A DNA stretch of 35,872 nucleotides, taken from a virus. The notes beneath the pieces were generated by a model that ran no database searches, was not told where the DNA came from, and was given only the letters and a program-made list of their open reading frames with translations. Shown here one piece after another: positions 1 to 35,872 of the stretch (position 1 is its first letter; each line of letters starts with the position of its first letter). A program made the position numbers and the translations under genes. The DNA is taken from positions 1-35,872 of the IMG/VR virus record IMGVR_UViG_3300050138_000093; one strand, given 5' to 3'.

Positions 1-127
1 CCTTGGCCCATCTCTTGCGTGGGATCGGGTTGTTGTTCTTGTTGGCCTGGCATTTGACCGCCCTGACCACCACCTGTAATCATATCTTGAAGGGCTTTAA
101 ATTGGTTAAATTCATACATTGGGTCGT
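1..127. repeat. Terminal overlap, copy A (identical to 35746-35872). It marks circular closure of the contig.
   Basis: All 127 nt at the window start are identical to the last 127 nt. A minus-strand reading frame stays open across the join. Confidence 0.95.
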
Positions 128-371
128 TTTTATGTTTCAACCCAAGCAATTGCTCTTCTAATAATTTACGCTGCAAGTCGGAGTTAGCGCCTGAGCGTGC
201 AAATTGCGCCTTACGCAGCGCCATTTCTTGCTTAAAATGCTCTTCCAATTGTTTTTGATGCTCGCGATCGAGTATAGGCTGCATAATCCGGGTAAACATA
301 GAGCTTCCGGTATCAACGCCTTTTCTTAAGGTCTCGGCCATATCGCCGGGCAATGGGATTCCTGTAGCCAT
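1..371 (-). CDS. 5' part of a junction-spanning gene for a Gln/Gly/Met-rich internal virion (ejection-type) protein. It continues at 35745 down to 35049, about 355 aa in total.
   Basis: ATG at 371 overlaps the upstream TAA stop (TAATG). Hand translation gives MATGIPLPGDMAETLRKGVDTGSSMFTRIMQPILDREHQKQLEEHFKQEMALRKAQFARSGANSDLQRKLLEEQLLGLKHKNDP. These 84 codons are in frame with the MYEFNQF Met at 119, which equals 35864. The ORF track misses this part because the circle was cut here. Confidence 0.7.
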   Translation of the reverse strand, partial: MATGIPLPGDMAETLRKGVDTGSSMFTRIMQPILDREHQKQLEEHFKQEMALRKAQFARSGANSDLQRKLLEEQLLGLKHKNDPMYEFNQFKALQDMITGGGQGGQMPGQQEQQPDPTQEMGQ

Positions 372-1033
372 TACGCACCCCCTGATAAATTCCAGCGTTT
401 AGCTAAGGCCCCACCAATTGGGCCGCCTAAAGCGCTCCCTGCAAGCCCTACGCCTTGGCCAATCAAGCTGCTTAACATATTACCGCCCGCATTTTGTTTA
501 CCATAGGCCATGCCCGCAGAGTTCTGCCCTTGAGTCATTGCGTTTTGGCCCTGATTCATAGCATTTTGGCTCATGGAGTTAGCGGCATTCGCCCCCGTTC
601 CATAAGCGCCTTGAACTAGACCTGCCCCTGCTAAATATTTTTGCATCAGGTTGTCAAGATAGTTTTGTCTATCATCTAAGCCTATTTGCGTCGTTCCCTT
701 TTGTACGGCATTAATCCCGGTATTGGAACCCATCAATCCCATAGAGCTTAAGGCGTTCATGCCGTGCTCTTGGGCCATATTTTCCGCGTTTTTAGCTGAT
801 TCGCTTTCGGTATAGCCTTTAGCCCATTTATCTTGCAGGGCTTGGGGATCCATTAAATTTTTAATGTAATCGTTTAAATTAGAATACTGATCCATCCCGT
901 TTTGATTGTAGGGCTGCTGGTATCCTTGCGCCTGATTGTATAGGTCTTGTGATTGCCCATAGTATTTATCAAGCTGCTCTTGGCCCTTCTCATATCCTTT
1001 GCCGGGGTGTAAAAAACTCGATAGCCAGCTCAT
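371..1033 (-). CDS. Gly/Gln/Asn/Met-rich internal virion (ejection-type) protein, putative
   Basis: 220-aa ORF in the virion operon, joined to the next gene by a TAATG overlap. Low-complexity composition (NAMNQGQNAMTQGQN) and a Gly-rich C-terminus. No catalytic motif seen. Confidence 0.55.
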   Translation of the reverse strand: MSWLSSFLHPGKGYEKGQEQLDKYYGQSQDLYNQAQGYQQPYNQNGMDQYSNLNDYIKNLMDPQALQDKWAKGYTESESAKNAENMAQEHGMNALSSMGLMGSNTGINAVQKGTTQIGLDDRQNYLDNLMQKYLAGAGLVQGAYGTGANAANSMSQNAMNQGQNAMTQGQNSAGMAYGKQNAGGNMLSSLIGQGVGLAGSALGGPIGGALAKRWNLSGGA

Positions 1034-1045
1034 AGTAAACTCCTT

Positions 1046-1342
1046 TTATGGATAAGCGGCAGTCGTGAATTTGACTAGCGCCCCGCTTTGCTTCCCTACA
1101 TAGACGTTATTTGTTGTGTCATACAACAAGATCCCATTTCCAAAATCACCCGCTGTATTCATAGCCGTAATCTCTGCAGCGGTAAGATTAGGGGCCGTTA
1201 AAAAATTAAATGATTGCTGAATATTTAAAATATCCTCATTTAACGTGTCTACCAATACCCAGAGCCATTGCAAAAATTGATAATCAAACGTGTCATTATC
1301 TGCAATCGGTGCTGAGTCTATCCTTTCCAAAAATAAGGCCAT
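1046..1342 (-). CDS. Hypothetical small virion-module protein (98 aa)
   Basis: ORF with a TAATG start/stop overlap with the upstream tail-hub candidate. Position is between tail-hub and ejection-type genes. Confidence 0.55.
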   Translation of the reverse strand: MALFLERIDSAPIADNDTFDYQFLQWLWVLVDTLNEDILNIQQSFNFLTAPNLTAAEITAMNTAGDFGNGILLYDTTNNVYVGKQSGALVKFTTAAYP

Positions 1343-3135
1343 TAATTAGCGCCTCCTGAAACCCTGCGTGTATTTCTTACGGCCCCCAATATAACTATCG
1401 GCGCAGAGCTTACACAAACGAGCTTGTAGCAACGATTACGACTTATGGCTAGCTCATACCACCTCATCCGCCATCGGTACGCACCTAGAGGGCTAAACTC
1501 GCGATTATCAGCGGTTAAAAAAGTTTCGCCGCCATCATCAGAATAATACAACTCAACGTGAGGTTTAAATAAAGCGTAATAATGATTGTCATCAAAAGTG
1601 GGTGTGTTTGAGCCTTCTGCAATAATAAATTTATCATCTTCTGAAAGCATGTATACAGGGGAGTTAGGCGTACTATCCTCACCAACAATATAAACGGTAT
1701 TAAGAAAGGGAGCACTATTCTTATAGAAAGTCTTATTACCGAATACAAAATCAATCTCAACATATTCATCCATGAACTCCGAGTAATCAGGCAGATAAAT
1801 CTGCTGGGTTACAAGCTCATAACGCATCGGGTATTTTAAGAATGCATCATCAGCTTGGGGATCGGGCTGATCGGGATTTCTAAGCTCATTGTGATAAATA
1901 TTACCCGCCATCTGATAAATAGCCGGGTCGTCCAATACCGTTACCAGATGCGCGTTGTTAAAATAGATGTGTTTTTGTATACGGGAACGCTCGCCGTTTA
2001 GCTCAATACAACGCCCCCATTTTCCGGTTTCAAAGTTATATTCAATGGAGTTTGAATTATCAATGATATCCAAATCCCCAAAACTTACAAATTGCCCGGC
2101 AGCAGCACGATAAAATATTGTATTCTCGTACTGATACAAAAACCCATCCACTTCATTCGTTAAAAAAGGACTTAGGGTATTATCATGCGTTGAGTTTTCT
2201 AATAAAACATTAATAGCCTCTGAGGATATATCCTCAGGTTTCTGCCCGCTGCTTACCATAAATGATACAAGGCCGTTGGCGTTTTTTGCCAGCCAGACCA
2301 TCATGCCAAAATCCACCGATAAACTATTCGGATCGGCAATTCCAAAATCAAAATTATAGGAGCTGTTTAGCTTCCATGGAAACTCAGTTAACACCCCACC
2401 AACAGATATCTGGGTAATAATGTTAGCCCAAACGTCGGTCGTAAAATCGCACATGATATACAATTGATTGTGCAAGACCGCAAGTTGACCAATCACTCCT
2501 GATGCAAAAGCGTTGAGCGCCGCCCCTGTAACCGGATCGGTAAAATACGTCCCCGCATTACCTGCAAGATTAATCTGTGACAAATAAAACTCAGGCGTGC
2601 CTGCCTTACTTACGACGAAGCGGTTACCGAACGCTGCAACGTAGAGAGGTTTACCTCCGGTGGTAGCACCGCCGGGGGCGTTTGGATCGGTAACCACTGC
2701 TGCCGTAACCGTAGAACCTGTCTCCGTAATTACGAAAATATTGGTTCCATCAGTCAACATATTTTGAACCGAGTTGCCAACCGCAAGGGTTGCAAACCAT
2801 ATAGGCCCACCCAGTGCGACGTTTATAGGCAATACTTTTTTGTTATAAAAGTTATCATACTGTATAACACTTGTCCCATCTACCACGTACAAAAAGTTAA
2901 TTGATTTGTATTCAGCACGGGGTTGGGAGTTAAATATCAGACGGTTTTCGTTTAAAAACCGTACATGAGCGCGTCCCATAGCGGGATAGAGCGCTTGTTG
3001 TTTTTTGCCGGATTCCACTTGGATTCCATACCAATTGGCGCAGTCCATTGCTCCGAATTGGGTGAAACGCTGCTTGTCGTAATAACAAAATATCGGCAGT
3101 TGTTCTATTGACGCTGCGCCGGGGTTTTGGGCCAT
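1342..3135 (-). CDS. Putative tail hub / packaged-DNA stabilisation protein (P22 gp10-like pattern)
   Basis: Start moved to the ATG at 3135, which overlaps the upstream TAA (TAATG). N-terminal SIEQLPIF resembles P22 gp10 PIQQLPMM. The C-terminal pattern (YSDDGGETF...YRWRMRWYELAISRNRCYKLVCVSSAPIVILG) resembles the gp10 C-terminus. Both comparisons are from memory, not a search. Confidence 0.45.
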   Translation of the reverse strand: MAQNPGAASIEQLPIFCYYDKQRFTQFGAMDCANWYGIQVESGKKQQALYPAMGRAHVRFLNENRLIFNSQPRAEYKSINFLYVVDGTSVIQYDNFYNKKVLPINVALGGPIWFATLAVGNSVQNMLTDGTNIFVITETGSTVTAAVVTDPNAPGGATTGGKPLYVAAFGNRFVVSKAGTPEFYLSQINLAGNAGTYFTDPVTGAALNAFASGVIGQLAVLHNQLYIMCDFTTDVWANIITQISVGGVLTEFPWKLNSSYNFDFGIADPNSLSVDFGMMVWLAKNANGLVSFMVSSGQKPEDISSEAINVLLENSTHDNTLSPFLTNEVDGFLYQYENTIFYRAAAGQFVSFGDLDIIDNSNSIEYNFETGKWGRCIELNGERSRIQKHIYFNNAHLVTVLDDPAIYQMAGNIYHNELRNPDQPDPQADDAFLKYPMRYELVTQQIYLPDYSEFMDEYVEIDFVFGNKTFYKNSAPFLNTVYIVGEDSTPNSPVYMLSEDDKFIIAEGSNTPTFDDNHYYALFKPHVELYYSDDGGETFLTADNREFSPLGAYRWRMRWYELAISRNRCYKLVCVSSAPIVILGAVRNTRRVSGGAN

Positions 3136-4076
3136 TAAATACCTGCCCGGACGCGCCACGCCCCGTTAAGCAATGATTGCTCATCACCCATGATGGATAG
3201 ATTGACCTCGCTTGCAGACTCCATATTGTCCTTAAGCTCTCGGTACTCTGCCTCTAAATCGGGCGTCCATGCAGAACCTCGTCCTTTAAACTTTGATACA
3301 TACTTAGCTACTGCATATAAAAAATACAGATGCCAATATTCAGGAACCAAGCTAAGGTCGTCATTGACCGTTAAGAGTGGTAACTGAAATTTACCCCGAC
3401 AAAAGAAGGTGTAAAATTGGCTGGGTGCAGGGTATAGCCTTGCACTTACAATTTGTGTGTCGGGGAATGTAATAATAAATCGCGGCAATCCTTGCAGCGG
3501 TTCGTATTTCCATGCGGATAAATAATCATCGCGGGACTTATCAATCAGAGGATAGGTTACGCCACTTAATACAAGCCATGCGTTATCAAGGTTGGCAAGA
3601 CGCCCTTCTTTGATATAAACCACTGTAGGATCGACCACGGTATGAATAAACGTTAATGCCGACGTGCCTGTAAATGTTGCATTGGCGGTTAGCGTTACCT
3701 GATTTACGTTAATGGATAAAATAGTGGTATTAAGGGGGATCCCATTGCCAACCACCGCATCCCCTACCTGATAAATTGTGCCATCGGCTACGTTAAACGT
3801 GGGTAGTGTTGCGGTTAATACCACGTTTTCAACTTGGGTGGTGGTATTGGTATAGGAGCGATCGGTAAATAAAATACTTTGCACCCCTAAATTTATATTA
3901 ACAGTCACTGTTTTGGCAATAGTTAGCATCAGCCCTGAGCTTGCATAAGATTGCAATATTTGATTCAAAATACGCACAGCCAGCTTTTCATCATCCCCGT
4001 GTAATGGAACCGTGGGGTTTGATGCGCTGATTAAGCGATACATTTGAAAGCAAAACTCCCGGACTGTCATAGCCAT
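3135..4076 (-). CDS. Putative head-tail adaptor / virion structural protein (313 aa)
   Basis: Position is between the coat region and the tail-hub candidate. The N-terminus (RLISASNP...DEKLAVRILNQILQSYASSGL) resembles the N-terminal pattern of P22 gp4-type adaptors. TAATG coupling at both ends. Confidence 0.35.
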   Translation of the reverse strand: MAMTVREFCFQMYRLISASNPTVPLHGDDEKLAVRILNQILQSYASSGLMLTIAKTVTVNINLGVQSILFTDRSYTNTTTQVENVVLTATLPTFNVADGTIYQVGDAVVGNGIPLNTTILSINVNQVTLTANATFTGTSALTFIHTVVDPTVVYIKEGRLANLDNAWLVLSGVTYPLIDKSRDDYLSAWKYEPLQGLPRFIITFPDTQIVSARLYPAPSQFYTFFCRGKFQLPLLTVNDDLSLVPEYWHLYFLYAVAKYVSKFKGRGSAWTPDLEAEYRELKDNMESASEVNLSIMGDEQSLLNGAWRVRAGI

Positions 4077-4435
4077 TATTTGCTCGCTGTCTTAGGTAGA
4101 AAATCATCTCCCGGCTTTACCTCAAACGCTGCGTCCTCAGGTATTGCCTCATCCTCGATTAAATCATCCTCAACCTCGTCCTCTACTACCTCAGGCTTTG
4201 CCTTTGGCGCAGGTTTTCGCACGCGAGGTGCAGGTTTTGTTTTTTCCTCTTCGACCTTGGCAATACTGGCGGCTGCATCCTCTTTGGTAGCAAACCATAA
4301 ACCTGATTGCATATTGGCCTCGAACTCTTCCCATGACTCAACCAAACGCTGGTCACCGGAGGGTGCGTAAATGAATGCTCTAAAATTCTTTTTTTCTACA
4401 ATTCGGCCTAGATAAGTAGCTGGTACACCTTTCAT
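4076..4435 (-). CDS. Hypothetical protein with an acidic/Lys-Pro-rich C-terminal half
   Basis: ORF directly after the coat-gene terminator. The ATG at 4435 has the best AAGGA spacing (8 nt). Alternative starts are at 4441, 4444 and 4453. Confidence 0.5.
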   Translation of the reverse strand: MKGVPATYLGRIVEKKNFRAFIYAPSGDQRLVESWEEFEANMQSGLWFATKEDAAASIAKVEEEKTKPAPRVRKPAPKAKPEVVEDEVEDDLIEDEAIPEDAAFEVKPGDDFLPKTASK

Positions 4436-4456
4436 AATCATCATCCTTGTCAAGCG

Positions 4457-4496
4457 TAAAATTCACACGCTCCAGATTGGCAAGCGTGTGAATTTT
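4457..4496. terminator. Intrinsic terminator hairpin after the coat gene, bidirectional in form
   Basis: Perfect 12-bp stem AATTCACACGCT / AGCGTGTGAATT with an 11-nt loop, flanked by an A-run on one side and a T-run on the other. Confidence 0.7.
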
Positions 4497-4502
4497 TTAA
4501 GA

Positions 4503-5741
4503 TTAAGAGCAGATTCGAACCGCGAACTCTGGGTTGATTGCCACACCGCATATAACGTCGATACGATCTAACTGCTCATAGTTACGGATATCCGCACCAA
4601 GAGAGTAGGTCATAGCTAGTTTATAAAGGTCGGAGTAACGTGTTACTGCCTCAACACCACCACGAAGCTCTTTGATAGGAGGAGCTGCGAATACAACCGC
4701 TTGAGTGTGGTAAGCCAGAGATACGTTATGGCTGTTTCTCAACAACATTTGTGCGCCGTTAGGAATAGCCGCAGAGATGTTTTGACGAGCGCCGTCGATA
4801 ACGATAGTAGGGTTAACAGGGATATCTGCAGTACCACCACCTGTTGCAATTACTGTGGCTGTCACTACGAACTGAGCACGCTGCTCTAGGGCATCGTAAG
4901 TCAATGGGTTAACCATAAACACGCCAGCCGCATCATCCACCTCGATAATATCCCCAATATTGAAGGCTACTACTGATGGAATTAACCCGGTTACGGAGAT
5001 GGTATTACCGCCTACGATTGGGCCGTTAGTTACAGTACCTGCTAAATTAAATCCTGCAGGGGGTGTGCCACCTGCTTGTCCTGCCCCTGCAATTTGACGA
5101 CTTAAGAAGTTAGTCTTGAAGAAGTCAAAGCCTGATAAGTGACCGACGAATCCATCAATCAACGCCCCTGTATTTACAGTGTTATTGAATGTGGTGTAGA
5201 GGTCATTTGACAGGTTAGCAGCAATTCTTGGGCCAATACCGGAGTAACGTTTGCCGTCTTCTGGGATTGCAAGCTCTGTCATGTATGCATCAGCGCTTAG
5301 AATCGTATTGAAGTCTACGGGGACGCCCGGTGTTCCTACCGCTTGATAGGTTTTAGTTTGGAACTCGGAGGCTATGAATTTCTCGACCAAGTTAGCCAGA
5401 CGTTTAGCTCGTGGGGCGTTTGCCATTTCCAAATAAGGCTCGTCACGCGCTCTGTCGAATGTCAGGTTAAATCCTGTGTATTCGATCATAGTACGGAATT
5501 GCTTAGTAATTGATAACGGACGGATAATTTGAACACGCGCCTCGGCTGTAGCAGATGCACCCTCACCCGCTAGATATCTTTCTTCTAAACGGTAATCAAG
5601 AGTTTGACCTGTTGCGAAACGTAAGTTTTTGAAGTCGCCTTCAAGGTTTCTGTTTGCTGTACGTGCGAATGATAACGAGTTCCAGAATCGGACGAAAACG
5701 TCGTCCAATACATACTGGGTTTCTCTAAATAGATTAGCCAT
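4503..5741 (-). CDS. Major capsid (coat) protein, P22-coat-like
   Basis: 412 aa from the ATG at 5741 (GGGAGAA RBS upstream; the track start at 5759 is less likely). Segments such as APRAKRLANLVEKFIASEF and the C-terminal GVAINPEFAVRI parallel P22 gp5, from memory. Flanked by its own promoter-like site and a strong terminator. Confidence 0.8.
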   Translation of the reverse strand: MANLFRETQYVLDDVFVRFWNSLSFARTANRNLEGDFKNLRFATGQTLDYRLEERYLAGEGASATAEARVQIIRPLSITKQFRTMIEYTGFNLTFDRARDEPYLEMANAPRAKRLANLVEKFIASEFQTKTYQAVGTPGVPVDFNTILSADAYMTELAIPEDGKRYSGIGPRIAANLSNDLYTTFNNTVNTGALIDGFVGHLSGFDFFKTNFLSRQIAGAGQAGGTPPAGFNLAGTVTNGPIVGGNTISVTGLIPSVVAFNIGDIIEVDDAAGVFMVNPLTYDALEQRAQFVVTATVIATGGGTADIPVNPTIVIDGARQNISAAIPNGAQMLLRNSHNVSLAYHTQAVVFAAPPIKELRGGVEAVTRYSDLYKLAMTYSLGADIRNYEQLDRIDVICGVAINPEFAVRICS

Positions 5742-5878
5742 ATTGTTCTCCCTGAACAAATGTTTAATAAATACTCAAAATGAGTGCCTACTTTTCATTT
5801 GTCAGACGGAGACAATTAACAACTAATACGCGTCTAAATGTATTGTTGGGTGATGGGTTCCCTTACGCATCAATTTGA

Positions 5879-5908
5879 ATCTTAGGTCACATACCACACT
5901 TTTGTCAA
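5879..5908 (-). promoter_or_regulatory. Candidate sigma70-type promoter for the coat gene
   Basis: On the minus strand: TTGACA (reverse complement of 5903-5908), 18-nt spacer, TAAGAT (reverse complement of 5879-5884). Confidence 0.4.
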
Positions 5909-5915
5909 ATGTGGG

Positions 5916-5956
5916 CCGAATTCGGTTTATTGAAAACCGAATTCGGTTATTCGGTT
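5916..5956. repeat. Two copies of the 10-bp palindrome CCGAATTCGG plus a third partial TTCGGTT
   Basis: CCGAATTCGG at 5916-5925 and 5937-5946; TTCGGTT again at 5950-5956. The copies can pair as one long hairpin or two short ones. Confidence 0.8.
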
Positions 5957-6155
5957 AATGTGATAAAAGGCGAATTAATGTTTCTGATGCAATAGGATGT
6001 AACTTATCCAATTGGGCTTTAAGCTCAAATATTAAATCAAGACCATGTTTTAAATCGCCAAGAGCATCGCGTTCAAAACGCTTGTCAGGTTCACTTTGTA
6101 CGCAGCCACTATCACGCAGCCGAGGCCCCATATATGCATGTAAAATACTCATCAT
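5955..6155 (-). CDS. Hypothetical protein (66 aa) between the scaffold and coat genes
   Basis: ATGA start/stop overlap with the scaffold gene. No motif recognised. Confidence 0.45.
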   Translation of the reverse strand: MMSILHAYMGPRLRDSGCVQSEPDKRFERDALGDLKHGLDLIFELKAQLDKLHPIASETLIRLLSH

Positions 6156-7078
6156 CTATGTCCTTTTAATCGTGTTCTTACTGTTGCCAGTCTCTTGGCA
6201 TCAGCTCTAGCCAATAAATCATCACCGTTAGGATCTGATTTCTTTTTCGGCGCGTTGGTAGTGGCGTCCTCTTGCGTGCGGCCTAGGGGACGCGGTGCTT
6301 TTGTGGTGGGTTTATTTCTGCGCATACGTTCCTCAAGCCGTCCCATTTCAGTCATTTGAACGTAGGGATCGCGTATTTTTGATATACGCTCAAGCTCGCC
6401 CGGATTACGTTTTGCCGCTGCATATAAAAATGCTGCGGGGTTTTCCATGGCACGGGTAGCTAGCGTCATAGGGTTTGATATTTCAAACGGTAGGCTTGTC
6501 ATGACATCCCTAAAATCATCAAAATTATTCATCCCATCTCTAAACTTGGTTTCAAATTCAGCCTGCGCCTGTGCCTCTTGTTGCCGGGATTGTGCCTCTT
6601 GTTGGTCGCGCGTCATTGAGTTAACGGTCTGCTTTACAAAGCTGGCTAGTTGTTGCTGCCAATCGCCACCCGCATCGGGATCGTATTCAAAATCTTTCGC
6701 GGCCTGCTGTACTTGTTGGCTTGCCCCTTGATTAGCTAGTTGTTGGCGTAACGCATCAATTTCAGCCTGATGTTTGCGGGCTTGACGGGCTAGACGCTCA
6801 CGTATTGCCTCATTTTCAGGCTCTTTTTCGTTGCCATACTCATCAACCTCAACCTCTTTTTTCTTAGGCTTTTCTTGCCGCTCATCCTCATACTCGTCGG
6901 ACTCGTCTGGTGTCTCGTCAGGAGTATCATCGGCAGGCTCATCATCAACGCCATAATCTGGCGTATCATTATCAAGTTCCTCGATAGGCTCTGGTGTATC
7001 CTGATATTCAGGGGTATCGGGCTGCTGTGAGTTACCACCACCGCCCATCAAAAGTTCATCAATACTGCTTATAGCCAT
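6152..7078 (-). CDS. Scaffolding protein, putative
   Basis: Position is between portal and coat. It has a highly acidic N-terminal third and a helical, charged Q/E/R-rich remainder. Start set at the ATG at 7078 (GAGAGGGAA RBS), which avoids overlap with the portal stop at 7098. Confidence 0.6.
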   Translation of the reverse strand: MAISSIDELLMGGGGNSQQPDTPEYQDTPEPIEELDNDTPDYGVDDEPADDTPDETPDESDEYEDERQEKPKKKEVEVDEYGNEKEPENEAIRERLARQARKHQAEIDALRQQLANQGASQQVQQAAKDFEYDPDAGGDWQQQLASFVKQTVNSMTRDQQEAQSRQQEAQAQAEFETKFRDGMNNFDDFRDVMTSLPFEISNPMTLATRAMENPAAFLYAAAKRNPGELERISKIRDPYVQMTEMGRLEERMRRNKPTTKAPRPLGRTQEDATTNAPKKKSDPNGDDLLARADAKRLATVRTRLKGHR

Positions 7079-7097
7079 AGTTCCCTCTCTCTTTTGT

Positions 7098-9494
7098 TTA
7101 AACAACCTTATGCGTTAAAATCTTAACCATGTTGTCTGCGTGCGATATTGCAGCATCGCTTTCAGTCCTTTGTGTCTCGGCCATATAGCGCATTTTGGCC
7201 TCCTCAACATTGCCCGCTAACTCCATCTGAGCAATCTCAAGTTTCATTTGTTCAATCTCAATTTCAGATTGCGTTTGTTTTTCTTTCAGCATGAGTTCTT
7301 GTTTTTTAAGCATGATTTCTTGCTGTTTGAATTGCGCCTCTATCTGCATTTGTTGTTGTTGCATAGCCATCTGAGCTTGAGCCGCTTGTTCCTCAGGAGA
7401 TGGAGGCTGGTCTTTAGGCATCTCGCCAGTCTTGCCCGCCTCGACAATGGCCGGGGATACACGCGTCTTAAGTCTATTTTTAATTTCAATAGTATTAGCA
7501 AGAGGCAAGTTTTCAGCGTAGAGGTCGGCAATAAGATTAAACGCGGTGGGATCGGCTTGCAGCACTTCTCGTAATGACTGTAATGCCTGTTCTTTTTGCC
7601 CTTCAAAGGATGGCCCCGGCTTAAGCCTAACCTGATATGTTCCCTTGCGGATGTCATTTTCAATCTGCTCCCCATACTCATCATTTTGTTTATTGATGGT
7701 GATATTTTTCATACCCTCATCAGGCATCATGAGGGTTAACACACGCTCGGTGTCATAAACGCGCGGAATCATCTCGTTAACAATCTCGCCCCCCGTAGCT
7801 ATGGCTCGGTTAATGGAGTTAAAAAATACGAACGTGGAATAACTACCTTGGCGCGTGCGGGCGTCAATGGCCTTGCCGCTTGCCTCATCTCCATTATTCC
7901 CCATGCGAGCAGGATACAAACCAGTCGAGGTATATAAGTCCTCAATAGCGAGTTGGTATTGTTGAAACAAGGACATTGAAAGCTCTGGCGGTCTGATTTG
8001 CTCAGGCTTGTTTCCTGCGGGTGATTCATCATAAGTTAACATCCCCTGTATTGCGGTTGGATCGCGCCAGTTACGTTGAGTATCCATACTGGCCACATTC
8101 TTTTTGCTGCCTATCCACTGGTCGTAACGGCTAACCTTAAGAATATAAGCAGACTGCGTGCGTAAATAGTTGATATAACGCTGCGTATCTCGGCAATCGC
8201 CAAAGAAAGATCGCGTGATTTGCTTGCCCGTTTTATCGTAATAACTATTGTTATCGACAAACACCAACGGCAATTGCTCAGAGGGAAACTCGGTCTTGTC
8301 CAGCTCATAATTTCCGGCTAGACGATAATGTATGATTTTATGTTTCTTACTAGGGCGCTTATCCTCAATGCGTACAATCTCACCCTCCTGCCATAAGGTC
8401 ATCGTCTCAAACGTATCCTTTTCAGTCTCAACCGCTAACGCCTCATCCTTGCTGCCACGTTTAAACCTATCCACATCCATGCCGTTTTCCTGCGGCAATA
8501 TGTCATGCTCACCTGTTACCCCGAAGCCGTCCGCTGGCTGGCTAGCCATACCTGGCATAATTTCGGCATGAACGTCGTTCATTCCGGGAATGGAATCGTT
8601 CATTCCAAGATTTTCGTTCATTCCATTCTGTGGTTGTCCACCCATCAATTGCTGTTCTAAGTCCATCATGGAGTTGCGATTGTTAATCTCCCTCGAGTCC
8701 TCAATCAGATCGTCTATTTCCTCTTGATTAAGAACATTACCATTTGATAGTTTATAGAGCATATCTTTTTCATACTTGCGCACGAAGTGGTCAATAATGG
8801 TGATTGATTCATCATCAGACCATGTAAACGGATCGTCTGCCTCATCCGGCTGTACTGCCAGCGCTATCTCTTCGGTGGTCGCGGTAATGCTGGTGGTTTT
8901 AAGGATGTTTTGTTCCACGTCTTTGCCGTATACGTCCCTAAACTTTTTTCGTGTCATACGGGATATAAAGCCGCATAACGTACCGTCTGTTTTTCCGGGA
9001 GTTTCAGCACCTATATCCCAATAGCATCGCGTGGCGTCCTTGAAATATCCGTATTGAATATCGAGGTCAAATGATTTGGCATGGCTGTAATCGGTGCGCA
9101 CACAAAAGGCTCCATAGCCACCGATTGCGGCTTGTTTGGCGGCTATTTGATAGGCCATGGTGGCGTCGGTTGAAAACATAATGTCTTTGGTCATGATTTC
9201 GCGGAGATGGGCGACCTTTTGATCGCACCCGCTCATCGGCACCACTTGCAGTTGCGGTGTATTTTGTTGTTGTTCGCCTAGCAATGAGTTTGACATTGTG
9301 CCAAGCTTGTTTGATGTAAGAGGAACCTTGCGGTACGTCTTAATCATGTCGTCCTCTTCCTCATCCGTCCATTGCTGGCCTAGAACGAAGGTGTGCATTA
9401 AGTGATAGAGGTCGATATTAGGTTTAAAGTATTCGCGGAATTTTTCGCATGCAATGCGGGCTTCACGAGCTATTTTCTCATTCTGTTTGGCCAT
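7098..9494 (-). CDS. Portal protein with a long C-terminal coiled-coil (P22-like barrel)
   Basis: 798 aa, immediately downstream of the large terminase. The N-terminal pattern LGQQWTDEEEDDM...LTSNKL is typical of portals. The C-terminal ~110 aa are heptad-like and Q/E/K/M-rich. Confidence 0.85.
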   Translation of the reverse strand: MAKQNEKIAREARIACEKFREYFKPNIDLYHLMHTFVLGQQWTDEEEDDMIKTYRKVPLTSNKLGTMSNSLLGEQQQNTPQLQVVPMSGCDQKVAHLREIMTKDIMFSTDATMAYQIAAKQAAIGGYGAFCVRTDYSHAKSFDLDIQYGYFKDATRCYWDIGAETPGKTDGTLCGFISRMTRKKFRDVYGKDVEQNILKTTSITATTEEIALAVQPDEADDPFTWSDDESITIIDHFVRKYEKDMLYKLSNGNVLNQEEIDDLIEDSREINNRNSMMDLEQQLMGGQPQNGMNENLGMNDSIPGMNDVHAEIMPGMASQPADGFGVTGEHDILPQENGMDVDRFKRGSKDEALAVETEKDTFETMTLWQEGEIVRIEDKRPSKKHKIIHYRLAGNYELDKTEFPSEQLPLVFVDNNSYYDKTGKQITRSFFGDCRDTQRYINYLRTQSAYILKVSRYDQWIGSKKNVASMDTQRNWRDPTAIQGMLTYDESPAGNKPEQIRPPELSMSLFQQYQLAIEDLYTSTGLYPARMGNNGDEASGKAIDARTRQGSYSTFVFFNSINRAIATGGEIVNEMIPRVYDTERVLTLMMPDEGMKNITINKQNDEYGEQIENDIRKGTYQVRLKPGPSFEGQKEQALQSLREVLQADPTAFNLIADLYAENLPLANTIEIKNRLKTRVSPAIVEAGKTGEMPKDQPPSPEEQAAQAQMAMQQQQMQIEAQFKQQEIMLKKQELMLKEKQTQSEIEIEQMKLEIAQMELAGNVEEAKMRYMAETQRTESDAAISHADNMVKILTHKVV

Positions 9495-9538
9495 GTCAGT
9501 CCCTTGTTATTTATGTATAAGCAATCCGTACTTACAAC

Positions 9539-11062
9539 TTAAATCAGCATACCTGCAGTATGCTCTGGAATGCGGTTTACCTGATAACCGCCATCCGCTA
9601 CATATTCTCCACCGTAAAAAGTTAACATAAACGCATCACCACAATCGGGTGATAACAATCCTCGTTTTTTAGCGTCGTCTTTACTTTCAATCTGTAACTT
9701 ATCGCTTGAGTCGTATTTATAACCAAGCCCACATAAATCCGTTTGTAACTCATCGCTATCGGGTAACTCGACAGGCATATCTTGTATTAACCACGCACGC
9801 CCCCTATCCCAAAGCTCGGCGCGACAGTTTTTATAAATATCAGGCTCCTCGGCCCTTATAGCTACGTTAACGCCAATAACTATATCAGTGTAGCCTAACT
9901 CGTGAAGCCTATCGACTACTCCGGCCCCTATCCCTATACAGTCAATACAGACGCGTTTGGGGTGTTCTTTTTCAATAATGCGCTTAACAATTCCCGCCAA
10001 CTCCATCGTATCAATATTATAATGGGTTTCAAGTCCATAAGCGCAACGGCCTCTGCGTCTTATGATTCCTGTACGGTCATCGCCTTTGCGAGCCGGATCT
10101 ATGCCTATCACTAAATGCGAGCTGCTTTCAACCTTGGTATTACGCGCCTTAATGACATGATCGGCATGAATAAACGTATCAGTTATTGATGATAAAAACG
10201 CCTCGTCATCGGTAAACGGATACTCCTGCCTAAACTTTCTACATTTTTGCTCATAATCACCTTTAAAGTCTTGCAGCTTAATACGCCGCCAGTTCAGGTG
10301 TCCGGGTTTTAAACCGTTAGGGCCAAACTTATCAAGCCACTCGCGCTCCTCATCATGCGGGATAAAGGTCGGATCCTCAATACAATATTCATCCTGCCAA
10401 TACCACGGCACAAAGATTGCCTGATAACGGCTTTGTCCGTTTTTAGCAGCCTGCCAGTCGGCATAAAAATCATTGGATTGTCCGTTAGCCGTGGATTCCT
10501 TAATGATTTCTGTATCATCCATCTCGGCGACCGTTTGTAATAAGCCTAGGCTGATGCGAGCCGCGTCCTTATAAAATGCATACTCTGATAAATGTAAATA
10601 CTGATTGGTCATTGAGCGACCAATTTCAGCGCTGCCAGCCGTACCTACCCTGTAACCGGAGCCAAGCCCCTCATACATTAGGGTGTTATCATTCTTTTTA
10701 TCAGGTTGTGCGAATAAGTCTTTGTCTAGGTTTTCGCTATAGCGCTTGGTCATCTCAAAGATGGCGCGTGTAGCATCAGCGAGGTGGGTTAGAATGAACG
10801 CCTTTTTACCGCGCTTGGTGACAATCTTATGAAAGAATCTGGCCTGTACATAGGTTGATACGCCCTGCTGGCGACCTTTAAGGATAAGCGCTCTTATCTT
10901 TCCTGTGGTTTTGTATTGGGCCTCTAGCCTGTCATGAACGTATTGTTGCGCCCTGTTTAGCTCAAACTTACGTTCAGCACCCGACTTGTCGTGGATGATT
11001 AAGAAGTTTTTAGCAAAGAGCGGCAATGACTTTAATATTCTGATTAACTTTTCTTCCGACAT
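9539..11062 (-). CDS. terL: Terminase large subunit
   Basis: 507 aa with a Walker-A-like KGRQQGVST near the N-terminus and an acidic nuclease-type C-terminal half. Position is between the small terminase and the portal. Confidence 0.85.
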   Translation of the reverse strand: MSEEKLIRILKSLPLFAKNFLIIHDKSGAERKFELNRAQQYVHDRLEAQYKTTGKIRALILKGRQQGVSTYVQARFFHKIVTKRGKKAFILTHLADATRAIFEMTKRYSENLDKDLFAQPDKKNDNTLMYEGLGSGYRVGTAGSAEIGRSMTNQYLHLSEYAFYKDAARISLGLLQTVAEMDDTEIIKESTANGQSNDFYADWQAAKNGQSRYQAIFVPWYWQDEYCIEDPTFIPHDEEREWLDKFGPNGLKPGHLNWRRIKLQDFKGDYEQKCRKFRQEYPFTDDEAFLSSITDTFIHADHVIKARNTKVESSSHLVIGIDPARKGDDRTGIIRRRGRCAYGLETHYNIDTMELAGIVKRIIEKEHPKRVCIDCIGIGAGVVDRLHELGYTDIVIGVNVAIRAEEPDIYKNCRAELWDRGRAWLIQDMPVELPDSDELQTDLCGLGYKYDSSDKLQIESKDDAKKRGLLSPDCGDAFMLTFYGGEYVADGGYQVNRIPEHTAGMLI

Positions 11063-11077
11063 GCAACTTAAATCCTT

Positions 11078-11425
11078 TTACTCCACCAGCTTATCAATAA
11101 GCATTTCGACCAATTTCTTATTGGTCACGCCCTCTTCGTCCTTCTCGCGCCATTTAGCCCGCGTTTTTAACCAGAAAATCATTGCTGATAGGTCATCGCC
11201 CTCTGCAGCCTTACGAAATAGTTTAGCCGCGACCTTGGCGTTGGCACGTACCACGCTGTTATCAAGCTCATCTCGATAATAACGGGTAAGCGTATCCACG
11301 GATATGCCAAGGTGATCGGCTATCTGTTCTTGAGTATTGCCAAAGCTTGTGAGCGCACCCACCTCGGCACGAGTCTTGTCGCTAGGCTCATGCGCTTTGG
11401 TGTTTTTCTTTTTAGTCGCTGCCAT
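11078..11425 (-). CDS. terS: Terminase small subunit / HTH DNA-binding protein, putative
   Basis: 115 aa with an HTH (TQEQIADHLGISVDTLTRYY) and the motif AMIFWLKTRAKWREK, which is common in small terminases. Directly upstream of terL. Confidence 0.6.
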   Translation of the reverse strand: MAATKKKNTKAHEPSDKTRAEVGALTSFGNTQEQIADHLGISVDTLTRYYRDELDNSVVRANAKVAAKLFRKAAEGDDLSAMIFWLKTRAKWREKDEEGVTNKKLVEMLIDKLVE

Positions 11426-12638
11426 CCTTGGCCTCTCTTACGGCCTGTTTGCCGCTGTAATTCTCATAGCGTTGTATTATTATATCGCAATATTTTGGAT
11501 CTAACTCCATCATAAGCGCACGACGCTTCGTCTTCTCACACGCTACCATCAAAGTGCCTGAACCTGCAAACGGATCGTAAACATACTCCCCCGGGTTCGT
11601 ATGATGGTTAATTGAACGTGCAAACAATTCTACGGGTTTTTGAGTAGGGTGCTCTGTCTTATCATCTTTTGATGATGATCCGCTTCGGTTGGGGGCGTCG
11701 CAATCCCAGACCGTTGTTTGTTTGCGATCGCCTTTCCAGTTTGACTTAGCGCCTTTCTTAACGGCGTACCAGCAAGGTTCATGCTGCCAATGGTAATTTG
11801 ACCGTCCAAGAACAAACGCTGATTTACGCCATATAATTTGTTGTTTGCACTCAAAGCCTGCATCCCTTAGGTTAGCCATAACCACATCAGTAAACGCGCT
11901 AGCGTGCCACACATAGGCTATAGCTCCGGGGAATAATACATAAGTATCGTACCAGTCCGCCCTATCATCATTTTTAACCACGTTCTTATTGTTTTTGCTA
12001 CCGTCAGGTTTGGCGGTATCACGCCATGACATATCGAGCTTAACGCCGTAAGGGGGATCGGTCACCATGGTGTTAGGGTGCTGTCCATCAAGCAAACGCT
12101 CAACATCAGTCGCAAGAGTACTGTCACCACATAACAACCTATGGTCGCCAAGAATCCAAACATCGCCCAGCGTAGAGCGGGTTTGCGCAGCGTCCGGCAA
12201 ATCATCCTCACCACAAAATACCTCCGGCAGTTCATCAGGAAATATCTCGCATAATTCTTCAAGGTCAAACCCCGTTAATGTAAGGTCATAATCAAACTGC
12301 TTAAGATAGTCAAACTGGCTTAATAAAATGTCCCTATCCCAACCAGCATCCAGTGCTATTTTGTTATCGGCAATAACCAACGCGGCTTTTTGCGCATCAG
12401 TTAAGCCCTCAAGGACAATACAGGGTAACTCATCAAGCCCGGCTGATAAGGCGGCAGCAAGCCTGCCGTGTCCGGCTATGATGACGTTATGTTCATCAAT
12501 TAAAAGGGGATTGGTAAAACCAAACTCGAGAATGGAACGAACAATCTTTGCAATTTGTTCGTCTGAATGAGTGCGGGAGTTCGCCTCATATTTGCTCAAA
12601 TCCCGCACAGAAACGCTTTTATAGTTCCGCAAGACCAT
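11412..12638 (-). CDS. ParB-like nuclease domain fused to a beta-class N6A/N4C DNA methyltransferase
   Basis: N-terminal ParBc pattern (NSRTHSDEQIAKIVRSILEFGFTNPLLID...IIAGHGRL). HRLLCGDS follows, then motif IV TDPPYG before motif I DPFAGSGT. This is the circularly permuted beta order. Confidence 0.85.
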   Translation of the reverse strand: MVLRNYKSVSVRDLSKYEANSRTHSDEQIAKIVRSILEFGFTNPLLIDEHNVIIAGHGRLAAALSAGLDELPCIVLEGLTDAQKAALVIADNKIALDAGWDRDILLSQFDYLKQFDYDLTLTGFDLEELCEIFPDELPEVFCGEDDLPDAAQTRSTLGDVWILGDHRLLCGDSTLATDVERLLDGQHPNTMVTDPPYGVKLDMSWRDTAKPDGSKNNKNVVKNDDRADWYDTYVLFPGAIAYVWHASAFTDVVMANLRDAGFECKQQIIWRKSAFVLGRSNYHWQHEPCWYAVKKGAKSNWKGDRKQTTVWDCDAPNRSGSSSKDDKTEHPTQKPVELFARSINHHTNPGEYVYDPFAGSGTLMVACEKTKRRALMMELDPKYCDIIIQRYENYSGKQAVREAKDGSD

Positions 12639-12640
12639 GT

Positions 12641-12826
12641 TTATGGGCCTGCTTGTTCGTTTCGTTTTTCCCCGCGTAGCTCGCCACCAGCTTCACCCGG
12701 CTCGCAATACTTAGGTTGCATCTTGTTTTGTTGCTCAACACGACGACCGTACTCTGATGGCACGCCATCGTAATGAGTATTGCCCTCAGCACCGTCCGCA
12801 GACGTATAGTCTTTAACTTCGCTCAT
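12641..12826 (-). CDS. Hypothetical protein (61 aa), first gene of the late block
   Basis: AGGAG RBS upstream of the ATG at 12826. The stop abuts the methyltransferase start. Confidence 0.5.
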   Translation of the reverse strand: MSEVKDYTSADGAEGNTHYDGVPSEYGRRVEQQNKMQPKYCEPGEAGGELRGEKRNEQAGP

Positions 12827-12848
12827 TTCATCACTCCTGTGAATTACA

Positions 12849-12866
12849 TTATTAATCGATTAATAA
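12849..12866. promoter_or_regulatory. Perfect 18-bp palindrome TTATTAATCGATTAATAA (operator-like)
   Basis: Read directly. It lies 23 bp upstream of the first late-block start codon. Confidence 0.5.
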
Positions 12867-12867
12867 C

Positions 12868-12953
12868 CGTGTCTCTAAAGCGAAAAGGTTGGAGTCGAAC
12901 CAACGTGAACTAAACGCCTAACCGCTAGGATACATTCCAAATCAAAGACACAC
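12868..12953 (-). ncRNA. Structured tRNA-like element (T-arm mimic) in the late-operon leader. It is not a canonical tRNA.
   Basis: The minus strand has a perfect T-arm GTTGG-TTCGACT-CCAAC (12888-12904). A second small hairpin is CCTA-GCGGT-TAGG. A ~10-bp closing stem pairs 12868-12879 with 12942-12953. I could not fold an acceptor, D or anticodon arm. Confidence 0.3.
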
Positions 12954-12976
12954 GCTAAATGTAGCACAAACAATAT

Positions 12977-12999
12977 TTATCCACAAAATCTATGGATAA
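12977..12999. promoter_or_regulatory. Pair of inverted DnaA-box-like sites
   Basis: TTATCCACA at 12977-12985 is a perfect consensus. TATGGATAA at 12991-12999 is TTATCCATA on the other strand. Together they form TTATCCA-N9-TGGATAA. Confidence 0.5.
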
Positions 13000-13098
13000 C
13001 CCTGTGAGTTAGCGATCGACAACCTATAGCCCATCTATCGACAAGGTCGAATCAATCAACATACCCAATTTGTCATTTTTTCTGTCATTTTATTACAG

Positions 13099-13133
13099 CA
13101 ACACTTGACGTATACGTCAACACTTGACATACT
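13099..13133 (+). promoter_or_regulatory. Candidate promoter with a palindromic operator for the 13160-13706 mini-operon
   Basis: TTGACG (13105-13110), 17 nt, CATACT (13128-13133). A perfect 16-bp palindrome TTGACGTATACGTCAA lies at 13105-13120. An 11-bp direct repeat CAACACTTGAC lies at 13099 and 13118. Confidence 0.5.
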
Positions 13134-13159
13134 GTTAATGGTCAACAACAACGAGGTTA

Positions 13160-13390
13160 ATGATGGAAAAATACAGCTGTTATGAGTTTGAAATAAGGTG
13201 TCATGATGTACCTGGATGGGGTGAGTTTGTTAATCAGTGGGTAAAGGGGTATTTTTATATAATATTCGATCCTGCGTGTAAGGATAGAATGATAGTAGAG
13301 GCTAACGAGTACTTTGATAGCGAACAACAGGCTAGGTTAGCCGCTATAGGGCATATAACCTTGTTAGAGAATGGAGGCGAGACATGTTGA
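13160..13390 (+). CDS. Hypothetical protein (76 aa)
   Basis: GAGG RBS upstream. First gene of a tightly overlapping 3-gene unit. Confidence 0.55.
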   Translation: MMEKYSCYEFEIRCHDVPGWGEFVNQWVKGYFYIIFDPACKDRMIVEANEYFDSEQQARLAAIGHITLLENGGETC

Positions 13391-13512
13391 AAAGGATTAA
13401 GTGTTTATTGAAGGGCCATCAATATTTGATGAATTACCATCCCCAGTATCGTTGCTATCATCAATCGAATAATGATATATGCAAGTGCTGTAAAAAGAGG
13501 AGGTACTCATGA
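13384..13512 (+). CDS. Small Cys/His-rich protein (42 aa), not in the ORF track
   Basis: Hand translation: MLKRIKCLLKGHQYLMNYHPQYRCYHQSNNDICKCCKKRRYS. GGAGG lies 6 nt upstream. It overlaps the previous stop by 7 nt and the next start by ATGA. Confidence 0.5.
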   Translation: MLKRIKCLLKGHQYLMNYHPQYRCYHQSNNDICKCCKKRRYS

Positions 13513-13706
13513 GTGAAGAGCATATGTTGTCATGCGTTTCGTTTTTGTTAGGCAAAACGCATGGTGGGATTATGAATATTTTAATCAGTGGTCAAACGCA
13601 CAGTGAAAAAATAGACGATCTCAAAGATTTAGCTAAGGAATTAAGACAAGAGATAGAGCGGCTTTATTATCCAGAGCTTACTCGTGTCCAAGAACCAGTT
13701 TTGTAG
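13509..13706 (+). CDS. Hypothetical protein (65 aa)
   Basis: Strong GAGGAGG RBS. The 3' end overlaps the convergent csp gene by 29 nt. Confidence 0.55.
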   Translation: MSEEHMLSCVSFLLGKTHGGIMNILISGQTHSEKIDDLKDLAKELRQEIERLYYPELTRVQEPVL

Positions 13707-13893
13707 CTACAGGCCCCTTGGGTGATTGAGAAGGCTCAAACCGTACTTTGTCACCCTCTTTCAAGCTCTTAAAACCGTCGCTTTGAATTTCTTTGAAGTG
13801 AATAAAATAATCTTTACCGTTTGCTGCTACGAATCCGAATCCTTTTTGGTCACTAAACCACTTAACAACTCCATTTTGCATTTTGTCATCCAT
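13678..13893 (-). CDS. Cold-shock-domain protein (CspA family)
   Basis: GVVKWFSDQKGFGFV (RNP1-like) and DYFIHF (RNP2-like), with typical ~70-aa length. Confidence 0.9.
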   Translation of the reverse strand: MDDKMQNGVVKWFSDQKGFGFVAANGKDYFIHFKEIQSDGFKSLKEGDKVRFEPSQSPKGPVATKLVLGHE

Positions 13894-13946
13894 CTCTAGT
13901 TAATAAAAATCAATTTCTACCGGTTAAATCATCAATTGTGGCGATC

Positions 13947-14207
13947 TTATCCTCGACCCCTATACCTTTGCATCGGTAACTCAGGAGCGGGCTTATATCG
14001 CGCGTCTGAGCCGTTAGCATAATCAGGCATGCCATTATCCATCCAAACCTTGACATGACACTCGAGCGCCTCATCAGGAATCAATCCGTTTAACATATCG
14101 CGTTTATCCTCTTTGCTCAAGAGGCGTGTTGATATTAACTTAGGACTAACGCCCAGTTTAATTCCCAGTTGAAACAGCTTTTTCTGGCATTGCTCCTTGG
14201 TCAACAT
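13947..14207 (-). CDS. Hypothetical protein (86 aa)
   Basis: ORF overlapping the initiator 3' end by 50 nt in another frame. No motif recognised. Confidence 0.45.
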   Translation of the reverse strand: MLTKEQCQKKLFQLGIKLGVSPKLISTRLLSKEDKRDMLNGLIPDEALECHVKVWMDNGMPDYANGSDARYKPAPELPMQRYRGRG

Positions 14208-15114
14208 GTAACGATTCCCTGTAAGAGGCTAACCTATCTGCCATTGAGACATAAGGCTTGCCAGTTGTTATAGCATTCGTAATGCTCTTGAATGCCTGAG
14301 CTTCCTGCTCATATTGTGATTGCTTATTACGGTTATACTCTTCCTCTTCCTCTCGAATAGATTGTGAGGTTATACCCTTATAACCCTGAGGGATTAACCA
14401 TTTCCCCTCACGGACTTTCTTTAAGAAAATGTTAACGCGCTTGTTAACCGTTACAAACCGTTTGTCGTTGTTTGTCTCAAAACTGTAGTAAATACCTTGT
14501 GCAATGATTTCATCCTCAACATAGACCCCGCGATTGGCAATAACCCCTAACAAATGGGTTTTAACAGATTCCGTATCAGAAAAAACAGAGGGGTTAACAG
14601 GCCCCTGTTTTTGTTTTTTCTTGGAAACCTCTTGGGAAACCTCTTGTTTATATAAGTCTGCATTTGGTGCAGTGACCTCTGCATATTGTGCAGGGGGTAC
14701 TGCATATGGTGCAGGGGTAGGCAATTTTTGTACAGGGTTATCCACACCCTCTGCATATTGTGCAGGGGTGGTTTCAGATTGAACAGGTTTGAACATTCCA
14801 TAGGTTTGGCCCACGGTGAATGTGTTTACCTGCCCGCGTCTGAAGTGATATAGGTTTGTGCGTTGGATGATATAGTGGGTGTGTTCTAGCTCGTTAAGAA
14901 CGTCGAATGTTTTGCGTTCTGATATGCCGGAAAGAGTAGCTAAGTTTTTTACGGTGATTTCTGTATCGTCTGATTCTTTATTGTAACTAACTAGTTTGCG
15001 GAGCTGGCCATAGACTTTTAAGGCATACGGCGAAAACAAATCAAATATTATTTCATCGCAGATTAAAAAAGTTGTCTCTTTGGCGCGTCTAAATTTTACA
15101 GAAGGCGTATTCAT
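14158..15114 (-). CDS. Replication initiator, lambda-O-like architecture (winged-helix N-domain, repeat-encoding linker)
   Basis: The N-terminal segment (YALKVYGQLRKLV...ITVKNLATLSGISERKTFDVLNELEHTHYIIQ) parallels the wHTH region of phage O-type initiators, from memory. DNA iterons lie in the linker, which encodes the PAQYAE repeats. Confidence 0.55.
   Translation of the reverse strand: MNTPSVKFRRAKETTFLICDEIIFDLFSPYALKVYGQLRKLVSYNKESDDTEITVKNLATLSGISERKTFDVLNELEHTHYIIQRTNLYHFRRGQVNTFTVGQTYGMFKPVQSETTPAQYAEGVDNPVQKLPTPAPYAVPPAQYAEVTAPNADLYKQEVSQEVSKKKQKQGPVNPSVFSDTESVKTHLLGVIANRGVYVEDEIIAQGIYYSFETNNDKRFVTVNKRVNIFLKKVREGKWLIPQGYKGITSQSIREEEEEYNRNKQSQYEQEAQAFKSITNAITTGKPYVSMADRLASYRESLHVDQGAMPEKAVSTGN
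14658..14768. repeat. Iteron array: candidate origin inside the initiator gene
   Basis: CTGCAT(T/A)T(G/T)GTGCAG starts at 14658, 14679 and 14700 (exact 21-bp phasing). A degenerate copy starts at 14721 and a perfect copy at 14751. Each unit is itself an inverted repeat (CTGCA...TGCAG) followed by GGG(G). Confidence 0.6.
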
Positions 15115-15213
15115 GGTATACTTACTCCGTTGTGTTCTGGCTAAAGAACGTTGTAGGGATGTACCCCGACTTATTTGCAGTAAGTGAGGGCGGGGGCTGG
15201 ATGCCCTAAATTT

Positions 15214-15465
15214 CTAATTATTTTGTTTAATCATCGTAATCAAACTTAAATCCTCTAAAATAACTGTTAAGGCGTCTAAAACCTCTTTGTCGTCGATCAA
15301 AAATTGCTCCTTCATCTTATCAACAATCACGCAGACAGTATATTCGCCCTGATTCATCATCATTTTTACAAAGGCAAATATTCCAAGGACACGTAAATCT
15401 CTTATTTGCATTATATCTTTGTCCTCAAGGACAAATGCAGGGAGCTTCTCTTTCGTAAAATTCAT
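15214..15465 (-). CDS. Hypothetical protein (83 aa)
   Basis: ORF downstream of the internal terminator. Its ATG overlaps the stop of a 12-codon upstream mini-ORF. Confidence 0.5.
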   Translation of the reverse strand: MNFTKEKLPAFVLEDKDIMQIRDLRVLGIFAFVKMMMNQGEYTVCVIVDKMKEQFLIDDKEVLDALTVILEDLSLITMIKQNN

Positions 15466-15534
15466 GCTATAGTTACCTTGTTGTTGATTAAATTTTTCAT
15501 GATGACTTCCTTATGTAAAGTTAGCTGTAGATAC

Positions 15535-15571
15535 AAAAAAGCCCGTCATGTGTCTCCACTTGCGGGCTTTT
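15535..15571. terminator. Intrinsic terminator hairpin, bidirectional form
   Basis: GCCCG (15541-15545) pairs with CGGGC (15563-15567), and the stem extends through CATGTG/CACTTG. Flanked by A6 upstream and T4 downstream. On the minus strand the stem is followed by TTTTTT. Confidence 0.7.
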
Positions 15572-15741
15572 CACTTTAGGCTCGGATCTATTTCAATAAA
15601 CTCCTTTAACCACTGCTCGACCAATTGAACCTCACTACTACTAAAACACAATAAATTAGGGTTTTTAAGGTCTCTATCGTGTACCGAGTTAGCTATTTTT
15701 TCTAAAAGCTCGACCGATTTCGCATAATAGTCAATTGACAT
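15571..15741 (-). CDS. Hypothetical protein (56 aa from the internal ATG)
   Basis: AAGGAGA RBS precedes the ATG at 15741 (MSIDYYAKSVELL...). The longer track ORF from 15813 lacks an RBS. Confidence 0.5.
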   Translation of the reverse strand: MSIDYYAKSVELLEKIANSVHDRDLKNPNLLCFSSSEVQLVEQWLKEFIEIDPSLK

Positions 15742-15839
15742 GAATTCTCCTTTGCTTTTTGTCGCTCCAATGGTTAACATATAAGCAGTCACATCGTGGC
15801 CATTGATTAACACGGTGTACTGTCAGCGGCTTGCGCCAG

Positions 15840-15872
15840 CCTTATGCGATTGCGCCAAACATTCGCATAAGG
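15840..15872. other. Perfect 10-bp-stem hairpin in an ORF-poor region
   Basis: CCTTATGCGA (15840-15849) and TCGCATAAGG (15863-15872) with a 13-nt loop. TTGCGCCA occurs twice nearby (about 15830 and 15850). Confidence 0.4.
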
Positions 15873-16217
15873 TCATCTTATATCAACTTAGTGATTATTT
15901 ACAGTCCGAGGGAATTTGTCGCCAAATGTCGCATTTCTTGCAACCACGGTATAACCCCAAGTTAAAGGTGAAAATTTCATCGGGTATGCGCATCTCATAA
16001 ACCTCTTTTTTATGAAATAAAACACAAATCCAGATTCTAATTAGCCGTTTCATTTTTATGATCCCTCATAGCCTTTTCTATATCTGATATAAGCCCGTCA
16101 TTGATATATCGATGCAAACACCATGTAGCCCACATAGCACGCCCCTTAAGTACCTCATCATTGCTGTTAATATGCTTAAGCAACGCCTCGAAGAACTTAA
16201 TATGATGCTTTAACGAT

Positions 16218-16556
16218 CTATTCCCCGCAAATCAAAGTCTTTAATTGCTCCTTGGCATAACTAAGCCTATGCTGACCTTGTTTAAGGTCAATCACCAACC
16301 TATCTTTCCACTCTAAATACCAGTCGCCTATCTGATAACAAATAAAGTCAATTTGCTCTGGGGTAAGCGAGTTTTGATTCGTTTTAAGACGCTCATAGCG
16401 GGTTTTGAAATTGCCATCCATATTCTCTATAATTTCAGCAGCCGAGATCCACTCATCAACCAAGGAGCGCTCCTCCGCCCCCGGGCATTCAGAATCTTGT
16501 GCTTTTTTAATTAAATTGCGTAAATCATAATAAATTTTGTACAACGCATCGTTCAT
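16218..16556 (-). CDS. Hypothetical early protein (112 aa)
   Basis: ORF abutting the upstream 66-aa gene. No motif recognised. Confidence 0.55.
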   Translation of the reverse strand: MNDALYKIYYDLRNLIKKAQDSECPGAEERSLVDEWISAAEIIENMDGNFKTRYERLKTNQNSLTPEQIDFICYQIGDWYLEWKDRLVIDLKQGQHRLSYAKEQLKTLICGE

Positions 16557-16757
16557 TTATACCAACTTTAAAATATGTAAAACAATCGGCAAAACCATGC
16601 CCCCAACTAATAAACTAATGATCCAGTTTAATTTACCCTCAATGATTTTAAATCGGTGCTCGTGAACACGGATTTTAATTTCATGCTCTATATACTGCTC
16701 GGTTGTCATAATGACTCCATTGTTTAACATATCAATTAACTCGTCACTTGTTGTCAT
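16557..16757 (-). CDS. Small membrane protein with a C-terminal TM helix (66 aa)
   Basis: Soluble helical N-terminal part followed by WIISLLVGGMVLPIVLHILKLV. The architecture resembles XhlA-type or holin-like small proteins. Confidence 0.5.
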   Translation of the reverse strand: MTTSDELIDMLNNGVIMTTEQYIEHEIKIRVHEHRFKIIEGKLNWIISLLVGGMVLPIVLHILKLV

Positions 16758-16929
16758 GGCTCCATTCCGTTTTTAATAGTCCGTTAGTGATTCTCTCTAG
16801 CTTATACTGCGCCGCCTCCGGCACATACCCCCACTTTAACCAATTGCCTAACGTATTAGCAGACATGCTGGTTTCCTTGTGAAAATTGTACTTCGTTCTA
16901 TAAAAATCTCTTACCTCTTCTGGTTTCAC
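16744..16929 (-). CDS. Cro/YdaS-like small HTH regulator, putative
   Basis: GTG start with a GAGGA RBS. It is the first gene after the divergent promoter region. The segment SANTLGNWLKWGYVPEAAQYKLERITNGLL resembles the YdaS/Cro family pattern. Confidence 0.45.
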   Translation of the reverse strand: MKPEEVRDFYRTKYNFHKETSMSANTLGNWLKWGYVPEAAQYKLERITNGLLKTEWSHDNK

Positions 16930-16963
16930 CGGGATGTCCTCGTTCTCTTGTTACTGTGAAAAT

Positions 16964-17024
16964 AGTATAGCTCAATTGTTGAAGTATAGCAATAATTGAC
17001 GTATCATTATCACACGTCAATACC
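16964..17024. promoter_or_regulatory. Divergent early promoter/operator region
   Basis: Rightward: TTGAAG (16979-16984), 17 nt, TATCAT (17002-17007). Leftward, on the minus strand: TTGCTA, 17 nt, TATACT. The inverted repeat TTGACGT (16996-17002) / ACGTCAA (17014-17020) overlaps the rightward -10 and the start region. AGTATAGC is repeated at 16964 and 16983. Confidence 0.5.
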
Positions 17025-17057
17025 GACGCAGACTACATAAAGTAAAGAGGTATTAAA

Positions 17058-17477
17058 ATGCAAGATAGAGACCATACAAATGAACAAGAGCAGCAATTTT
17101 CTGAGTCCTTAACCGAGCTACAAAAAGTTAATAAGCAGCTGGCAAAGCTTCTGGTACGAAAAGAGGAATTGACAGAGCTTATTATTTCGTCGTTAGAGCA
17201 TGATCATGAGGGCCAGAAGTCGTATGAATATGGCGCTTGGAAAATTGAGGTTAAAACGCCTTTTGTTTATTCACTTAATAAAAAGTTGTATGAATCAGGC
17301 AGTGTTAAGTTACCTGATGATTTTAATCCGATTAAAGAGTCTGTATCTTACTCAGTAGATAAAAGGCTTTGTGATAAGTACATGATGGACGCCCCTAAAA
17401 AGGTTCGTGATGCGCTAGCAGAGTTAATTGATAAGAAGCCAGGCAAGGCAGGAATCACGATCAAGGAGCGAGTGTAA
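17058..17477 (+). CDS. Hypothetical coiled-coil protein, possibly Gp157-like
   Basis: 139 aa with an N-terminal coiled coil, directly upstream of the Sak4-type ATPase. That position is where Gp157-family genes sit in siphophage modules. The call is positional only. Confidence 0.35.
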   Translation: MQDRDHTNEQEQQFSESLTELQKVNKQLAKLLVRKEELTELIISSLEHDHEGQKSYEYGAWKIEVKTPFVYSLNKKLYESGSVKLPDDFNPIKESVSYSVDKRLCDKYMMDAPKKVRDALAELIDKKPGKAGITIKERV

Positions 17478-18142
17478 TGAGTAATACCGTATTGGTAATA
17501 GGTCAATCGGGGAGTGGCAAGTCCACCTCCCTGCGTAATTTAGATCCCAAATCAACGTTCATAATTAATGTTTTAGACAAACCGCTTCCCTTCAAGGGTT
17601 TCAAGAAAAACTATCAACCCATTACCAAAGAAAATAAAACAGGCAATTATTACTCAGCCAATGACTGGTCGCACGTTATCAGGGCCATAGAGATGGTTGA
17701 TAAAACACGCCCTGAAATAACCACCTTAATCATCGATGACTGGCAGTATATTTTAGCTTATGAATTTATGCGCCGAGTATCTGAAAAAGGATTTGATAAG
17801 TTTTCAGAGCTTGCAAATCACGGCTGGTCTACGATTAACGCTTGTTTAAGCACACGCCCATCCCTTACCAACTTTATTTTAGCGCATAGCGATACCGACT
17901 CCACGGGACGGGCTAAGTGTAAAACAATAGGCAAGCTGCTTGATGAAAAAATTACTCTTGAGGGATTGTTTACTACGGTCTTGCACTCACGGGTTGTTGA
18001 TGGGGATTATATGTTTCAAACTCAATCTGATAATGAGTTCTTGGCAAAATCTCCGATGGGGATGTTTGAAGAGTTCCTGATACCCAACGATTTAGTCCGG
18101 GTAAAGGGTGCGGTTGAAAATTACTTTAATGATGAGGAATAA
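17477..18142 (+). CDS. P-loop ATPase, Sak4/AAA_24-like recombination protein
   Basis: Walker A GQSGSGKST, Walker B LIIDDW, about 220 aa. Followed by an SSB-like/DUF669-type gene. Confidence 0.7.
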   Translation: MSNTVLVIGQSGSGKSTSLRNLDPKSTFIINVLDKPLPFKGFKKNYQPITKENKTGNYYSANDWSHVIRAIEMVDKTRPEITTLIIDDWQYILAYEFMRRVSEKGFDKFSELANHGWSTINACLSTRPSLTNFILAHSDTDSTGRAKCKTIGKLLDEKITLEGLFTTVLHSRVVDGDYMFQTQSDNEFLAKSPMGMFEEFLIPNDLVRVKGAVENYFNDEE

Positions 18143-18147
18143 ATAAA

Positions 18148-18750
18148 ATGAGTTTTTGGGAATCTGAGTTGGGCGAAGTTACGGGCAAGGCTGAGGATGC
18201 CTTTGCAAAATCATTTACACAAATCCCGGATGGGACGATGGCTCTAGCTAAAATTGAATCATTCGTAACCTCTGAATACAACGGCAATAAATATTTAAGC
18301 CTGCAATGGTTGTTAACTGATGGCGACTTTAAGGGCGCTAAGGTTGAACAAAAACTTAAGGTGTTCGGTGATCCAATGGCTAAGGACTCAGCCAAAGCAC
18401 GCCATAGAGCGCTTAATATGTTGAAATTGATTTATCAGTTATTCAACACCAAGCCTAAACACTCCGGAGAGCCTACCGATCCCGATTTAGCGGTATTCGT
18501 AGGAAAAGCTGCAGGTATCAAAATCCGCGAAACAGAGCCTAACGATCAGGGACGCCAATATAACTGGGTGGCTGAAATTCACGACGTTAAAGGCTTTAAA
18601 TCTGAGACAGGCACGGGACTACCACAAACAGCCTATACCTCGGTAGCCAGCTCAAGTTATAGCAGCTCACAAGGCCCTCTGGATAGTGCGTTTAGCCGAC
18701 AAGCTCAATTACCTACCGACACCAGCCTGGATGATGACGTGCCATTTTGA
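18148..18750 (+). CDS. SSB-like protein (DUF669-type position) with a canonical SSB C-terminal tip
   Basis: 200 aa with a Ser-rich flexible tail. The C-terminus is LDDDVPF; compare bacterial SSB DDDIPF. Confidence 0.6.
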   Translation: MSFWESELGEVTGKAEDAFAKSFTQIPDGTMALAKIESFVTSEYNGNKYLSLQWLLTDGDFKGAKVEQKLKVFGDPMAKDSAKARHRALNMLKLIYQLFNTKPKHSGEPTDPDLAVFVGKAAGIKIRETEPNDQGRQYNWVAEIHDVKGFKSETGTGLPQTAYTSVASSSYSSSQGPLDSAFSRQAQLPTDTSLDDDVPF

Positions 18751-18777
18751 TCAGGTTTTGTACAATTAGGATAATAG

Positions 18778-19428
18778 ATGCCCAGAGATAAGTTAAGTAA
18801 GAGGATAGAAAAGCATCAGGAGCGTAACGAGGATGATGCCAGAGATTATATCGGGGCCAGCAGTATAGGCTCCGATTGTTTAAGGCAGATTTGGTATCAG
18901 TATAAAGGAGTGAAAGCCGAGGCGGTTCCTGCGAAGTTTCGCAGGACTTGGGCGATCGGCAAGAAGCTCGAACATTTGGTTGTTGAATGGTTGACAAATG
19001 CAGGGGTTAAGGTTGACAAAACCGACAAAACCTACGCTGCAAGAAACGTGCCAATTTTTAAGGGTCATTTTGATGGATTGGTGTTTATTGGCGGTAAATG
19101 GTCGATTTTAGAGGTAAAAACGGCTAAAGATGCCAGTTTTAAGATATTTGTTAAAAAAGGGTTAAAGGTTTGGAATCCTCAATATTATGCGCAAGTGCAG
19201 TCCTATATGGGAATGAGCGGCATAAATAGTACATATATACTTGTACTAAATAAGGATAATAGTGATCTTTCCGATGAATTAGTGGTGTTTGATAAAGAAT
19301 TTTACGAAAAACTAGAGGCTAAAGCCTTAATGATTGCCACCGCAGTGGTAGCACCCCCAAAGATCCACGGCTCACCTCTTTGGTATCAGTGCAAAATGTG
19401 TAAGTTTAACAAGGTGTGTCATAAATAA
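18778..19428 (+). CDS. PD-(D/E)XK exonuclease with a Cas4-like four-Cys (Fe-S) signature
   Basis: HFDG...ILEVKTAK nuclease core. One N-terminal Cys (GSDCLRQ) plus C-terminal CKMCKFNKVC, giving C...CX2CX5C. Confidence 0.75.
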   Translation: MPRDKLSKRIEKHQERNEDDARDYIGASSIGSDCLRQIWYQYKGVKAEAVPAKFRRTWAIGKKLEHLVVEWLTNAGVKVDKTDKTYAARNVPIFKGHFDGLVFIGGKWSILEVKTAKDASFKIFVKKGLKVWNPQYYAQVQSYMGMSGINSTYILVLNKDNSDLSDELVVFDKEFYEKLEAKALMIATAVVAPPKIHGSPLWYQCKMCKFNKVCHK

Positions 19429-19438
19429 GGATGAAATA

Positions 19439-19852
19439 ATGAGCAAATTTGTAGTCGATAACAAAGAATTAAATAGTTTGGCTGATGGCATAGAACGATT
19501 TATTAAATCAGTTGAAAAAGATGTTCAATATTTAAGAGATGAAAAAGAGGATTTATTCAATCGATATATGGCTTATAACAAACTTCGATCCTTATTAAAA
19601 GGAGTCGATTTGATTATGAATATTTCTCATAAATCAATGATAGCGGGCCATAATTTACAGGATGAACTATTCCATACCCCATCAGGTAAGCATAACGGTT
19701 GGGATGAAACAAAAACATTTGATCATCCATTTTTTTATGATGAAGAGGACAAAGATGAAGAGGGTGATATGCCTGATTTTCTTAAAAAAATATTAGCAGG
19801 TGCAGTATTGGGGGCCTTAGTTAGTAGAGCATCAAATGACAAACAAGACTGA
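19439..19852 (+). CDS. Hypothetical protein (137 aa) with an acidic stretch and a hydrophobic C-terminal segment
   Basis: ORF with ILAGAVLGALV near the C-terminus. No family recognised. Confidence 0.5.
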   Translation: MSKFVVDNKELNSLADGIERFIKSVEKDVQYLRDEKEDLFNRYMAYNKLRSLLKGVDLIMNISHKSMIAGHNLQDELFHTPSGKHNGWDETKTFDHPFFYDEEDKDEEGDMPDFLKKILAGAVLGALVSRASNDKQD

Positions 19853-20318
19853 TTTAGAAGGGGTCGCGCCTAAACGGCGTGACCGTTTGGCAGAGATTGA
19901 GCGCAGACTATCACACTGCGAGGGTGTTGCTAGGCAATACGAGATGTTATTTAACCAGCTCGAGGCAAAAATGAAAGCGCTGGCAGACCGTCACGGCAAT
20001 ATACAGGCGGTTTATGATTATATGGTTAAGGTGGGCAGTACTATTGTTACGAAAAAAACAGATCATGTGGCGTTTTTAAATCCTAACAACGATCCAAAAC
20101 GATTAAATCGTAAAAATAAGTTTCAGGTTGGCGACTTGGTTTTTTATGCGGATGAGTTAAACAATAAGGTCACGCAATATGTAATTAAGGGTATCGACTA
20201 CATTGATAGACACCCCAGATATTGCCTTGAAAATATGTTTGGATATGCGGATGAAAGCACGCTTTTTGGTAGCGAGAGAGAGGCTTTGGAGCAGCTTAGA
20301 CAATGGAGAGAGAGTTAA
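19836..20318 (+). CDS. Hypothetical protein (160 aa)
   Basis: ORF in the replication operon, overlapping both neighbours. Confidence 0.55.
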   Translation: MTNKTDLEGVAPKRRDRLAEIERRLSHCEGVARQYEMLFNQLEAKMKALADRHGNIQAVYDYMVKVGSTIVTKKTDHVAFLNPNNDPKRLNRKNKFQVGDLVFYADELNNKVTQYVIKGIDYIDRHPRYCLENMFGYADESTLFGSEREALEQLRQWRES

Positions 20319-20632
20319 TGAATGATTTAAAAAAGGCTAACGGAGCGACGGAAATTACAGCGCAAGACCAAGTGTTAAACGCGCATCAATACCTTAAGGA
20401 TTTTTTAGCTAAATTTGAGACAGCCGAGCGTGGCGGGATACATGACTTCATGGAGTTAACCCTATTCAACATGATTAACGCCTCCATTAAAAATATCGAT
20501 GACTATCTAAAGACAGGTCACAAAGAGGTTAACGCCAATGAAATCATGGCCATTGTAGCAGATTCCTATCAAAAAGTTTTAGACGGCATTAAGCGTAATT
20601 TGGAAACCATGAAACAGGTGAATTTTAGATGA
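20318..20632 (+). CDS. Hypothetical protein (104 aa from the TAATG-coupled start)
   Basis: The ATG at 20318 overlaps the upstream TAA, with a GGAGAGAGAG purine tract upstream. The track start at 20303 is in frame and also possible. Confidence 0.5.
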   Translation: MNDLKKANGATEITAQDQVLNAHQYLKDFLAKFETAERGGIHDFMELTLFNMINASIKNIDDYLKTGHKEVNANEIMAIVADSYQKVLDGIKRNLETMKQVNFR

Positions 20633-20862
20633 GTTTTAAACAAATTAGAAAAGGAAATCCAAAATGGGTGCGCCAAGGTCAGGGCAATAAAACTGGGGAT
20701 TTTCACTGGGAATATAGAAAAGAGGGTAAGTATTACGCGCAAGGTTATTATAAAACCGCCGAGGAGGCTTATCAGGCGTGCTTGGATCATCAGGCGTGGA
20801 TTGATAGATTTAGAAACCCTGAAAAATATGCTGGGGTTCTCACCTTCGAGGATCTCAAATGA
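20629..20862 (+). CDS. Small protein with an AP2-like DNA-binding pattern (77 aa)
   Basis: GKYYAQGYYKTAEEAYQAC resembles the strand-helix motif of AP2-type domains. ATGA coupling at both ends. Confidence 0.35.
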   Translation: MSFKQIRKGNPKWVRQGQGNKTGDFHWEYRKEGKYYAQGYYKTAEEAYQACLDHQAWIDRFRNPEKYAGVLTFEDLK

Positions 20863-21179
20863 ATCATTTTTATTTAAATCCCGATCACACAGTAAGACCA
20901 TGCTCGCTTCATGAATGGGCCATGCAATTTGAAGAGATGTCCATGAATGATAGCAAACATGTGGCTTGGGATGAAATTAACGGAAAAAGGATATCCACAG
21001 TATGGCTTGGGTTAAACCATAACTACTTTGGTGGTAAACCTTTAATTTTTGAAACCATGGTATTTGGTGAACGCGGTGGTCATGAGGAGTATATGGATCG
21101 GTACTCAACATGGGATGATGCAGTAGAGGGCCATAAAAAAGCCGTTGCGTGGGTTTTAAATGGATGTATCGAAGAATAA
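20859..21179 (+). CDS. Conserved-looking hypothetical phage protein (106 aa)
   Basis: The motif ISTVWLGLNHNYFGGKPLIFETMVFG recurs in many phage early proteins, from memory. Function unknown. Confidence 0.5.
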   Translation: MNHFYLNPDHTVRPCSLHEWAMQFEEMSMNDSKHVAWDEINGKRISTVWLGLNHNYFGGKPLIFETMVFGERGGHEEYMDRYSTWDDAVEGHKKAVAWVLNGCIEE

Positions 21180-21194
21180 AAGGATTGATTTTAG

Positions 21195-23600
21195 ATGAAA
21201 CAGCTGCGCCCCTATCAACAGGATGTGTTAGATAAGTTAAGGCAAAGATTGAAAGAAACAGACGAGCCGTTATTAGTGAATGCCAGTGTCGGTGCAGGTA
21301 AATCGCTTATCATTGCAGAGCTTTTAATGATAATAGAAAAAGCCGGGTGGCGCGCTCTATGTCTTACAATGAATAGTACGCTGATACGTCAAAATGCCGA
21401 TACCTATATGGCACAGGGTGGGAATGCAGGAATTTATTGTGCCGCTCTTGGTCAAAAAGATACGGGCGAACCGATTATTTTTGCCTCCCCTCTATCAGTA
21501 AGAGGGAGCATTAAAGCGAAAGGCAAGTTTTCAAAAATACCATTTAATTTAATTGTAGTCGATGAGTGCCACAATATTAACTTCGCTGAAAAAGATACCA
21601 CATACATGCGCATCTTTAATCATTACGCCATGTATGCCCAGCAAGAGGGCCACAAAATAAGATTCGTGGGCCTTACAGGCACGCCCTATCGTGGCAAGGG
21701 TCATACTATAGTCGGGACGCATCATTTCTTTAAAGAGGAGGTCTGCGCCATAACAGCGGAGTGGTTGATTAAAGAAAAATACCTAACCAATCCAATATGG
21801 GGCTATTGCGAGCAGACCTTACAATATGATTTTCAATCCTTAAAAGTTAATGCTATGGGGCGTTTTAGCGCGACAGAACTTGACGAGGCAGTTCATAAAA
21901 AACCACGTCTTACCGCTAAAATCATGTCGGAGGTTATAGAGATAGTCAAAGACAGGCGTGGCGCGTTTATATTTGCCAGCAGCGTAAATCACTGCAACGA
22001 GTGCGCGGAATGGTTGCCACCAGAAGAAACGGCAGTTATTACCGGAACCACGCCTGATACTATGCGCGAGCTTTATATAACGCAGGCCCGGGCTGGAATC
22101 ATAAAATACTTGGTTAATGTTAATGTATTATGTACGGGGGTGGACGTGCCCACCTTTGATACAGTAGTATTCGTCCGTCCGACAGAATCACTGGTTCTGT
22201 ATATGCAGTGCTTAGGCCGAGGGCTTAGGCTTGCAGAAAATAAAACGGATTGCTTAATACTGGATTATGCGGGGAATCTTGACCGACACGGGGATATTGA
22301 TAACCCGATTATTAATATCGCGTTGACTCAAAATCGAGATGATAATCCAGATTATTGCATTGAGTGTTTCAGTTGTAATTCAATGAATACAATAAATGCT
22401 CGTCGGTGTATCGGCACAAAGGATGATAAGCGTTGCGATCATTGGTTTGAATGGAAAGATTGCCCAGGCTGTGAAACAAAGAACGATATTGTTTCACGGC
22501 AATGCCGATCATGTCATATTGAGTTAATCGATCCCAATCGTAACCTAAAAGAAAACGCATCAAACAAAGAAAAAATAAGTTTCATGGTGAAAACCACGCA
22601 ATACGGCCTGTCTATTGTTAATGGTTTTCCGCGCTTTGATATTACTTACATGATCGATATGCGCTCAAATCCTACCCGCTATGTTAAAGCTCAGGAAAAC
22701 TTTTTGTTAAGCTCTGAAAAGTCTATTCGATTTTTTTATCATACTATAGCCAAGGCGCATTTCATCCACCCCCATCAAGCGTTTAATAAATTACAAAACA
22801 TCCAATTTTTAAAAAGCGTCATTGAAAACGGGGAGCTGTACTCGCCTAAGCAGATTGATTGTATTGAACAGGATGGTAATCGCTTAAAGGTGGTGGGTAA
22901 GGTATTCGACCATCCTATTGTTGAAGAAAACGAGCGTCAGGTTGAGGTTGTTCATACTTTTTATGAGTGGTGCAAAATAAGAAACACAGTAACCTTTGAG
23001 TACCTTATCAAAGAGGATGATAATTTTGTCATCATAAAAGACAATTATCGAATCAAGACACCCTCCTCATTAAAACGATTCCATAAGCATTACGGATCTG
23101 GGATGGGCAAGGATATTGCGGAAATCTCCACCAATCAAAGCCAGCTTATGTTTCCGACCAAGATATGGGTCGATCATGAAAATAAAATGAAGCGTTTTGT
23201 TGAAGATGCCAAAACATTAACGATATCCCAAAACCATGACAATATTTGCCATAGAACGTATTTAAACCGTGCTTATGAGCAGTGGATTAAAATCGTTAAA
23301 ATAAATACCTTTGGCAGTAGCCAGACTATAACTAATAGAGAAAGACAAAAAGTATCCATACAACGAGTGCAGATTTTCGGGCATTTAATGTATCAGCAAT
23401 CGCCTAACTTCGATCCCTATGATTTGCTGGTCGAGGTTTCATGCAAGATTACAGACCACGATTTGGCGCTGGCATTATCTAAAGACTATACGCACTTTCA
23501 AGTGGTAGCCGATGGGCGTCATGGTGAGGATATAGATGTGTGGCAATCCGTCTCCGGAGACTCATTTAAAAAAGAAAACACTTTTAATTGGTTTGATTAA
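21195..23600 (+). CDS. SF2 (DEAD/DEAH-type) helicase with double zinc-ribbon and a ~330-aa C-terminal region of unknown function
   Basis: Motif I NASVGAGKS, motif II VVDECH, motif III LTGTP, motif VI QCLGRGLR. These are followed by CIECFSCN...RRC and CPGCETKN...CRSC, then a region I cannot assign. Confidence 0.85.
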   Translation: MKQLRPYQQDVLDKLRQRLKETDEPLLVNASVGAGKSLIIAELLMIIEKAGWRALCLTMNSTLIRQNADTYMAQGGNAGIYCAALGQKDTGEPIIFASPLSVRGSIKAKGKFSKIPFNLIVVDECHNINFAEKDTTYMRIFNHYAMYAQQEGHKIRFVGLTGTPYRGKGHTIVGTHHFFKEEVCAITAEWLIKEKYLTNPIWGYCEQTLQYDFQSLKVNAMGRFSATELDEAVHKKPRLTAKIMSEVIEIVKDRRGAFIFASSVNHCNECAEWLPPEETAVITGTTPDTMRELYITQARAGIIKYLVNVNVLCTGVDVPTFDTVVFVRPTESLVLYMQCLGRGLRLAENKTDCLILDYAGNLDRHGDIDNPIINIALTQNRDDNPDYCIECFSCNSMNTINARRCIGTKDDKRCDHWFEWKDCPGCETKNDIVSRQCRSCHIELIDPNRNLKENASNKEKISFMVKTTQYGLSIVNGFPRFDITYMIDMRSNPTRYVKAQENFLLSSEKSIRFFYHTIAKAHFIHPHQAFNKLQNIQFLKSVIENGELYSPKQIDCIEQDGNRLKVVGKVFDHPIVEENERQVEVVHTFYEWCKIRNTVTFEYLIKEDDNFVIIKDNYRIKTPSSLKRFHKHYGSGMGKDIAEISTNQSQLMFPTKIWVDHENKMKRFVEDAKTLTISQNHDNICHRTYLNRAYEQWIKIVKINTFGSSQTITNRERQKVSIQRVQIFGHLMYQQSPNFDPYDLLVEVSCKITDHDLALALSKDYTHFQVVADGRHGEDIDVWQSVSGDSFKKENTFNWFD

Positions 23601-23613
23601 ATAAGGATATACA

Positions 23614-23829
23614 ATGACCAACTACGATAAAAAACGCAAACGTCAAAACGGTCGGCAAGATGATGGAGGTTTGGAAACCAAACACCAACGTGCTTATAGA
23701 CAAGGGTATTTTGACGGTCAATCTGCTTTAATACAAAGATTAACGGATGCTGGGGTATTGCCGCGCTTAGAATTTAAGATGGAATCAAAAACAAAAGAAG
23801 AATTTGCAAAGGACTATCCTAATGAGTGA
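23614..23829 (+). CDS. Hypothetical basic protein (71 aa)
   Basis: ORF with an AAGGA RBS upstream. Confidence 0.5.
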   Translation: MTNYDKKRKRQNGRQDDGGLETKHQRAYRQGYFDGQSALIQRLTDAGVLPRLEFKMESKTKEEFAKDYPNE

Positions 23830-23995
23830 AAAATTTATGTTACAAGTACAAATAAATTATAAAGGCATGTATAGTGCGTTAACGATTGATTTATCCGAAT
23901 ATAAAAATAAAGATCATTACCTCCAAGTAATCAAAGATCATGTCGAAGTAGCAAAACAAGTCATCGATAAACAAACAGCAAAACCTAAAGCCTGA
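23822..23995 (+). CDS. Hypothetical protein (57 aa from MSEKFML)
   Basis: The ATG at 23822 overlaps the previous stop region. The track start at 23804 is less likely. Confidence 0.45.
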   Translation: MSEKFMLQVQINYKGMYSALTIDLSEYKNKDHYLQVIKDHVEVAKQVIDKQTAKPKA

Positions 23996-24076
23996 TTATT
24001 ACAATAATCAGACTTAGTGACGAAATTGTATACAATGACATACAATAGGTACAAGACGGACACGTTTAGTACCTAT
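23992..24076. terminator. Two hairpins in the convergent gap between the replication operon and the end of the late block
   Basis: CTGATTATT/AATAATCAG at 23992-24011. ATAGGTAC/GTACCTAT at 24045-24076 with a 16-nt loop. Neither has a clear U-tract. Confidence 0.4.
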
Positions 24077-24097
24077 GCTGTACTGGTCAAAAACACC

Positions 24098-24505
24098 TCA
24101 ACAAATTGGTCTACCATTGCACAGCTTTTTTGGTACAATCTGGGCGCAATTAGTTTCTGAGCTGCTCAAATAGGTTTTAATTATTTCTTTTGCTGCCTCA
24201 AATCCCCAAACGGCCACCGCAATGTAGCCACGGGAGGTTTTTCGGGCTAAAAACTCTTTTTGTTCGGGTGTAAGTTTTCCCTTTCCAACTTTTAGCTCTA
24301 TCCATAATCCGTGATGACCACCACATGGGAGTGCCAAATGAAAATCTGCAACACCTTTTTTTACTCCCATACGTTTTAACATCCTGCCCTCTTGTACTGA
24401 GCAGCGTCGTTCGTTAGCGAAGTGGTGAAAATCGTCGGATAATTCTGGGTAATGGAAATTAAACCAGTTTACTGTATTAATATGGTCTACACGTTCTGCT
24501 TGCAT
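24098..24505 (-). CDS. VRR-NUC domain nuclease
   Basis: GVADFHLAL...GLWIELKVGKGKLTPEQKEFL...GYIAVAV matches the VRR-NUC D...E-x-K...Q pattern. Confidence 0.75.
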   Translation of the reverse strand: MQAERVDHINTVNWFNFHYPELSDDFHHFANERRCSVQEGRMLKRMGVKKGVADFHLALPCGGHHGLWIELKVGKGKLTPEQKEFLARKTSRGYIAVAVWGFEAAKEIIKTYLSSSETNCAQIVPKKLCNGRPIC

Positions 24506-24508
24506 CGT

Positions 24509-24913
24509 TCATCCTTGTCGAATCATCAGGGCCACATCCTTGGCACGCTGGACTACCTGTTTCGCCCATAAGCTATCGAGTGCCTCCATTGCGGCGACGG
24601 TATAGTTTTTTTGTTCAAGGGCTGTAATCATTTTTTTAAACCCAGACAGCTTGTGAATGCCTAAATTAAAGTTCATATTAATAAGTGCGTTTTTTACATG
24701 AGGGGGTTGTATTAAATACCACGCGCAACCCTCAAGCTCGCTAACCGATTGTTTAAGATCGTTTTGAAACATAAGCTCGGCCTCGTCAAGACGAATGCCG
24801 TTTTCAAGGTTTCTTCCCCAGCCAACGGTTAAGTGGCCTAAGCTATCAATATAGGTTTCAAGAAATAAACCCTCGCATTTTTTGATCCAAGCCTGCGTTT
24901 GGTCATCAGTCAT
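24509..24913 (-). CDS. Endolysin, GH24 (T4-lysozyme-like) muramidase
   Basis: E14, D23 and T29 have the same 9- and 6-residue spacing as T4L E11/D20/T26 (CEGLFLETYIDSLGHLTVGWG). No N-terminal TM or SAR segment. Confidence 0.85.
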   Translation of the reverse strand: MTDDQTQAWIKKCEGLFLETYIDSLGHLTVGWGRNLENGIRLDEAELMFQNDLKQSVSELEGCAWYLIQPPHVKNALINMNFNLGIHKLSGFKKMITALEQKNYTVAAMEALDSLWAKQVVQRAKDVALMIRQG

Positions 24914-24929
24914 CTTTTACAATCCTTGT

Positions 24930-24953
24930 AAAAAAAAGGCCCCGTTAGGGGCC
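24930..24953 (-). terminator. Strong intrinsic terminator between the 284-aa fibre-like gene and the endolysin
   Basis: On the minus strand: GGCCCC-TAAC-GGGGCC followed by T8 (A8 at 24930-24937 on the plus strand). Confidence 0.8.
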
Positions 24954-24962
24954 TAGAGGAGA

Positions 24963-25817
24963 TTAAGCTGGTGTTACAACACGGTATCTTACATACAATG
25001 TTACCGTACTATCGCCTGTCGCAAAATCTGCGGTTTGGTTGGATAAGTACACGGCAGTGTTTAGAGAGGTTGCTTTAGTAACGCTTAATGCGCCTGATAC
25101 CCCACCGTTTGATAAGAACCCGCTTGCAGCAACACCATTTAAGGAGGCAGCCGCTAAAGTACCGGATGCAACAGGGCCTGCGCCGTGAACGGTATTACCG
25201 TATTGAGCTGCAAGCACACCACCTGCGGTATATTGAGTTGTACCGAAGGCTATATCCCAGAGGATGTTGTCGATAATAACAAGCTTTCCAGCGCCCGGTG
25301 CGGCTATCAATTGTACAGGAGTATCATACAATGCTTTAACCTGTGCGGCGGTCAATGTGACGGTTGCAGAGGCCGCTACGTCCAAGGCAAGGTTCGCATA
25401 ATCCACGGCATTGGCGGCAATCTTGGATCCTGTTACAGCGCCTGCGCCAATCGTTAATGCCCCAGTGTTGCTCATAGTCGCATCACCGGATACAGCAACC
25501 CCTGTGGCTACGTTGGAGGCATTACCTACAAACACGAATCCTGAGGATAGAATGTTAGATAGGCCGCCGTTTGCGGCAAGCGCTACGAATGCGTCTGTAG
25601 TGGCATCGTATGTGAAGAACCCGATTTGAGCTGCTGAGTAATAAATCAAGACCAAATCTTCTGGTTCCCATTGCCATACGCCGTTATTTAACAACTCAAC
25701 CTGAACGTCTTGAGATGCAAAATAGCCTGCGGTTGTAATTGTAGCTAAGTTATCGCTGGTGGTTATTCCGACAATATTAGGAAATAGGTTAAATTCCCTT
25801 TTAATAGTTAAAATCAT
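24963..25817 (-). CDS. Tail-fibre-like / receptor-binding-type structural protein (284 aa)
   Basis: Ala/Gly/Thr/Val-rich. Contains GDATMSNTGALTIGAGAVTGSKIAANAV, a repeat style common in fibre shafts. Followed by a strong terminator. Confidence 0.4.
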   Translation of the reverse strand: MILTIKREFNLFPNIVGITTSDNLATITTAGYFASQDVQVELLNNGVWQWEPEDLVLIYYSAAQIGFFTYDATTDAFVALAANGGLSNILSSGFVFVGNASNVATGVAVSGDATMSNTGALTIGAGAVTGSKIAANAVDYANLALDVAASATVTLTAAQVKALYDTPVQLIAAPGAGKLVIIDNILWDIAFGTTQYTAGGVLAAQYGNTVHGAGPVASGTLAAASLNGVAASGFLSNGGVSGALSVTKATSLNTAVYLSNQTADFATGDSTVTLYVRYRVVTPA

Positions 25818-25834
25818 TTCAATCTCCCTATAAT

Positions 25835-26044
25835 TTATTTGGTTTTATGTTTTAGATTTTTACGTCTTATCCTGTCCAAATCATCTACTCCTAAATAGCC
25901 TACACCCTCAGCAGCTGCATCGGTGCGCACGCCATACTTGCCAGAGTCACCAGCGCGATCAATAAGCTCGTCATGACCACGATAGCCCTCTTTTCTGCCC
26001 TCTCGTACTTCTATTGGTTTTCTTGGAACATCATCGTAAGCCAT
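25835..26044 (-). CDS. Hypothetical charged protein (69 aa)
   Basis: ORF in the late block. No motif recognised. Confidence 0.45.
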   Translation of the reverse strand: MAYDDVPRKPIEVREGRKEGYRGHDELIDRAGDSGKYGVRTDAAAEGVGYLGVDDLDRIRRKNLKHKTK

Positions 26045-26058
26045 GACTCGCTCCTTGG

Positions 26059-26172
26059 TTATTTACAATCCTTTTTCATCGGCATTTTTTTCTTTTCCAT
26101 CTTTTTGCCGTCTTTCTTATCCATATTACGGATATTTTTTTCTTCCATCTTTCTTTTTTCTTTAGTAGCCAT
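26059..26172 (-). CDS. Lysine-rich micro-protein (37 aa)
   Basis: The ATG at 26172 has GGAG 8 nt upstream. Sequence: MATKEKRKMEEKNIRNMDKKDGKKMEKKKMPMKKDCK, with 14 Lys in 37 residues. The longer track ORF (from 26262) would overlap the better-supported 58-aa gene. Confidence 0.4.
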   Translation of the reverse strand: MATKEKRKMEEKNIRNMDKKDGKKMEKKKMPMKKDCK

Positions 26173-26176
26173 TATC

Positions 26177-26353
26177 TTACTCCGCTGCAGGTGGGGTCGG
26201 CTCAATCTTGTCTTTAACCCAAGATAAAACCTCGTTAGTGAACGCCTCAACCTCCGCAACAAACGCGGCTTGTAAATCCCCGCTATGCGCTGCGAACTCG
26301 GCCTCCAATGCCTTTAATAACTGATTTTGTATAAATGATGATAAAAGACTCAT
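26177..26353 (-). CDS. Hypothetical helical protein (58 aa), not in the ORF track
   Basis: Hand translation: MSLLSSFIQNQLLKALEAEFAAHSGDLQAAFVAEVEAFTNEVLSWVKDKIEPTPPAAE. ATGA overlap with the upstream 74-aa gene. Confidence 0.45.
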   Translation of the reverse strand: MSLLSSFIQNQLLKALEAEFAAHSGDLQAAFVAEVEAFTNEVLSWVKDKIEPTPPAAE

Positions 26354-26574
26354 CCCTTGCCTCCTCGCTTGCCGCCATCTAACATCCTGTCGGCCTTTGC
26401 ATCAATTTTAGCCTTCGATGATGCTGAAAGCTTCCCTTTGTTCTCCATCTCTGAAGCTCGTGCTTTAGCATTTCTGGCGTGATTTTTATCGGGCATCGGG
26501 TATTTTTTTTCACCCGGCAAGCCAAAATCACTCTTGGGGAGCTTGTCCCTGCTCTTGGTTGTTAGTTTCGACAT
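26350..26574 (-). CDS. Hypothetical basic protein (74 aa)
   Basis: GGAG RBS. The motif LPKSDFGLPGEKKYPMPDKNHARNAKARA recurs in phage proteins, but I cannot name a family with confidence. Confidence 0.5.
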   Translation of the reverse strand: MSKLTTKSRDKLPKSDFGLPGEKKYPMPDKNHARNAKARASEMENKGKLSASSKAKIDAKADRMLDGGKRGGKG

Positions 26575-26797
26575 GTTCCGGCTCCTTGGATTCTACGGGC
26601 GCTGCATCCATTACAGCTTGATTTGCTTTTTGTTCCTCACCAATTAAAAAACCGACCTCATTTAAATGACCTACCACCATATTTAAATGAACCTTGGCTT
26701 GTTCTAATTGCTCGGTTAATCCGGTTACATTTTGTTTTGCACGTTGAAGCTCTTGATTTAAAACACCAGCTCTTTCGCTTAAATATTGAATACTCAT
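26528..26797 (-). CDS. Hypothetical coiled-coil protein (89 aa)
   Basis: Heptad-like N-terminal 50 aa and an acidic tail. Confidence 0.5.
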   Translation of the reverse strand: MSIQYLSERAGVLNQELQRAKQNVTGLTEQLEQAKVHLNMVVGHLNEVGFLIGEEQKANQAVMDAAPVESKEPEHVETNNQEQGQAPQE

Positions 26798-26821
26798 CTA
26801 CTTATATCCTTATCATTAAAA

Positions 26822-27877
26822 TTAAACCACAGTGAACCCTGAGTATTGGGTTTGACCTGCATAACCCCAATTATCCCATCGTACTTGCTTACTATCCACC
26901 ACAATAGTTCCTGATGCAATGTTTGGGCCTGCCGCTAAAAATGCCGTGTAGGGGTTATTTCCTGCGGTAGCACGCACCTTGGCGCTATTGACGCGAACCT
27001 GACCAATATAGCTTGATTGGGAATTTAAATAGATTCCATATTGGGCAATATTAGCATCATTACTATATAACTGTAGGTTGTTAAATTCCATACCCGTAAT
27101 GCCATAACACTGCAGATGCATTCCTGTATTGTTTTCAAAGCATAGGCTATTGGCAAGAATACTCGATCCTAATCCTGCGCCCCCTTCTATATATAGTCCA
27201 CGGTTTTTATTGACCACAAACGCTGAGTTATCAAACTGCAACATTTGACCACGCCAATACATACCGCCACCGACAGCGCCTGCAACCGTTCCGCACGCCT
27301 GAATGGTTGTATCTCTAATTGATATAAATGAGGTTTCATTATTCCCGGGGGCAAGTGTTGATAAAATCCCCCATTGCGAGCAATTTTGAATAATATTATT
27401 TTCAAATATTAAATGATTGCAGGCATCGTTGTCGCCCGGGTTTCCTGTATTAACGATATTAAATCCGTTGGTAAACCCTGATACTATTAACGAGTTGTAT
27501 CGTTGATTATAAAGGGCCTGTGCTTGCACCCCTACGCTTCCTGCCTGTCCATTACCATTTAGGCTCATAAAGGATAATTCGCCCCCCATCATGAATTTTA
27601 AGGGGCTGGGTTGGGTGTATTTAAATAAGATCACATTCGATGCGACGGCTTTGATATTGGTACGCAACATCCCATCACCATAAATATAATTACCCTTATT
27701 AAAAACACTTCCTGAATCAAAGGGCATAATCAGGGATGAGCTAACATTATAAGTACCTTCTGGAATATATAGAGGCTCGTTATCAGTATAAGCATCATCA
27801 ATCGCGGTCTGTAAGGCGGCTGTGTCATCGGCTACTCCGTCTCCAATTGCTCCAACATCTTTTGCATTAATAGTCAT
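26822..27877 (-). CDS. Pectate-lyase-fold (right-handed beta-helix) depolymerase / tailspike-type protein
   Basis: The N-terminal hallmark NAKDVGAIGDGVADDTAALQTAIDDA matches the Pectate_lyase_3-type motif. Repeated N/G-rich beta-helix-like segments follow. Confidence 0.7.
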   Translation of the reverse strand: MTINAKDVGAIGDGVADDTAALQTAIDDAYTDNEPLYIPEGTYNVSSSLIMPFDSGSVFNKGNYIYGDGMLRTNIKAVASNVILFKYTQPSPLKFMMGGELSFMSLNGNGQAGSVGVQAQALYNQRYNSLIVSGFTNGFNIVNTGNPGDNDACNHLIFENNIIQNCSQWGILSTLAPGNNETSFISIRDTTIQACGTVAGAVGGGMYWRGQMLQFDNSAFVVNKNRGLYIEGGAGLGSSILANSLCFENNTGMHLQCYGITGMEFNNLQLYSNDANIAQYGIYLNSQSSYIGQVRVNSAKVRATAGNNPYTAFLAAGPNIASGTIVVDSKQVRWDNWGYAGQTQYSGFTVV

Positions 27878-27886
27878 ATTATCCTC

Positions 27887-28336
27887 TTATTGGGGCCATG
27901 AAATCGTAGGGAGTCCTGCAATCACTGAGTCCACTGTGGGTATGGGTGCACCTGCTTGTACCTCACTTAAAATATTAATAGCGTAGGTAAATACAGAATC
28001 ACGCCACGCAATAAAAGCTGTGGCCTGCGCCTTCCACGTATCATTCGTGCTTAATACATAACTGGCACAGGATACCCCATCATTATATTGTTTTGATTGG
28101 GCTGTTGAGTCAATAATGGCCTGAATCTTGCTTAAACACTGTTGTTGAAGAGTATTTAATAAATAAGTATTTTCATAAGCGCTAGCCTCTGCCAATAAAT
28201 CAGACTCCAATGGTCTGGGTATATTAGGCACATTCCAATAGCCTATTAGGATATCATTATCTGGCTGGCGAAAATTAATATTTCCCGCCTCAACCTGTCC
28301 TGGGTATTTAATAATGCAAATATCAACTAAGTTCAT
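27887..28336 (-). CDS. Putative tail-fibre assembly/chaperone-type protein
   Basis: Immediately downstream of the 746-aa fibre. The C-terminal pattern NDTWKAQATAFIAWRDSVFTY...LPTISWP resembles DUF4376-type fibre assembly proteins, from memory. Confidence 0.4.
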   Translation of the reverse strand: MNLVDICIIKYPGQVEAGNINFRQPDNDILIGYWNVPNIPRPLESDLLAEASAYENTYLLNTLQQQCLSKIQAIIDSTAQSKQYNDGVSCASYVLSTNDTWKAQATAFIAWRDSVFTYAINILSEVQAGAPIPTVDSVIAGLPTISWPQ

Positions 28337-28345
28337 AATAAGTCC

Positions 28346-30586
28346 TTATATTCTGATGGCCACAATATAACCTGATCCGGTTACAGTACCTGTCGCAAAA
28401 ACCGCATACCCCTCAAGAAACACTGTGGTGGTGGTTGATACGTTCACAATTAAAACGGCTGTAGGCAGGTTAAACTGCGTGGTTACAGCAGATGATTGCC
28501 CGGAGCGTATTGAGTTATCCGGCAATGTAGCAGATGACAAACTACAAAATGAAATAGCCTGACTGATGTTAGATGTTGAACCTGCCAACGATACAACGCC
28601 CAATACAAGCCATTGGCCAGCCGTGACACTTATTTGAGTAATGTTTTTAGCCGTACTATTAGTCAAGGCCACGCCACTTGCAGCAAGGACAGCGGCGCTT
28701 ATTTGTTCCCCGTGGTATCCAGCTGGGGTTGATGATCCGCTGGTTTGTCCAAATGTGTAAACCCCTGAGGTTCCCTTAGAAGTTATTTGAATGCCAATAT
28801 TCGCATCGGATCCTATTGCACTTAAAACAGGGCTGCCCGTGCTTATGTTGTTTGCAATCTGGAAATTATTAACAGGCGTTCCACCCGATGCGGAAAACGT
28901 CAGCATTGTATTGCCGTTGGAATCTAAAAGAGAGGTTCCAATTTTGGGTGTTGGTATCGCCAAATTTGCAGGTAGTGTGGAGCTTATACTTGGCACTGAA
29001 CCTGCCGATGTAACCAATACGCCTGAGGCTGCGGTGGCCAATCCACTCACGGCTGTGCCGCTTGCCGCATACCATGCCACCTGATTGATTAATCCGCTGT
29101 TAACAGTACCTGAACCCGATGGGGCCGCCCACGTTCCATCCCCTCGCCAAAAAGTAGAGCTAGAGGCTGATGTTCCTGAGTTTAGATGGGTTACTGCTAA
29201 ATTGCCTGATACAAAAGATGCTAGATCTATAGCCGTACCATTCCAAACTCCGGTCGCTATAGTTCCAAGCGTTGTTATAGAACTCTGGCCTACATAAGAT
29301 GCCGAGATATCAATAACGGGGGTGGTTCCCCCTGTGGATGTGATCCTGTTTGTTGTACCGCTTACCGAGGTAACACCTGCAAATGTAGGAGTAGCCCATG
29401 TGCCATCACCACGCCAGAATGTTGATGAGCTAGCAGATGTGCCTGAGTTTAAGTGCGTGACGGCTAAATTACCGCTCACAAAACTGGCAAGATCTATTGC
29501 TGTGCCGTTCCACACCCCCGTAGCAATCGTGCCAAGGGTTGTTATGGAGCTTTGTCCTACATAGCTCGCGGATATATCTATCACAGGGGTCGTGCCGCCT
29601 GTTGAGGTGATCCGATTTAATGTGCCTGATACGCTGGATACCCCTGTTCCTGAAGGAGTGGCCCAAGTACCATCGCCGCGCCAGAATGTGGTAGCGCCCG
29701 CACTGGTTCCGCTATTTAGGTTAGTTACGGGTAAATTACCTGTGAATCCTATAGTTATTGCGCCGCTTACGCTGCTTATTCCAATATTTTGACCTGCAGT
29801 TAAGGTAGCAGCTGCGGGATCGGAGGCTGTGGTTCCTATTAAAACCTGCCCCGCCCCTAAAAGAACGGATGTTAAGGGCGATCCGCCTTGAGCCAACATG
29901 ACAGCATGTGGCGTGCTAGAGCTTAAAGTTAGGGCTGCAAAAGTAGGCGAGCTTCCTAACGCTATATCCTGTGGCAGGCTTAGGGTAACGTTCCCTGTTG
30001 GGGATGAGGCTATTACCTGATTGGTTGTGCCTATAATTGATAAAACACCCGCGCCAACCAGAGTATCCACATAAGTTTTATTCACGATATCCGTAGGGTT
30101 AACGGGTACTGCCGCCACCTGTCCTGATGTTAGAGCTGCTGTGGATCCGGTAATAATCGCCCCGGGTATCGTTATTGATGCGGGTAGTGTGGTACTAAAT
30201 GAGGGAACGCCCGATCCGTTTGTGATAAAAACAGAGTTTAATGCCGATATGATGGGCGATAGGGTAGTGCCATTTGCCGCATAATAAGCAATCGAGTTGG
30301 TTGTTCCGGGGTTAACCGTACCCGTACCGCTTCCGGAGAGTTCAACCCATTGCATTACAGTAGGGTTGAAATACTCATAGGTTTGTAAGTCTGTGTTTAA
30401 TCGTAGGCGATAATAAATTGCTGCCACAGGAACAGGACGACTAGATGTTGGCCCGGGGGCTAAAAATGTCCATGGGTTATTAAATAGAACGTTTGCGCCA
30501 GTTAATAGCCCGGGTACTTGGTCATTATTGGCGATGTCCCCACCAGCAGTCATTTGACTAAACTTTAAGGTTTGTATGGTCATCAC
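28346..30586 (-). CDS. Tail fibre with tandem FWRGDGTW-containing repeats
   Basis: 746 aa, Gly/Ser/Thr-rich. LNSGTSA..(S/T)[10 protein letters not shown](T/A)P occurs three times, a motif type frequent in phage fibres. Confidence 0.8.
29129..29740 (-). repeat. Tandem 267-bp (89-codon) coding repeat: two full units plus one partial
   Basis: The equivalent Trp codons sit at 29129, 29396 and 29663, so the period is exactly 267 nt. Confidence 0.9.
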
Positions 30587-30608
30587 TATTCCTTGTGATT
30601 AATGTTTA

Positions 30609-30944
30609 TTACCCTTGGATTTGTCTTAGGGACACTCCAGCGTATGCGGTCGCATCCGGGGTAATTAAATGCAAAACATCGCCCCCGCGCACATAGCGCT
30701 TTTTGGGTTTAAACTCATTGTATTGTTGCGATCCGTTCGCTCCACCCCCGGGAATTGCAGGTGTTGCATTGTTGCAAACAAAAACATTCGAGTTAGAGGC
30801 GTATTCAAAATAAGCCTGATATTGCATAGTGCTTGTCCCGGGTACAGTCCATGTTTGCTCTGTATTGGCGGCAAGGTTAAATTGCTTGCATGTATCGCTA
30901 AAAGGCATCGTTTCGATGTAATTAGCATTGTATTGAATCGTCAT
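30609..30944 (-). CDS. Hypothetical small virion-module protein (111 aa)
   Basis: ORF between two fibre-type genes. No motif recognised. Confidence 0.5.
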   Translation of the reverse strand: MTIQYNANYIETMPFSDTCKQFNLAANTEQTWTVPGTSTMQYQAYFEYASNSNVFVCNNATPAIPGGGANGSQQYNEFKPKKRYVRGGDVLHLITPDATAYAGVSLRQIQG

Positions 30945-30958
30945 TATTTAAACTCCTG

Positions 30959-33043
30959 TTAATTATGCAGTCCTAAACGAGCGTCCTTGGTGTAATGATA
31001 CGTGATAAATCCCTCCGGGTTAGCATCTGCGCTGGTTGTTATGCCTGATAACAAAGAGCTGCCATTGGCGCATTTATACATAAGGCCCGGCGCACTAACC
31101 AAGAATGTGGCCCAGAATGATGATACCGTCGCATCGGCTGTACCACCAACAGGGCCTGATCCATTTTGCAATAAATTGGCGCTTACAGCACCCGATGTTC
31201 CGGTTATCGGTGAAAATAAGGTAACAAGTGGTGCTGTGGTTCGGGCCACCTCTTTAAATGGGAACCCAAAGGAGCGCGACCTAACAGAATCTGTACCCGC
31301 TTTAATACCCAGCATTTCAGCAAATAAAGAGCCGCCCGCGGTTGGTGTACCAAATAGAACGCCCGGCGCATAGCTTGATTCATAATAGAAGAATGAGTCG
31401 CGCAATACCTGATCGGATGTTTTAGGGTTGGAGTCAATTGCAAACTGATTCGGAACCAACGATATACGGTTATAGGATACAACGTCATTTTGCCCAAGGG
31501 CTGATGTTGTATAAAACACTATTCCTAGGCACTGGGTTGAGCCTGCAAGGGCTGGCATTTGAAAGCCGTTATAGGCAAATTGACCGTTACCATTTGCCAA
31601 TACATTAACGGGTGAATTGATAGGATTTATCGCTGTCCATTGCCCTGTAAATACAGGCTCATTTGATGCCCATGAGGCAATTGGATCAACCGTTGATGGC
31701 AGCGTGGCGCTATAAATCAATTTCATTTTAAGGTTAAGCAGCGTCCCGTGGGTCGTTGTTAACGATAAGGTCGCCAATGATGAAAGAATAGATCCCCAAT
31801 AAGGCAATATTGATGTGGGATCGATATATTGTACCAGCGCGAAATTCTGCTGCGTGGTTGCGGCCACGGTAGTTATTGCCAGCTGACCGTTAGTGGCACG
31901 CGATACGCTTAAGCTTCCGGGGTTTTGCGCCGATAAAATAGTTTGGTCGGTAATATAAATATTCGATCCAATTGTAGTGGGGGCGGTAGTTCTTTGCTGC
32001 CATGGGTTTAGCGAAAAATTCCACGCCACCAAAATATCATCTTTAGGCTGAAATAAAATTGAGCTTCTATAATCATGAAAGGTGTAATCTATTTGCCTAT
32101 TGATAGAGTCTTGAATAAATGACTGCTCAACGGGCATATCCTCAACGATTAACTGGATTGAGCTTACAAAAATATCGCAGTTACTAGGGAGGGCCAGCTT
32201 GTAATCAATATAGGCGGATGGTGGTACGTTAGGGTTTGTGGTCGCAGGTAATGTGCCATGACCTGTAAACTCGTTAAATGTTTGATCGACCGCAGGAACC
32301 GTTAACACGTTGGTTAATGTTGAGTTGTTAGAGTCAACAAGGTTCGCACTTATAGCCTGATTAATGCCGTTAACCTTGGCGGTAATGGTAGAGGATACGA
32401 TTTTATTCGCCCACAGCATTCCGTTTTGATAGAAGCGTTGGCGTAAAAATACAGAATTGGCCGTCCATCCGGATAGCGTTAACTCTAGGGCATATGGCGC
32501 GTTTGATGGGTTTGGCGTTGTATTGTTAAGCGGCACTTGGTTAAGTGTAACCGTACCGGAACCTGCCAACTCCAATACCCAATCAGGGCCTATTTGTATA
32601 GGACTTGCGGGGGCAGCGCCTGTAAAGGTAAATGGCGATGTAAAATCAACCAGCGCAAATTGTGGGTTACTTACCTGATTATCTGATGTGAATGCTACCG
32701 TATTAACGGGAGTTGATCCGCCAGTTCCTGCCACGTAGTTTTCCACTAAATAGATTAATGGGTCGCTTTGAGATGGGCCTGTAAAGGGATCGATGTGTTG
32801 TCTGAACTCAAGACGATAAACAACATCGGCCTCGAAATAGATATCGTTGGGCAGCGTGCCATTACCTAAAAACTGAATGGGATCTGTCCATGGAGTATTT
32901 AAATCTGGGTCGTGATAAACCGTTGCAGGGACGTAAGGGATTTGATTTTCAAGAATCCACAAATAATAAGTGTCATCGAAAATCTTACCCGTTAAATCAA
33001 CCTCCGACCAAATCGGATTCGCGCCTCTTATCCCTAGTGCCAT
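30959..33043 (-). CDS. Large tail fibre / tailspike-type structural protein (694 aa)
   Basis: Size, position after the internal virion proteins, and Thr/Ser/Asn/Gly-rich composition. Family not recognised. Confidence 0.45.
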   Translation of the reverse strand: MALGIRGANPIWSEVDLTGKIFDDTYYLWILENQIPYVPATVYHDPDLNTPWTDPIQFLGNGTLPNDIYFEADVVYRLEFRQHIDPFTGPSQSDPLIYLVENYVAGTGGSTPVNTVAFTSDNQVSNPQFALVDFTSPFTFTGAAPASPIQIGPDWVLELAGSGTVTLNQVPLNNTTPNPSNAPYALELTLSGWTANSVFLRQRFYQNGMLWANKIVSSTITAKVNGINQAISANLVDSNNSTLTNVLTVPAVDQTFNEFTGHGTLPATTNPNVPPSAYIDYKLALPSNCDIFVSSIQLIVEDMPVEQSFIQDSINRQIDYTFHDYRSSILFQPKDDILVAWNFSLNPWQQRTTAPTTIGSNIYITDQTILSAQNPGSLSVSRATNGQLAITTVAATTQQNFALVQYIDPTSILPYWGSILSSLATLSLTTTHGTLLNLKMKLIYSATLPSTVDPIASWASNEPVFTGQWTAINPINSPVNVLANGNGQFAYNGFQMPALAGSTQCLGIVFYTTSALGQNDVVSYNRISLVPNQFAIDSNPKTSDQVLRDSFFYYESSYAPGVLFGTPTAGGSLFAEMLGIKAGTDSVRSRSFGFPFKEVARTTAPLVTLFSPITGTSGAVSANLLQNGSGPVGGTADATVSSFWATFLVSAPGLMYKCANGSSLLSGITTSADANPEGFITYHYTKDARLGLHN

Positions 33044-33061
33044 AATATATCCTTATTATGC

Positions 33062-33091
33062 TTGGTTTTTATCCATTTCCATGATTATAAT
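33062..33091 (+). promoter_or_regulatory. Candidate promoter for the opposite-strand micro-gene
   Basis: Perfect TATAAT at 33086-33091, with TTGGTT 18 nt upstream. Confidence 0.4.
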
Positions 33092-33115
33092 CCAGTTTTC
33101 AAGAGGAATTTAATC

Positions 33116-33268
33116 ATGTTGTTTTATATTCTATTTTCTGCATATATCATTTATGTCGTATGGGGCCATGATATTCGCATGTACTTTTGGAATAAAAAAT
33201 CACCAGAAGTAAAATATGCCGAGTATCGTAAATTCATTAACGATTGGAACGGCACTGATTACGATTAA
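33116..33268 (+). CDS. Small membrane protein (50 aa) encoded antisense to the virion operon
   Basis: The ATG at 33116 has AGAGGA 9 nt upstream. Sequence: MLFYILFSAYIIYVVWGHDIRMYFWNKK..., i.e. an N-terminal TM helix and a charged tail. Locally AT-rich. The 3' end overlaps the 594-aa gene stop by 4 nt. Confidence 0.5.
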   Translation: MLFYILFSAYIIYVVWGHDIRMYFWNKKSPEVKYAEYRKFINDWNGTDYD

Positions 33269-35049
33269 TGATGACCACCTACCAATTCCAACTCTAAAGG
33301 TTTTCTTTCTTGTTGTCCTGCAGCTTGAGAAATACCTTTACTTAATAATAATCCAAAAGCCACCGCTTTCATTTGTTTGTTTGAAATAGAGTTTATTTCA
33401 TTCAGTTGTTTGGCCCAGTCTTTGCTTGTAATAAATTCAATTGCGGCCTTATCTCCACCACCTCTAGTAAATGCATGTTCAATCATATTTTTTAAGAAAT
33501 CACCCTCGTTTCTTGCCATATTCATGCCATGTTCTTCTTTTCCTTTGGCAGTCTTGATTGTTGGTGGCCCCATTAAGTTTTTGAATAATAGCCGCATAGC
33601 CTTAAGGTTTTCAGCAGCTTCTGGTGCATTTTTAAGATGACCAATAACCTCATCGAATTTCTTTTGTGATGCCAGCGCTCTATAAAAATTAGTCCCGTTA
33701 ATTTCTTTTTGATCAAATACCTTTTCAAGTCCTTTACGCACCATTTTGCGCTCATATAAGGCGCGTGCTTCGGCATACTCTGGATATGCAGCATCCATTT
33801 GATCGCGCATTTCGGCGCGTGTGTTAGATATAATTCGAGCCTCGTTATTATTTCCAGCACGCTCGGCCTTATTAACCATATCATCCATGGCACGTTTAAC
33901 GTGATCCCAATAGACTAGGCTTGTAGCTTGTGGATCGGTTTGCCCCGGTTCAAGTTTAACATTTTTAGGCATCAGAGATTTTAAGCTCTCTTTATAAGCA
34001 GGAGTATTTTCCACCTCAGATTTTGCCTGTTTGATTATTTCATTATCTTTATATTGCAAAGGAAATTCTTGCGGTAAGTTAGCATGACCTAGTCCTTCAT
34101 ATGCCTCCTTAACCTGCTGATCCATCTTTCCGGGCGAGTAAATTTGATTAAGCGTTCTCTCAATAGCCTCGCGTTCTGTAGCCTCTCGATGTTTAGCACG
34201 CTGATTAAGTAATTTAGCCCCCTCCGGAGTTCTACCTAACGCTCCTTGAGCCTTTGATGCTAGTTGACTTATCCCAGCCTCTGCAGGAGTTAAATAAGCT
34301 AGATTTAATTTATTAGCAGCTTTAATTCTAGGATTTGCCACATCCGGGTGTACGCCCTCGACCAATCCTTGTTTCATTTCCTTAGTAGATTTGTACCCAC
34401 GTCCTCCCAATGCGCCCCCAATCAAAGCGGCCACATCAGATCCTACCTCACCAAAACCAGCAGTCTCAGCGCCTTTTCTGCCTAAATAAGCCCCTCCTGC
34501 AGCTGTTAATCCTCGAGCAACGTTGCGAGCAATAGGATTGGTTCCTTGCATTATTTGTCCAAGAATACTAAATGGAGCCATTGTTGCGCCTGCTTCTGCA
34601 CCCGCTTTAATATTATGCTGAGGTGCTTGGGCTGCACCGTACAGAGCTTGAGGGATGGCATCTGATAATGCTTTAGATAAATATTTCCCTGCCCCGGGAA
34701 TCTTAGAAAGTAATTGGCCTGCTTTGCCTACATTAGCCCCGGGCAATGCAAATGCAGGGGCATATTGGGTTATGCCTTGAATTAATTTATCAGCAGATCC
34801 CGGATTCTCTACTCCTAAGGCCCCGCTAAAATCAAAATCGGACGGCGAAAACTCAGGTATATGGCCACCTGATAGTTTGTTCGGTAAGTTCGCAAACTCA
34901 CGTCCCATATTCATCAGGCCAATAGCAGGATCTTTAATCCCGTATTTAAATACTTTTTGTAATAAGTTTTCGTTGTCTTCTGGTTCAGATTGCTGGCGTT
35001 TAGCTAACTCACGTCGGGCCAACTCTGCGCGTGCTTGTTCAGGCGTCAT
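33265..35049 (-). CDS. Large internal virion (ejection-type) protein, putative
   Basis: 594 aa with Ala/Gly-rich hydrophobic central stretches (GATMAPFSILGQIM, AALIGGALGG). TAATG coupling to the upstream gene. Confidence 0.5.
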   Translation of the reverse strand: MTPEQARAELARRELAKRQQSEPEDNENLLQKVFKYGIKDPAIGLMNMGREFANLPNKLSGGHIPEFSPSDFDFSGALGVENPGSADKLIQGITQYAPAFALPGANVGKAGQLLSKIPGAGKYLSKALSDAIPQALYGAAQAPQHNIKAGAEAGATMAPFSILGQIMQGTNPIARNVARGLTAAGGAYLGRKGAETAGFGEVGSDVAALIGGALGGRGYKSTKEMKQGLVEGVHPDVANPRIKAANKLNLAYLTPAEAGISQLASKAQGALGRTPEGAKLLNQRAKHREATEREAIERTLNQIYSPGKMDQQVKEAYEGLGHANLPQEFPLQYKDNEIIKQAKSEVENTPAYKESLKSLMPKNVKLEPGQTDPQATSLVYWDHVKRAMDDMVNKAERAGNNNEARIISNTRAEMRDQMDAAYPEYAEARALYERKMVRKGLEKVFDQKEINGTNFYRALASQKKFDEVIGHLKNAPEAAENLKAMRLLFKNLMGPPTIKTAKGKEEHGMNMARNEGDFLKNMIEHAFTRGGGDKAAIEFITSKDWAKQLNEINSISNKQMKAVAFGLLLSKGISQAAGQQERKPLELELVGGHH

Positions 35050-35872
35050 TATCCACCCCCTGCAATTTTTCGAAGCTCATCATCAGACATTTTAGATAAA
35101 TCTTCTATAGGCGCTGTATTAACCTTGCGATTCTTAATGACGGATTGCGCCTTACCGCGACGCCCAACTAAATCCTTTCTTAAGTCTTTAATACGGGCAA
35201 TATAAGCATCGTCTGATTCATTAGTGGCTCGACGTATTTGTTGTTCAACCAAATCAATACTGGCCTGTACTTTAGGCAATGATTGGGCTGCCACTAAGGT
35301 ATCAATCATGCCGCTTGTTTTAGCATTATAGGCGGCTTTCTTTGATGGGCTAAAATCCCATTTTCCATATACTTTACTTGGATCATTAATTAACTCATCA
35401 AGCATCGGCAGTACCGTATCAATACCCTGTATGGCCTGTTGGTTTTGAGTCAATACGGTATTGGTAGGCGTATCTCCACCTTTATTTTGTGCCTTAATTC
35501 CCTCTTTTTGTTTAAACAAATCAAGCGCTGCGGCTTGTTTATCCTCGGGTGTTTGTGGCATAGCAATAGGATCATAACCAAATTTATGTTTAAAAAATGC
35601 CCTTAATAATGGATTTTGACGCAACGCATCAAGATTCATGCCGCCCGCACCTGCGGTAGGAGCCGCCGCATTTGCGGTGACAGGAGCCTGTTGTTGTGGT
35701 TGTTGTTGCGCCTCTTGCATTCCTTCTGGCGAAAACATACCCATCCCTTGGCCCATCTCTTGCGTGGGATCGGGTTGTTGTTCTTGTTGGCCTGGCATTT
35801 GACCGCCCTGACCACCACCTGTAATCATATCTTGAAGGGCTTTAAATTGGTTAAATTCATACATTGGGTCGT
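35049..35872 (-). CDS. 3' part of the junction-spanning internal virion protein (same gene as 1-371)
   Basis: The ORF stays open to the window end. The last 127 nt duplicate 1-127. The track Met at 35864 is internal to the full 355-aa frame. Confidence 0.7.
   Translation of the reverse strand, partial: DPMYEFNQFKALQDMITGGGQGGQMPGQQEQQPDPTQEMGQGMGMFSPEGMQEAQQQPQQQAPVTANAAAPTAGAGGMNLDALRQNPLLRAFFKHKFGYDPIAMPQTPEDKQAAALDLFKQKEGIKAQNKGGDTPTNTVLTQNQQAIQGIDTVLPMLDELINDPSKVYGKWDFSPSKKAAYNAKTSGMIDTLVAAQSLPKVQASIDLVEQQIRRATNESDDAYIARIKDLRKDLVGRRGKAQSVIKNRKVNTAPIEDLSKMSDDELRKIAGGG
35746..35872. repeat. Terminal overlap, copy B (identical to 1-127)
   Basis: Exact 127-nt identity with the window start, compared base by base. 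Confidence 0.95.

Follow-up and report, generated by a model that had tools for sequence, protein, structure and literature searches.

Genomic context of the tail fibre

The stretch of DNA analysed here, referred to as the window, is 35,872 nt long and comprises positions 1 to 35,872 of IMG/VR virus record IMGVR_UViG_3300050138_000093; all positions below are in window numbering. It carries a virion structural module (portal, major head protein, terminase and a pectate-lyase-like tailspike), and the tail-fibre gene lies in this block, adjoining the tailspike gene (Table 1). The database protein P0001 matches the fibre at 100% and starts at an ATG one codon after the GTG, giving 745 aa. The gene order around the fibre is common to the window and its relatives L081, L082 and L083. 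A protein search with the fibre recovered more than 3000 homologues; against GenBank phages, megablast of the gene gave no match and tblastn just 4 weak partial matches. The initial annotation had also described a Sak4/SSB/exonuclease module, and this module is real, with PHROG matches to all three genes; the relative L081 encodes RecT.

Table 1. Features of the fibre gene and of the recombination module in the window
Feature	Position	Strand	Basis or description
Tail-fibre gene	28346..30586	-	ORF list; 746 codons from GTG
Diverged second internal repeat, copy 1 (starting with a 22-residue stretch)	30137..30349	-	BLASTP vs 28922-29137
Partial third copy, the unit's C-terminal 'junction' motif (26 residues)	29663..29740	-	aa 283-308; upstream of unit 1
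Repeat unit 1, 89 codons	29396..29662	-	aa 309-397; linker 29618-29662 and 74-codon block 29396-29617
Repeat unit 2, 89 codons	29129..29395	-	aa 398-486; linker 29351-29395 and 74-codon block 29129-29350
Diverged second internal repeat, copy 2	28922..29137	-	directly after unit 2
C-terminal beta-sandwich domain, putative receptor-binding tip	28349..28696	-	about aa 631-746; AF2 pLDDT 85-93
149-aa protein downstream of the fibre gene	27887..28336	-	no family match; neighbour conserved in relatives
Pectate-lyase-like tailspike or depolymerase, 351 aa	26822..27877	-	Pfam PF12708 E=5e-14; PHROG tail and tail-spike families
Recombination module	17477..19425	+	PHROG matches
Sak4-like annealase	17477-18139	+	PHROG 1.9e-72
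SSB	18148-18747	+	PHROG 4.9e-14
Cas4-domain exonuclease	18778-19425	+	PHROG 6.1e-58

Structure prediction, which the initial annotation had proposed for the repeat unit, was informative for one part of the protein only. The C-terminal domain is modelled by AF2 with high confidence, whereas the repeat region reaches a pLDDT of only 45–66 in monomer models of both the full protein and a single unit. Such poor monomer models would be compatible with an obligate trimer, without proving one. Foldseek searches with the C-terminal domain (AF2 residues 630–745) matched the N-terminal domain of the TNF-like lectin Bc2L-C, the C-terminal domain of Pgp3, the carbohydrate-binding domain (CBD) of the cyanophage A-1(L) fibre and the cyanophage A4 tail complex (E=1e-4 to 1e-3), with TM-scores that are modest because one domain alone aligns. 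The modelled domain thus resembles trimeric jelly-roll or TNF-like lectins and cyanophage fibre domains; relatives instead carry Peptidase_S74 or Gly_rich_2 tips. On the grounds of both the structural-module context and this predicted trimeric-fibre or lectin-type fold, the gene product is probably a Caudoviricetes tail fibre.

A repeat identical in protein and randomised in codons

Each of the two tandem units consists of a 15-codon linker followed by a 74-aa block, NRITS...RGDGTW (aa 324–397 and aa 413–486). A recount by script bore out the initial annotation: all 74 of 74 residues are identical between the blocks, 53 of the 74 codons differ, every difference is synonymous and five are AGY<->TCN serine switches. 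Nucleotide identity, estimated there by hand at 70–75%, is 72.1% (62 differences in 222 nt), with 7, 5 and 50 differences at codon positions 1, 2 and 3. The residues that join the units do vary, as had been noted, with 5 changes between the two 15-codon linkers. The junction motif that ends each unit is present a further time upstream of unit 1, and in L083 it flanks another cassette of 178 aa. The second, diverged repeat of the fibre has 50% identity over 56 aa between its copies (BLASTP, E=5e-17) and left a trace in the DNA repeat search as well. In that search, find_repeats picked up the tandem units as a direct repeat 267 nt long and 72% identical, and Tandem Repeats Finder reported nothing. 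At the DNA level, the fibre repeat is essentially undetectable.

The dN/dS comparison proposed in the initial annotation was run with NG86, which returned pN=0.064 despite identical protein and an undefined dS (pS=0.88); the method is misleading here, given that AGY/TCN switches are counted as non-synonymous paths. We therefore turned to codon identity at positions with identical residues, measured against explicit nulls; in the basic one, synonymous codons were drawn at random in simulations that followed the codon usage of the window. The blocks share 18 of 71 codons against 21.7±3.7 expected (P = 0.20), their nucleotide identity is 0.721 against 0.726±0.025, and they show 5 serine box switches where 5.3 are expected. 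Across all nulls, the expected number of identical codons is 20.3–21.7 (P = 0.2–0.3) and the longest identical run, 10 nt, compares with 12.2–12.9 nt. Synonymous sites in the window are fully randomised, without a significant shortfall below random, as if the protein had been back-translated at random twice, independently, with the codon usage of the genome.

Two local explanations were considered and rejected. The + strand ORFs at 29085–29297, 29322–29564 and 29592–29792 are not conserved as antisense genes that might constrain the fibre, because their amino acids change wherever the fibre frame changes synonymously. The GC3 gap between the units (0.49 versus 0.35) is not a consistent sign of separate origins, as it is reversed in L081 and missing in L082.

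Codon choice resembling independent back-translation is also what a recoding algorithm would give, and deliberate recoding had been put forward in the initial annotation. An assembly error, a two-strain chimera or recoded synthetic DNA is nevertheless so improbable that we reject this origin. The window derives, as a contig, from a JGI environmental metagenome, its units are 28% apart in nucleotides, which makes confusion by an assembler impossible, and orthologous copies of unit 1 retain natural residual codon similarity. Furthermore, both the tandem architecture and the codon randomisation recur in at least 12 independently assembled relatives (JGI, ENA, NCBI and Logan).

A large family of fibre repeats

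The unit belongs to a fibre-repeat family with 8293 cluster representatives. Searches with the 89-aa unit found nothing above threshold in Pfam (best, DUF5060 at 0.0013, under the cut-off), only phrog_8584 in PHROG (function unassigned; E=4.5e-5 over 31 residues) and, in PDB sequences, a best match at E=0.04 to a xylanase CBM that is not credible; we treat the unit and its 47-aa A-module as without a Pfam, PHROG or PDB match. A protein search with the unit alone returned short fragments only, and a literature search for the motif 'RGDGTW' returned 0 papers. Among the 600 candidate stretches to which the scans of metagenomes and IMG/VR extended, few were close relatives. The tandem-motif DNA pattern was found at 17 IMG/VR loci and in none of the GTDB genomes, and a single-motif scan added 2 further informative multi-unit loci and no more.

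The initial annotation had proposed examining the repeat units of homologous fibres, and these mostly show the same codon-randomised pattern. The closest relatives, L081 (P0002; fibre 90% identical in amino acids) and L082 (P0003; 77%), have two positional units as in the window, with the unit-specific linkers PSGTGVSS... and PTF.G.TS.... Within each gene, the two units are 0.67–0.71 identical in nucleotides and differ at 53 of 74 codons, with 5 and 7 replacements, respectively. Codon randomisation as in the window was found in 13 of 17 relatives, and the tandem units of relatives differ by 2–10 aa. Units from different genomes that are at most 4 residues apart are likewise random in their codons (observed/expected 1.05, 45 pairs): L006.3 and L166.2 differ by 1 aa and have a codon identity of 0.19, and the window and L006.2 differ by 2 aa with a codon identity of 0.25–0.28. 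The initial annotation took such a pattern to be beyond ordinary purifying selection, and allowed that the inference would fail if relatives commonly showed the same. They do, and so the premise fails; codons are random even between units of different genomes that are 1–4 aa apart. The window block is itself 3 residues from the family consensus. For a fibre sequence, the unit is unusually well conserved among lineages whose codons have been randomised.

Copy number varies across the family. Proteins contain 1–4 canonical units, up to 5 in further searches, and up to 16 A-modules; one protein, P0045, has six 81-aa units. The units of L169 are 97.3% identical in nucleotides, a fresh duplication, and those of L005, L168 and L165 are of intermediate similarity. 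Orthologous copies of unit 1 have a codon identity of 0.44–0.52 compared with about 0.30 for random codons, a signal that is lacking between unit 1 and unit 2, and the duplication is thus older than the clade of the window, L081 and L082. The whole fibre gene is near synonymous saturation even against its 90%-identical relative (codon identity 0.33–0.48).

Origin of the identical units

The best reading of these results is that the window is the extreme of an old, conserved shaft repeat, and neither a new mechanism nor an artefact. Probably, an old duplication or homogenisation occurred in an extremely constrained shaft module, in a polyubiquitin-like manner, and the window falls in the zero-difference tail of the resulting distribution. 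The two units would be old tandem copies of one module in the shaft of a trimeric phage tail fibre, duplicated or last homogenised long enough ago for every synonymous site to have been randomised, with both copies held at one near-consensus optimum at which almost no replacement is tolerated. Arrays in the family turn over by unequal recombination or gene conversion, giving 1–5 copies and a mixture of fresh, intermediate and old duplicates; such turnover leaves the units of one fibre closer in protein to each other than to the units of other phages. Extreme structural constraint on an old duplication was among the explanations offered in the initial annotation, and it is supported by the positional units, linker signatures, randomised codons and small numbers of replacements that relatives share. 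The counts, the codon randomisation, its spread through the family and the turnover are direct observations; from them we infer that the constraint is structural, with the module acting as a trimeric shaft or joint that sets fibre length.

The absence of any replacement is rare even within the family and counts against this explanation. Replacements between adjacent units in 56 pairs run 0, 0, 2, 2, 2, 3, 3, 4, 4, 4, 5 and upwards, and when the remaining pairs are fitted with a negative-binomial or Poisson distribution, P(0) comes to about 0.001–0.005 per pair. By our estimate, a rough omega of 0.02–0.05 from unsaturated orthologous pairs predicts at least 6–10 replacements at a dS above about 2.5.

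One alternative is protein-level concerted evolution, in which parallel substitutions keep the units alike without DNA exchange because all units of one fibre must present a common surface, for example to a shared protein or glycan partner or for trimer stacking. In the window block, a single residue is derived, the Ala of ...GTI[A]TG..., encoded by GCT in one unit and GCG in the other, and close relatives have Thr in both units. A conversion tract does not explain this shared Ala, given that both its codons and the flanking codons differ. The parallel change hints at selection for sameness, and we estimate the probability of a chance coincidence within the clade at about 40%. Other lineage-specific residues are also common to the units of one genome despite position-specific linkers and random codons: in L084, the position-specific QN/TT is the sole difference between the units, which have Q, L, Y, T, S and A in common. 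More generally, the mean distance between saturated pairs is 5.6 aa within genomes versus 11.0 aa across genomes. However, conversions or duplications older than synonymous saturation predict the same pattern, and turnover of this kind is directly seen. Moreover, just 1 of about 13 inferred replacement events in the window clade is parallel, with none in L081 or L082, the monomer models of the units are of low confidence and the partner is hypothetical. We therefore consider that selected sameness is improbable as the main cause.

Codon identity below random expectation

Neutral decay from identity stops at random, and the old-duplication explanation cannot account for one further feature of the family, namely that codon identity within genes lies below it. 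In the 17 genomes with at least 2 canonical units, the observed/expected ratio of in-register codon identity has a median of 0.867, compared with 0.996±0.038 in a simulated null (0 of 1000 simulations as low), and nine loci are at or below 0.875 where 3.0 are expected (P = 0.001). A permutation null that keeps the codon composition of each unit predicts 519±15.5 identical codons for 13 pooled loci, of which 445 are observed (ratio 0.857), and the cross-genome control is 1.04–1.05. The A-modules show a median of 0.90 (36 loci; Stouffer z = -3.0 with 3 residual-homology loci dropped). Between units of the same gene, identical codons therefore fall about 14% short of chance (z of about -3 to -4.8), which is weak support for repeat homology being selected against or lost through survivorship.

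The corresponding explanation is that recombination or slippage destabilises like units, such that arrays with fewer in-register identical codons survive and synonymous divergence is driven or filtered past neutral decay; this would explain scrambling without protein change. The initial annotation had suggested selection of this type, against deletion of the repeat by recombination. The suggestion gains weakly from the family as a whole, and finds nothing in the window itself, where the deficit in shared codons and the shorter identical run are not significant. Recombination genes are present (Sak4, SSB and the Cas4-like exonuclease in the window, RecT in L081), and recent duplicates are seen, hence recombination between units occurs. 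Nevertheless, the effect is small and comes from 13–33 partly related genomes, the analysis depended on excluding residual-homology loci or on robust statistics, and replication added two informative loci only. At about 72% identity, in-register runs are already short, so that the expected benefit of further scrambling would be tiny, and homology avoidance by itself leaves the zero replacements unaccounted for. As an explanation of the window it is unlikely. A tentative possibility is that the tandem units of these fibres are naturally 'codon-scrambled', with annealase-promoted recombination or slippage removing or re-homogenising arrays that keep in-register identity. If so, selection or survivorship for dissimilarity would act on the synonymous sites of repeated coding DNA, with the window as its cleanest example, in which a protein repeat is perfect and no DNA repeat is detectable.

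Implications

The window provides a textbook-clean viral case in which purifying selection separates protein from DNA conservation. As a 74-residue repeat can be invisible to DNA repeat finders, nucleotide-level tools will miss tandem domain repeats in phage receptor-binding proteins. The module is very widespread, almost invariant in sequence and unannotated, which makes it well suited to structure determination and possibly useful as a landmark in annotating fibres. The family codon deficit, if confirmed, would indicate that recombination avoidance shapes synonymous sites in repeated coding DNA, an effect that is assumed in synthetic biology and, to our knowledge, hardly documented in nature.

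Comparison with known systems

The genes for phage tail fibres and spikes are modular mosaics in which the N-terminal anchor is conserved and the tip can be exchanged. The fibre described here is similar in that its N-terminal part is conserved among relatives, its central repeats vary in number, its C-terminal tips are swappable and cassettes are exchanged at conserved junction motifs. It differs in that the 89-aa unit and the A-module are without Pfam, PHROG or PDB matches and that the unit is unusually conserved.

Synthetic 'codon scrambling' of repetitive genes prevents recombination and allows their synthesis. As in such designs, identical peptide repeats are encoded here by maximally dissimilar DNA; however, the state of the window is natural, and its codon identity is at random expectation rather than at an algorithm-style minimum.

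A close parallel to the preferred reading is found in polyubiquitin genes, tandem ubiquitin-coding repeats (Sharp & Li 1987; Nei, Rogozin & Piontkivska 2000; both as summarised in PMC10457151) for which purifying selection with birth-and-death evolution has been debated against concerted evolution (PMC10457151). In both systems, identical or near-identical peptides are encoded head to tail and in frame with strong synonymous divergence, copy number changes through unequal crossing-over (with a recent duplication in the fibre family) and repeats within a genome are closer in protein than repeats between genomes. The fibre units differ in residing in a virus, in remaining within one structural protein, the shaft, uncleaved into monomers, and in bearing position-specific linkers at their boundaries. 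Synonymous similarity of the fibre units within genomes is not above that between genomes and is if anything lower, the opposite of what Sharp & Li, in that summary, reported for ubiquitin. Classical concerted evolution does not describe the fibre family, in which observed/expected codon identity is 0.87–0.90 within genomes versus 1.04 between them; higher within-genome synonymous similarity is seen only at the four loci with recent events.

The repeat in the fibre gene

The fibre gene, with 746 codons from a GTG (the database protein begins at the next ATG), carries a 74-residue block twice, each time in an 89-codon unit with its own 15-residue linker (see table). A recount upheld the initial annotation, which had described an identical peptide in which 53 of the 74 codons are changed, every change is synonymous and five are AGY<->TCN serine switches; nucleotide identity is 72.1% (62 of 222 positions differ), within its estimate of 70–75%, and the linkers do differ in amino acids, at 5 positions. 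The block differences are distributed over codon positions 1, 2 and 3 as 7, 5 and 50. A direct-repeat search of the DNA returned a 267-nt repeat at 72% identity, and Tandem Repeats Finder reported nothing.

Coordinates of the fibre gene, its repeats and other features of the window
Feature	Window position	Strand	Detail
Fibre ORF	28346–30586	minus	746 codons
Block copy 1, NRITSTGG...FWRGDGTW	29396–29617	minus	74 residues, aa 324–397
Block copy 2, NRITSTGG...FWRGDGTW	29129–29350	minus	74 residues, aa 413–486
Partial third copy of the C-terminal motif of the unit	29663–29740
Diverged internal repeat, one copy before the shaft and one directly after unit 2	30137–30349; 28922–29137	minus	50% identity across 56 aa (E = 5e-17)
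Antisense ORFs	29085–29297; 29322–29564; 29592–29792	plus	66–80 aa, one inside each repeat unit
ParB-like nuclease N-terminal domain + DNA methyltransferase domain	11415–12638	minus	408 aa; phrog_498 at 1.5e-137, phrog_620 at 1e-50

Compared with random synonymous codons drawn from the window's own usage (36 ORFs, fibre gene left out), the units cannot be told apart statistically from one peptide back-translated twice, independently (see table), and no residual codon homology remains under this null. Codon identity in the window alone is not significantly below chance (P = 0.2, random synonymous draws). The GC3 of the blocks is 0.35 in unit 2 and 0.49 in unit 1, which is probably noise and no sign of separate origin, because, of the two closest relatives, L081 shows the opposite difference and L082 shows none.

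Comparison of the two window blocks with random synonymous codons
Measure	Expected	Observed
Identical codons (71 degenerate positions)	21.7±3.7	18
Nucleotide identity	0.726±0.025	0.721
AGY<->TCN serine switches	5.3	5
Longest identical run (nt)	12.2	10

Gene identity and genome setting

The 35.9-kb window, a contig from a JGI metagenome, belongs to a tailed phage and encodes a portal, a major head protein, a large terminase and a scaffold. The recombination genes cited in the initial annotation are present (a Sak4-like annealase, an SSB and a Cas4-domain exonuclease). Assignment of the gene product as a tail fibre is well supported by its position among the structural genes, with a 149-aa protein and a pectate-lyase-like tailspike downstream, by Foldseek matches of the C-terminal domain (115 residues, modelled confidently by AF2) to trimeric jelly-roll or TNF-like lectins and cyanophage fibre domains, and by the typical fibre tips of other kinds, Peptidase_S74 and Gly_rich_2, in relatives. 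No family match was found for the 149-aa protein. We infer that the fibre forms a trimer; the AF2 monomer model of the repeat region is poor (pLDDT 45–66).

The same pattern in relatives

Whether homologous fibres share the pattern, a question raised with the original observation, can be answered in the affirmative. L081 and L082, with fibres 90% and 77% identical in amino acids to that of the window, have the same two positional units and the same unit-specific linkers; their within-gene unit pairs have nucleotide identities of 0.71 and 0.67, 5 and 7 replacements, and a CI (identical codons as a fraction of the residues that two units share) of 0.27–0.28. Units of other genomes show 2 to 10 replacements at CI 0.18–0.37. 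Between genomes, codons are random in units with ≤4 residue differences too (45 pairs, observed/expected 1.05), and some of these units differ by a single residue at CI 0.19–0.34. These comparisons indicate that near-identical protein on randomised codons is the norm for the module and that the window is not peculiar. Even the whole fibre gene is near synonymous saturation against its 90%-identical relative (CI 0.33–0.48). When orthologous copies of unit 1 are compared among the window, L081 and L082, they still show codon signal (CI 0.44–0.52) that every unit-1 versus unit-2 comparison lacks (approximately 0.30), which indicates that the duplication is older than this clade.

The broad recurrence of this architecture, in more than a dozen independent assemblies, and the environmental origin of the contig dispose of deliberate recoding, which the initial annotation had listed as an option. 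An assembly artefact is also rejected, given the agreement of those assemblies and the 28% divergence of the units, which an assembler cannot collapse or confuse. An overlapping antisense gene was considered and rejected because the plus-strand ORFs are not conserved, their translations changing wherever the fibre frame changes synonymously; these ORFs appear to be by-products of composition.

A widespread module in turnover

An HMMER scan with one unit matched 8,293 cluster representatives (clustered at 50% identity) at E ≤ 1e-3 and 1,869 at ≤1e-10, with up to 16 matched stretches in some proteins; Pfam, PHROG and PDB gave no credible match to the unit. The unit is composite: a nearly invariant A-module of approximately 47 aa is joined to several alternative continuations, with the C-terminal motif GNL.V..LNSGT....TFWRGDGTW serving as a junction. 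The family consensus and the window block differ at 3 residues. P0176 (2,240 aa) and other representatives carry the A-module up to 16 times per protein, with continuations such as GGTGVNNG...TFT. In the relative L083 (1093–3336; protein P0004), an unrelated 178-aa cassette replaces the two 89-aa units; the junction motif at both its ends, and N- and C-terminal fibre parts 87–88% identical in amino acids to those of the window, suggest cassette exchange at conserved junction motifs.

Canonical units number 1–4, and A-modules reach 5–16. Two units of L169 (3001–4800; protein P0037) have 97.3% nucleotide and 100% protein identity, which indicates a fresh duplication; turnover is thus ongoing, and such repeats survive assembly. 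Intermediate pairs occur in L005, L168 and L165 (CI 0.41–0.62). In codon-randomised pairs the mean number of residue differences is 5.6 within genomes and 11.0 between genomes, and lineage-specific residues are often common to the units of one genome while linkers remain position-specific. Array turnover, which may proceed by unequal crossing-over or conversion or by birth-and-death, predicts both observations, given very strong purifying selection and events that predate synonymous saturation.

The absence of replacements

Of the 56 adjacent pairs found in 141 proteins, the window pair alone has randomised codons without any difference in amino acids; the next-lowest counts are 2, 2, 2, 3 and 3. 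Fits to the other pairs put the probability of zero differences at about 0.001–0.002, or by our own estimate about 0.005 for close ‘type A’ relatives only, values to be read with the sampling bias that the initial annotation was picking extremes. Among thousands of family members a few such cases are to be expected; zero replacements are still somewhat odd. Parsimony suggests that the ancestor of the window, L081 and L082 already carried identical blocks, in which case the window changed once per unit, Thr to Ala in both, with Ala codons GCT and GCG and different flanking codons. This parallel change is a hint that sameness between units is selected, but it is not statistically compelling because the clade offered many opportunities for change, and we consider such selection improbable.

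A deficit of identical codons

Neutral decay from an identical state nears the random level from above only. In 17 distinct genomes, the median observed/expected in-register codon identity per locus is 0.867 (simulated null 0.996±0.038; 0 of 1,000 simulations as low), with 9 loci at ≤0.875 versus 3.0 expected. A permutation null that keeps the codon composition of each unit gives 445 identical codons at 13 loci versus 519±15.5 expected (ratio 0.857). For the A-module, 36 loci give a median of 0.90, and Stouffer z is −3.0 with three loci of obvious residual homology dropped. Neither compositional differences between units nor assembly filters account for the deficit. In in-register identical codons, same-gene units fall approximately 10–14% short of chance at 17–36 related loci (L009, L084, L259, L003 and L081 among them) and in the window, although the loci are in part related to one another, the shortfall is small, and trimming or robust statistics are required.

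Neutral decay could not produce such a deficit. Selection against nucleotide homology, proposed in the initial annotation, gains weak support at the family level, where cross-genome pairs under the same permutation null stand at 1.04–1.05, and so does a survivorship filter that would delete or re-homogenise the arrays with more identity in register. However, the deficit in the window alone is not significant (18 in-register identical codons versus 20.3 expected, P = 0.29), and homology avoidance is an unlikely driver here, if less so than selected sameness; both could work jointly with purifying selection.

The likeliest explanation, and in our view a fairly probable one, is that a fibre-shaft module under extreme constraint was duplicated in tandem or homogenised long ago, and that the window lies at the zero-replacement tail. 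The main value of the repeat lies in three things: a very clean example of the pattern, a near-invariant module that lacks annotation, and a testable hint of natural codon scrambling. The module would evolve like polyubiquitin, for which the same situation, array turnover under very strong purifying selection, is debated (PMC10457151).
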